Source of the DNA: Eledone cirrhosa
Taxonomy: Eukaryota
Length of the DNA: 64,000 bases
Direction of reading: 5' to 3'
Assembly (NCBI GenBank): GCA_964016885.1
Contig: OZ024741.1
Location: forward strand, 121,024,001 to 121,088,000
The position numbers were made by a program, and so were the translations under genes. Shown piece after piece: positions 1 through 64,000 of this stretch (within the stretch, counting starts at the first letter, position 1; every line of letters begins with the position of its first letter). The notes under the pieces were generated by a model that was not told where the DNA came from, made no database searches, and saw only the letters and a program-made list of their open reading frames with translations.

Positions 1-410
1 GGCATCGGATCAGATGTCTGCATTATTAGTCAACCCTATCAGACTGCCTGTATCATCTGATTTGATCTGGCATCGGATCTGATGTCTGTATTATTAGTCA
101 ATACTTTCAGACTGCCTGTAATATCGGATCTGATCCAAGATCATATCTGATCTGACATCAGACACACCTACTTCCAATACACACCATCTGCTCTCAATAC
201 ACAGACACCTGCTCCCAAAACACAGACACCTGCTCCCAAAACACAGACACCTGCTCCCAATACACACACACACACCTACTTCCAATACACACAGACACCT
301 GCTCCCAATACACACAGTCACATGCTCCTAATACAGACACACACACACATACACACACACACACCTGCTCCCAATACACACACACACACACCTACCTGCA
401 ATACAGATTA
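1..410. repeat. 68-bp tandem duplication followed by a minisatellite of about 21 bp
   Basis: ggcatcggatc(a/t)gatgtctg... at 1 and 69; acacagacacctgctcccaa repeated 160-400. Confidence 0.85.
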
Positions 411-459
411 CACCTGTGGTTTAATTAAAGAACAAACAAAAGAATCATAATTACGTTAC

Positions 460-554
460 CTTTTCTCCTGAAACTCTGAGATAACTGCACTGCAATACCT
501 CCTAGGAGACACTATATTATCTAAGGGTTTCGGTTTCTGTCTGCTGGTAGTTTG
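460..554 (-). other. candidate antisense exon nested in a RASA3 intron
   Basis: - strand tttttccccttatatcag|CAAACT...GAGAAAAG|gtaacg; 95 nt; open as QTTSRQKPKPLDNIVSPRRYCSAVISEFQEK. Confidence 0.35.
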
Positions 555-1481
555 CTGATATAAGGGGAAAAATAATAATCTAAACTATAATAAAGGAAGG
601 TCTGCTGGATTGCATACGGTTTATTGTTTTTTATCCCGTTTGTAAAATAAGTTGGATTACTTTGAATAAATAATTGTTTCTACTTTTGGCACAAAGCCAG
701 CACATAACCAGTGCATTACTGGTACTTTATTTTATCAACCCCGGAAGGATGAAAGGCAAAGTTAACCTCGGCGGGATTTGAACTCAGATCATACAGAGAA
801 GTAACTCTATGCTTCAAAGCATGGCATCCGACCCTCTACCGATACTGCCAATCCACTTTGAATAAATAATGAATGAATATTACATAATTTATCTACTCAA
901 TTTCGTAAACAAAAATAATTTTGTAAAAATAAATAATTTCAATTTGACTTCTTTTCAAAGTTGCACTTCTGGTATATCGTCGCCACCACCACCACCACCA
1001 CCATTTCAACTACCATATATATAGAAAGAGAGAGTGTATGATGAGAGAGATATAGCGATTATGATTTTCTACATGCTGACGCGTATGATTGTGCACGTAC
1101 ATCTATATGTAGGTGTCACGACAAAAAACACACAGTCCACGCTGTAAATGTGGCCGTGTAGGCAACACGGTAAAAACCTCCCAGCCCCACACTGTAAATG
1201 TGGTTGGTGTTAGGAAGGGCATCCAGCTGTAGAAAACCCGCCAGACAGTCCACGCTGTAATGTGGCCGTGTAGGCAACATGGTAAAAACCTCCCAGCCCC
1301 ACACTGTAAATGTGGTTGGTGTTAGGAAGGGCATCCAACTGTAGAAAACCCGCCAGACAGTCCTATGCGAGCAAGACAACCACTCTTGCCTCAAGTGGGA
1401 AAACCCCCGTCCAAACCCATGCAAGCGTGGAACACGGACGCTAAACCTGATGATGATGATGATGATGATGATGAATCATAA

Positions 1482-1830
1482 TGGAGGCACATGGCTTAGT
1501 GGTTAGAGCATTGGCCTTGCAATCGAAAGGTTGTGAGTTCAATTCTCAGACCGGGTGATGTGTTGTTTCCTTGAGCAAGACACTTTATTTCACATTGCTC
1601 CAGTTTACTCAGCTGTAGAAATGAGATGATAGGGACTGGGGTCCCTATCATTCCACTGCAAAGTGGTCGTGGAGGTGCCACGGCAAAAAAGCACCCAGCA
1701 CTCACTGTAAATGAGGTTGGTGTTAGGAAGGGCATCCAGCTGTAGAAATCAAGCCAGAATCAGTTCCCATCCCACCCTTGCAAGCAGGGAAAAAGCAGAC
1801 GTAAAATGAAATGATGATGATGATGATGAA
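1482..1830 (+). mobile_element. tRNA-derived SINE with RTE-like tail; near-identical copy at 35829-36145
   Basis: A-box tggcttagtgg, B-box gagttcaattc, core ccttgagcaagacactt, 3' cccttgcaagcaggga...gacgtaaaatg(atg)n. Confidence 0.85.
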
Positions 1831-2303
1831 TCGCGCAAACACAAACTTACAAAAATACACTCTCACGGACATAATTCACACATATACACATACTTTCACA
1901 CAAATACACATACATTCACACACTTTCACACAAATACACATACATTCACACTTGCCTCCCACCGTAGATGACCTGTCTAATCCATGCAAGTGTGGAAATA
2001 TTGATGTTAAACGGTGATGATGATGATGATGATGATATATGCAAAAGGCAAACAGAACTAAAAGGGCAAACAACACAGTACAAAGAAGAAATATATTAGT
2101 TTTACGCTTGATATAGGAAGAAAAGAGTCTTAAACGTTTTATTGAGGATGATGCTATATATACCATGTTTAAAATAGATACAGTGGATCCCTATGTGTTG
2201 TAAAAATCCCTTCTTTTAAATATCAATTTTAAAGTATTTATGAGAACACAGAATAATAACAAATGATAAGTTGTTTTAAAAGATGATTTCTTATCATTGA
2301 CAG

Positions 2304-2427
2304 GAACACCTGAAGTCATATATAGATAAAATGTTTCGAGCAATAACAACGTCGGGGTTTGCTTGTCCACAAGTGATGTGTGAAGTTTTTTACACATTGA
2401 AGGAGGCAGCCAGAAAACACTTCCCAG
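2304..2427 (+). CDS. RASA3: RASA3/GAP1-like exon (RasGAP domain); first RASA3 exon found in the window, gene starts upstream
   Basis: ttgacag|GAA...CCAG|gtattt; 124 nt, phase 0 to 1; encodes EHLKSYIDKMFRAITTSGFACPQVMCEVFYTLKEAARKHFP, matching recalled human RASA3 [40 protein letters not shown]. Confidence 0.93.
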
Positions 2428-2459
2428 GTATTTCAAACTTTTCAATTTTGTTTAGTCAG

Positions 2460-2900
2460 TACTGGTGGCATTATAAAAAATGCTCAGTCTACTCTGTAAA
2501 ATGGCAGTGCCAACGCTATGATAAAATGCTTCCTATACACTTTGTAAAGTGTTAGTGTTGGTGCCATGGTAAATGTTCTCAGTTCACCCTGTCAGGTGGT
2601 AGTGCTTGTGTCACAATAAAATGCTCTCAGTCCACTCTGTAAAGTTGTGAGTACTGGTGCCATGATAAAAAGCACCCAGTCCACTCTGTAAAGTTGTAAT
2701 ACTGACACCATGATAAAAATGCTCTCAGTACACTCTGTAATGTGGTAGTGCTGGTTCCATGATGAAAAGTACCCAGTACATTTTATAAAGTGATAGTGCC
2801 ATGATAAAAAGCACCCAGTCCACGCTGTAAACTGATAGTCATGTTGTCATGTAAAATACACTCAGTACTCGCTATAAAGTGGTTGGTGTTAGAAAAAGCA
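2460..2900. repeat. degenerate minisatellite (about 43-45 bp) derived from SINE body
   Basis: Repeated actctgtaaagtggtagtgctggtgccatgataaaaagcacccagt. Confidence 0.8.
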
Positions 2901-4095
2901 TCCTGCTGTAGGAACTATACTAAAAATGAAACATGTGCCTGGGAATAAGACAAGCCCTCTAACCTATCTATGCAAGCATGGAAAATAGATGTTAACTGGT
3001 GATGATGATGATTATGATAAATCAGAAAGAGAGTGATGTGTAAGCAGCAAACTCTGCTAAAGGCACCAAAATACCAGGTTATACTTAAACCTTTTGATAC
3101 TAAACTGCCAGAAAATGGTTCAGATTATATTATACAAAACAGTAAATTTTATGTAAGAACATTTGTTGAGTTATGTCCAAAATACTAGCTTTACTCTAAA
3201 TGTCCTTCCTAATCTGTATGAAAAACACATTAACAAGACATTCTTGAAAAAGTACAAAACTACTATGACTGCATTGCGGACACCATGATTTGACGCATAG
3301 AGTTACGGCCCTTGCCATTCTGAGTTCAAATCCCGCCGAGGTTAACTTTGCCTTTCATCCTTGCGGGGTCGATAAAATAAAGTACCAGTAATGCACTGGA
3401 TAATTGCTGGCTTTGTGCCAAAAGTAGAAACAATTATATAATGTATTGTACCTGTAATTCAGAGGGCTAGTCTTGTTATACTATGTTACACTGAATCTCC
3501 TTGAAAACTATGTATCATTGGAAAACTATGTATCATTGAAAACTATGTATCATTGGAATGCTCAGTCACTTGCACGTTAATTTCATGAGCAGGCTGTACC
3601 TTTAGTCAGACAACTGGAACACTTGTTGAAACCAGCTGTGTCAAAGACATGACAGCTGCCCTAATTCTGGTGTCATGATAAAATGCACCTGGTGCATTCT
3701 GTAGAGTATGGGTACATATGTGAGCAAGATACAGCCTCTGGCCAGTCGGAGACATCAGCAGCTCTGTTCAACCCTTGTTAACTGGGAAAAAGGACATTAA
3801 CCCTTTAGCATTTACATTACTCTATATATACTATTATATTTTCACGGTAAAGGCTTTACTTCATATAATTATCTCACATAATATCGAATCTATGAGGTTT
3901 TGATATTATTTATTTTGAAAACACTACCTTAACATCAATATGAGCAGCTGGTTACAGCCAGTTTGAACAGAAAGAGGTGAGAGAATTCTGGCTGGATACA
4001 GCCAGTTTAAATGCTAAATGTTGATGATGATAGTTATCTTGGCATCTTTACCAATGTTCACTTTCATCCAATTGATATTTATCTTTCATCTTCAG

Positions 4096-4202
4096 ATAAT
4101 CGAGAAGTTCGATACCAAGTTGTTAGTGGGTTTGTCTTCCTCCGGTTTTTTGCCCCTGCAATTTTAGGTCCAAAACTTTTTGAGCTACGAACCAACATGC
4201 AG
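4096..4202 (+). CDS. RASA3: RASA3-like exon with RasGAP FLR signature
   Basis: ttcag|AT...CAG|gtgaga; 107 nt, phase 1 to 0; [36 protein letters not shown] contains the FLRxxxPAxxxP RasGAP motif. Confidence 0.96.
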
Positions 4203-5909
4203 GTGAGAATTTCTTCAAATGATAACTTTTGCGGTTTTTAAAATTTTTTTTACAAACATAAGCACAAACATGGTTGTCTGGTTTTGTGTCCACTCCTCCT
4301 GTGTGGCACTTTGGGCAAGTGTCTTTCTTTTATTATAGCCTTGGGTTGACCAATAGCTTGTCAGTAAAATTTGATGATGGAAACTGCAGAAGCCTGTTGT
4401 TGAGTGATGGAGTGTTTGTATTTGAATTGGAGCGATTGAGTGAAGTACTTGAGTGAATGATGGAGAGTTTGAGTGATGAAGTGTTTTGAGTGATTGAGTG
4501 ACGTGCTTGTGTGAATGATGGAGCATTTGTTTGAGTTTACAACGATGATGATATATATGTATATATACATACAGTGTATATATACATACAGTGTATATAC
4601 CATGTATTCTCGTGTATAAGTCACCCCTTTCTCCATAGAAATACAATATGAGTAACTAGTTTGTGCCTCATCTACTGGATCTACAACACATCAGTTCAGA
4701 ATATATGGTATATTGTAAATATTGCATGTAAAATGGAGGTGTGACTTATACATGAATATATGAAAAAATGTGATGAAATGAAATTTACAGGTGATATCTA
4801 TGCAGACTTAGGTGGCTTCCTCTAAAGCTGTGTCTTGTAGGAGGTTTATGGGGGTATTTTAATGATAGGAACAACAGTTCTATCAGGAAAAGCAATGTCA
4901 AATGAAGCATCTTGCTCAAGAATAGAATGTGCCACTCTGTCCAGGAATCAAACCCATGGCTTTATGTTCATGAGTCCAACACCATAACCACTTGGCCACA
5001 TGCCTTCATGGTACATTGTAAATTGTAAATGCTATATGTAAAATGGAGGAGATATTTTAATATATATGGCACCTTGTAAATGTTCAATTAGCAGTAGCAA
5101 CAACTTAACATGATTCATAATAGAGATATATATGGAGACATATATAATATGTTTATGTATAATAAACATATATAAGTCTCACTATAAATATTTTAAGATG
5201 TGATCATGTATATCACATGGCTACTGAGATAGCTGTGACTTGATCACAGCTTAAAACATACATAACAAGACTTATTGGATTGGCAGTATTGGTAGAGCAT
5301 TGGTCAATATGCTTTGTGGTATAGAGTTGTGGCCCTTTATGTTCTGAGTTCAAATTCTGCCGATGTAGGCTTTGCCTTTCATCCTCACTGGGTCGGTAAA
5401 ATAAAACATTGGTAATGCACTGGGGGTCGATTTAATCAACATTCCCCTCCCCCTCAAAATTTTTGGCCTTGTGCCTAAATCAAAAACTATTATTTACAAA
5501 TATATTGTATATGCCTCGTTATACACCTCTGTTGTAATTGTTGTATTTATGGAGGAGTGGCATGTATACACTGGTATATATAAGGTGGCAAATTGGCAGA
5601 GTCGTTAGAACATTAGATAGAATGTTCTCTGAGTTCAAATTCCGTTGAGGTCCACTTTGCCTTTCATCCTTTCGAGGTTGGTAAAAAAAGTAATGGGGTC
5701 GATTTTTTCTCTCTCTGGAAGAAATCTGCTATAATCAGGCCTGGAGAGGGATGGACTCCACCAGGCTTAAAATGCCCAAGAAATGCTGTACATGAATATG
5801 GCATCCCTATGACTCTATCAGGATTTACAGGACCATACATATATGGTAAGTGTTGAATATCTAAGCTAACCTGGAAATATATATTGAAGTGCTTTGTTTC
5901 TTTTGCCAG

Positions 5910-5987
5910 GATGCAATGACCAACAGAGCCTTAACTCTCATCTCTAAAGCAATACAAGGACTTGGAAATCTAGTCAGCTCTCGCTCA
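5910..5987 (+). CDS. RASA3: RASA3-like exon (RasGAP C-terminal helix)
   Basis: ttttgccag|GAT...TCA|gtaagt; 78 nt; DAMTNRALTLISKAIQGLGNLVSSRS (compare RTLTLISKTVQTLG). Confidence 0.95.
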
Positions 5988-6009
5988 GTAAGTAATGCTT
6001 CATTTATAT

Positions 6010-6280
6010 CTATATTTACCTATCTGTGATGTATATCTACTTATCTTTGATGTATATCTACCTATCTGTGATGTATATTTACTTATATTTGATGTATATC
6101 TACCTGTCTTTGATGTATATCTACATATTTGATGAATATTTACCTGTTTGGTGTATATCTACATGTTTGATGTATATTTACCTATGTTTAATGTATACTT
6201 ACCTATGTTTGATGTATATCTACATGTCTGATGTATATTTACCTATATTTAATGTATATCTACATATGTTTAATGTACTG
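6010..6280. repeat. minisatellite of about 20-21 bp filling the short intron
   Basis: tgatgtatat(c/t)tacct(a/g)t(c/t)t repeated. Confidence 0.85.
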
Positions 6281-6367
6281 TTGTAGTTGCTGCTACTGCA
6301 GCTGTTGTTTTTTTACTATGCTGAATTTTATATATAAACTTTCATTCTCCCTCTCTTTTGATTTTAG

Positions 6368-6451
6368 CATTCCTTTGGGCTCAAGGAAGACTACATGGTC
6401 CCACTTTTTCAATATTTGTCAGGAGAGCAGCATATTGACAGCGTTAAAAAG
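6368..6451 (+). CDS. RASA3: RASA3-like exon (KExYM motif)
   Basis: ttttag|CAT...AAG|gtagca; 84 nt; HSFGLKEDYMVPLFQYLSGEQHIDSVKK. Confidence 0.92.
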
Positions 6452-6561
6452 GTAGCATGCATTATCATCACACATACATAGACTCACACACACATTTAGA
6501 TAAACAGACACATCCACCCAGACACACACACACAGACACATGCACACTCACACACATACAG

Positions 6562-6595
<34 letters not shown>

Positions 6596-7029
6596 ACATC
6601 ATCGGCATTACTTTACACCCGCTTTTCATGCTTGTATGGTTTGGGAACCATATCACACTTGTATGTTCCAATATTTGGCATAGATTCTATGCTTACGTGT
6701 GTGTGTGTGAGAGAGAGAGAGAGAAAGTGTGTGAAAGAGAGAGAGACAGAGACAGAAATAAATTACTTTAGCAATTCTAAGGTTTATTCTTAGAAAATCT
6801 AAAAAATCCCAAACACAGAAATAACTGTAAAAACAGTTGATCTTTATAAATAATAGCTTAGAAAATCAGATAAAACACCCCTAATGATGTTGTTTAGTTC
6901 AATGGTACAGAGTGCTCAGCTGGAATTTGTGAGGTACAGAGTTCAACTCCCTGAGCGGCTACTGACCACTTTTGTTTCCATCTATTGGGATATTTTACCT
7001 GATTTTATAAGATATTATTTATAGCAAGG

Positions 7030-7680
7030 ACGGTAGATTGGCAGTACTGCTAGAGTATTGGAGAACATACTTTTGCAGCATGTAGTTATGTCACTTCATG
7101 TTCCGAGTTTAAATCCCATCGAGGTTAGCTTTGCCTTTTATCCTTACGGTGTTGATAAAATAAAGTATGAGCAATGTACTGGGGTCAATTTAATTGACTT
7201 CCCCTTCCCCCAAATTGTTGGCCTGGTGCCTAAATCAGAAACAATATTTATAGCAAGGGTATTCGATTGGCAGTATCGGTGGAGCATCGGACAATTTGCT
7301 TTGTGGCATGTAGTTACGTCCTTTTATGTTCTGAGTTCAAATCTTGCCGAGGTTAGCTTTTCCTTTCATCCTTATGGGATTGATAAAATAAAGTACCAGT
7401 AATGCACTGTGGTCAATTTAATCGGTTTTCCCCACCCGAAAATTGTTGGCATTGTGCCTAAATCAGAAGCCATTATTTATTGCAGTGAATTGGCAGTATC
7501 AGTAGAGGGTCGAACACCATGCTTTGACGCATAGAGTTACGGCCCTTGCCATTATGAGTTCAAATCCCGCCGAGGTTGACTTTGCCTTTCATCCTTACGG
7601 GGTCGATAAAATAAAGTACCAGTAATACACTGGGATAATTGCTGGCCTTGTGCCAAAAGTAGAAACAATTATTTATTGCA
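7030..7680 (+). mobile_element. tandem cluster of the dominant tRNA-SINE family
   Basis: Repeated ttggcagtatcggtagag...gagttcaaatcccgccgaggttaactttgcctttcatccttacggggtcgataaaataaagtaccag. Other copies include 675-855, 3300-3435, 37065-37250, 48308-48475, 52915-53320, 61470-62170 and 63872-64000. Confidence 0.85.
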
Positions 7681-7798
7681 ATTGACTAAGTTCACATTTA
7701 TTTCTGTATTTGAGATTTTCTACATTTTCTAAGAATTTCAATCGATCCAACACTGGTTTATCTACAAAATGGTACATCTCAGACCTCTGTACTTTCAG

Positions 7799-7872
7799 TT
7801 CTTGGATATTATATCATCAGGCTCAAGGGTGTCAATAAGAGATATTGAAGCTCCAACAATATTGAAGGAAGG
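7799..7872 (+). CDS. RASA3: RASA3-like exon (end of GAP domain, start of PH domain)
   Basis: ctttcag|TTC...GG|gtgagt; 74 nt, phase 0 to 2; FLDIISSGSRVSIRDIEAPTILKEG. Confidence 0.94.
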
Positions 7873-7881
7873 GTGAGTTAC

Positions 7882-7939
7882 TTATCATTGTCGTTGTCAT
7901 CGCCGCCGCCACCACCACCACCACCACCACCACCATCAC

Positions 7940-7975
<36 letters not shown>

Positions 7976-8445
7976 TGTCGTCATCATCATTGTCATCATT
8001 GTTGTCATCATCATTGTCATCATTGTCATTGTTGTATTTGTCATCATCATCATCGTCGTCGTCGTCGTCGTCGTTGTCATTTGTTGTCAACATCATCGTT
8101 GTCGTCATTATTGTTGTCATCATCATTGTCATCATCATCATTGTCATTGTCATCATCATCATCATGATCGTCGTCATTGTCATCGTCATCATCATCATCG
8201 TCATCATCATCATTGTCGTTATCGTCATCATCGCCGTCATCATCATCATCATCATCATCATTGTCGTTATCGTCATCATCGTCGTCATCATCATCATCAT
8301 CATCATCATTGTCGTTATCGTCATCATCATCGTCATCATCATCATCGTCATTGTCGTTATCGTCATTATCGTCGTCATCATCATCGTCATTATAGTTGTT
8401 ATCATCATCACCGTCATCATTGCCATCTTCATCTTCATTATCATT
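7882..8445. repeat. long compound (CAT/CGT/CAC)n trinucleotide tract
   Basis: Direct inspection; starts about 10 nt after the exon donor and runs into a reverse SINE/RTE tail. Confidence 0.95.
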
Positions 8446-9620
8446 TTTATATTCACTTTTCCATGCTGGCATGGGTTGGATGGGTTGGTTTGAGGCAATG
8501 TTTTACAGCCAGATGCTCTTCTTGATGCCAACCTTTTTTGTTGCCTCATACGACATTATGACATGCAGGGATACAGTGTACCTATTCTAAAAACTGGGAT
8601 ACACTCCCACACACACACCCACATGCATACATACCCACATACATACACACACCTACATAAATACACATATATACATACACATGTATACCCATATGCATAC
8701 ACATATATACCCACATGCATACATACACACACATATCCACATTTCCACACACACATACAATAATCTTTTTTCATAATATTTATACCTTTTTCTGTGGATG
8801 CAGCATGGCTAAATGGTTAAGAGGTTTACTTCACAATCATTAGTTCTGGATTCAATCACACTTCGTGGCATCTCAGGCAAGTGTCATTTACCATAGTATC
8901 AGGTTGACCTAAGATTTTATAGTGAAATTGGGAAGACAGAAACTATGGAACCCAGTTGGATGAACTATACTTGTAATTTAAACAGCCAGCCTTGTCACAC
9001 AATGTCATGCTGAATCCCTGAGGATTACATAGGGGTTTAAGTGTCTGAGAACACTTAGTCATTTATATTGTAATATATGATGGATTGTATCTGTAATTCA
9101 AAGGGTCAGCTTTGTCACATACTGTGTTATGCTGATTCTCCCTGAGAATATCATTATAGGGATATGTATCTAGGGAATGTACAGTCACTTACATTATAAA
9201 ACAGAATGGACTGTACCTGTAATTCAAATTTCCAGTATTGTTACACACTGTCATACCGAATCTCCCTGAGAATTACATTAAGGTTTACCTGCCTGTGGAA
9301 CACTCAGTCATTTATATTGTAATATAAGATGGATTGAACCTGTACTTCAAACACACACTGTGTCACACTAAATCTCTCAGAGAATTACATTACTTACACA
9401 TTAATTTCATGAGCAGTCTGTTTCGTTGATCAAACAACTGGAACACCCATCAGCAAAACCATTTGAAATTGTAATATTTTTCCACTAATGGAGGAGGGCA
9501 AATGGTTTTAGGTGAACTAGAAGCATTGACTGCAACAGTCAACTGTTTTTCTTTATATATCTGTATATTCCCTGATGATTTCTTCTGATCAGTAATGTTG
9601 TTTTTCTTATATGTTAATAG

Positions 9621-9727
9621 TATGATGATCAAAAGGGCACAAGGACGAGGTATTTTTGGTGTGAAGAACTTCAAACGTCGTTATCTCTGCTTAACAAATC
9701 AAAGCCTATTCTACTCCCGAGAAAAAG
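9621..9727 (+). CDS. RASA3: RASA3-like exon, PH domain strands 1-3
   Basis: taatag|T...G|gtaagt; 107 nt, phase 2 to 1; [35 protein letters not shown] (compare [25 protein letters not shown]). Confidence 0.96.
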
Positions 9728-10736
9728 GTAAGTATTTTGCTAAATATTTTTTAACCTTTTTGTTCCCTCGGTAAGCAAGATGTAGCTTAAAATTACGATG
9801 GACAGTTTTTAGAGAAATATAAGTTAAAATTTATTTAATAAAATTGTATTATATCAATAATAATGGTTTTTGATTTAGGCACCAGGCCAACAATTTTGTG
9901 AGAGAAGTTAATTAAGTCACCTCAGAGTGTTTCTTGTATTTTATTTTATTGACCTGCTAAGGATGAAAGGCATAGCTAACCTTGGTAGGATTTGAACTCA
10001 GATTGTAAAGGGACATAACTAGATGCCACAAAATATGCTGTCTGACACTCTAGCGTTATTGCCAATCCATCACCATTTTTATATCAATAATAATAGTTTC
10101 TGATTTAAGCACAAGGCCAACAATTAAATCGACATCAGTGCATTAATGGTACTTTATTTTATCAACCCTGTACGGAAGAAAGGTAAAGCTAATCTCAGCT
10201 GAATTTGAACTCAGAATGTAAAGGGGCATAACTCTGTGCTGCAAAGCATATCTGATGCCCAACTCATATTGATGAATAATATAATTTGAGAGGTTCTGTA
10301 TGTTAAAAATAATACAAAAAGTTAGTCTGTCCTTAGCCCTGAGGCTTATCAGGCTGAAGCTTATCCTAGTTTCATGAATCATTAAGTGATTGAGAATACA
10401 TGACTACCCCTGGATGGATGCTAGTGTGTTGTAGCGTTTATCCCCAGCTGATCCTGGAATCAAATCTTTGATGGGATGACTGTAAGACCAGACTCCCTAG
10501 GTTATGCACCTTTACAATGTCTAGTATAAAGCCCCTTTCAGTCATGATTGACCATGTGTGTGTACCTGGACAGTTGCTCTCCAAGGCATGAGGCCAGGTA
10601 AGGTGTTTTATAGAAGACCAGTAGTCATCTATACATACACATATCAGTCTCCATGTCACTGTTGTTGTCCAAGAGAAAGACAAAGGCCAATACAACTTGG
10701 CACTGGTGACATCACAAATCATATATATGTATATAA

Positions 10737-11995
10737 GTGTTATAGCACAACTAATCAGGGACAGAATCAAGTTAGATGAGATGCAGTTTGGATTTATGCC
10801 AGGTAGGGGTACTATTGATGTCCTCTTTGTGGTGAGACAACTACAGGAGAGGTATTTAGCTAAGAGTAAGCCACTGTATCTAGCATTTATAGATTTAGAG
10901 AAGGCCTTTGACAGGGTCCCATGCTCTATAATCTTGTGGACATTTAGGAAGTTATGTGGGGGTCCACCAGGGATCAATTCTCATCCACTCCTTTTTATTA
11001 TGGTACTTCAGGCCATCACTGAAGAGTTTAAAACTGGCACTCTATGGGAGCTCCTATATGCTGATGACCTAGTCCTCATAGCTGAATCCGTAGGAGAATT
11101 AGGGGCAAAATTTCAATCATAGAATAAGAACCTAGAGTTGAAAGGTCTAAAAGTCTTAATAAATAGAAAAGAAGACAAGAAGGTGATACCATCAGGAAAG
11201 TGACCTTGTTCAATATGTCGGAAAGGGGTGGGCAGAAATTCCATAAGGTGCACACAATGTAAATTATGGATGCACAAGAGATATAGTGGAATTGCAGGTA
11301 TGCTAACAGAAAAGATAGACTTTATATGTGGCTGATGCACAGTGGAAGTGAGCACAAAGAACACACATGAAATAGATTCCCTCAGCTGCCAGGGGAGCTC
11401 TCTAGAAGTTGTTGACAGCTTTTGATACCTAAGTGATCAAATTAGTAGTGGGGGAGGATGTACTGAAAGTGTTATAGGATAAGAACAGGTTGGAAGAAGT
11501 TTAGAGATTTATTACTGATGTTAACAACAAAATGCTTTTCTCTTAGAGTGAAAGGTAGACTGTATGATGCCTGTGTGCTAACTTAATGCTACATGGCAGT
11601 GAAACATGGGCCTTGACTGTGGAAGACGTGTGGAGTCTAGAGAGAAATGAGTTGAGTATGCTCCAATGGATGTGTAATGTTATTGTGCAGGAATGGCATA
11701 GTATAAGCACACAGAGAAAAACTTGGCCGAAGAGGAATTGGATGTAGTGTGCAAGAGAGAAGACTGCATTGGTATGGACATGTGATGTGCATGGAAGATA
11801 GCTGCTGCATAAATAAATGCAGAGAAACTCCAGTGGCTGGAACGTGTGGAAGAGGCAGGCCCAGGAAGACATGGGATGAGGTTACGAAGACTGACCTTAA
11901 AAAACTAAACCTCGCAACAGAAATAACTAAAGACCATAAGGGCTGGTGCTATGCAGTGCTGAAGAAGGCCCGACCTGCAGCATACAATGTGACCT
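10737..11995 (+). mobile_element. RTE-clade LINE fragment (reverse transcriptase, decayed)
   Basis: ORF QFGFMPGRGTIDVLF...FIDLEKAFDRVP...LLYADDLVLIAES, then RRLHWYGHVM...GRGRPRKTW; frameshifts and stops. Confidence 0.92.
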
Positions 11996-12976
11996 GACCT
12001 ACCCAATGTCCCCCCTCCCACTAGCATTCCCTAACAGTTATTCTCAACATCATTACTTCAACACTGTGTGTGTCTGCTTCCACATTCCTAGCAGCTGTCC
12101 CTGTGTGAAGTCATTGGTGATAAGAAGGGCATTTAGCTATGGAGAGCTCGCTCAACAAAGAGTCGGGAGGACCTTTCAGTGTGTCAAGGACACGGCAGCC
12201 TCCCTTGTGTTGGTGATCTAAACTATAAACACATCCAGTACACAGTGTAAAGTGGTTGGTGATAAGCAGGTCATCCAGCCATAGAAAGCTTGTCAGACAA
12301 AGGGTCAAGAGAACCCTTCAGTTGTGTCAAGGATATGACAGCCTCCCGGAAAGACGAGGAACAATATGGGCAGGGTTAATAGAGAGAGCCTTAAAACAAA
12401 ACAAAGTTATCAGATTTGAAAAAGTGAAGTAGATTAATGAATGAACAGGTAGTTGGGAGAAAGACAAGTAATTTTACATTAATTGCAGCTTTTCCAAGCA
12501 TCAGTGATAGAATCAGATGAATCGAGGAAAAATATATATCATCATCATCACCATTTAACATTACCTTTTGCATGCTAGCAATATATATATATATATACTA
12601 TATAAGCACCAGTATTCACTATATATGATGTTGTCCAAGGGAAAGGCAAAGATCAATACTGCTTGACACCAGTGACATCACAATTCTCCTTTTCTAGCTG
12701 AGTGAACTGGAGCAATATGAAATAAACTGGTTTGCTCAAACACACCAGGTATTGCTTTCTCTAGGAATCTAACTTAACCATTTTACACTCTTGAGTCCAA
12801 TACTGTAACCACTAGGTAGTGCAGCTTCACAGTGTGTTACCTGGTCCAGGAATCAAACCCACAACCATACAATAATGACCCCAACACCCTAAACACTGTG
12901 CTACATGGTTTCACTGTCTTTTGAAACATTATTTATTCTTTTGATTCAGTCTTTGTTTGATATTTATTTTTTGTAG

Positions 12977-13059
12977 GAGATGAAGTTTTATGTGAAATCC
13001 CCATCCATAACATATGGGCAGTAGAACGGTTACAAGAGGAGTCGTTTAAAATGAAATAT
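12977..13059 (+). CDS. RASA3: RASA3-like exon, PH domain
   Basis: ttttgtag|GA...TAT|gtaagt; 83 nt, phase 1 to 0; GDEVLCEIPIHNIWAVERLQEESFKMKY. Confidence 0.96.
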
Positions 13060-13644
13060 GTAAGTATCACCATTTCCTTCCCTTTTTAATACACACTCTG
13101 TGTCATTATGATATGTTGTTGTAGGTGCAGCCATGTCTGTGTGGCTCTATCCCTCTACATGGAACCTTGAGCAAGTGTCTTTTACAATAGCTTTAGATCA
13201 ATCAATGCCCTGTAAGTGAATTTCATAGATGGAAGCTTTACTGATCTCTTTGTATAGAACATCATCATCACTATTACACACCATAACTGTGTGAGTTCAG
13301 TTTAGAATAGGTGAACCATATCACGCATTTCATAAGAAACGACAAAAGGGGTTGATGCCGAGAAAGGCATCTGGCTGTAAAACGTTGTCTCAAAAAGTCC
13401 TGATGGTTGTGATGTTGCTGATGGTGATGGTGGTGATGGTGATTATGATGAGTACGATGGTGGTGATGGCAATTATTATGATGGCAGTGATGGTGATGAT
13501 GGTGATGATGGTGACAAGGGTGATGGTAATAGTGATGATGTTGGGAGTGATGGTGGTGATGTTGCTGCTGATCTCTAAATCTACATCTTTTCTGTAGTTT
13601 TTTATTCCATATCTTCCTCACCCCTCCTCTGTTGTATCTTCCAG

Positions 13645-13715
13645 ATGTTCCAAGTAGTCCAACCAGAGAGAGCCTTATATATACAAGCTAACAACTGTGT
13701 TGAAGAGAAAGAATG
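13645..13715 (+). CDS. RASA3: RASA3-like exon, PH domain C-terminal part
   Basis: cttccag|ATG...TG|gtaaga; 71 nt, phase 0 to 2; [24 protein letters not shown], nearly identical to recalled human [24 protein letters not shown]. Confidence 0.97.
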
Positions 13716-14613
13716 GTAAGAACCTTTTCATTTCTTAATATTTCTTCATTATTCTTTTTTTTTTTCTTACCATTTACCATAACCATGTGTATTCAGTTTA
13801 GAATAAGTAGACCATATCACGCTTGTTGTAAGAAGCTACAAAATGTGTTGGTGTTAAGATGAACATCTTGGTTGTAAAACATTGTCTCAAAAAGTCCTGT
13901 CCAACTCATGCCAGCATAGAAAAGTCAGTGTAAAAACAATGGTGATGATTTAGTCAGGCAGATAAGGGTAGCACCCTTGAGCCTTTATTTTGGAGGGGGG
14001 GGGGGGGGGGGGGCTTCCAAAACTGGTGGAAGAAATGGAGAAAATTATTCTCAAACTGGAGATAATCATTTTGAAAATAATCAAGAACATAACAGAATTA
14101 TAGTGGAAGAAAATATGCTGTTTTCTATATTGGAAAGTTTTTAGATAAATATAAACACTTTAAAATAAACAACTTACTATCATAGGTGTTGAAATGACAT
14201 ACTGATCCACTAGTCATTTTTCTTCAGCCATAGTTGAAGAGAAGTGGCTGGTTTATAAAGCATGTTTTATTTCAATTAATTGATAAAAAATTTGGTGGAT
14301 TTTACTAAAATTATCAATTATTACATTATTAAGATCATGTTTGTAACGAGATTTTTATATTAAATTATGATGGAAGATTTTGGTTTTAGATAACAATAAT
14401 TTAAAGTAGGTGGTTTTATATCACAGAACCAGAGGTAGTTTTGGTAGGGTTAGTTTGAAAAATGTTAATGTGTAATTCAGTATGTAAGAGATGTATTTTT
14501 AACATTTAAATTTTAGTTGCTGGAATTAATTCATAATGTGAGACTGGCCAGGAGTTGTCTCCCCTGTTTACACCTTTCTCCAGTAACTTGTCAACATCTT
14601 ATAACAATATATA

Positions 14614-14692
14614 CAGAGTGTCCCCCAAAAATGTATACACACATTCATTATTTTGCTGTTGAAATGTGTATATATTTTTTTAGGACACCCTG
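14614..14692. mobile_element. tiny Tc1/mariner-type MITE
   Basis: TA|CAGAGTGTCCCCCAAAAATGTATACAC ... GTGTATATATTTTTTTAGGACACCCTG|TA. Confidence 0.7.
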
Positions 14693-16043
14693 TATATATA
14701 TTAATGTTTGTGTGCCGCTTATGGTTATGTTTGTGTCTGTGTTTACATCCTGTAACCTAGTGGTTCACCAATAAAAAGGTTAATAGAATAAGTACTTGGG
14801 TCGATATGATTGATCAAATCTAGGTAGTGCCCCAGCATCGTTGGCGGCTAATAACTGGAACCAGTAAAAGGATACAGCTGTATATGAATTAAAAGGGTAA
14901 GAGTAAAGCCCCCCCCCCCCCCTTTAGACACATATGATCATGGGATTTGCATCTAGAAAGTTCCCCATCTGAGGCACAAACCTGAGCAAGGTTGTTTGGT
15001 GAAGACCAGCAGTCTCCCATGCATATCGGTCTACCCTCTCTATGCCACTGAGGTTGTCCAAGGGAAAGCCAAAAGCTGATACAGTTTGAGTAAACTGAAG
15101 CAACATGAAAATTAAAGTATCTTACTCAAAGACACAACACATCACCCGGTCTTGGAATTAAACTCATAACCTCATGATTACAGGCCCAGTAATTTAACGA
15201 TTAAGCCATGTGCCCATATATGATATGCATATGTGTAATAAACATATTTTTAGTTTCGCTGTGAGTATTTCAAGTTGTGATGATGTCACAGCAACCTCAG
15301 CATCAGGGTAAGAGCAGTGGATACGTGCATTTCGCAGTCATAACTCTTTGTTAACACTCGCGTGCCTATGTTCAAATGACAAGATATGAAAGACAATATT
15401 GTCTCATAGATTTTGTGTGTGTTTGTCATATATATATATTGTATAGTGGTCGTGTAAGTATCACGACAAAAAGCAGCCAGCCCATACTGTAAAGTGGTCG
15501 TGTAGGCGTCACAACAAAAAGCACCCAGTACTCACTGTAAATGAGGTTGGCGCTAGGAAGAGCATCCAGCTGTAGAAACCAAGCCAAAATCAGTTCTATA
15601 TAAGCAAGGTATGGTCACCTGACATAGCATTGCCCACAACAGGACAACTCGTCTAACCCATACTAGCTTGGAAGAATGGACATAAAACGGTGATGATAAT
15701 ATGTACACACACACCGTACATACTTATTTATAAGTCATACCTTTTTCTATGAAAATATGACCTGAAAAACCAGCATATGTCTTATCTACTAGTATGACAT
15801 ATATACAGTAATTCATTTAAAATCAACTGGTCCAACACATGCCAACATGTGCAATGGACATAAAATGGTGGCAGTGGTGATGATGATGATGATAATGATG
15901 ATGACAATGATAATGGTAGTAATGATATGATGATGATGTGTTGATGTGAGGATGATGTGGTGATGATTTTAGTGTTGTTGACGGCGACTACGATATATTA
16001 AAAATTTGATCTAAAGGAATTTATTTTCTTTTCCATTCTTCAG

Positions 16044-16133
16044 GCTTGAATTATTGAAACAGATCTGCAATTCCAATAAAAATAGGTTAAAAAAATACCA
16101 TCCAGCTGCATATATTGGCAACCATTGGTTATG
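16044..16133 (+). CDS. RASA3: RASA3-like exon, PH helix and start of Btk zinc motif
   Basis: ttcttcag|G...TG|gtaagt; 90 nt, phase 2 to 2; LELLKQICNSNKNRLKKYHPAAYIGNHWLC. Confidence 0.96.
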
Positions 16134-16229
16134 GTAAGTTTCTTTAGAATTCTAGTTCCATCATATCTGATCCAGTTAGGAAATATCTCCTCTTTCTTGT
16201 TAGAACTAAAGTTATTATACGAAGGCTTT

Positions 16230-16560
16230 GATGATGTGTGATGTTAATGTACATGAACTGTGAAGCATGGATGAGGGAAGAGAAAAACTGAGTAGAAGAG
16301 GAAGCAGATGTAGTGTCCAAGAGAGAAGACTGCACTGGTATAGACGTGTGATACATATGATGATGATTGTTGGGTGAAAAAGTACCAGGAAATGCCAACC
16401 AGTGGAAGGAAGCTGTAGTAGAGGAAAACCAAGGAAAAACTGGGCAGTAGTAGTGAGAATGGATTGCAACACGTTAAACCTTATAGAGGAGATGCTGTGT
16501 TGGAAAAGACCTGTCCAATCTATGCAAACATGGAAAAGTGGATGTAAAAAATGATGGTGA
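16230..16560 (+). mobile_element. RTE LINE 3' fragment in the RASA3 intron between the two Btk exons
   Basis: Similar to the 3' end of the RTE copies (gatgtgtgatgttaatg...agagagaagactgcactggtat...), ending in the ATG-repeat tail. Confidence 0.75.
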
Positions 16561-16677
16561 TGAGGATGATGATAGTGGTGGTAGTAATGATAATGATATG
16601 GCGATGACTGTGGTAGTGATAATGATGGTTTTATTGATGTTAAAGTTGATGATGATGATTCTGTTTTATCCCAACAG

Positions 16678-16835
16678 CTGTAAACACACAGACTATAATG
16701 CAGAAGGATGTAAGCCTGTGTCTGGGGGACTTCAGGTGGTTGAGATCCAGGTAGATAAGATAGATGCTGACAGAGAAGTGGAAAAGATACATTCTTTGTA
16801 CTTCACAGCTATGGATAAACTGGAAGGAATGCAAG
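16678..16835 (+). CDS. RASA3: RASA3-like exon, Btk motif end and C-terminal helical region
   Basis: ccaacag|C...G|gtaaga; 158 nt, phase 2 to 1; CKHTDYNAEGCKPVSGGLQVVEIQVDKIDADREVEKIHSLYFTAMDKLEGMQ completes the H-CC-C Btk zinc ligands. Confidence 0.95.
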
Positions 16836-18937
16836 GTAAGATACTTTGTAGACAATAATTATTAATATTAACTAATAATATTAACTACTAGGCATGTGGC
16901 TTAGTGGTTAGAGAAGTGGATTCACAATCGTGAGGTTGCAAGTTCGATTCTTGGGTCGTGCGACGTGTTATGTCACTATATTTCATGTAGCTCCTTCTGC
17001 CGGTAGTTGTGACCAATAAATAGTATCAGCAATGGAAACATTTGATAAAATGAAATACCAGTGAAATACTGGAGTTAATTTAATTGACTTTTCCTCCCCA
17101 TCATTAACCCTTTTGACACCAACCTGCCTGGAATTGCCCATAGGTTTTATGATACAAAACGTCTTATTTTAAAGTGTTCATTTTTTAAATTAAAACCTTC
17201 TATCATTAAATTATGTAAGGACCATTTTGTAAGTTCCTAGTGGTAAAGGTGTTGGACTTATGATCATAATGTCATGGCTTCAATTTCTGGACTGGGATGT
17301 GTATTGTGTTCTTGGACAAAATACTTCATATTGTTCCAGTATACTCAGTTGAAAATGAGTACCAGCAATAGCTGGGGGTTTAACCCTGTGATGGACTGCT
17401 GTCCTGTCCAGGGGTAAGTCTTGTACTCTCACTCGCTTCACACCATGGAAACTGGGATAAACACTGGCCTGATGAGGCTCCAGGCTCAAGACAAACTTTA
17501 GACTTTTTTTTTTCAAAACACCACCATCATTATCATCACCATCATCACTACTGTTTAACATCCATTTTTCATGCTTGCATGGGTTAGACAGGTTGTCACA
17601 TTATATGGCCAGGAAAATTCGGTGACCACACCCTTCTCATATGCTTTGCTTTCGGCTTTGGTTTTCTATGGCCGTCTAACCCATGCTAGAGTGGAAAACG
17701 GGCGTTAAACGATGATGATGATGATGCCATTCCTAATGCCAACCATTTTACAGAGTGGACTGGGAGCTTTTTGTTGGAGCACCAGCATGACACTCTTACA
17801 CATCATCAGCATCATCACAAAACACACCTGTTTTTCATGCCCACCTTGGCCGGATGGGCTGTCATGCTCTGAGACTTGTTCAGGCATAGGGAGGTGGGAG
17901 GGGAGCAGGATATATGCCAATTGTTGAGTGGGTAGTGGACGAAGAGACATCTCATCGTGGAAGAAGAGAGTGCTACTTCATTATGAGGGTGACCCTGAAG
18001 TAAATGGGTGGTGTCTGACATACCTGAATTTTCATGTTGGACAGGAAAGGTGAGTGTGGGGGGAAGGGGATGGTTCATGAGCTGGACGGTGAAGTTCCAT
18101 CTGAGTAGTTTTGCTTGTCCTAGCTTTCCACACTGGCATGGTTTGAGGTTTGGTGAGGAAGGGGAAGAGAAGGGTATGACCAGTGGTCTAACAGGTTGTG
18201 GGTGGGGGTGGATAGGGTGTGTGTCAAATGGAAATTAGGGATGGTGGACATGAGTTGGATGAGGGAAGTAAATCAAAGAAGGTCTGCTCTAGCTTTCCAT
18301 GTTGGCATGGGTTCGATGAGGAAAGAGGGTGGGGGAAGAAGTGTATGAGTGGGTAGGGACTAACAGGGGGTTTTAAACAGGAAAATTGGGAGTACACTGG
18401 CAGGCAGGGACCTAAAATGTCTCGCCTAACTACTTCTTTGAGTTTAAGGTGGGGAAGGTGAGCATGAAGGGAGCCAGGAACCATATTGGTTGGTGGTATT
18501 GGGCATCTTATTCAAACTCATTTCACCTTCTGCAGTATGGTTTGTCACCTGCCATCTTGATTCTGGGTCATCTCCTTTGTGAGGTTCAGCTGTGTAAGGT
18601 TAGCCTTCACAACATTGTTCCAAGTTTCCTACGTCTTCTCATCCCATGAGTTATTTTACTAAATACCACCAGTCATCTTGATTATTTTCAAAATTAATTG
18701 AAACATTTAACTAAAGATATGGTAATAGTAACTGTGCAATAACTTTAAAATGTTGCTCTGCAGTCATCATCATCATTACTGTCATCATCACCATTTTACG
18801 CCCATTCTTCCATGCTAGCATGGGTTAGACGGGTTGTCCCATTAGAGGCAAGTTAGGTCAGGTGACCGTGTCTAGCTCATATAGAACTGTTTCTGGCTTG
18901 GTTTCTACAGTTGGATGCCCTTCCTAATGCCAACCGC

Positions 18938-19250
18938 ATTTACAGTGTAGTCTGGGTGCTTTTTGTTGTGACACCTACACAACCACTTTACAGTGTGTGC
19001 TGGGGGCTTTTTGTCGTGACACCTACACGACCACTTTACAGTGTGGGCTGGGTGCTTTTTGTCGTGACACCTACACAACCACTTCATAGTGTGGGCTGGG
19101 TGCTTTTTGTCGTGACACCTACACGACCACTTTACAGTGTGGGCTGGGTGCTTTTTGTCGTGACACCTACACGACCACTTTACAGTGTGGGCTGGGTGCT
19201 TTTTGTCGTGACACCTACACAACCACTTTATAGTGTGGGCTGGGTGCTTG
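18938..19250. repeat. 48-bp tandem repeat (about 6.5 units) inside a SINE-related element
   Basis: tttacagtgtgggctgggtgctttttgtcgtgacacctacacgaccac. Confidence 0.92.
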
Positions 19251-20628
19251 CTGTGCAGTAACTTTGAACTGTTGCCACTCAATAGCTTTGAAATGATGCT
19301 GTGCAGTAGCTTTGACATGTTGTTTTACTTTGCTTTTTATCCTTATGAGGTTGATAAAATAAAGTACCTGTCAAGTACTGGATTTGAGATAAGCGACTTT
19401 CCCTTCTCCCATCAAACTGTTGGTCTCGTGCCTAAATTAGAAACTATTGATCAACTGAATTAGTCGACAACATCCCAGACTTCATTCACTTACCAAGTGG
19501 GGTAGAACTCGTCAAATTAGACCAAGGAAACTTCCATTGCTGATACTATCTACTGGGCACAGCTCCTGGCAGAAGTAGCCATGTGGAATAAAGTGTCTTG
19601 CTCAAGGACATAATGCATGTCCCGGTCCTGAAATCGAACTCACAACCTCACAATTGCAAATCCAATTCTCTAATCATTAAACCACACACCTATTATTAAA
19701 TTGAAAGTTATTTATTTCACTAACTCTCTCATAATTCTTGATTATCAAAACAGCAAAGCAGTATATTCTTGTTTGAATTATGGTCAAAATAGGGTTAATA
19801 CAAATTAATATATTCCAAAAAAAATCTAAATGATCTTTTTTCTTCCATCAAATCATCATAACCATCATCTTCACCACCACCATCATTTCATTTTATTAAC
19901 ATCTTAACTCTTAATATCCTGTACCAAATGAAACCACATTAGCAAGACATTCTTGAAAAATACAAAATAGCATTATGACTGCATCACATAAAAAATTAAA
20001 GCCTTTAGTTTACAGAAGATTTTCACAGTGATAAGAACATTAGCAATATACTATAAACATTTGAATAAACAAACCACATGAAATCACATTAGCAAGACAT
20101 TCTTGAAAAGTACAATATTATGACTGCATCACATTAAAAATTAACCCTTTACCCTTTACTCTATATTTACTATTGTATTTTCACAGTAAACACTTTACCT
20201 CACATAATATTGAATCTATGAGATTTCAATATTATTTATTTTGAGAACAATACCTTAACATAACTTATGGGGTTAAAGTCTTTACTCTATCTATAATAAT
20301 AATAATGAAATTATTGTGTACAGTGCTCAGGTGCACTACAACTCATCAAAGGTGCATGTATAGTACATAGAATAATGTACAAATGTCAGGAAAATGAACA
20401 GTGTATGAGTCATGATATAATAACAACAACAATAATAGCACAGCAATTTTTTTTACAACAATCTGTCCACTAGTAAAAACACTATAAACATTTGAATCAA
20501 ACCATTTGTTTTTAGACATTTATTTGCTAAATCATTACATGATGTTAAGAGTTAATAAATTATCTATAATAAAGAAAACATTTTTTAAATCACTTTTTTT
20601 GAGATATGTGCTTTTTACTTGCATGCAG

Positions 20629-20649
20629 CTAAAAGGAAGTCTATTCTAG
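20629..20649 (+). CDS. RASA3: candidate alternative 21-nt microexon of RASA3 (adds AKRKSIL)
   Basis: gtgctttttacttgcatgcag|CTAAAAGGAAGTCTATTCTAG|gtaagg; length divisible by 3 and stop-free in phase 1, matching the flanking exons. Confidence 0.6.
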   Translation, partial: LKGSLF

Positions 20650-20685
20650 GTAAGGAATGTCACCTGATTGAATGAAGAATCAATC

Positions 20686-20720
<35 letters not shown>

Positions 20721-22364
20721 AAATAATAAAGAGTTGAAGATACACCTCAGGTTTTTCTTATATATACTTGCAAATTTACAGTACACAACAAAAATATATT
20801 AAATGTATTATTTCATACAAAATAGTTTTTTTTTTAATGTAACCTTGAAAAGTATACTTTGAAAAACTAACCATAGCTGAAACTGGTCAGTACAACAAGA
20901 ATTGAATAACCATAGTTCTTTTTGTACCCCCACCCCCACCCTTTAAAAACAACAACACAAATTTACTCTGTATGAATGTAATGTGGTTGGTGTTAGGAAG
21001 GGCATCCAGCTGTAGAAACCAAGTCAAAATATAGATCTGTATGAGCATGGTTTGGTCTCTGGACCTGACTTTTCTCATAATGTGATAATCCATGCGGAAA
21101 ATGGACGTTAAACGACGATGATGATGAACAGATTTCATTTTGTTTTGTACTGTAAATTAGCATGTTTATATAACAAAATATTAGTTGTATTTTAACTCTT
21201 TATTGATATTTTTCATATATAACATAATTTGTACAGAATTCTTTAATTTTCAAACCTTTTAATTTTTTCACTTCACATTCACAAACACATATATGTTCAA
21301 ATATATTCTCACACTTGATGTGTGCAAAATAAATGGATGTAGCAGCTTTTGTGATTTAGTACTTATTGTTTAGTTTATTTACTCCTATTTTTTTTTTTTC
21401 CAATTCTTTAGTCATGTTTTTTAAATTGTTTGTTGACTTGTAGGAAGTTAGTTTTGTGTCTGCACTATTTTCATAAAACAAAAAAAAACAATAACAAAAA
21501 CAAAAACAAACCAACATACAAACAAAAAGAAAAAGAAAGAAGCTGATGTAAAATGATGATGATGGTATTATGTATATGTGTGTGTATGTAAGTATATATG
21601 TATAAGAGTGCAGAGAGTAACCTGTCATGCACACTTTGTGTGTTAGCTACTTTTCCACCCTAATGGGTAGCATGAGTTAGGTGTTTTTTATTTAACTTTT
21701 TTTCTAAATGATTCTTTTAACCCTTTAGCATTACGTTACTCTATATATACTATTGTATTTTCACGGTTAACACTTTATTTTACATAATTATCTCATATAA
21801 TAATGAATCTATGAGATTTTGATATTATTTATTTTGAGAACATAAGTATGAGCTGCCAGTTATGGCCGGTTTGAACAGAAAGAGGTGACAGAATTCTGGC
21901 TGGATATGGCCAGTTTAAAGGCTAAAGTGTTAAAGCAAATTTTGTTTTTTCTAAATAATTTTTTAAAACGAAATTAAAACATTCAGTCCTACTCCCTAGC
22001 ACAGCTAACTTTAAATGGTGGATGGTAGATTTTTATACTGTTTATTACTTCACCAATGGAGAGGCAAATGTCAGAGACATGTGAACTGTGGCAACCTAAA
22101 TAATATAAATTTCTGATTTAGGCACAAGGTTAATAATTTTGAAGGAGGGGAAAGTCGATTAAATCAACCCAGTGCGTTGCTGGTACTTTATTTTATCAAA
22201 CCTGTAAGGATGAAAGGCAAAGCTAACCTTGGCGGGATTTGAACTCGGGATGAAAAGGGCCGTAACTCAATGCAGCAAAGCATGTTGTCTGACATTGTCC
22301 TATATTAATATAATAGACAGTTATTTGAAAAACTTAATGTAATGGCACAATAACTGTAGTTGGG

Positions 22365-22862
22365 CCTGGGCAAAGCTGGTAAGAGGTCTAAGACAAATGT
22401 AAAATGTAAGGCCTCAACAACAAAGCTGATAATATGCCTAGACAGATGTGAAATGTAAGCTCTCAAAACTGCTAACAGTCTCAGGCCAAATGTGAAATGT
22501 AGGCTCTTACAAAGCTGGTAAATGGACCCAGGTCAGATGTGAAATGTAGGTTACAAAAGCTGGTAATCGACTCAGGTCAGATGTGAAATGTAGGCTACCA
22601 AAGTTGGTAATAGACTTAGGTCATATGTGAAATGTAGGTTACAAAAGCTGGTAATAGATCCAGGTCAGATGTGAAATGTAGGTTACCAAAGCTGGTAATA
22701 GATCCAGGTCAGATGTGAAATGTAGGCTCCCACAAAGCTGGCAATAGACTCAGGACTGATGTGAAATGTAGGTTCCCACAAAGATGGTAATAGACCCAAG
22801 TCAAATGTAAAATGAGGACTGACAAATCTTGTAGTAGGGAGGCCAGATGTGAAGTGTAGGCC
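22365..22862. repeat. minisatellite of about 40 bp (about 12 units)
   Basis: caggtcagatgtgaaatgtaggttac(a/c)aaagctggtaatagac. Confidence 0.9.
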
Positions 22863-23199
22863 ATCATTTCAAACTACTCATTAAGTGTTTTAGTAATCAG
22901 TATTAAATACATATGATTTTTATATGGGTTACAGGTGTACATATATTTATATGTAGTGTACATGATGTACTTACAGGTATAAAATTAATAGAATGATTTA
23001 TAAAAGAGGTAATTTTTATCAGAGGAACTGCTCATCCTTTGTTTTTAACAGTGAAAGCCTTCAAAATCGAAGTTCCATGCCAATTAGTTCACTTAGTCTA
23101 CCTGATCCTGTATTTGTTTTGATTTTGGTCTAATAGAATTTTCAAGAGCCCCAAACTACTCATTGTTATTGTGCTTATTGTATATATTTAATATTCCAG

Positions 23200-23380
23200 A
23201 TGCCTGTGCCAGTCAAGAGGTTTACACAGGTGACAGTGAACTTCCAGCGTCAATGCATATTGAAGACACAAAAAGTTGTTTTGAGACACTAAACAGCATA
23301 TTATCATGTGTTATAAAGCTGGAACAGGAGCATAAGCAATATAAGAAAACCCTTCAGAAGCAAACAATCAAAGGTTCATG
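23200..23380 (+). CDS. RASA3: RASA3-like penultimate coding exon
   Basis: attccag|AT...TG|gtaagt; 181 nt, phase 1 to 2; DACASQEVYTGDSELPASMHIEDTKSCFETLNSILSCVIKLEQEHKQYKKTLQKQTIKGS (compare [20 protein letters not shown]). Confidence 0.95.
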
Positions 23381-23872
23381 GTAAGTGGTCCTTCACTCTT
23401 CTGCTATCAACCCACCTGAATCCACTTCTGGGTTTATGATACAAAATAGTTTGTTTTTACATGTTTATATTTATTTCAAAACCTTCCATCACAATACTGC
23501 AAATTTTCACAACAATCTGTCCACTAGTAAAGATACTATAAACATTTAAATTAACAAACTGTTTTTAGATATTTTCTGCTAAATCATTAAAAGATGTTAA
23601 AAGATAATATAATTAAATTTAAGTAATAATACTGTACAATTTCACACCAATCTGTCCACTAATAAAGGTACTATAAACATTAATGTAACAAATATATTTT
23701 TAGATATTTTCTGCTGAATCATTACAGGATGTTAAGAGATAATACTGCAAATTTTCACACCAATCTATTTTTAGTAAAGATACTATAAAGACTTGAATTA
23801 ACAAACTTTTTAGATATTTTTTTCAAAACCATTACAAGATGTTAAGAATTAATTTATATTTTTAATTTCCAG

Positions 23873-23936
23873 TGAGGCACCGTTTGGTGATGAGAAATAT
23901 ACAGATGTTCAATGCTGTGACAATCTTCGGCATTAG
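23873..23936 (+). CDS. RASA3: RASA3-like last coding exon, ending in TAG
   Basis: atttccag|T GAG GCA CCG TTT GGT GAT ... CAT TAG; phase 2; (C)EAPFGDEKYTDVQCCDNLRH* (compare EHPIGDKSF). Confidence 0.88.
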
Positions 23937-24272
23937 GTAAACACATCATCATCATCATCACACAGTACTGTACAAATGTTGGGGTACAATATCACTCACA
24001 TTATATATACACATATGTATATACTATGTATATACATATGTATGTATCTATATATGATTCTGTGTTGGGATACAATGTCATTCACATTATGCATACACAT
24101 GTGCATATATACTACATATATATATATGTATGTATGTATGCATATATGATTCTCTGTTGGGATACAGTGTCACATTATACATACTCGTGTATATATACTA
24201 TGTATATATATGTATATATGTGTTTATGATTCTATGTTGGGATACAATGTCACATCATATATACACATGTGT

Positions 24273-24317
<45 letters not shown>

Positions 24318-24340
24318 TATGTATGTACAACTCTATGTTG

Positions 24341-24397
<57 letters not shown>

Positions 24398-25090
24398 CAT
24401 ATATATATTATATACACACACACACATGCAATATATGTGTATGTATATATGTGTATGAAGACTATTGAAATGAAAATGCCAACACATATGAAGACTTTGT
24501 GGAATGGAACGGTATTTGTTATACAATTATCTCCATTCAAGTATTGGTTGGCTAACTGGCTGAATGGTTGATTATTAGTTAATTGGCTTATTGCCCAATT
24601 AGTTGATCATTTGATTGTTTGATTGACTGGTTGGTGAATTGGTTGATTGGCTAATTCATTTATTGGCTGGTTGGTGAATGGATTGATTATTTTATTGATT
24701 AATTGGTTGATTAGCAAACTGGCTGATTGACAAAAGTCGTTAGTCAATCTAATGACAAAGACAGAAATAAATACCAGGTTACCAGTGTACGAGGGTATCA
24801 AGGTACCAGAGTATGAGGGTGCCAGTGTACCAGGGTACAAGGGTACCAGTTTATTGGTACCATTGTACCAGGCTACCAAGACTCCCTTCCTTTGATTAGA
24901 GAGTATGAAGGTGGACAGATAACCTCATGTACCACTTGCTGAAAAAAGAAAAAAACCAAACAAACAAGAAGGTAAAGATAATACAATTTAAAGAAAATGA
25001 AGGGCAAATGAAGAAACAAACAAATTTAAATAATAAATGAAATATTGAATATTAAAATTATAATTAAAAAATACAGAAACAGACAGTCAG

Positions 25091-25131
<41 letters not shown>

Positions 25132-25165
25132 ATATATATGTGTATACGTATATACATGTGTATAC

Positions 25166-25225
<60 letters not shown>

Positions 25226-25882
25226 TTGATGGCTGAGGGAAAGGAGTACTCAATACCAAAGTAGAGTTTTAATATTCATTTATATTATAGCTAAAAAGTG
25301 AATTTTGTTACTCTGGAGTTTCACCTGTTTGTCACAGGGGTCATTAGATGACAAGATTCACTTGTTAGTCTTGATATAAATGAATATATATATATATATA
25401 TATATATATTCATATATATGAGAGAGAGAAAGAGAAAATATTGTTCTTGGCTTTGCCTACTTCCAGCAAGTACATAAAATCAAAAAACAAAAAAAAACAA
25501 AACATTTCAGTGCATGCAACAACCATTTGATTGGTTGGTCGCCCCAGCCCCATCCATCTTTTATTTTTTATTTTTTTTAAAATGAAATTTTTATGTTTCA
25601 AGGAAAGTGAATTGGCCTTGTTGTTAGAGCATTGGCATTTGTTGTGGCTCTGTGTGCCCTGCGTTCAAATCCTGCCTAGGTCAATTTCACCTTTCATTCT
25701 TGTGAGTCGATAAATTAAGTACAAGTCAACAGTGGACGGATGGTTAATTGACAGAATTGTTTAAAGTGGTATCTGTTTTTGTGGTATCTGTTCTAGTTCT
25801 GTGTGTTTTTAGTTTAAATCCCGCCTTTTGTTGCAGGAAAATAGCTCCTCTGTTATATATATATATATATATATATATATAG

Positions 25883-25917
<35 letters not shown>

Positions 25918-25922
25918 CAGGG

Positions 25923-25965
<43 letters not shown>

Positions 25966-26530
25966 TCTGCCAAGAGTTGCAGCCAGTTGGCAGTATCAGC
26001 AAAGGAAAGACCAAAAGAAACAGTTTTTTTCTTGTCTGATCAGCTCCTCTTTTTTGCCTTTCATATTATTATTTTTTTTAATCAAAAAACATTATGTCCA
26101 TCTCTTTCATGCTTGGCTAGCTTTTATTTAATCGTCCTACCCACCAACATTTTATACCTGCATACTTACCTGTTTATTGATATCAAAGTACATTGTGGGT
26201 CTATTAACAACTAGCACAGCAGATTAAAAAAAAACAAACTTTTTCTTCAACTCTTTTTCTTCTGTTCATGTGATCCTAATGTTATTTCCTTCACACTGCC
26301 ATAATAATAATAATGATTTCTAGTATAGGCACAAGGCCAGTAATTTTGGGGGAGGGGAAAGTTGATTAAATCGACCCCAGTTCGTTACTGGTGCTTTATT
26401 TTATCGACCCTGTAAGGATGAAAGACAAAGCTAACTATGGCGGGATTTGAACTCAGAACGGAAAGCTTTGTAATTCAATGCTGCAAAGCATATTGTCCGA
26501 TGCTCTACTGATACTACCAATCTGCTGCCC

Positions 26531-26573
<43 letters not shown>

Positions 26574-29525
26574 TATAATAATAATAATTTCTACTTTTGG
26601 CACAAGGCCAGCAATTACCCTAGTGTATTACTGATACTTTATTTTATCGACCCCTTATGGATGAAAGGCAAAGTTAACCTTAGCGAAATTTCAACTCAGA
26701 ACGTAAAGGGCTATAACTCTATGCCGCAAAGCATGGTGATAATAATAATAATATGCAGAGCAAAGAAAAAGAAAAAAAGAAAAAAAACTCACTCCCTACT
26801 TTCACCCCTTCGTTTCTGTAATCTGTATATTTTTTTATATCTTCATATACATATGTGTTTATCGGTGTATATGTGTATGTGTATATATATATATACACAC
26901 ACACGCACACACATATATGTTTATATATTTGAATGATTTGAAATTAGATATGTTGAAATCCAAACGTTCTCTGTAGTGGCTGCTAACCACTTATTTTCTG
27001 TGCCTGAGAATACTATATTTCACAGGGAGAGAGAGAGAGATTTAGAGTCCAAAATAACTACATTGGAATTCATTGTCAAAGGAATTGCATGTGAGAGAGA
27101 GAGAGGGAGAAGAAGGATTGACCTCAGTACTGGACCAATATTTTATTTATCAATCCTGGCAGGATGCAAGGCAAAGTAGACATCGGTAAGATTGAACTAA
27201 GAGCACAGAGTTGAAACAAATGCCACAAATCATTCTATTCAATGCTATTAATAAAAAAAACCTTCAAAGTTTCTTCTTTTTTAAACAAAAATTTAAAGCC
27301 AGAACTCTAAAAATATGATTTGAATAATTTATCTTACATGATATATAAGCTATCCTGATAACATTATATGAACCATCCTGCCTAAGAAGTAACTCTCAAG
27401 TTTTGATGTGTGATAATTATATGTGGTTAAGGAGTTAATTTTGCAACCATGTAGAGCCAGGTTCAATCCCACTGCATGGTATCTTGGGTTGGGGCAAGTG
27501 TGTTCTACCTTATTTTCAGGCTGACCAATGCTTTGTGAGTGAAGTTTGGTATATGAAAACTGCAGAAGTTCATTGTATGTATATATATATATATATGTGT
27601 GTGAGTGTGTGTGTGTCCACATCTGCATGTCCATGTGTGTCTCTGTGTTTTCATTAGTGTCTGTGTTTATGCCTTGTAACTTAGCAGTTCAATCAAAAGA
27701 GATAAGTATCAGACTTCCAAAAGTACCAAGGTTGATATGATTGACTAAATCAAGACAGTGCCCTAGCATAGCCACAGTCAAGTGACTGAAATAGGTAAAA
27801 GAATAAATTGTATAGTATTATAAATTAGAATATTATTATTTAATTATTATAAATTATTGTAAGTTGTCTCTAAAAAAGTTTGAAAGCTTTTCCCAATATG
27901 TGAAGAGATCAAAAAATTATCTTTGTGTGTAAAGGCATTAAAACTTTTCTCTGTGTGTGAAGGCTTTATCTTAGTGTAGGAAGGGCTTAAAAGCTTGCCT
28001 GAATATGTGGAAAACTTATCTTGGTGAGTGAAGAGCTCAAGAACTTATCTCAATGTGTCTCACATGGAAAGCTCAAAAGCTTGACTCAGTGTTTAAAGGG
28101 CTCAAGAATTCATTTTAATATGTGAAAAGGTCAAAAACATATCAGGTGTGAAAGGCTTAAAATCTTGTCTTAAAACTTAACTTAAAAGTGAAGGATTCAA
28201 AAGCTTGTCATTATTTTTGAAAGGCTCAAAAGCACGACTCAAAAGACACATGTACATGCACATGCACCCACATACTCTCACACACGCGTGTGTGTGTCTT
28301 GGACGTATTTAGTGAGATGTTGTCCTCTGGCTCATTTAGGAAGATAGTAGCTATGATTAAGTACTGAAATAGACTGTGCTGACCCGTCCAACCCATGTCA
28401 GTATAGAAAAGCAAATATAAAATGATGATGATAATGATTCAGAGTCTTCCATACCTTAGTTCTGTGATTTAATTCATAGTTTGACAAACATTATTACAGT
28501 AGGAGGTTATTTAATTGTTTTGATACCAAACTTCCCCAAACTTCTATTATACAAGACTTTGTTTTAATGTGTTTATGTTTATCCATTATAATTTTATGTA
28601 AGAACCTTTATTAAGTTATGTTCTAAACGGCATCTAAATAATGATTTTTAATTTAGGCACAAGGCCAGCAATTCAGAGACGGTGGGGTTGGGGTGTGGGC
28701 GATTAAATTGACCCCAATACTTGACTAGGGCTTATTTTAATGATCCCAGGATGAAAGGCAAAGTTGCTCTTGGTGGGATTTGAACTCGAGCCAGTACAAA
28801 TTGTGAGACATTTTCTCCAATACAGCAAACATTTTGCTAATTTATCACCATAAACACAGATTAATAATGAGAAAGTTAGTTGTATCACTAATTCCCTCCA
28901 AATTCTTGATTATTTTCCAAATTATTCAAAAATTTAAAAACATTGTCTTTCATAAGAAATATGGTAACAGCATGTTTAATTAATTAAACATTAAAGTATC
29001 TAATTAATTAAAATAATGTGATGTAATCATGTGTATTATTCATGTCTTCTGCAGTGTGAAAGTCTTCCTTAGTTATTTGTGGTATTGATATTACTTGGAA
29101 GAATAGAGAACAGGAAGTAATTCCTGTGGTCAATAATTCAGCTGTTAATTTACCAATGAACTAGTCCTGTCAGAAATAATTTTTACTTCAGGTAGAGGAG
29201 CAGTAGTTTAGGTGGGGAGAAAGTTGATTAAATTGACCCCAGTATGGTACTTTATTGTATCAACCTTGAAAAGATAAAAGGCTAAGTTGACCTCGGTCAT
29301 AACTGAACATTGCAAAGTATTCTGTGTAGTGCTTTAATGATTCTGCCAATCCACAACCTTTGTGCTGTATATATAGATTGTAATTATATTGAACATATTC
29401 AATGTATGCAGTCTAGGTTTGGTATGCCATATATACCAGGATAACCATAGAAAGGAACAGTTAAACTAGGATATTTCATTTTGATAAATTAAAGATTTCC
29501 ATTGCTGATACATGGGAGTGATTAA

Positions 29526-29724
29526 CCCTTTAGCATTTAAACCAGCCATATCCGGCCAGAAATTCTTTCAACCTTTTCTGTTCAAACCGGCTGCTCATAC
29601 TTATTTTAAGGTATTGTTCTCAAAATAGATAATATCAAAATCTCATAGATTCAATATTATGTGAGATAAAGCGTTAACTGTGAAAATGCAATAGTAAATA
29701 TAGAGCAATGTAAATGCTAAAGGG
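29526..29724. mobile_element. piggyBac-type MITE; copies at 3801-4020, 21721-21929 and partial 20145-20272
   Basis: TTAA|CCCTTTAGCATTTA ... TAAATGCTAAAGGG|TTAA. Confidence 0.85.
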
Positions 29725-30312
29725 TTAAAGATTAGAATGATATTTTGAAAATTTATTTCTAGAATATAATTGCATAAAGGTTTGGCATATATGTATAAAT
29801 GACATACAAGATTAAATGTATGAGTAACTTGAAAGAAATAACTATTTATATGTACAAATGTAGGGTGAGAACCTAGTACCTTGTGAACTTGAAGGTGAAC
29901 TTCTTATAGCAACATGACTGAGATAGGAAATGCATTGTTTGTATGTGTGTGTGTAAATTCTAAAGAGTTACTGATGGATATATATAAATATATATATATA
30001 TGTATATATGCATATATGTGGAGGCACGTAACCTAGTGGTAAGGGTGTTGGACTTATAATCATAATGCTGTGGGTTCGATTCCTGTGTTGTGTGTTGTGT
30101 TCTTGAGCAAAACACTTCATTTTACGTTGCTCCAGTATACTCAGCTGAAAATAAGTACCAGCAATAGCTGGGGCTTTAACCCTGCAATGGACTGGCATCC
30201 TGTCCAGGGAGGAGTCTTGTGCTCTCAGTCGCTTCATGCCATGAAACCGGGATAAGCACCGGCCAAATAAGCCTTCTGGCTTAAGACAGACTTTAGACAC
30301 ATATACATAGAT

Positions 30313-30347
<35 letters not shown>

Positions 30348-30544
30348 CATACACACATACAAGCACATGCATGTCATTATTACGGTTGATAGAACTAGGT
30401 TTACCATTTTTTTGTTTGAAGCATAAGCTGACTCTTTGGTGGAGGGGAGGTCCTCATCTTTCCCCTTCTCCCCATATACTAGCTGAGTCTTCTTGCTTGC
30501 ATGTTACATTTGATTCTCTTAATCCAGTTTGTTTCTCATCTCAT

Positions 30545-32640
30545 TTGTACTCTGTCATATATACTCAGTAACATTACACATCCAGCAGTGCATCATTGTT
30601 TTATTTCTTTCACACCTTCTTCTCATTCAATATCCTTGCTTAACTTACTACACAATATTGCACTAAAAATCATCTGTGCTTCATTGTTCATGCACTTTAA
30701 TACATCTGCTGGAACATGCTTACTTCATTTCTTTCAAACATTCACAGCATTTACATATTTTCTGCATTATTGTTTGGCTACTGTGCAATATAACATTTCA
30801 TACACAAGCATAATAAAATCTACCCTTCATTCTTCATTCACAGAGAGAATCCCTTTGTTGCCAATAGAGGTATTAGCTCCCTGAACCATTTCCAACCTGT
30901 TCTTACTCTGGCAACTGTGTCTTTAGAATATCCTCCTCCACTACAAATTAGGTCACCTATATAGTAGAAGCTATCGACTACTTTTAAGTAGCCTTCCAAG
31001 TATTTGAATGAATTTGTTTTATGGGTGTCTTTACTGCTAACTGGAGGCCTAGAGGTAAGGGTGTGGGACTTATGATCATAATGTTGTGGGTTCAATTCTT
31101 GGACTGGGTTTTGTGTTGTGTTCTTCAGCAAAACACATCATTTCATGTTACGACAGTATATTCAGCTGAAAACAAGTACCAGCAGTAATAGCTGGGAGTT
31201 TAACCCTTTGATAGACTGGCTCTTGTACTCTCAGTTGCTTAATGTCACAGAAACCTGGATAAGCACCAGCCTGATGAGCCTCTGGGCTCTAGACAGACTT
31301 TAGACTTTTATTTTCACTGCTAACTACACATGTGTATTTGTGTAACATAAAGTATTACTTCTCTATCAGCCTATCTGTGATCCAACTGTATCTCTTATGC
31401 ATTCATAGTTTACATTCAATACGCCATATAGCATTCCTACTTACTTCTTTTCTGCATATCCCAACATGGTCACTTCTCAACTGGTAGTAGAGTTTTGTCT
31501 TCTTTCTTTCTTGCTAACTAAAACTTTTGTTTATGCTAGGTTGTCTTTGGGACTTCATGATTCTAGGTTTTGTTTTTATGTTTAGAACTTTTTCTCTAAA
31601 TATTCAACAGATTCCGTGCTGAGAGCTTAGGTCATCAGTATACAGAAATTCCCATAAATAACCAGTCTTTAACCTTCTGTTATGGCCTGGATAACTGCAA
31701 TAAAAAAGAGTAGGCAGAGAACTAGTCCCTGGTAAACATCTAGCTGCATACTAAATTCCTTGTTGAACTTAGTAAACTCTTACCTTACCAATGGCCTCTC
31801 TGTACATGACTTGCACATCTTTCACAAGCCATACATCAACATCTAGTTCTCTTAGGGACCACAAGACTACAGAGTGTAGTAAACTGTGAAAGTCCTTTTG
31901 TAAGTCACCAAATGCTAGCTACAATGGCTTGCTTTTTGCTAAGGACTTCTGTAGTTGTCACACCATGAAAATGGCATCAGTAATACCTCACTCTTTCACA
32001 AATCCAAACTGTATCTCATCCACATCTGTTTTCTTGCTAATTATTGTATTTCTCAGCATGGAAGACGTTTTTCCCCCCAAAATATATCTGGAAAATTTAC
32101 CACGCTTCTTGGAGACTGAAGGTTATTTTAGGTGAAAGTTTAATATTTATATTAAAACTTAAAAATGGGAATATGTCCGATGCTGAGAATATGGTAGTTG
32201 TACTATAACTATTACTTTCAATACTTGGTCCATCAATTTGATTCCTTTGTCCTCGTAGCAGTTGACAGTAATGATGGTATTGTATGGTTCCGTAACTCCT
32301 GATGGAGTTGTAGGTGTGCTATAATGGCATATGGTGCTTCTTGGACATTTTAAGTCTGGCTGAGCCAATCCCTCTTTAGTAATGATACTTCTACACTAAT
32401 CATTAGGAATGACCTCTTCCTGTACTATCTTCATCCACAATCCTGCTCTATAGTCCACAGCAGATCTGCTATAGGTCTCTATTACTTTCTCCTTTTTAAT
32501 ATATGAGTCAGCTAATATTTATTTGAACATATCTGGCTGTGGGATCTTCCAACTCACATCCAACTTCACTCTCCAGATTATCTTGTATCTCTCAGTCTGT
32601 CTAACTTTAACGGTGATTTCACCACACCTGTCTACATTGA
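30545..32640 (-). mobile_element. old RTE LINE fragment with a nested SINE (about 31047-31305)
   Basis: - strand LKVVDSFYYIGDLICSGGG...ARVRTGWKWFREL and RT remnants; SINE head ggaggcctagaggtaagggtgtggg inside. Confidence 0.8.
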
Positions 32641-33513
32641 ATACATGCATACACACACACACACACACATACATACATACAAGACACACATATATACATA
32701 CACACATAAATAAAAAAAAAATGGCACTCCTCAGTTACAATGACGAGTGCTCCAGTTGATCCGATCAACAGAACAGTCTATTCATGAAATTAACGTGTAA
32801 GTGGTTGCGCATTCCGCAGACACACGTATCCGTAATGTAGTTCTCAGCGAAATTCAGCATGGTGCAGAATGTGACAGCGCTGGCTCTTCGAATTACAGGT
32901 ACCTAACACTTTTGCCAGCTGAGTGGACTGGAACAATGTGAAATAAAATGTTTTGCTGAAGGACTCAACATGCTGTTGGGAATTGAACTCACAAGCTTAC
33001 AATTGTGAACTTAATATTCTAACCACTAAGCCACGCACCTTCACCCCACACCCCATATATATATTATCACATTTGTATATAATATTTTCAGATTTGATCA
33101 TTTCCCATTTTCGTTCGAAGTTCTTTGTCTCTTGCCATTTTGGGAAGAAATCTTTATTAAAATATAATGAGCATAATTAACAATTATCCTGGCCAGTAAT
33201 ACTCATCATATTTTATTGTTTTTTTTTTGTTTTTTTTCTACTTTTCTTGTTTATATGTATGTATTTCTGTGTGTGTCACAACACCAGCACAAAATGTAAT
33301 ATTGAAAAGTATACTTTGAAAAGCTAACTATAGCTGAATCCGGTCAGTACAAAAACAAATGAGATAACCATAACTGTTTCTGCAAACTCCTTTAAAAAAA
33401 AAACTATAATTTATTCTATATGAATTAATATCTTTTCATTATGTATTGTAAATTTGCATGTATATATATAACAAAAAAGCATTAAGTGCATCAACTCTTT
33501 ATTGTTATTTTCC

Positions 33514-33556
<43 letters not shown>

Positions 33557-33598
33557 CAATTTAGCTTCAGGCACACACACACACGTATATATATAAAT

Positions 33599-33698
<100 letters not shown>

Positions 33699-33822
33699 TT
33701 GATAGTAGCTAAGATGCTTCCATAGGCGGTATGCCGGTTGAGCACTCTATGCTCTTACAGAACAGAGTATGATATAATAGAAAATGAAAAATCAGTGATG
33801 CATCTGAACTCAATTTATTGTG

Positions 33823-34011
33823 TGTTACAATTGTTTCGCTGGCGGACAGCTCGAGACGCGATCATTGTGTGGATCTGTCTGATTCTGGACCCGCAGGTTC
33901 GACGGACACGTCTAATGATTTCGGAGCATATTCTCTCACAGTGAGACAGAATCAGACAGATCCACACAATGATCACGTCTCGAGCTGTCTGCCGGCGAAA
34001 CAATTGTAACA
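33823..34011. repeat. inverted repeat, 65-bp arms (3 mismatches), 59-nt spacer
   Basis: 33823-33887 versus 33947-34011. Confidence 0.9.
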
Positions 34012-34819
34012 ATTGTATATATACACATACAAATACATACACACACACACAACCACACACACATATATATATACACAGACACATATATATATATATATAC
34101 ACACATACATGCTGCATTTAAGCATGTATTGAATTCTACCCTGATTTGTGGTCTTCCAGTCGGTAAACGCATCACATACTCATCATCATCATCACACACC
34201 AGACACTCCTCATCAAACACACACACACACTAGTTGGTTTGTCAGCTTCTACTCTAACAGTATTTTCAAAGAATAGGAGTACCCATTCAAAACAGATCTG
34301 TTCTCCAGCTTGGTATCTTTCTAACACTTTTCATATTTTATCGTTATCCTTTTCTTCTCTTACTCTACATCGATGAAGGGTTTCACCTGAAATGTCAGAC
34401 CTTTTTCTTTTTTCTGTCTCTCTCTTTATATACATAATATTCATGTGTGTGTCTGTATATATATGTGTGTGTGTGTGTGCATGCTCACAGGTGCACACAA
34501 TAGGAAGAAGCAATTTATGGTGACTTTTCTCTGCTAAAGCTTGGCTAGACTTGTGACCCCACATGACAGGCTACACACTCATCATGGGTCATTTTTGAGG
34601 CAATGTATGTGTATGTGTGTGTGTGTTTAATGTCTATTATGGACCACATTCTGTGTGTGTTGGTGTTTGAAAAGGTTACAAAAATTACACAAAAGGAAAA
34701 ATATATAAGGCATGGAAACACAAGGTCAAATCCAGATTATTTCACAGTCTATAGTAGGCAGCTGATGAGGTGGGCATTGTTTTCTGTCTTCTTTACTTAT
34801 TTACTTGATATAACTTTCT

Positions 34820-34851
<32 letters not shown>

Positions 34852-35107
34852 CACACATTTATATATTTTTAAAAGTTTGAATCGACAAGATCTCAGAACT
34901 CATTCACTTACCAAGTGAGGTGAAACTTGTCAGATGAGACCAAGGAAACAATGTTTCCATTGGTCTTTCCAATATATATATGTCTAGGGCGAGTAAAATT
35001 CCCGAGATATATATGTATGTATGTATATATATATATATGTGTGTATGCTAGCGTGGAAAATGGACGTTAAACGAAGACGATGATGATGATGATGATGATG
35101 ATATATA

Positions 35108-35152
<45 letters not shown>

Positions 35153-35171
35153 GTATATATATATATATATA

Positions 35172-35225
<54 letters not shown>

Positions 35226-35226
35226 A

Positions 35227-35280
<54 letters not shown>

Positions 35281-35282
<2 letters not shown>

Positions 35283-35770
35283 TTATGGCGCATGTTTCTC
35301 AGACATGACATCCTTAATTTAATTTTGGTTATATATATATATATATATATACACATAATCATATATAAATTTGTCAGTAATATATTTTACATCTCAATAA
35401 ATAAAATTGCTTTGAATCTAATTGAGAAGCTTATAAATATAAATATATAAATATCTTAAATAAGGTGCAGACTAACCAAAGGGAAGATTGCAGTAAAGGA
35501 CTTTAAAATAAAGAAACTTCCCAAGCACTAGGAGTAGATTCCTTGTTAAGCAACCTAAATCTAGAGAGCTCAACAAATGATCCCCTTACTGCAGTTTCAC
35601 AAGCAAAAGAACAGAATTGACCAACCCAATTGATAATTAATCAATTAAGATAACTCATTCTGCTAGAACTTGCCGATCACCAGAGAGGGTTCTATTTCCT
35701 ATTGTAAGGAAAAAGATATATTTATCTGTTGCTGAACACTATGTACATTCAAAAGGTCTTGCATGGTGCA
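35281..35770 (-). mobile_element. probable highly decayed Penelope-like GIY-YIG 3' end
   Basis: - strand SRFRLLNKES resembles the PLE endonuclease C-terminal FxLLIKESLLI motif; a very decayed hammerhead-like GAAACATGCG lies downstream; flanked by (TA)n. Confidence 0.35.
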
Positions 35771-35780
35771 TAATACTGTA

Positions 35781-35831
<51 letters not shown>

Positions 35832-36176
35832 AGGCACATGGCTTAGTGGTTAGAGCATTGTCCTTGCAATCGAAAGGACCGGGTGATGTGTTGTTTCCTT
35901 GACCAAGACATTTTATTTCACATTGCTCCAGTTTACTCAGCTGTAGAAATGAGACTGGGGTCCCTATCATTCCACTGCAAAGTGGTCGTGGAGGTGCCAC
36001 GGCAAAAAAGCACCCAGCACTCACTGTAAATGAGGTTGGTGTTAGGAAGGGCATCCAGCTGTAGAAATCAAGCCAGAATCGGTTCCCGTCCCACCCTTGC
36101 AAGCAGGGAAATGTGGACGTAAAATGAAATGATGATGAATGATGATATAAAGACACATATATATTAGTCTTTCCAA

Positions 36177-36240
<64 letters not shown>

Positions 36241-39200
36241 CATACTTTATTTCATGTTGCTCCAGTTCACTCTGTTGGAAAAAAAAGAGTTGCTATGTCA
36301 CTTGTAACAAGCTGTATCGGTCTTTGCCTTTCGCTTGGTGCCATGGATAGGGGTGACTTGTATGTATGGGTGAATGCTTGGTCTTGTGCCTCGGAGGGGA
36401 ACCTTCCAAGTGAAAATCCGATGGCCATTCATGATCAAAGGGTGTCTTTGCCCATTATATATATATATCTATGATAAAGTTCTATCTATACATACAGAGT
36501 GTGTAACCGAGACTGCACCAATGTGTGTGTGTATATATATATAAGTGCACACACACTCATGTACATACCTGCACATATTCATACACACTCTTCCATGCAC
36601 ACACATGTTGCTATTACATACACACACATAGCTGAACTCACACACACACAGACACAATTTGCTGGATACATGGTTTTTTAAAATTTTCTAGCTGTAACTA
36701 TTTCACTGTTTCTTCCATGATTTTATTATTATTATTTTTACTGAATATTATTATTGTTAATGTTAATATTATTGTTATTGTTTAGCCCCAAGTTAGCACT
36801 GATTGAGCAGACCTATGATCAAAAGTATTTTCCAGCCTTGACCACCCATATTATTTTCAAGAAAAGTTTATCTCTGACTATATCATCCCAAATTGTCATT
36901 TTTTTGGAAAGGCAAGGTAGTAGAATGTATTTTGAAGGAAATTTGGCTGCTGTTTCTAGCAGACAAACGAGACCATGTAGAAGCTTCCTCATACATGAAT
37001 ATTGTAATTTAATTTACTCTTCACAATAAACCTTCCCTCATCTCATTATTTTTTTTAAAAGGGGCGGTGAATTGGCAGTATTGGTAGAGAGTCGGACGCC
37101 ATGCTTTGCAGCATAGTTACGTCCCTTTACGATCTGAGTTCAAATCCCGCCGAGGTTAACTTTGCCTTTCATCCTTACGGGGTCGATAAAATAAAGTACC
37201 AGTAATGTACTGGGTATTACTGGCCTTGTGCCAAAAGTAGACACAATTATTTTTTTTAAATTTGAGATCATAACACCTTATAGGAGTGGCTCCCAAACTT
37301 TTTACTACCAAAGACCCCTTTTATTTAAATGAACTTTCCTAAGGACATTCTTGTTACAATTACCCCTCTCTCATAGTTATACAGTGAGAATTACAATTGA
37401 AAGAGAGAAATGTTTATATTTAGAGAACAATAGATACCCAATAGTGTATATATTATGTTTATAACAATCTACTAGAAATTGTTATACAGTGAGAATAACC
37501 ATTGAAAGAGAAATGTTTATACTTTGAGAAGAATGGATACCCAATAGTGTATATATATATATTATGTTTTTTTTAACAAAGTACTTGATATTTTGAACTC
37601 AGTTTATAGACACCATGGAGTCCATAGAAACTTGATTGGGAACCTGTCCCCTATATGATAAATCTTATTGTTGTATAATTGGTTAATGTATTGTATATAC
37701 TTGTTTATAAGCTGGGAAATATGTAACAAAAGATAAATTGATGGTAAAATGGGGACCGGCTTATATTTCAAGGTCAAAATTTTGCCAAGGTGAATATTAC
37801 ATTGGTTTTACATTGGAGGTGAATATTACACCAGTTTCACTTTGGAGGTGAATACTACACCAGTTTCATTTTGGAGATAAAATTTGATTTTCCTATTATT
37901 TTTTATGTGTTATGAATGAATATAACCTTCAAATTGGTCAGAAATTTGTAAAAAATCTTTATCTAATGGAGTTGTAGCACAAAAATTATAGTCTAAATAA
38001 CACTTAAAACATTTTAAATATCAAAATTTTAAACTTCATAAATATATTCTCTACTTAAGAGAATTTCAAAACCATGCCATCTAAACATTATGCTTATACA
38101 TGGGATTTGAACTTTTGCCTATTTCTCAAACATAAAATTAGGCGTTCGGTTTATTTAAATTGGCTTATATTCAAGTGTATATGGTAAATCTACTACTCCA
38201 TGAGTAGTAGATTAGTTGCCAGGTTTTGTCTGTGTGGTGACACAACAGTGTCACCAGCCAAGGTAATTAGGCCTTCTTGTTAATCAATCCTTTTGATATC
38301 AAGCCACTTGAAACCCCCTCAGGTTCCATAATATAAAACTGTTTATTTTAAAGTGTTTATATTTATATAAAAAAAAAACCTTCCAACATATTTTTTTGTA
38401 AGAATATTTAAGTTGTTCCTAAATAATGAGAAAGTTATTTTTCTGAATAGAGTATTCTAGATGTTTTGATGAAATAAAGATGAAGCTACTCATGGAATTA
38501 TTAGGCATATTTGACTATTTCTCATTTACTTTACATCAGAGTTATGGCCCTTTACATTCTGAGTTTAAATCCCACTGAGGTTAACATTGCCTTTCATCCT
38601 TTTGGAGTTCGATAAAATAAAGCACCAGTAATGCACCGGGGCTGATTTAATCGACTTTCCCCTACACCCAAATTGCTGGCCTTGTGCCTAAAGCAGAAAC
38701 AATTATTATTATTTGTAGGTTGGTGAGTTGAAGGGGGTATTAATGCTGAATTATGAATAAATTTTTTACTCATAAAGTTCTGTTATCATCACCATCATAA
38801 TTGTTTAACATCTGTTTTCCCTGCTAGCAAGGGTTGGATGGGTCATCACAGACCAAGTCAGTACTTAATTGGAGCTACTGACTTCTCAGATGGGCTGGGG
38901 ACCACATATTGCTTACATATGTTTCCCCACACACACTCTCTCTTTAGTCTCCCAAGTGAATTTTCATGACACCATCATAAGGGAGGTTGTCAGATAGTGT
39001 GTGTGTTAAGTGGTGGAGTAGGCCAACTTAATTTTGTTGTGACCATATTTCTAACAAGAATATACTGCCATTGTTTTAGTTATTAAAAATAATCAATGAT
39101 TACGAGAGGTTTAGTGAAATAACTTTCAAAAGACAACTATTCAACTACTGAAATATGATATCTGCCATGTAATAATGGTTTCTGATTTTGGTACAAGACC

Positions 39201-40725
39201 AACAATTTGAAGGGAAGGGAAAAGTCGATTAAATCAATGCCAGTTTGTTACTGGTACTTTATTATCTGTCATGTAATAATAAGAATTAAATTCATAGTTT
39301 TAATTGAAATTTGAACACTTTAACCCTTTTGATATTAAACCACCCAAAACCACCCCTGGTTCTACAATACAAAGATGTTTATATTTTATCTAAAAACCTT
39401 CCGTTACAATTTTATGTAAGAACTTTTATTAAGTTATGTTCCAAATGTCATCCTAATAATGAGAAAGTTAATTATCTTACTAAATCCCTCTAAATTATTG
39501 ATTATTTTCAAAATGATTTGAAAATCACAAACAGTGTCTTTCATTATTAAAAATATGGTAATGAAAGGGTAAATAGATGCAGTTTTTGGGTGTTGATGTT
39601 TAAAGGTTTAATTGCTTGTAACCCTAACTCCTCCACACCCACACATCCCAATAAATAAATATTTCTGGGCACCGTGGCCACCAATGTTTGGTAAAAAAAA
39701 AAGATACTTTTTTTTATACTGTAATTTCTATACTGACATACATGCTTTAATCCTACTCTCAATCCCCACTACCCTGTCAATCTCCACCCCCTCTCAATGT
39801 CTCTCCCTTCTGTTAAACCCCCTCACAACCTTTCCATCCCTGTCCCTCTTCAGTTCATTTCTCCCCATCACCGCCACACTCTTGCATTAATTAAATTGCC
39901 ATGATATATAATAGAAAAATCATCATCATCATTATCTTCGTCGTCATTAATGTTTTCTTCATGTGAACCCTTTGTGGTTAATAAAGAAATCATCATCATC
40001 ATCATCCTTATTATTATTGCGGTAGATTGGCAGACCTGTTAGAGCATTAGACAAAATGTGTTGTGGTATTTGTTTCGCCTCTTTATGTTCTGAGTTCAAA
40101 TCTCACCGAGGTTAACTTTGCCTTTCATCCTTTGAGGAGTCGATAAAACAAAAGTACCAGTCAACTACTGTGGTTAATGTAATCAACTTCCCCCCACTTT
40201 CCCAAAATTGCTGGCCTTGTGCCTGAATTAAAAACCCATTGTTATTAGGCTGGTGGATTGGATTAGCAGAATGTTTGGACCCTTGGACAAAATACTTGGC
40301 GGTATTTAGCTGTGACACTTTCTATTCTGATTTCAAATCCTGCCGAGGTCAACTTTTCATAAAACCAATCAAGTACTGGGGTCAATATAATCGACTTTGT
40401 TCTTCCCCCCAAAGTGCTGGCCTTGTGCCAATGTTAGAAAGAATTATTATTATTATTATTATTATTATTATTTGTTGCCCCTCAATTGGTGCTGTTTTCT
40501 GTTTTTTTTTTCAATTTTGTTATTTAAAAAAAAAAAACTAAAGAGCAATTCTCATGACAAATCTACTCGTGCCAATTATTCATGCTGTTTCTATCACTTC
40601 TTCACGTTAAATTTTTTTTCTTTAGTGGGGAGAGGAAAAGGTTGTGCGGAAGTCCCACACCTCTCCCTTCCCAAACATTGTTTGTTGTTTAATTTTTTAA
40701 TGTTTATAAACTTTAACGTTTTTCC

Positions 40726-40778
<53 letters not shown>

Positions 40779-42737
40779 GTCTACTTTCTTGGCTTAATTT
40801 TTTTGTTGTCTTTATTTTTTGAAAATTTTTTTTAAATTTAAAAAAAAAAAAATTAAGGGAAAAATATTTTTTTCTTGAAACCCCACACAAAAAAGTTATG
40901 AACCAAAAAAAATAAAAATAAAAAAATGAAAAATGAAATTCCAAAATAAAAAACAAAACAAAACAATACAAAAAACAAAAGTCATTCATAAAATATTAAA
41001 ATATTGAAAATTTTTTAAAAAGCTGTCCATTAAAAAGAGTTTTTATCAAAAAAATATATAAATATCCTTCGAGTTTGTTGTTTGTATTTTTGTTTTCTGC
41101 ATCATGGATTTTTTTAAAAACTTCAAATCATGTCTCATCATCTTCACTGAACTAAGCAACTTGCTGATACCAAAATGCTTGAAACTGTCTGAATATTTAA
41201 TTTCAAACATTTCAACATCATCTTATGTAAGAATTTTGTTTTAAAGTTATGGGTGTTAAATCAAAACCATTCAATGCAGGAGTCGGACTCCACCAAGGGT
41301 GCGTACTGTTCATTATTTTCATGAACAGGATTGACATGCACAGTCAGGTTGGGAGTAGTGTCATGACTGGCAAGTGTAGAATTAGTTGGCTGAATTAAGT
41401 GAAGGAATTACAGGAGTTGGTGCAGTAATGCACCAGCTTCATCATTTGGTAATCAGAAGAAAGGAGGTGGGTATAAAAGCCAATCTCACTATCTTCAATT
41501 TGGTATTCATGCCAACTCTTATCTATGGGAATGAATCTTCAGTAATAACCGAAAGAATATGATCACATAGTTCAGAGATCAGAGTCACTCCAGTTATACC
41601 CACTACTTCTCCGAATTGAGAGGAGATCACAGCTCTGATACTATGAGCATGTGGTTAGAATGTCTTGGGGAAAAGAATCATTGGACAGGTTTTATGGGCA
41701 AAACCCAAGACCCCCCCCACCCCGAGTAAGATAGTTGGATAACATCTACGAGCTCAGCTGTTCTCTCTTGAGGATCCAGCCAGATCAAGCAGAAATGGTT
41801 GCTTCTGACAGGACTCGCTGGAAGGAGTGTTTGAGGACTCTGCCCCCACGACCCTGGAATAAGTGGGTGAAGAAGATATTTATCTAAAATCCTTTCATCA
41901 TAATTTTATGTAAGAAAATTTGATGTTTCAAACACTGAGAAAGTTAGTTACTTTACTAAATCTTTTGAGATTTTAAAATTATTATTTAAATGAATTGAAA
42001 ACCATAGACAGTATCTTTTATTAGAAGTAAGGCAACAAAATAGCTAGTAATTTGTTTAGTCTCCCACTATACAGGCCAAGCTAACCCATCTCTTTTCTGC
42101 CCAGTGAGTATCTATCACCTTCTAGACTGAACATGAATAACTTCACATGGTCTTACTATATCCCCAGAACTACCTTCCTGGGGTCACTCTTCTACAAGCA
42201 TTTAAATTGTACATTAAATGCATTAATCTCACTAACCTGTGAGAGCTTAAAAGTATGATGGCCATTTAATGTTCGTTAAAATACAAAGACCAATGACCAA
42301 TTTATTGCTTTCCCTGTTCCACCCCCCCACATACGATAACTCAATAAAGAGAGGTTCCCCACTGCCATGTTTTATGTTTGCAAAAGAAATAAATAAAAAT
42401 ACCAACTATGACTTGCTTTCACTGGAAAATATATCTTACTCTTTATGTATTTCTCGGACATGCATTTATGCATATATGGTCCCGTAACTCCTAATAGAGT
42501 CGTAGGGCTGCCGTCGTGACATACGATGTTTCTTGGGCATTTTAAATTTGGCGGAGCCCATCTTTCCAAGTCTGGTCATAGTTGATTTTTTTCCTCCTCC
42601 TCTTGTAAAAGCAGCAAGAAAAGTGGTGCGATCAAATTCAAACTTCAATCATGTGACCACAATAGCGACAACTTTAAGTACGCATGTGACAAGCCTAAAG
42701 ATATTTTATGGCGAAAGTGAGGATAATTTTTGACTTG

Positions 42738-42802
<65 letters not shown>

Positions 42803-42864
42803 GTAATAATAATAAATAGTTAAGGGTGAAAGCAGCGATTCTTTGCTTAAACTTTAATCTGTTA

Positions 42865-42902
<38 letters not shown>

Positions 42903-42904
<2 letters not shown>

Positions 42905-43310
42905 AATGGAAGTTTAGTAAAATCAAAGTTTTGGCAGTGGCCAAGTTAACGATATACAATTAGGAATGTGCAGCAAAGCACTCGATAAGGTTGTATCACC
43001 TTAGAGTAATAACATACGTTAGACAGCTTGACAAATTGAAAATCGCGACAAGTAAGCCTAGTCACATAATACCAAAGCAACGAAAAAAACCAATCAGGTT
43101 AGATAACAGACCCGGACCATATCGAACGATATTATGCAATACGTCCGATAGGTTTCTATGAATCCGAAATCAACAATCCTACTTGCGCAATATGCAAGTT
43201 TGTGGTATTCAATGATCGAACTGAGGACTCACGTTATCAACAGGTTTCCGTTCTGTGCCTTAAGCCGGTGTGACGAGTAGCAGTAAACTGCTACCGATGG
43301 CAGCAGTCAA
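42903..43310 (+). repeat. unclassified dispersed repeat of about 400 bp; second copy at about 53695-54100
   Basis: Shared blocks ggaag(t/c)ttagtaaaatc, ccttagagtaataacatacgtt, tttctatgaatccgaaatca; both copies begin right after (TA)n. Confidence 0.8.
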
Positions 43311-43474
43311 TTTTTCACACACACATATATATATATGAGATGTTACTAGTTAAGATCAGAAAAACACTTATTCAACTTGTATATATGTATGTAAAAGGTA
43401 AACAGAAATAACACAATTGGTACAGTATATGGAAGGAATGTATTAGGTTAACGCTTGATATAGCAGGAAGAGGG

Positions 43475-43510
43475 TCTTAACGTTTCGGACGCTAGTCCTC
43501 CATCAGAAGA
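43475..43510 (-). ncRNA. degenerate minimal hammerhead ribozyme motif
   Basis: - strand TCTT CTGATGGA GGAC TAGC GTCC GAAA CGTT AAGA; stems I and II pair, one core deviation. Confidence 0.5.
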
Positions 43511-43714
43511 AAGAATTAGAAATAAGATAGATTGAGGGGACGGGCGGGATGGAATTGGAAAAAATGTCTTTAGATAAAAATAACAGGTTCATTCATGTTG
43601 ACATCTCTTGCACACATATAGTTCGAAATAACAGAAAGCAAAAAACAAACAACGCAGGAGTGAATGTTACAAGGTATTATTAGTTTCACGCTTGGTGAGA
43701 GTGGGGGTGGTAGT

Positions 43715-43750
43715 TACAACGTTTTGGACACAAGCCCTTCATCAGGAGAG
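43715..43750 (-). ncRNA. degenerate minimal hammerhead ribozyme motif
   Basis: - strand CTGATGA A GGGC TTGT GTCC AAAA CGTT; GAAA changed to AAAA, consistent with CpG decay. Confidence 0.45.
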
Positions 43751-44564
43751 TGGAGGAGGGGGGGGGGGGGTAGCGAGAAAAATAGAAATAAAAATAAATT
43801 GAATATAGAACATGAAATAGAAAATAATGGACATAGAAATTATTAAAAAACTATTAAAAAGTGAGAGGGGTGTGGTTGTACATGAGAGGTGGGTGGGAGG
43901 AGAGAGAAGCGGAAGGAAAACGAGTCCGACCGGGGATGGCAGAAAGTGAGGTGTGTGTGTGTATGCGTGGATGTGTGAGAGTCTGGGGGAGAGCGGGTGT
44001 ATGTGATTGTGGGTTTTGAAAAACCATTGTTTTGGAGTGGAGTGTATATCTGTGTGTGTATAGTCCCTGTATGGGTATGTGTGTGTGTGTGTGGATGGAA
44101 AGGGTCGGATGGGGTGAGGGGAGATCGTGTAGGATCCAGAGGCGGTGTGGGTGTATGTAAAGATGTGCATGTGTGGTTAAGAGAGGATGATGTGGGTTCG
44201 TGTGAAATGGATAGTTGCGTGTGTGCGAAAGTGGTGCAAGTCTCTGTGTGTGTCTAAGTTTCTGAATAGATGTTGGTGTGTGTGTATGTGGAAGGTAAAG
44301 TTCCGAAGGTAAAATCACGTCGATATCCAAGTGATAGATTCCGGGTGGTAGGGTCGAAAAAAATGGCGAGGAGGAAGTGGAATGTTAGGGGCGCGCACAA
44401 CAGGAAGTGGTCAAGATGGTCAAGTTAAAGGAGTCGGAGAAGAGGGTGCCGATGGCAGGGCAATGTGTGAGGGGGAAGGGAGGAGGTGGAGCCGGCAGAA
44501 CAGACTGAGAGGCTAGTAGTGTTGCTGTCTGTGTGGGAGGTGAGTAGCTGTGTAGACAGGCAGG

Positions 44565-44970
44565 TGTGTGTGGGTGAGAGTGGCATGTGTGTATGGAGTT
44601 ATGTGTATCTGTGTGGGTGAGAGTGACGTGTGTATGGAGTTATGTGTATGTGTGGGTGAGAGTGGCATGTGTGTATGGAGTTATGTGTATGTGTGTGGGT
44701 GAGAGTGACGTGTGTATGGAGTTATGTGTATGGATGAGAGTGGCATGTGTGTATGTGTGTGGGTGAGAGTGGCATGTGTGTATGGAGTTATGTGTATGTG
44801 TGTGGGTGAGAGTGGCATGTGTGTATGGAGTTATGTGTATGTGTGTGGGTGAGAGTGGCATGTGTGTATGGAGTTATGTGTATGTGTGTGGGTGAGAGTG
44901 GCATGTGTGTATGGAGTTATGTGTATGTGTGTGGGTGAGAGTGGCATGTGTGTATGGAGTTATGTGTATA
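44565..44970. repeat. GT-rich minisatellite of about 42 bp
   Basis: gtgggtgagagtggcatgtgtgtatggagttatgtgtatgtgt repeated. Confidence 0.9.
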
Positions 44971-45396
44971 TGTGTGCTGAAGGTGTGAATATGTGTGAAT
45001 GGGTGTATATCTTGGTGTGTTAGTGTGAAGAGAGGTAAAGTTGAAGGAGAGGGAGGTATGTATGTGGGAGGGGGTGTATTAGTGGAGGCGTTAGTAGGAT
45101 GTGGGTGTGTATGTTGAGGTTAGTGTTGGTAGTAGGGGGATGGTGCTGTGTACATATGTATGAGTGAGTGTATATATACTGGTGTGTGTGTGTGAGTGCG
45201 TTGTGTTGTAAGGGTGAAGGAGGGTGGGGCGGTGTTTAGTATTATTATTAGTAGAGTGGTCAAATGTGGGTGGAGGTTAGTGTAGTTAGAAGGTGATGGG
45301 ACTGGTAGGGTTAGGAGTAATGTAATATGTCCAATAAATTCCTTTCGTCGCAACACTGATTCTCTTTTTTTCTGTGATACCTATATATATATGGGA

Positions 45397-45503
45397 AAAT
45401 AAATCTTGACATACCCTTAAAGAATGCAACCATTGCTGTTGGAAGCTCCCGGAGCTTCCAACAGCAATGGTTGCATTCTTTAAGGGTATGTCAATATTTA
45501 TTT
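45397..45503. repeat. perfect hairpin, 44-bp arms with a 1-nt spacer
   Basis: 45406-45449 is the reverse complement of 45451-45494; extends a further 8 bp after one mismatch. Confidence 0.92.
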
Positions 45504-45626
45504 ATAAAACTGATATATATTATATTTTATCTAATGAAAGCACACCATAATTTAACTTGGTGTCCTTGAAATATGTATAATGAAATAAATATGGTTTTAT
45601 AAATATAGTTTCCATTTGTTAATATC

Positions 45627-45687
<61 letters not shown>

Positions 45688-45770
45688 AAAGTTTTATTTA
45701 AAATTGTTGGGTTACAACAAGTAAATATTTTATAACTGATATAAAGCACTTGACAAGTTTTTGGAGTAGC

Positions 45771-46255
<485 letters not shown>

Positions 46256-46572
46256 GAAATGGGCGGTGGTTGAAATTCAGATGTGCACGGTTAAATGGTA
46301 GTAGACGTGGTCGGACTGACATGAAAATTTACACACCAATGTAAAAAGTGCCAAGTAAGCAAATAGACGAGGTTTCAAATCTCTAACTTGAAAAATGTGG
46401 TCCCTGGGGCCCCAAAACTATCGCGTTCGGTGAGTTATTTCCCCCTGTTCTAATACTTTTGTCTTATTTACAATTTCATCATCCTTCTATATTTAACGAT
46501 CATACAGTACCGTTTTATGAAATCGATTCTGCAGTACGGTCACTGTTTTCCATCAAAAGAAATAAAACCCTC

Positions 46573-47240
46573 GGCGATACTTGGTTTTAGTGTCCTAAAT
46601 TATCATCATCGACATTCAATTATTAGCTCCACCCACTACAGGATACGTCACGAAGGTAAATGTTTCGAAAAAATTTTAAACTGTATATCGCAACAATATA
46701 TTGTTTAAAGAAATTTTTTTTCTGTTGTTAAAAACTGTAAATCTGTTAAAAAAAAAATGTATTTCGCAGCAATTTTTTTTCTGTTAAAAACTGTAAATAA
46801 ATATTGATGTAAAAATGAAGCATAGTGTTTCGGTTAAATACATTTTTTTTTAACAGATTTACAGTTTTAAACAACAGAAAAAAAATTTCTTTAAACAATA
46901 TATTGTTGCGATATACAGTTTAAAATTTTTTCGAAACATTTACTTTCGTGACGTATCGTGTGTTAAAAAAAAAATGTATTTCGCAGCAATTTTTTTTCTG
47001 TTAAAAACTGTAAATAAATATTTATTTTGTTCAAAAAATAAATAAAAAATCTAATTTTCTCTGTTAATATTTTAATAAATATTTATTCTAAAAATTCAAT
47101 GTTTTTTCGTGTAAAAATGAACATGTAAAAATCAAGCCGCAGCAGCAGCTGATGACGTGTCGTGACTTATCGTGTAGTGGGTGGAGCTAATAATTGAATG
47201 TCGATGATGATAATTTAGGACACTAAAACCAAGTACCGCC
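46573..47240. mobile_element. Merlin-like MITE with about 80-bp TIRs and an 8-bp TSD
   Basis: TIR ggcgatacttggttttagtgtcctaaattatcatcatcgacattcaattattagctccacccactaca and its reverse complement at 47172-47240; flanks aaaccctc / aaaccctt; GG termini. Confidence 0.7.
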
Positions 47241-47289
47241 AAACCCTTAAATTGCGAAGAAGGGACGCGTGTTTTTATTTTAATTCTAA

Positions 47290-48303
47290 CTAGCATTAAG
47301 CCCGGCGTTGCTCAGGGTCAGTAAGTTACCAAAGTTAGGTTGCACCACCATTTTATGGCACCACTTTTTTGTCTGCCAGGCACTGGGTGAATAAATTGCA
47401 GACCTGGACTGCCGAAGCAGGAGCTGCGTCAGCAGTGACAATTGTAGTTTCGCCTATGGATATTATCTCTGTGCAAAGAAGTGTTGAAATTTATTGTTTT
47501 ACAGTACTTGCGCAACACGCGCGTAGACGATGCCAGCCGAAGAACAGAGCTGCGATGGAGTTGTTCTGCATGGTTGTCTAATGTATGTTTTCTAAATTTA
47601 AGACAGTAGGGAGGGGTGTGATATGGGGGAGAGTTAGCTGCTGTTTCTAGCAGGTTTAGTGACCTCATAGAAGATATGTTTTCTAAATTTAAGACAGTAG
47701 GGAGTGGTGTGATATGGGGGAGAGTTAGCTGCTGTTTCTAGCAGGTTTAGTGACCTCATAGAGGATATTATTGTGTATAGTAAATGAACTGATACTTCTT
47801 TCTTCACGTTCGTTGATAGATGTTTTAAAAAAGATTTATCGCTATTTTTTTTGTTGTTGAATAAATTTATCTGTTACTTTTGAATAATTGTTGTTTCGTA
47901 TGAAATGTAATAAGTTCTCTTTGTCATTGAAGTAAATAAATGTTTGACCGTTCCACACTCAAAAACAAACTTCCCTCTCTCTCTCTATCTCTCTCTTAAA
48001 GTTTGTAAGTTTAATCGTATATCAGAGAAAGTTGCAGCATGTATATAGTTTTATCGAATTTTAAGGGGAGTAGAGAGAGTTATCAGATTCTATTAGAGGG
48101 ATAAAGCGTCATGTATTTAGTTTTATCGATTATTTCCGTAATTGTGGGTGAGTTTGAATGAAATAAATAGTCGGTGACCTAAGTTAGACCATTTACAACA
48201 TTCTTACAGACTTTGAGTCGAATCGGTTTGAAATTGTGAAAATGTATAAACATGGAACATGCACACACACACACAACAACAACAACAATCTGCCTTTTAT
48301 AGA
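47290..48303 (-). mobile_element. non-autonomous Helitron
   Basis: - strand 5' A|TCTATAAAAGG and 3' CCCTGAGCAACGCCGGG hairpin followed by CTTAATGCTAG|T, i.e. TC...CTAG inserted in an AT site; contains a tandem duplication of about 92 bp (47585-47766). Confidence 0.7.
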
Positions 48304-48492
48304 TAATTGTTTATACTTTAGGCACAAGGCCAGCAATTACCCAGTGCATTACTGGTACTTTATTTTATCGACCCCGTAAGGATGAAAGGCAAAGTTAACC
48401 TCGGCGGGATTTGAACTCAGATCATAAAGGGACCAAATCATGGTGTCCGACTCTCTACCGATACTGCCAATCCACTGCCTTTTATAGATAAT
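48290..48492 (-). mobile_element. SINE with an 18-bp target-site duplication
   Basis: ctgccttttatagataat at 48290-48307 and 48475-48492 flanks a reverse-strand SINE copy. Confidence 0.75.
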
Positions 48493-49479
48493 GATACATG
48501 TTAACCACCACTAACAGTAAGTAGTATTTTTCAAATTGCATATCATCGACATTGCTATTTCGCTGTTAATAAACAACGCTTTTCACGTCGCTCCACTTCT
48601 CATTGTACGCCGTCCAGCCCCAAGTGCATATTTCTATTTTTTTCCTGAAACTGCTTCTTTATAATATACTTTCAATAATATTTTTCAAATTATTAACTTA
48701 ATAAAAAGTGGCCCCGAGTGCAACCGGGCTCAGCTGTTAGTATATATATATATATATGGCGTTGTTATTTGACGAAATTCTTTCTGTACCAAAAACAAGG
48801 CACACACAGACACACACACAATTTTGTGTGTGTGTGTGTGTGTTAGTGTTAGCGTGCGCGTGTATGTGTGTGTGTGTATCTATCTATGTATATATATAAG
48901 GGATACAGATATGTTTGCTCACTGTCACTAAGCATCTCAATTCATTCGTTGCAACTAAGTTTGTGATCGAGGCACTTTATTTTGCAAGGTACTATTTTTC
49001 CCTTGAGTTTGTGATTGAAGAGAAAGGTAAGAAATTCTTCATATTTTGCATCTTTTGTATTTTGACTTTACAGTTTGAATTGTAGAATTGTCTATCCACT
49101 CAAAATATTACAACAGCTAACAGTGAAATATAGAATTTAAAAAAAAAGCTTTTTCGACTGAGATCAAATCTTTAAGAACATTCACGTCTATTTTTCAAAA
49201 ATATATAATTTGAAATAGCTTGCTGTTGTTTTGGACTGAAACTTCTTTGTATTTAATTCGTACGAGTATTTAAAATTTTTTTAAAAAAGATTCTAACATA
49301 ACTTGATTTGACCCAGTAATCTACTGATATCAAAATCAGTAGTATATTGAAAAATAGAAAAATAGGGTAGGGGGACGTTTCGTGATTTCGAGGGGCAAAA
49401 GACTGTTTGGCCGAAATGGGTTGAGAACCTTTGGTCTAGATAGATGTGAAACAAAACGAGGGTGTAGTTTATGGAACAC

Positions 49480-49910
49480 CCAAATGATTTAGAAGTCGAC
49501 CTTAAGTAGGAGCAATAACATTAAGAAAGACATGAACGACACTACAACACTTAGATTTGAAAATTTTGAAAGTAGGTTTATAAGTATGAATTTTCACACC
49601 ATTTTGGTAGTTGTCTCTGTGGCCTAGCGGTATGTACTGGAGACGGTGGAGATCCTGACCTTGGGTTCAATCCTGGTCAAGAGGTACATGGAACTTTTTC
49701 AGTTTTTATTTTACAACCAATAGAAAAAAAACTGAAAAGGTTTACTGGGAACCCTACTCTCGACCAACATTGAACTTCAGACCAGGAACACCACCCTCTA
49801 TGATTCCTCCAACTAGGCCACCGAGACAGCTACGAGAGTATGATGAAATGTGGTGTCGTTCATGGCTTTCCTAGAGCTATTAGTAATATTTATGGTAGAC
49901 TTCTGGTCAT
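49480..49910. mobile_element. diverged palindromic element with two convergent tRNA-like (Pol III promoter) units
   Basis: + strand A-box tggcctagcgg (49620) and B-box ggttcaatcc (49664); - strand tggcctagttgg (49820-49809); both arms end in ttttcagttttt; outer arms gaaagacatgaacgacac / gtgtcgttcatggctttc. Confidence 0.6.
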
Positions 49911-50145
49911 TATTGAAAGTCTCTGGATTTCGCAAAATACATAATATTTTTTTTATTGGAGAAGGTAAAATACTTTCCCGCAAAAATTTGATTGCACTGT
50001 TTTGTTTCCACTTAGGTATTTTTCGAAAATGTTATTTATTCATTATCAAAATTAAATGATAACATTTTATATGTAGGTGGGCCCCCTTGATCTCCTGGCA
50101 ACCAATATTTTTAGACCTAGTGCGCCACTATATATATATATATAT

Positions 50146-50146
<1 letters not shown>

Positions 50147-50192
<46 letters not shown>

Positions 50193-51145
50193 TTTACGTC
50201 CGCTTTTCCCTGCTTGCAAGGGTTGGACGGGACCTATTCAGCACAGCATCTCTCCGCTTGTCACAGTCTTTCGTCATCTGCTCGGTGAGTTTCAGCGATC
50301 TGAGGTCCATGTTTTACGTGGTCTACCTCTTCTGCGTCTTCCTTCTACTGGGATTTCTTGGCACTTCTTTACCCAGCGGTCATCCTCCATGCGCATCACA
50401 TGCCCACACCATCTCAGCCTTCTCTCTTGCACGCCACAACTTATCCCTCTTATACCCAGTTTCCTTCTCAACTCGTCCATGCTTGGTCGTTCACACACAT
50501 TGATATTGCACATCCAACGGAGCATACTTGCTTCATTTCTCTCCAGCCGTCGCATATCCTCTGCAGTTGCCGCCCATGTGTCACTACCATGCAGCATCGC
50601 GCATATCACACAGGCATCATATAACCGTCCTTTCGTATGCAGGGAGAAAGCCTTCTTTGTCAACAAAGGAAGCAGCTCCCTAAACTTCTTCTAACTCGTC
50701 CTTATTCTAGATACTATGGCCTCGGAACACCCCCCTCCCATGCTAATCTGATCACCTAGGTACCGGAAGCTATCAACCACTTCTATAGAACCCTCCTGCA
50801 TTGGAAAAATGTGTCTATCAATGCGATTAATACTGCCAACTTTCCCTGTACATCTACTGCATACGTAGTTTTCCCTACCTGTTAGTTTGCCTGTTATCCC
50901 ACTACATCTCTTGTGTACCCAAGATCTGCATTTCGTACATTTTATGGAATTTATGCCAGTTCCTTTCCTACAATATCGAACATGGCCATTTCCCTGATGA
51001 AATCGGAGTTTTGTCCTCTCTTCTACTTATCAACACTTTTGTCTTAGCTATGTTTACTCTCAGTCCTCTTGATTCCAACTGCCGTTTCCATAGCCAGAAT
51101 TTATTCTCTAGCTCCTCTACTGATTCTGCTATAAGAGCCAGATCA

Positions 51146-51148
<3 letters not shown>
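50147..51148 (-). mobile_element. RTE LINE, 5'-truncated, with (ATG)n tail, inserted in (TA)n
   Basis: ORF KGRLYDACVICAMLHGSDTW...RRLRWCGHVMRMEDDRWVKK...GRPRKTW; (CAT)n at 50147-50192; TA repeats on both sides. Confidence 0.92.
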
Positions 51149-51209
<61 letters not shown>

Positions 51210-51299
51210 ATTATTCAACTAAAGAAACGTTGATTGATCAAATAATCTACCGACTGTAGTTGTACACAGACGTAAAGCACTCTACGACTTGTGTTCATT

Positions 51300-52760
51300 A
51301 GGTATCAATAAGGTATCAAACAGAGTGTCAATATTTTATAGTGAAACGTTTTTAAATGTACATCATCTATTAATTGTATAATCCTGTTATACGTATTTCA
51401 AAGACGTCAAAGTGATTGCATAATAACCCTTTGACGTGTTCTCATCAGACAAGTATAAAGCTGTAATGATTTTCATATGCTACGCCTATGCGTATGATGT
51501 TCGTAATTGTTTCTGGAGATATTACTCTTGCTAAAATTCTTGAGATTGTCAGTAGACTAAGGTATCAAATTACGAAGAAGGTCAGTCGCTCCGGTTCACA
51601 TATGTTAAATTAGTCACACTATTTTATTTATTTATTTATTTTATCCTCTGGCGTTGTATTCATATTTTAAGGCTTGACAGGAGTAAAGAAAGAGATGCTA
51701 GTATAACTATAAAATGACGCACCGAACATTTTTTGGGTTTAGTGAGTATGTTAAAGTGTGGGTAGAGGTTAATGTCTCAGGAATGTGATAACTATATAAT
51801 CTAAGAAAAGTTTTAGATATATACCGACAAATATTAAAGAGGCCAGACCGTTTGTTAATTACGTGGTGCCTCCTATTAATAATTTGTAGAGTTTCCGAGG
51901 TGCAAAGATCGCAACCGCGCTAAGAGATCCACTTACATATGGAAACGCTGTTGCGAGCATGTACCAAGACATCGTATATACGGTTCTGCTTCAGCTTCCA
52001 TATAAGCTCGGATCGTGCCGTGCTTCGTCACTTATCGATCCGGTTAAAGGAGTGGCGGTGGTTGTACCATCTATCCTTAAAACTGGTCGCTGTTGCGTCC
52101 TAGTGGTAACTCTACATTCGCATACTATATTTCTATGGAGGCATTTATTCAGCATAGGGCAATTTGCTGGAATCCAACAGTTACAATTGATGTGATTTTC
52201 GCGTGTTGTGTTGTGGTTATATCTATCTGTATGATCGACTATCTGCTGCGCGTTACTGGAATTGTGTCTATTCTCTCTATTATTATGTTTCCGTAATGTT
52301 CTGGGTTATGTGCTGTAGTGTGTGCTTTGCGCTATTTTTAATCTTCAAAGTTTTGAATGGATTGGCAGTATCGGTAGAGGGTCGGACACCGTGCTTTGCA
52401 GCATACAGTTACGGTCTGAGTTCAAATCCCGTCGAGGTTAACTTTGTCTTTCATCCTTACGGGATTGATAAAATAAAGCACCAGTAACGTACTGTGGTCG
52501 ATTTAATCATCTTTCCCCTCCCCTAAATGACTGGTCTTGTGCCTTAAGTAGAAACAATTATTAATCCTGGCTATGCTTTGGCCTGGTTTTTGGTGGTAGA
52601 GTAGAGTATGATAGCTTGTCAGTGTGACTATTAAACATTCTGCTGTATCTATGTGATATGGGGAAATATTTATCTAGTGCATTAAAGAAAAGTCGAGCGA
52701 TGCTAGTTTTGCAGGCAAGTAACGCGGATGGTGGTTGCGGAGCGTCCGGATCTATCACTG
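51300..52760 (-). mobile_element. Penelope-like retroelement (Neptune-type), degenerate 3' part: RT thumb, Cys linker, GIY-YIG endonuclease, pLTR with hammerhead; interrupted by a SINE at about 52355-52562
   Basis: - strand translations: KTSIARLFFNALDKYFPISHRYSRMFNSHTDKLSYSTLP (52600-52720); CNCWIPANCPMLNKCLHRNIVCECRVTT (52100-52190); SFKDRWYNHRHSF...SELIWKLK...CDLCTSETLQII...INKRSGLFNICR (51820-52085). These match PLE motifs; stops and frameshifts present. Confidence 0.85.
51383..51453 (-). ncRNA. type I hammerhead ribozyme (PLE-associated), core intact
   Basis: - strand CTTGT CTGATGA GAAC ACGTCAAAG (16 nt) CTTTGACGT CTTT GAAA TACGTA TA ACAGG; stem I CTTGT/ACAGG, 9-bp perfect helix in stem II, palindromic stem III TACGTA, AUA cleavage triplet. 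Confidence 0.72.
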
Positions 52761-52779
52761 ATACTTTTATGTACGCATG

Positions 52780-52825
<46 letters not shown>

Positions 52826-54141
52826 CACACACATATTTTTTAATGTAGCCGTCCCACTGTAACGGTCTCTAGGGGTACCTTACCCGATTCTCGCAACCAT
52901 TATTAATTAGAAGGGCGGTGGATTGGCAGTATCGGTAGAGAAACGGATGCCATGCTTTCCAGCATAGAGTTACGTCCCTTTAAGAACTGAGTTCAAATCC
53001 CGCCGAGGTTAAATTTGCCTTTCATCCTTACGGGGTCGATAAAATAAAGTACCAGTGATGTATTGGGTAATTGCTGGCCTTTTACCAAATGTAGAAACAA
53101 TTATTAATTAGAAGGCCAAGTGCTGCGGATTGGCAGAGTCGAAGAACGCCGGATGTGCTTTGCGGTTTATAGTTACGTCCCTTCAAATTTCGCCGTGGTT
53201 AGCTTTGCCTTTCATCCTTACGAGGTCGATAAAATAAAGTACCAATAATGCACTAATGTCGATTTAATCGACTTTCCCTTCCCCTCAAATTGTTGACCCT
53301 GCCTAAATAAAACCCTTATTTATAGTGGTCAACTATTATTTTTGTCATTTACATTGGTGACGACAATATTTCAAATTTTCTCAATGTTTCTTAAATCAAA
53401 TGGATGTCCACACTTCTTGTTATACACTTAAATTATCCTACAAGACTGCAACCTGTGGCCAGGTACTCTTGGGTATCGGTTAACATAGTCATTCGTCATC
53501 CGAGAAATGTGCTGTTCGATTCCTCCCATACACCCCTGTTCTTGTCTATGTTTTTCTGTCTTCAGGTGTACTTGACCTGGTTTTTCTAAACTATTATTTA
53601 CAGTGATCGACTATTGTTTTAGCCATTTAGCTAGTTTCAAATTTCAAAATTTCTCTTTTTCTTAAGCCAAGCGGATTATATATATATATATATACAAGTG
53701 GAAGCTTAGTAAAATCGAAGCTTTGGCTGTGGGCAAGCAAAGTCGACCTACAATAGGAATGAGTTAGCAAAGCACTCAATAAGGGTAGGTCCTTAGAGTA
53801 ATAACATACGTTTAAATAGCTTGATAAATTGAACATTGCGGTAGGCAAAACCCAACCACACAATACCAAAGTAACGAAAGAACTAACAGGTTAAAAATAT
53901 ACACCTGGACAAATCAAACGATATACGTTTAAAGTGTTTCTATGAATCCGAAATCAGTTATCCAACTTACGTAACAGGCACGCTCGTGGTATTCCATGAT
54001 CGAACAGAGGATTCATTTCATCAACAGGGATTTCGTTCTGCCAAAAATCGGAGTGGACAAGCTAAATGCGGCCGCTAAGAAGGCAGCCAGCGAACACTTA
54101 GTTGTCACTATATATATAGTAATAATAAATATATATATATT

Positions 54142-54173
<32 letters not shown>

Positions 54174-54497
54174 TGTATGTATGTATGTATGTATGTATGT
54201 ATGTTATCCGGTTGACTTAAGAAAAAGGGAAATTTTGAAACGAGTCGTCTCGAGCTAAATGGCTAATACAATAGTCGATCACTGAAGGCGCGTGGCTGAG
54301 TGGTTAGAGAATTGGATTCGCAATCGTGAGGTTGCGAATTTGATTCCCGGACCGGGCGATGCGTTATGTCCTTGGGCAAGACACTTTATTTCACGTTGCT
54401 CCTTCTACCTGGAGTTGCGACCGATAGATAGTATTAGCAATTGGAAAGACCAACGGAAATATTGTTTCCTCGGTCTGATTTGACGAAAGTCGATCGA

Positions 54498-54650
<153 letters not shown>

Positions 54651-56863
54651 TGTGTGTGTGTACGGGTCTGTCCGTCTTTGTTGTTTTTCCAATTTTCTTT
54701 GTCCTGTGCGCCCCCCCCCCCCTATTTTGAATATATATATATAATTGTTTAGCCAAGGAGAGAAGGACAGAACCTCTGAGATGGTAGGAGAGAGAAAGCT
54801 GCCCTCAAATCATGTCTTGATTAAGGATACATATCGCCCGGTCTGGGAATCAAACTCGTCAACTCACGTGTCCGACAATCTAACTACTAGGCCACAGACC
54901 TTCACTTTTTTTTTTAAAATTAAAACTTGTTAAATATTGTTAAAATTTCCAAAATAATTGTCACTAACAAAAAAAAATATAAATTTAGTTTGTATCAGAT
55001 ATTTGATTAAAAAATTCAGCTTAAAATAAGGAAGGTAACTCTAAACTCTCTCGTCCTCTATACACACTTTGAAATATCAACGGTTATTAGTGACATTTTG
55101 TGATAGTCACATCGGATATTTATTTATTAATTACATATACACTACCGATTTTCTGGCAACTGAAATCCGGACATAATTATAAGTGGACACTTTTAAGGAC
55201 AGTCGTAATCGGCCATATATACATATATACTACTGGTTTTCCAGCAACATGGTTGCGTATCTCTTTTAATCCGGACATAATCATGAGTCGACACTTTAAT
55301 TTCCTGCAACAATTACTACTGACATTGGTTTTCGATATTGGAATAAGTGACCATTTTTATGTCGAATGAAGTGGGTGGTGGTAAGTTTTGACGAGTTTCT
55401 TGGCTTTGGAAAAACTTTAACTCTCAGTCAAAGCTAACTGTGGTTAAACTACAACAACAGCTCTTTCTCATCAACCGTAATGCTACCCCCACCCCCAAAC
55501 TATTCGAGGGTCGCAATATGATCGAATGGTTAAGAGGTTTGCTTTTCAATCATTAGGTTCCAGGTTCTATCCCACTGCGTGACATCTTGGGCAAGTGACA
55601 TTTACCATAGCTTTGGATCAACCCATGTCTTATGAATGAAGTTGGGTAGACAGAAACTGTTTGGAAGCCCCCCCCCCGATGGACTGTATCTGTAATTAGA
55701 AGGCCCAGCATTGTCAGACACTTTGTGACAATTTCTCCGAGAATTACATTAAAGATACACGTGTCTGTGGAATGCTCAGCCACTTACAATATAATGCTAG
55801 GTAGACTATACTTGTAATTTAAAAGGATAGTTTTGTTCCATATTGTGTCATGCTGAATCTCCCTGAGAATTACATTAAGCGTACACATGTTTGTGGAATG
55901 TCTAACCACTTTGTGTTAATTTCACGACTAGGCTGTGCCGCTGATCAACTAACTGGAATACTCATCGTCGAAATCGATGGTGGTACATCGATCGAAACCT
56001 TAATACAAACATTTCCTTTTCTGAACCGGCCCCTAAATGACATATAGTCTTTTATTATCAAGACTGGAGCTACTGGGAGAAATTTTCCTCTTTCGTGTTA
56101 CTGAATTTTTTAAAATACCAGGTAGAATCGCCACAAAGCGAGAGACCACAGCTCCGATACTACGGATATATGGTTAGAATGCCCCAAGAAAGAATCGCTG
56201 AACAGATTTTACGGGCGAGACCCATGAGTAGCCCAGGAGTAGCCCGCGAGTTAGATAGTTGGATAATATCCATGAGATGACCAGATTAGCAATAAATAAA
56301 AAGTTTGTTACCCAACTCCATTTCATTCCTTTGATGGAAAGGGGCTCCTATGCTCTTTCTCTGCTGAACTTGTCAAACATTGGAACTGGGTTTTTAATAT
56401 ATATGTGTACATGTAGTCCACGTAGTAAATGTGGTTGGCGTTAGGAAGGGCATGCAGCCATAGAATCCAAGCCAGAAACAGTTCTGTATGAGCAAAACAC
56501 GGTCACCTGATCTGGCATGTCTCATAACTCGTCTAACTCATGCTAGCGTGAAAAAAAATAGACGTTAAGGGATGATGATAACGATGATGGTGTAGTAATG
56601 ACAATACATATATTGTTGACATGAGCATTTATATCGAAGCAGACGAGTCATATATATATATATATGCTAATATATGAAATTAGATTGTTTCATATTTCTG
56701 AGTCTTTTATCACAAAACATTAATACATTTACATATATATATATATTCATGTGCACACATATACGCTACGCTTAAAACATGCGTGTGTACATAATCAGAA
56801 GTGGCAACATTCCAAGAACATATATATGTATGTGTATATATATATATATTTCTCAGGAGATAT

Positions 56864-57838
56864 TTAACCGTAGCTGAAGACCAAACAATCGTAGACTTCG
56901 GCCAAGGATTTCAGACAATTAAACAAAATGCTGATATCACGAGCTTCGCTTTCATTTTCTGCTAAATCTATAAGAAGGCAGCGTACAATACTGGAATCTT
57001 CTTCGGTACACCAGTTCAGCATGACGCAGTAGTTGGTATCGCCCTTTCGACCAAAGCGCTGCATTGTATTCTTTGAGAATGAGGCATGTTCCTCAAAGAT
57101 GTAACCATGCTTATGTAAATAGATGAATACTCGAAGAAAGCGTCTAAGAATGCGGAGAACTTGCTGTTTGGTCATGGTGCTTTTGTCTGCGTTGTTTTCT
57201 GTCAGGTAGCCGCAGTTCTGTAGTAAGAGGTCAACAAAATCTTGTACCGATGTGGCAGTATAGCTTGTTAGAACTCTATCGGTGACGAGCTTAAGAATGC
57301 GGCAGTCGAGCTGATGAGTAATCTCCCCGAAAAGTTTCTCTTTATCCGAGGCGTTTATTTGACCGTTCCACTTGATCATAGCGTTCAGACTGTCGGAAAG
57401 TATCAAAGCATTGACCCTCTCATCCTCATTTTCGGCCACATCACTGATGAGGAATTTTAAGTGGTCTGGGTCATGTCGAGCACAAATTCTAGCAATGGCG
57501 AAATAATGGTCTGAAGCTGGACGGCCATATTTTGAAACCATATGCCGTGAAAACGGTCCGTGGATATCTACGGAATATCCATAATTTTTCAGCAGAAACA
57601 GCACCTCCATTAGTCGGATGAAAACTCTGCGAATGATAGAGGAACCGAAATATTTACACATTTCATTGTTATCTAGGTAAAGTAACCGAAGGAGCCCCAT
57701 TACATCTGCGTACTGCTCCAGATCCCTATGTAACCCCGATATGGAATAAAAACATATCCTTTGGTCTAACTGGTAGGCGATCTCTCCAATAAGTGGGCGC
57801 CATTCTTCAAAGTAGGTTTCTGATGAATGCACCAGCAT
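56864..57838 (-). CDS. 324-aa protein with two tandem Speriolin C-terminal (SPATC1/SPATC1L-like) domains, uninterrupted ORF
   Basis: Long non-repetitive ORF with an internal repeat: LIGEIAYQLDQRI...GYSVDIHGPFSRHMVSKYG...LKFLISDV...ALILSDSL and LFGEITHQLDCRI...GYIFEEHASFSKNTMQRFG...VRCLLIDL...SILFNCLKSLAEVYDCLVFSYG. Both match the recalled Speriolin_C pattern GEIAFQLDRRI...GYxxxxHxxFSEFLINTYG...LLLNCLxxLS...LFAW. Splice acceptor cttttcgtttttcgttatag at 57910-57891. Confidence 0.85.
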   Translation of the reverse strand: MLVHSSETYFEEWRPLIGEIAYQLDQRICFYSISGLHRDLEQYADVMGLLRLLYLDNNEMCKYFGSSIIRRVFIRLMEVLFLLKNYGYSVDIHGPFSRHMVSKYGRPASDHYFAIARICARHDPDHLKFLISDVAENEDERVNALILSDSLNAMIKWNGQINASDKEKLFGEITHQLDCRILKLVTDRVLTSYTATSVQDFVDLLLQNCGYLTENNADKSTMTKQQVLRILRRFLRVFIYLHKHGYIFEEHASFSKNTMQRFGRKGDTNYCVMLNWCTEEDSSIVRCLLIDLAENESEARDISILFNCLKSLAEVYDCLVFSYG

Positions 57839-57948
57839 CGTAAGAGTTGGTTGTATGTGTTCGTAATCAACAGATGGTATGAAGAACAGCCTATAACGAA
57901 AAACGAAAAGTATGTCATCATCAATCTTATATAAATGAAAGTTCTTGA

Positions 57949-58250
57949 TTGTGTCCGCCTAAAACATGTGTACCCAAGATTTACATTGTGTACATCGTAT
58001 GGAGTATATGCCTACTCCCTTTCTACATATTGAGCAGGGCCACTTCCCAGAAGGAATCGGTCCTATCTTCTCTCCTACTCACTAGCACTTTAGTTTTGGC
58101 TAAGTTTACTCTTAGGCTTTTTAATTCTAAATTTTGTTTCCATAGTCGGAACTTCTTTTCTAGTCCTTTAATGGCTTCGGATATAAGGACCAGATCATCT
58201 GCATAGAGAAGTTCCCATGGGCATCCGGTCTTAAACTCCTCTGTTATAGC
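57949..58250 (-). mobile_element. RTE LINE RT fragment just 5' of the speriolin-like exon
   Basis: AITEEFKTGCPWELLYADDLVLISEA...VNLAKTKVL. Confidence 0.88.
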
Positions 58251-58269
58251 TACACACACACACACACAT

Positions 58270-58340
<71 letters not shown>

Positions 58341-58356
58341 TGTATGTATGTATGTA

Positions 58357-58429
<73 letters not shown>

Positions 58430-58449
58430 ACGTGCACGTGTTTATGTGG

Positions 58450-59330
58450 AATGTACAGGCAAGACGTGGTTCTCCTACTCGTCTAGTCTCAACTATGCTG
58501 ACATGGATTGAATGGGTTGTCACACTCCGGGACTTGACTAGTCAGGGAACCGCAAGCGAGAGAAGTCAAGCTCATGGATGTTATCCAACCATCTTGCTCA
58601 GGATCTACCCCGGGGTCTCCTGTCGGTTGGTTTTGCCCGTAAAATCTATCCACCGATTCTTTCCTCAGATATTCTAACCACATGCCCATAGTATCGGAGC
58701 TATGATCTCTCAATTCGGAGAACTAGTGGCTCTACCTGGAGTTACTCTCTGATCTCCGAGATACGCACTCTATTGAGTAACGTTACTCCAAAGACCCTTC
58801 GGAGGAACCCCATTTTGGCCGCTTGTATTCGCGATTGTATTCTTTCAGTCGTTACCCAAGATCCATGACCATAGGTAAGGGTTGGCATGAATATCGAGTT
58901 GAAAATAGCGAGTTTGGCTTTTACGTCTACCTCCCTTCTGATTACTGAATGCTGAAGCTGGCGCATTACTGCACCAGCTCCTGCAATCCTTGCATTTAAT
59001 TCAGCCTCCTGCCTTCTATTACCCGTGACAAGGCCCGAGATACTTGAACTTCTCTATCTGCTTCAGGAAAGAATTCCTTTTCTATTTAAGGCTTTTAACA
59101 TCTCGGTCCCGATTTCATCCTCCCTAGCAGCCTTGCCATATTCGAGCTCTTTAACTGTCCTTGTGACCTCAGCCTCTGAGAGATTAGTCACCGTTCCCAA
59201 ATGCACCTCGTGTAGATCAGAAGAAACTGATATGATCGGGTTTACAGATCAGCAAAATATTCTTTCCAGCTCGCGAGCATGCACCTCTCTTCAGAGAGGA
59301 GAACCCTAGACGCATTTTTGATAGCAGGTG
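58450..59330 (-). mobile_element. second RTE-type LINE family fragment
   Basis: KAKLAIFNSIFMPTLTYG...IQAAKMGFLRRV and WKEYFADL motifs; related + strand pieces at about 41570-41880 and 56120-56280. Confidence 0.8.
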
Positions 59331-60626
59331 TGGAGGAGGGCTTCTTATTACGAAGTCGGCAAATGGTCTGCCAGAACACTATATTTGGCACAAGGCAAAC
59401 GATTTCTGAGGAGGGGAAAGTCGATTAAATCGACCCCTGTTCGTTATTGGTACTTGATATTATCGACCCCGTACTGATGAAAGGCAAAGTTAAATTTGGC
59501 GGAATTTGAACTCAGAATGCGAAAGGCTGTAACTATATGCTGCATAGCATTTTGTCCGGCAATAATGATTTCTAATTTAAGCACAAGGCCAGCAATTTAG
59601 GGGAATGAGAATGTCGATTATATCGACCGCAGTACTTGGTTGGTACTTTAATCTATTGACCCAGGATGGATGAAATGTAAAGTTAATCCCGGTGGGGTTT
59701 GATCTCAGAACGTAAAGGGGTGGAACGAATGAATGATGACTTAATGACTTACCGTTGTTAGTATCGTAATCATCCAAGTAATAACCAATAGCAATATATA
59801 TGTGTGTGTATCTGTGTGTGTGTGTGTGTGTGTCTAGGTGTGTGTGTATGTGGATAGGGGTTGGTGCGGGTGAACAGCTTTTGACCGCTGTGCCCTTTTT
59901 ACTATCTAACAATAATGATAGTAATCGGTCAGTTACCAGAAATAAGTTTATTTCCAGTTTCAATGATTACAAGAGCACACACACCCAGACAGACATACAG
60001 ACAAACAGACAGACACATATACACAGACACACACACACTCACACACAACCCTAACAACTACAACTACGGACGCAACCAAAACGTTTTTCGTTACGTGTGT
60101 ATTTTTGAGTTTTCTTTAGCGTCAAAAACATTTCAAATCTTAACGAAGAAACGCTGAGCCGGATTAAGACAAAAATGGAACCAACTACGTACAATTAAAT
60201 CGCCTGATTTACTCAGATTTAATCACAATTGAAGCTAGCTTTGCCCGGCAGGGAGTCACCAAATATGGTGGCAGGCAGGAACCACTCATTATGTCAATGA
60301 AAGGAAGGAAGCTCGCCTGGTACAGTCACATAACCCGTCACACATCCCTATAAATAAATAAACATTTTCCAATGCACAGCTGAAGGAAAGCGAAAGAAGA
60401 GGCAAACAAAGAAATTCCTGGCCCGGCAACTCCAAAGACAGGACAGATCACATGATAGTGACCCTTTTGCTGTGTATGACGGAGGACAGCGACCAGTGGC
60501 GACTGCTAACTGAAAACGTTCAAAGTGACACGCCTACAACTGGCTGTACTAGTTACGGGAACTTAATAATGAAACCAGCTATATTTTATCGAATTTAGCC
60601 AAAACTGAAATCAACTACATACATCT

Positions 60627-61325
60627 CTAAAATTGTCAAGAAAGCCGAGGGTGTCTTAGCATCACTCAGCAAGACCTTTGTCAGCCGCTCTCCAGTTGTC
60701 TATTTAAAGCTGTATATAGCTGAGGTGCGGCCACACTTAGAATTTGCATCACCAATCTGGAACCCCTATCTTGCTCAGAACATTGACCTCTTGGAAACTG
60801 TTCAGAGACGTGCAGCCAAGTGAATACTCTCCATCAGGCATCTACCATACTCTGAACGCCTTGCTTCCCTGGTAATAGATACATTGAAGCTCCGACGTCT
60901 GACAGCTGATTTGGTAGACATCCACAAGATTATTAACCATCTTGCCAACAACAACCCTGATCACCTTTTTGAATTCCATGTGTCTAACACACGTGGGCAT
61001 GCCTACAAAGTCAGAAAACAGCTCAGCTCCCACGACTTTCGGAAACATTTTTTCACGCTCAGAGTTGCTGAAGCATGGAACAAACTACCCGCATCAGTTG
61101 TTAGCTGCCGACACACTGCATCCTTTAAAACCTCCATGCTTCCTGAAATTCGCCAACACTACACCTGATGTCCCCTCTCCATACACACCCACACATGTAT
61201 ATCATGACTCATACACTGTTCACTTTCCTGACATTTGTACATTATTCTATGTAATATACATGCACCTTTGATGAGTATAGTGCACCTGAGCACTGTACAC
61301 AATAATTTCATTATTATTATTATTT
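60627..61325 (+). mobile_element. CR1/L2-type LINE 3' fragment
   Basis: RPHLEFASPIWNPYL...LETVQRRA; TRGHAYK...RKHFFTLRVAEAWNKLP; (ATT)n tail; TACATCT on both sides may be a TSD; same 3' end on - strand at about 20295-20420. Confidence 0.88.
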
Positions 61326-62357
61326 TACATCTAAAGGGCCTGATTTTGTCGAATTTAACCAAAACTGAAATCAACTACATACATCTAAAGGGTTTGTCTC
61401 AGTCTGAAACAGTCTCTCAAAATTTTACATTTTTAGCATGGTACAATTTTTATTATTATTATTATTGGTTTGGCAGTATCGGTAGAAGGTCGGACACCAT
61501 GCTTTGCAGCATAGAGTTACGGCCCTTTATGATCTGAGTTCAAATTCTGCTGAGGTTAACTTTTCCTCTCATCCTTACGGGGTCGATAAAATAAAGCACC
61601 AGTAACGTCCTGGGATCGATTTAATCGACTTTCCCCTCCCCAAACTACTGACCTTGTTCCTATACTACAAATCATTATTATTATTGTTATAAAATAAGCA
61701 CCAGTAATGTACTGGGATAATTGCTGGTCTTGTGCCAAAAGTAGAAACAATTATTATTATTATAAAATATATATAAGGGCTGTAGATTGGCAGTATCGGT
61801 AGACACCCGGCTTCGCGGCATTGAATTACGGTCCTTTACGTTTTGAATTCAAATCTCGCTGAGGTTATCTTTGCTTGTCATCCTTACGGGATCGATAAAA
61901 TAAAGTAACTGTTACGCACTGGGATCGATTTAATCGACTTTCCTCTCCCCCAAATCAGAAACCATTATTATGAAATAGATAGGCGGTGGGTTGGCAGTAT
62001 CGGTAGAGGGTCGGACGCCATGCTTTCTAGCATAGTTACGTCCCTTTACAGTCTGAGTTCAAATCCCACCGAGGTTAACTTTGCCTTTCATCCTTACGAG
62101 GTCGATAAAATAAAGTACCAGTAATGCACTTGGTAATTGCTGGCCTTGTGCCTAAAGTAGAAACAATTATTATGAAATAGATAGAAAGACAGGACATTAA
62201 CAGTGAAGGAGAGCATGTTCCAATGCAGTTATTTATACGAGACTGTCATTCCCGTGTGGGTCTGTACATCCATCACCGACATTGCACCACCATCAGGTGC
62301 GGAAACAAAATTCTCCTGGCACAAACCCGTGGTCTTTCTGCTAATCTCTCCCTCTCG

Positions 62358-62425
<68 letters not shown>

Positions 62426-62428
<3 letters not shown>

Positions 62429-62487
62429 ATAATAATAAATTTGAAGACTAAAATAAAGTGCTTAAACTTTAATCTGTTATTTTAATA

Positions 62488-62521
<34 letters not shown>

Positions 62522-62596
62522 CGGTTCTTATATATTTGATATATATTTATCCTTATCGAGCCCTCTTTGGATTTTAGTCTTCAAATTTATTATTAT

Positions 62597-62599
<3 letters not shown>
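62426..62599. mobile_element. small element with perfect 29-bp terminal inverted repeats, embedded in (TA)n
   Basis: gtaataataataaatttgaagactaaaat (62426-62454) and its reverse complement (62571-62599); internal gcttaaactttaatctgttattttaa shared with 42845-42870. Confidence 0.7.
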
Positions 62600-62633
<34 letters not shown>

Positions 62634-62705
62634 AACTCTACTATCCTAAGTATTGAGTACTCTGGTGCGTTATGGTCCATCTGATTCCTTACCACACCTC
62701 CTTCG

Positions 62706-62740
<35 letters not shown>

Positions 62741-62743
<3 letters not shown>

Positions 62744-63665
62744 TCATCATCATTTTACATCCGCTTTTCCCTGCTTGCAAGGGTGGAACGGTTCCTATTC
62801 ACCACTGCATATCTCCATTCGTCACGCTCCTTTGTCATCTCTCCTGTGTGCTTCAGTGATCTGAGGTCAGCTCCCACAACCTCCGCCCATGGTTTTCGAG
62901 GTCTTCCTCTACTGCGTCTTCCTTCCACTGGGATTTCTTGGCACTTCTTTACTCAGCGGTCCTCCTCCATGCGCATCACATGTCCATACCAACGCAGTCT
63001 TCTCTCCCGCACACTATAGCCTATCCCTCTAATACACAATTTCTCTCTCAACTCGTCTATGCTTGGTCGTTCCCGCACATTAACATTGCACATCCAACGG
63101 AGCATGCCTGTTTCATTTCTCACTACATCTCTTGTGTACCCAAGATCTGGATTGTGTACATTTTATAGTATTTATGCCAACTCCTTTTCTACATATCGAA
63201 CATGGCCATTTCCCTGATGGAATCAGAGTTTTGTTCTCTTTTTTACTTATAAACACTTTAGTCTTAGCTAGGTTCACTCTCAGTCCTCTTGATTCCAACT
63301 GCTGTTTCCATATCCAGAATTTATTCTCCAGCTCCTCTACTGATTCTGCTATGAGTACCAGATCATCAGCATAGAGAAGTTCCCATGGGCAGCCAGTCAT
63401 AAACTCCTCTGTTATGGCTTGGCGGACTATAATGAAGAAGAGCGGGCTGAGGACCGAACTCTGATGTACACCTACTTGTATCTGGAATTCCTCACTAAAC
63501 TCCATTCCTACTCTCACTTTACTGACAGCACGCCTGTACATAGCTAGCACTATCCTCACAAGCCATTCCTCTACACCTAGTTTCCTTAGGGACCACCAGA
63601 TGACAGATCGGGGTACTCTATCAAGGCCTTCTCTAGGTCAACAAAAGCTAAGTATAGTGGCTTAT
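62741..63665 (-). mobile_element. RTE LINE copy (same family as 50147-51148) with an internal deletion
   Basis: ORF GVHQSSVLSPLFF...LLYADDLVLIAES...KWPCSICRKGVG; junction near 63120 skips roughly 360 bp present in the 50.5-50.9 kb copy. Confidence 0.9.
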
Positions 63666-63720
63666 TGGATTGCCTTTTATTTTGTGTACCTATCTTCTGT
63701 GACCCTGTTTCTATTTTTGT

Positions 63721-63798
63721 ACTCCTGAAGAAGGGCTAAAATCCGACACGTCGAACTTTCTTTCCCCTTTTCCATATAAAGCGTGAAACTAATAAGAC
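63721..63798 (+). mobile_element. PLE pseudo-LTR remnant with degenerate hammerhead motif
   Basis: CTC CTGAAGA AGGG CTAAAAT CC GACA CGTC, then a pyrimidine tract and AAGCGTGAAACTAATA, the same downstream motif as at 43441-43457, 43679-43693 and about 2094-2110 (- strand). Confidence 0.45.
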
Positions 63799-64000
63799 AT
63801 GTTGTATCTCTGTTAGTCGTTTGCTTGAACTATATATATTAAGTAATGACTTAATTCAGTCACCGTAATTAATATTGTTTCTACTTTTGGCACAAGGCCA
63901 GCAATGAACCAGTATATTACTGGTACTTTATTTTATCGACCCCGTAAGGATGAAAGGCAAAGTTAATCTCGACGGGATTTGAACTCAGGCCGTAATGGGA

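Follow-up and report, generated by a model that had tools for sequence, protein, structure and literature searches.

Does the large phase-1 intron of the RASA3 gene of Eledone cirrhosa hold a genuine alternative microexon, and what might seven additional residues change in the C-terminal region of a RasGAP? The window analysed here, meaning the whole stretch of 64,000 nucleotides (contig OZ024741.1, positions 121,024,001 to 121,088,000, forward strand), was the subject of a preliminary description that had claimed a frame-preserving 21-nt microexon in a 6.4-kb phase-1 intron of RASA3. Its coordinates and sequence were found to be exact. The questions taken up below are whether the exon is used, how it may be regulated, how old it is and what its inclusion would do to the protein.

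The microexon and its host gene

The features of the locus are given one per line, with positions counted from the first letter of the window.

2304..16131, plus strand: nine further RASA3 exons, encoding GAP, PH and Btk, residues 436-707
16678..16835, plus strand: upstream exon, encoding the end of the Btk motif and the first helix of the C-terminal region; 3' end CAA-G
20450..20562, plus strand: intronic repeat copy, 75-85% like three tandem units at 23504-23853
20604..20628, plus strand: 3' splice site, with UGC at 20609, 20620 and 20624, UGCAUG at 20620-20625 and AG at 20627-20628
20629..20649, plus strand: microexon, presumed alternative, 21 nt, phase 1-1, inserting AKRKSIL after Gln760 (O. 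sinensis numbering)
20650..20655, plus strand: 5' splice site, GTAAGG
23200..23380, plus strand: downstream exon, encoding the conserved C-x4-VY-x-G, the turn, I[ED]D and the second C-terminal helix
23873..23936, plus strand: last coding exon, containing the stop codon

Within the window, RASA3 exons cover O. sinensis residues 436-837; the exons that encode C2 are situated further upstream, outside it. The nine exons at 2304..16131 are 95-100% identical to O. sinensis, except for one tblastn piece that overruns into an intron. By Pfam the O. sinensis orthologue has the order C2-C2-RasGAP-PH-Btk (PH 588-686, Btk 695-723), and this architecture, the exon matches within the window and the protein tree described below all place the gene with RASA2/3 of the GAP1 family. 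The last exon (23873-23936, plus strand) reads 11 residues beyond the end of the Octopus and Argonauta proteins; longer RASA3 tails are likewise found in three Logan cephalopod proteins.

The intron removed upon skipping is 6,364 nt long and of phase 1, and the microexon divides it into 3,793 and 2,550 nt. With 21 nt between AG and GTAAGG, the exon has canonical splice sites and falls within the size range reported for microexons, 3-27 nt. When it is included the reading frame continues without a stop as Q-AKRKSIL-D.

Isoforms annotated in other octopuses

The decisive evidence that the exon is real and alternative comes from annotated isoform pairs in two other octopuses. Both O. bimaculoides (XP_052826754.1 / XP_052826752.1 and A0A0L8HME2 / A0A0L8HMB9) and O. 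sinensis (XP_036362732.1 / XP_029641857.1) are annotated with RASA3 isoforms that carry AKRKSVL and others that lack it, the insertion point being shared. The window agrees with these two species in every residue of AKRKS. In position, in length, in 6 of 7 residues and in having both forms annotated, the octopus isoforms correspond to what the window predicts; they differ in carrying Val where the window has Ile, and they are database models. The exon is thus real and alternative in O. bimaculoides and O. sinensis, where it is already annotated, and it is almost certainly real in E. cirrhosa as well. In the nearest-protein cluster the skip form is represented by O. vulgaris and Argonauta models and by three Logan proteins.

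Conservation in other cephalopods had been put forward as a check on the preliminary description, and AKRKSVL at the same residue in both Octopus species answers it positively. The expectation that standard annotation would easily miss the exon was mistaken, as RefSeq and UniRef include the insert in two octopuses. Three runs behaved as genomic DNA, being unspliced across exon borders and leaving the microexon uncovered, and so have no bearing on expression.

Chance expectation and neighbouring repeats

Candidates were defined as stop-free, frame-keeping AG..GT segments of 6-33 nt, and were filtered for a GTRAG donor and a pyrimidine-rich YAG acceptor, with thresholds chosen post hoc, the candidate being in view. 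The good splice sites claimed for the exon were verified in that its AG and GTAAGG make it the sole one of the 167 candidates in its intron to pass. Across the window the filter is also passed by 6 of 1,677 candidates on the plus strand and by 1 of 1,475 on the minus strand, so that splice-site quality alone is no proof. That the segment is an unused pseudo-exon in E. cirrhosa, as the chance filter-passers elsewhere in the window might suggest, is nevertheless extremely improbable, given that both splice sites are intact and that six of the seven residues match isoforms of two other octopuses at the same position.

Two further short candidates were noted in RASA3 introns. The first, of 24 nt and the form AG..GTAAGT (5822-5845, plus strand), lies in the intron after residue 512 and could be due to chance; a Ruditapes isoform carries 27 additional residues at that site, and none of the octopod proteins compared does. 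The second, of 15 nt with a good donor (13197-13211, plus strand), lies in another intron and is unsupported by the proteins compared.

In the 2.996-Gb genome, positions 20560-20700 match only themselves, in a search that ignores very common words. An AT-rich repeat unit of 110-135 bp has a single copy shortly before the microexon and a tandem array of three copies in the following intron. Derivation of the exon from this repeat was rejected, since the upstream copy stops 66 nt before the acceptor and supplies no splice site.

Possible signals for neuronal inclusion

The three UGC triplets reported at the acceptor, one of them within UGCAUG, are present, the third (20624) lying within the acceptor's own UGCAG. 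At least three UGC in the final 25 nt is uncommon: 8 of the window's 3,346 YAG sites reach this number, and the other 11 acceptors of RASA3 all fall short of it. Targets of the eMIC domain are reported to be enriched for UGC close to the acceptor and also, though not as strict rules, for long AG-exclusion zones, for UCUC tracts and for CUAAY branch points (PMC8797185), and UGC is reported between branch point and AG in 74-79% of SRRM3/4 microexons (10.1101/2024.09.17.613571). UGC is the one such mark found here. The AG-exclusion zone of the microexon measures 23 nt, where the other 11 acceptors of the gene have a median of 26 nt (range 14-64). Neither UCUC nor CUAAY occurs within 100 nt of the acceptor.

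The genome encodes an SRRM_C/eMIC domain (PF15230, 29.3 bits with a cut-off of 27), whose reading frame runs on into a second exon at a distance of 21 kb (G000:C22:28146459-28167741, minus strand; L003/L005). In non-vertebrate bilaterians, 3' processing of Srrm234 is described as confining the eMIC to neurons (PMC8797185), and by analogy with fly Srrm234 a non-neural alternative last exon would be expected between the two eMIC exons.

Compared with eMIC-dependent neural microexons as described in these sources (PMC8797185; 10.1101/2024.09.17.613571), the octopod exon is alike in its length, its preserved frame, its acceptor-adjacent UGC, its strong donor, its signalling-gene host and the presence of an eMIC in the genome. 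It differs in that its AG-exclusion zone is not long, in that neither a UCUC tract nor a CUAAY branch point was found, and in that the RASA3 insert peptide is not conserved between lineages. From these features the exon likely works as an eMIC-dependent neural microexon does, and neural control by the eMIC itself appears reasonably probable.

A 6-nt eMIC-dependent microexon, DmeEX0005969, is listed for fly RasGAP1 (PMC8797185 table S2). The gene is orthologous (RASA3 in the GO tables of that study) and the exon is likewise a frame-keeping microexon, but it is only 6 nt long and probably falls where the PH domain begins, around residue 591, and not in the C-terminal helix. Identity of the two exons was rejected on account of this likely different site, ~591, which we infer by way of a termite KR insert.

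UGCAUG was found only at 19614, 20353 and 20620, with no occurrence in 20650-21700. Exons activated by RBFOX carry UGCAUG in the downstream intron, whereas RBFOX at the acceptor more probably represses. Because UGCAUG overlaps the acceptor and is absent for about 1 kb downstream, repression by RBFOX is likelier than activation. The RBFOX motif pointed out previously is therefore present, but its position favours skipping over inclusion.

A competing reading is that this is a real and old alternative exon that is neither neuron-specific nor driven by the eMIC, being for instance broadly used or muscle-enriched. A RefSeq name without an isoform label denotes a single model, and insert-bearing models of this kind were found for Ylistrum, Haliotis rubra, Physella and B. 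lanceolatum; in Mytilus the insert is present in 6 of 15 among the proteins listed. Such inclusion-only models in several species hint at broad inclusion in some lineages and would fit this reading, as would UGC being the sole eMIC cis-mark present and a UGCAUG placed for RBFOX-mediated skipping. The rarity in the window of acceptors with at least three UGC, the eMIC encoded in the genome and the eMIC-dependent microexon of the fly orthologue (PMC8797185) point the other way, and shortness is reported as a feature of deeply conserved neural exons (10.64898/2026.09.05.749416). We regard use that is neither neuron-specific nor eMIC-driven as rather unlikely, if a serious contender, and retain neural eMIC control as the working reading.

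Inserts at the same residue in other animals

In total 197 proteins were compared, drawn from homologue searches (one of them represented by 120 listed of 1,127) and from the members of 17 clusters, with large vertebrate clusters left out. The site is covered by 183 of them: 145 have unchanged spacing, 35 carry between 4 and 11 additional residues, one carries 41 and two, both from insects, have deletions. The other 14 do not cover the site. Beyond the octopods, inserts occur in a chiton (AYLCEIH), in gastropods (Littorina ACLKTGQ, Patella DCMRNAT, 8-10 residues in Haliotis and 11 in pulmonates), in bivalves (Mercenaria VSLKEY, Ylistrum VDLLSS, Mytilus AVMERK-like), in Lingula (VEQKSKC), in Lineus (EIASGQK) and in amphioxus (VYLY). 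None was found at this site among the arthropod and vertebrate proteins compared, a weak absence with large vertebrate clusters left out; isoform inserts in those groups lie at other places, close to residues 591 and 626. Of 29 protein pairs compared, 18 differ by an indel at the insert site, and in 12 species the insert is the sole length difference between two isoforms. Pairs of inclusion and skip forms, as an alternative microexon produces, are thus known from O. bimaculoides, O. sinensis and 10 further species. Searches of metagenome contigs with a degenerate exon pattern and with a mussel-like exon query gave no match.

Other parts of the gene also acquire inserts. The introns after 7873 and after 9729 correspond to residues ~591 and ~627, both of which are insert sites in other species, with isoform inserts of 2 and 8 residues in termite, 4-5 in cyprinid fishes and 22 in amphioxus. 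In RASA2/3 the surroundings of the PH domain appear to hold several places where alternative exons recur.

Composition of the insert peptide

Across lineages the charge of the insert ranges from -4 to +3, the octopod insert standing at +3. The pattern [RK][RK]x[ST] is the PKA-type phosphosite consensus, and the octopod insert matches it in sequence. It occurs in octopod inserts only, being found in 0 of the 14 non-octopod inserts tabulated, whose charge is -4 to +1. The idea of a phosphosite or basic patch, part of the preliminary description, therefore holds for the motif and the charge in octopods but fails as a general function: the motif is missing from the inserts of the 11 other lineages, many of them acidic. 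Confined as it is to octopods, the motif cannot be the ancestral function, and a conserved phosphosite was rejected.

A role that depends on the peptide sequence could still exist within octopods, either as a PKA/PKC-type site (KRKS-I/V) or as a basic membrane-binding patch, and would be compatible with a geometric effect of the insert. In its favour, three octopods share AKRKS, I/V aside, with its net positive charge and kinase motif, and the site lies ~75 residues past the PH domain (588-686). The lack of the motif in all non-octopod inserts tabulated counts against it; moreover, the flanking exons of the three octopods are 90-98% identical, and between species so close the identity of five residues says little. 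We consider such a role unlikely as the main one, and a phosphosite or basic patch may at most be an octopod add-on.

Some regularities are common to the inserts. Each of the 12 lineage-level inserts has A, D, E, G or V as its first residue (background 0.30 each), in keeping with a phase-1 intron after a G, for which the codon must start with G. The third position is hydrophobic in 9 of 12 lineages (binomial p 0.0013, the lineages not being independent), the octopod Arg being an exception. This position takes up the register of Cys763, which is present in 42 of 43 skip forms. A strict heptad spacer was rejected on the insert lengths of 4, 6, 7, 8, 10 and 11.

Common descent or repeated gain

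In a tree of 34 proteins Lophotrochozoa, Arthropoda and Chordata were each fully supported, and since the gene tree matches the species tree the proteins can be taken as orthologues. Gains and losses of the insert on this tree amount to 12 changes, equal to the shuffled value; this count carries no information, because absence mostly means that an insert was not annotated or not looked up. Positions 2-4 of the inserts are more alike than in shuffles when 12 lineages are used (p 0.001); with 7 class-level lineages the same likeness has p 0.096. Homology of the intron in other species rests on the comparison at the protein level. On that footing, the lophotrochozoan inserts very probably represent one microexon in the same phase-1 intron, drifted in sequence and length. 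For the amphioxus insert, shared descent and convergence are about evenly balanced. As judged from the proteins, the position of the site is old and the peptide is not conserved.

Alternatively the site may simply be permissive, with unrelated microexons arising repeatedly and being tolerated with little or only lineage-specific function (type I convergence). The differing sequences and lengths of the inserts would agree with this, as would the other RASA3 hot spots near residues 512, 591 and 626. Recurrent exon gain at equivalent positions is reported to be common, and the 12-nt amphioxus and 30-33-nt gastropod exons lie beyond the 6-nt tolerance for common descent used in the same report (10.64898/2026.09.05.749416). 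However, the inserts in four mollusc classes, the brachiopod and the nemertean are mostly of 18-21 nt and so inside this tolerance, the spacing of the skip form is unchanged in 145 of 183 proteins, the location is inside a predicted helix and not in a free loop, and the likeness at positions 2-4 over 12 lineages exceeds that of shuffles. Taken together, we judge repeated gain at a permissive site improbable and continue with a single lophotrochozoan microexon.

The C-terminal helix and possible Gαo docking

The AlphaFold2 model of the skip form has a helix at 753-768, a loop at 769-783 and a second helix at 784-815, with pLDDT of 91 for 751-760 and 76 for 761-770. The insert site lies inside the predicted helix 753-768, past the Btk motif and eight residues ahead of the loop. 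In the model of the inclusion form the helix extends to 772 and pLDDT falls below 50 for 764-785, a low value that may merely reflect that 39 of the 52 alignment rows of this model are without the insert. The insert separates the conserved D737-x-D-R-E and L756 from C763, V768, Y769, G771 and D783, residues that are kept, one by one, in 41-43 of the 43 skip forms. A fixed spacing that is broken by unrelated insert sequences suggests a geometric effect on the predicted Gαo docking site.

Human RASA3 is reported to bind Gαo directly, its last 119 residues being sufficient with Ca2+, and an AlphaFold 3 model places the contact at the turn between the two C-terminal helices (PMC12796736). Binding through the C-terminal region is described as weak (~10%) and not GTP-selective, and which protein is the direct effector of Gαo is given there as an open question (PMC12796736). 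We infer that the Gαo-contacting turn is the loop 769-783; this equation is our own, the turn being unnumbered in the text of PMC12796736. The octopus protein has a homologous two-helix region with the conserved C, VY-x-G and I[ED]D, but it differs from the human region in that the vertebrate proteins compared have no insert and in that Gαo binding by the octopus protein is presumed.

The E. cirrhosa genome has a Gαo-like gene, and a representative protein taken as a stand-in for its product is identical to the genome exons at 254 of 291 residues. The name of the gene is presumed from sequence motifs, as are those of the at least eight G-alpha-like loci (L008-L037), which we take to be Gαo-, Gαi-, Gαq-, Gαs- and Gα12-like. 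Sequence and fold searches of the PDB matched the C2, GAP and PH-Btk parts, with no RASA2/3 structure among the matches listed, and an Atlas search with the C-terminal region gave no usable match.

Proposed mechanism

Our tentative proposal, which we hold at somewhat less than even confidence, is an octopod cassette microexon with neuron-biased inclusion through the eMIC, by which a predicted Gαo/Ca2+ docking site would be retuned geometrically. The first step, in which the exon is spliced in or skipped with the frame kept, is seen in two other octopuses and would almost surely hold in E. cirrhosa. The exon would, secondly, have occupied the same phase-1 intron as a microexon since the lophotrochozoan ancestor, which is highly probable; the shared position is shown at the protein level, and the shared intron would follow from it. 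Thirdly, the eMIC acting at the UGC triplets would promote neuronal inclusion, a step to which we give moderate weight. Lastly, and with less assurance, the insert may extend the helix 753-768 and shift the conserved C-x4-VY-x-G motif by about two turns, taking the turn behind it out of register as well. The predicted consequence would be altered engagement of Gαo/Ca2+, and hence of neuromodulator signalling to Ras/Rap. In octopods the KRKS motif may layer phospho-control on this geometry. The earlier interpretation was right as to an alternative RASA3 microexon, but missed both the cross-phylum position and the reported Gαo-binding role of the region.

A broader version would make the exon a bilaterian-ancestral, neuron-specific RASA2/3 microexon that switches Gαo/Ca2+ docking, retained in Lophotrochozoa and amphioxus and lost in vertebrates and arthropods, with its position kept and its peptide rewritten. 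To this we give little credence at present.

Relation to described microexons and significance

No published description of the exon was found in a literature search made mostly without subscription papers, and the supplements of 10.64898/2026.09.05.749416 and of the 2019 eMIC paper, both of which take in octopus and amphioxus, may list it. RASA2/3 is unnamed in the main text of 10.64898/2026.09.05.749416, and the supplements of PMC9699675 (file 2 excepted) and of PMC12626424 gave no RASA matches. Neural microexons are reported to be little conserved beyond vertebrates and insects, with a median of 3% in outgroup species, and only two cases of bilaterian-ancestral neural microexons are given (10.64898/2026.09.05.749416); such conservation surveys sample one lophotrochozoan. 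The microexons of APBB1/2/3, MADD, spg/DOCK3/4 and syd/SPAG9 described there resemble the present exon: they too add a few residues in frame to signalling proteins, at positions that correspond between phyla (10.64898/2026.09.05.749416), and they are thought to tune protein contacts, as is proposed here. They were, however, defined in vertebrates and insects, whereas the RASA3 insert is found in Lophotrochozoa and amphioxus among the proteins compared.

The exon itself is ordinary and already present in database isoforms. What is of interest is that its position has been kept over four mollusc classes, a brachiopod, a nemertean and amphioxus with the peptide fully turned over, position without sequence conservation being a pattern that sequence-based exon orthology misses. 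The exon also adjoins the region of RASA3 recently reported to bind Gαo (PMC12796736). The natural pairs of inclusion and skip forms in a dozen species offer a ready test of the Gαo interface and of control by splicing of neuromodulator-to-Ras signalling in cephalopod brains. If the ancestral Gαo switch were true, the exon would provide a natural on/off variant with which to test RASA3 as a direct Gαo effector.

Follow-up and report, generated by a model that had tools for sequence, protein, structure and literature searches.

The window, i.e., the whole 64,000-nucleotide stretch of Eledone cirrhosa DNA that was analyzed, sits on a 416-Mb contig of the 3.0-Gb assembly and was found to hold, on its minus strand, an intact gene for a protein of 324 amino acids that is built almost entirely of two Speriolin_C domains in tandem. 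Comparison of sequences indicates that this gene belongs to a family known from the sperm neck, of which it is a long-established coleoid form and not a young retrocopy. It further indicates that the two-domain build is common to octopuses, argonauts and cuttlefish, and that it is present in no other animal sampled, including those represented in the best 120 of 328 profile matches.

The open reading frame runs intact from ATG to TAA at 56864..57838 (-), i.e., over 975 bp including the stop, or 324 codons. The stop-to-stop frame in which it lies has 364 codons and reaches 57958, leaving 40 codons open upstream of the ATG, and no upstream in-frame ATG was found in those 40 codons. No other open frame in the 64 kb was as long, the runner-up having 225 codons, and a frame of 364 codons was attained in none of the 200 first-order Markov simulations of the window, in which the longest frame averaged 143 codons and never exceeded 238. 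Judged from the ORF call and from the cephalopod orthologues of 323-337 amino acids, with which the protein is colinear, the complete coding sequence at 56864..57838 (-) is contained in one exon, and the gene was rightly termed intronless in the initial annotation, at least as regards its coding part. The start ATG has an A at -3, and the proximal 5' flank, as read from the sequence, extends over 57839..57933 (-). It contains a pyrimidine tract that closes with TAG (57891-57910, minus strand), upstream of the ATG, and, farther out, the sequence TATATAA at 57927-57933 (-). The tract is a possible splice acceptor, in which case an exon would begin at 57890; it is to be noted that the end coordinate chosen by the initial annotation was this same position 57890, 52 bases upstream of the ATG, at the pyrimidine tract and its TAG. 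The 5' flank could possibly serve either as the acceptor for an upstream non-coding exon or as a proximal promoter.

The gene is borne by a single-copy island at 56861..57994 (no strand assigned), which was recovered as a 1171-base contig with a depth of 3.9-6.9 in each of three DNA runs, and the bins on either side of 56861-57994 had depths of 10^2 to 10^5 in the contigs of these three runs, all from one sample. The tandem Speriolin_C gene is, in short, a 1.1-kb unique island among retroelement debris. Five of the 150 longest open frames in the window matched Pfam at E<=1e-4, namely the Speriolin_C ORF, two RT fragments, a PHD-type zinc finger and a weak acidic match; besides the Speriolin_C ORF, only retroelement-type domains were seen among these 150 frames when neighboring host genes were sought. 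Taken together, the RT fragments and the very high k-mer depths indicate that the region is mostly retroelement debris. The description of an intact 975-bp ORF amid decayed repeats was thus borne out on both counts, by the ORF itself at 56864..57838 (-) and by the RT fragments and high-depth flanks that surround it.

Several features of these surroundings were recorded in their own right. An RVT_1 fragment with a YADD motif lies at 58026-58541 (-), directly upstream of the gene and on the same strand (E=2.6e-4), and is followed by a Cys-rich, zinc-finger-like stretch at ~57950-58040 (-). The 3' part of a retroelement that these two compose ends ~100 bases upstream of the start codon of the gene; it may lie within a 5' intron, or it may have displaced the promoter. 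Other RVT_1 fragments were located at 10625-11119 (+) and 63116-63637 (-), with E of about 5e-11. The open frame at 50694-51026 (-) gave the PHD-finger match (27.4 bits, against a cut-off of 24), and its Cys pattern resembles, by eye, that of the zinc-finger stretch at ~58000; the frame more probably belongs to a retroelement than to a host gene as one of its exons. When it was compared by BLASTP with the frame at 57769-58011 (-), which possibly does not contain the zinc-finger stretch, nothing was obtained. Microsatellites of the (TA)n and (CA)n types flank the unique island at 56560-56860 and 58240-58330, and both reads and contigs of the DNA runs break there. Farther upstream of the gene, by ~7.6 kb, and ~1.5 kb past the end of the window, is a 7.5-kb minisatellite (contig positions 121089461-121096922) with ~339 copies of a 22-base unit at 93% matches; all three forward frames run open through it. 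Within the 20 kb past the upstream end of the window, no open frame matched a Pfam domain.

Against the Pfam family Speriolin_C (PF15059), the whole protein matched in two stretches, with E=1.9e-20 and 73.7 bits. In a six-frame search of the genome, the two halves were scored separately, and the C half (56897-57331) reached 41.3 bits and the N half (57371-57793) 36.9 bits, both above the curated gathering score of 27 bits for this family. Domain borders were set with the help of a custom HMM of canonical domains, built from 13 single-domain relatives: the N-terminal Speriolin_C domain comprises residues 11-159 (57362..57808, minus strand; 81.3 bits with the custom HMM) and the C-terminal one residues 164-321 (56876..57349, minus strand; 83.0 bits). 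The 324-residue protein is, in essence, two domains joined by a link of four residues, with 10 residues ahead of the first. The C half stops 3 residues short of the end of the protein, in keeping with the C-terminal location of the domain in the family, and the N half is internal. When aligned to each other, the halves were 27% identical over 146 residues (E=2e-15). The first helix of each domain opens with a variant of the motif GEIxxQLDxRI, which is GEIAYQLDQRI at residues 18-28 in the N domain (57755..57787, minus strand) and GEITHQLDCRI at residues 171-181 in the C domain (57296..57328, minus strand), the two being 153 residues apart. This motif holds the most conserved columns of the Speriolin_C family; across 67 aligned family members, G171, E172 and L177 were invariant or nearly so.

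Conservation of the family features in the two halves is partial. Of the 40 columns in which 110 canonical domains show conservation of 85% or more, each half retains 20. Kept in both are the GEIAxQLxxRI helix, an R, the G-Y...H block, the Y/F-G pair and L-x-x-C-L, and lost from the cephalopod halves are the R-x-Y-G motif, an N, a D, the terminal W and most of the C-terminal F-x-W. A Pfam scan of the 324-residue protein gave no match to Speriolin_N (PF15058) at E<=1. These results agree with three elements of the initial annotation: the two diverged repeats of ~150 residues, each starting with GEIxxQLDxRI; the expectation of two Pfam Speriolin_C matches; and the lack of the N-terminal region, in whose place are just the 10 residues before the first domain.

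To place the protein in its family, 5.8 billion proteins were searched by word index. Four relatives of similar length were found, and all four of these representatives had two Pfam Speriolin_C stretches each. Identity to the Eledone protein was 80-81% in Octopus, 67% in Argonauta and 54-55% in a Sepia cluster and likewise in one ENA protein. The orthologues have 323-337 amino acids and are colinear with the Eledone protein from start to stop, over 98-100% of its length. Alignment of eight cephalopod proteins had no large gaps and contained 131 invariant columns; over six species, the N domain had 66 invariant positions and the C domain 61, i.e., the halves are about equally conserved. The annotated orthologues are LOC106869763 of O. 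bimaculoides (XP_014771114.1; UniProt A0A0L8HNR8, 'Speriolin C-terminal domain-containing protein'), LOC118765177 of O. sinensis with its counterpart CAI9727596.1 of O. vulgaris, GAB1603454.1 of Argonauta hians, and CAE1308711.1 of Acanthosepion (Sepia) pharaonis. In length and in having two Speriolin_C domains they match the Eledone gene, and no difference in build was seen. The public contigs of 1.4-1.9 kb that carry the Octopus and Sepia orthologues were considered as possible transcripts, but they do not count as evidence of transcription, since the DNA contigs of the Eledone locus are just as short.

All of these orthologues are annotated as hypothetical or uncharacterised, two of them under the name 'Speriolin C-terminal domain-containing protein' in UniProt, and public annotations already include the gene, under no name, for five cephalopods. 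In the searched literature, which comprised the main texts of papers, no mention was found of the orthologue accessions or locus names, of speriolin together with octopus, or of the terms Speriolin C-terminal, Speriolin_C, PF15059 and IPR029384. The opinion that the gene is not known from characterised proteins was, accordingly, upheld as far as this literature goes, but it needs the qualification that the gene stands annotated, though uncharacterised, in five cephalopods.

The restriction of the tandem build was examined in wider samples of the family. An exhaustive HMMER search of 1.84 billion cluster representatives returned 14 proteins at E<=0.001, one of which was the Octopus representative, and the other 13 (13/13) each had a single Speriolin_C domain, located C-terminally. 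A profile of ten canonical proteins gave 328 matches at E<=1e-5 among proteins 100-720 residues long, and the best 120 of these were taken. When domains were counted with the custom HMM in 148 proteins, including these best 120 of 328, 12 were found to have two domains and 136 to have one. All 12 members of the cephalopod cluster, the Eledone protein included, were two-domain proteins, as were none of the 136 others examined, and an internal, i.e., non-C-terminal, Speriolin_C domain was likewise seen in 0 of the 136. The suggestion of a doubled build restricted to one lineage was well founded in this sample, and on these counts the tandem build appears to be a coleoid-restricted variant of a known family and not a new kind of system.

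Speriolin is said, from the 2004 work of Goto and Eddy, to bind Cdc20. Both speriolin and SPATC1L are described as sperm neck proteins (PMC8471410; PMC12901780), the former being a centrosomal protein of spermatocytes and spermatids that is found at the sperm neck (PMC8471410; PMC6776547), and the latter being located in the spermatid neck, where the junction of head and tail depends on it (PMC8471410; PMC8788604; PMC12901780). Knockout of Spatc1l in mice is reported to part the head from the tail, yielding decapitated sperm (PMC8471410; PMC12901780), and biallelic SPATC1L variants have been reported in men with acephalic spermatozoa (PMC8471410; PMC8788604; PMC12901780; PMC6776547). SPATC1L is also reported to associate with the PKA regulatory subunit and CAPZB (PMC8471410; PMC12901780). 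Among bivalves, speriolin-like members are described as biased to the male gonad (PMC3958495; PMC12564202): a clam homologue differed 332-fold between male and female at the ripe gonad stage (PMC3958495), and a scallop homologue was reported as abundant in the male gonad (PMC12564202).

These relatives share the Pfam domain with the cephalopod gene but differ from it in build. The 'speriolin-like' proteins of other molluscs (Liolophura sinensis XP_064611872.1 and Pinctada imbricata KAK3085836.1, together with those of Haliotis, Lottia, Pecten and Lymnaea) have one C-terminal domain after a variable, often long N-terminal region, whereas the cephalopod gene has two domains; they keep the R-x-Y-G and C-terminal F-x-W motifs, both largely lost from the cephalopod halves, and are about 20-33% identical to either half. 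Vertebrate speriolin (SPATC1) has a single C-terminal Speriolin_C domain and a long N-terminal part with Speriolin_N. Vertebrate SPATC1L has Speriolin_C like the cephalopod gene, but as a single copy and with a Speriolin_N region, and it belongs to a separate vertebrate clade; by analogy, it is likely the functional analogue of the cephalopod protein. Speriolin_N is not a universal companion of the domain, and was also absent from many fish and invertebrate members in the Pfam annotation of the best 120 of 328 profile-search matches.

The age and origin of the gene were approached through two trees. The first was built from six cephalopod proteins, each split into its two halves (12 in all), plus 13 single domains, and in it the N halves formed one clade (100/99) and the C halves another (98/95). 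A larger tree of 56 rows, to which more invertebrate and vertebrate domains had been added, gave the same two clades, with values of 100/99 for the N halves and 99/94 for the C halves. Since the N halves of all species group together, and so do their C halves, the duplication would be older than the octopod-decapodiform split, which argues against a young retrocopy. In the first tree, the N and C halves and the protein P0006 made up a single clade (100/99), whose stem measured 1.59 changes per column, and the corresponding stem in the 56-row tree was 1.86; the tree program warns of long-branch effects. The 56-row tree placed the cephalopod clade inside a lophotrochozoan group that was split from the vertebrates at 100/99, and beside gastropod sequences with weak support (90/62). 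By these placements, the gene descends from within the speriolin-like proteins of molluscs and then went through a phase of rapid change. Orthology to SPATC1 or to SPATC1L individually was not found, the vertebrates forming a clade of their own (100/99) and the cephalopod halves falling in the lophotrochozoan clade, and the cephalopod gene is, by the tree, related to the ancestor that the two vertebrate genes have in common.

The protein P0006, which is 173 amino acids long and has a single domain, deserves separate mention. Its sole relative, P0149, is likewise a single-domain protein of 173 amino acids, and the two are the nearest single-domain relatives of the cephalopod halves, with 27-31% identity and membership in the same long-branch clade (100/99). 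They differ from the tandem gene in having one domain, and a search of the Eledone genome found no counterpart to them beyond the tandem gene. P0006 tends to group with the C halves (88/68 and 90/69), and the alternative in which the 12 halves form a group that excludes P0006 was not rejected (AU test, p=0.268).

Four whole-genome searches of the 3.0-Gb assembly, in which the queries were the 324-residue protein, PF15059, the single-domain relative P0006 and P0010, a speriolin-like protein of a chiton, all matched only the tandem Speriolin_C ORF. It is to be noted that such searches go exon by exon and score only the best candidates, and that a canonical gene divided among small exons might have been overlooked; within the reach of exon-wise searches, the tandem gene was found to be the sole Speriolin_C gene in the Eledone genome. 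The lineage-specific retro- or tandem-derived gene of the initial annotation is thus not a young or extra copy, being the sole Speriolin_C sequence found in these searches.

Structure prediction by AlphaFold2 was poor when based on the eight cephalopod sequences (pLDDT 60.9, pTM 0.44). With an alignment of 67 rows, the mean pLDDT was 90.1 and the pTM 0.85, the five models spanned pLDDT values of 87.7-90.1, and 243 of the 324 residues scored at least 90. The model is all-helical, with about seven helices in each half that occur in the same order in both. The columns invariant in the 67-row alignment were E172, L177, Y246, H251 and L309, from which it follows that the single-domain rows had aligned onto the C half. 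With two domains in the chain, a pTM of 0.85 points indirectly to a defined mutual arrangement of the halves, which are predicted to pack as a compact pseudo-dimer. A search of PDB sequences with the tandem protein gave no match at E<=10, Foldseek against the PDB gave none at E<=0.001 with either the first model or the 67-row model, VIA-align over 48,161 chains gave none at Z>=5, the best being Z 4.5, and the ESM Atlas contained no usable match to the tandem protein. Lack of a clear PDB relative does not in itself make the fold new.

About a dozen of the best 50 VIA-align rows were HEPN-type bundles (toxin HEPN, sacsin HEPN, Csm6, Cas13b and AbiF), with Z of 3.4-4.2, which is within the noise that the tool states for helical proteins. 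No HEPN family was matched at E<=1 in the Pfam scan of the tandem protein, and the HEPN motif R-x(4-6)-H was not seen, by eye, before the invariant His. HEPN domains typically act as dimers, and a remote link to them would fit the doubled build; coming from weak fold rows, it is offered as a lead only.

Considering all of the above, the account that we favor, at roughly even probability, is that this is an intact, single-copy, coleoid-wide gene in which two Speriolin_C domains have been fused, that it likely encodes the cephalopod version of the sperm centriole/neck family, and that its halves would form a pseudo-dimer. Since the genome searches found no second family member, and since the gene is nested among the mollusc speriolin-like proteins, it likely carries, by analogy, the sperm centriole/neck role. 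The internal duplication would have taken place once, in an already short, domain-only ancestor, before octopods and decapodiforms parted. The fused pair may stand in for two copies of the domain that would be brought together in other animals, and in vertebrates it is possibly the N-terminal coiled-coil region that pairs the domains. The cephalopod protein would then be a scaffold in spermatids, at the centriole or the head-tail junction, by analogy with mouse SPATC1L and speriolin. An extended form of this account, in which coleoids swapped the ordinary speriolin-like gene for a fused dimer and Speriolin_C is dimeric in all animals, including in human SPATC1L, with no solved relative of its fold, is tentative and, taken as a whole, rather unlikely.

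The main rival explanation retains the fold and changes the job: the protein may have a role outside sperm, e.g., at somatic centrosomes or cilia, or an altogether unrelated one. The long stem branch (1.59 and 1.86 changes per column in the two trees) would be natural under such a change, as would the disappearance of half of the conserved family columns from each half (20 of 40 kept), the loss of R-x-Y-G and that of the N-terminal region; moreover, the testis link of the cephalopod protein comes only through family analogy. Nonetheless, since the gene is the sole family member found in the genome, loss of the sperm role from it would leave none to carry that role, the family core (GEIAxQLxxRI, GY..H, Y/F-G and LxxCL) persists in both halves across the coleoid span, and the mollusc relatives are described as male-gonad biased (PMC3958495; PMC12564202). 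On balance, we consider a changed function doubtful, while according it a real share of probability. That the ORF is no working gene, but arose by chance, is a pseudogene in decay or was carried along by a mobile element, might be suspected from the repeats that lie on all sides of it, but this is contradicted by the simulations, in which 0 of 200 windows attained the frame length, by the single copy at unique depth, and by the intact full-length orthologues in at least five named cephalopods with their 131 invariant columns; the confident structure prediction also speaks against it, and we regard it as hardly credible.

An origin by retroposition is compatible with both the favored account and a change of function. 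Here, a spliced speriolin-like mRNA would have been retroposed and then doubled internally, and the intron-bearing parent later lost. The domain of vertebrate SPATC1L is split by introns, and the full coding sequence of the cephalopod gene is in one exon; retroelement remnants surround the gene, with an RT fragment directly upstream on the same strand, and the genome searches found no parent gene. Conversely, neither a remnant of a poly(A) tail nor a duplicated target site is seen beside the ORF, although such traces of retroposition would not be expected at an age that predates the octopod-decapodiform split, and the same facts are accounted for by intron loss or by a domain-only gene that was intronless ancestrally. 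We hold retroposition to be improbable, though considerably less so than a non-genic frame.

Returning to the favored account, its meaning lies with the family as much as with the cephalopods. Speriolin_C is the sole conserved module of a small family that is needed for the sperm head-tail junction, and loss of SPATC1L leads to headless sperm in mouse and man. For cephalopod genomics, the gene adds one more conserved, coleoid-specific rearrangement of domains, and for structural work the tandem protein of 324 amino acids is a compact, well-predicted construct for a first Speriolin_C structure. The finding leaves long-standing questions unopened, and its interest is mainly as a hint of paired action: the doubling of the domain in a short protein free of the N-terminal region, and apparently the sole member of its family in the genome, suggests that Speriolin_C acts in pairs.
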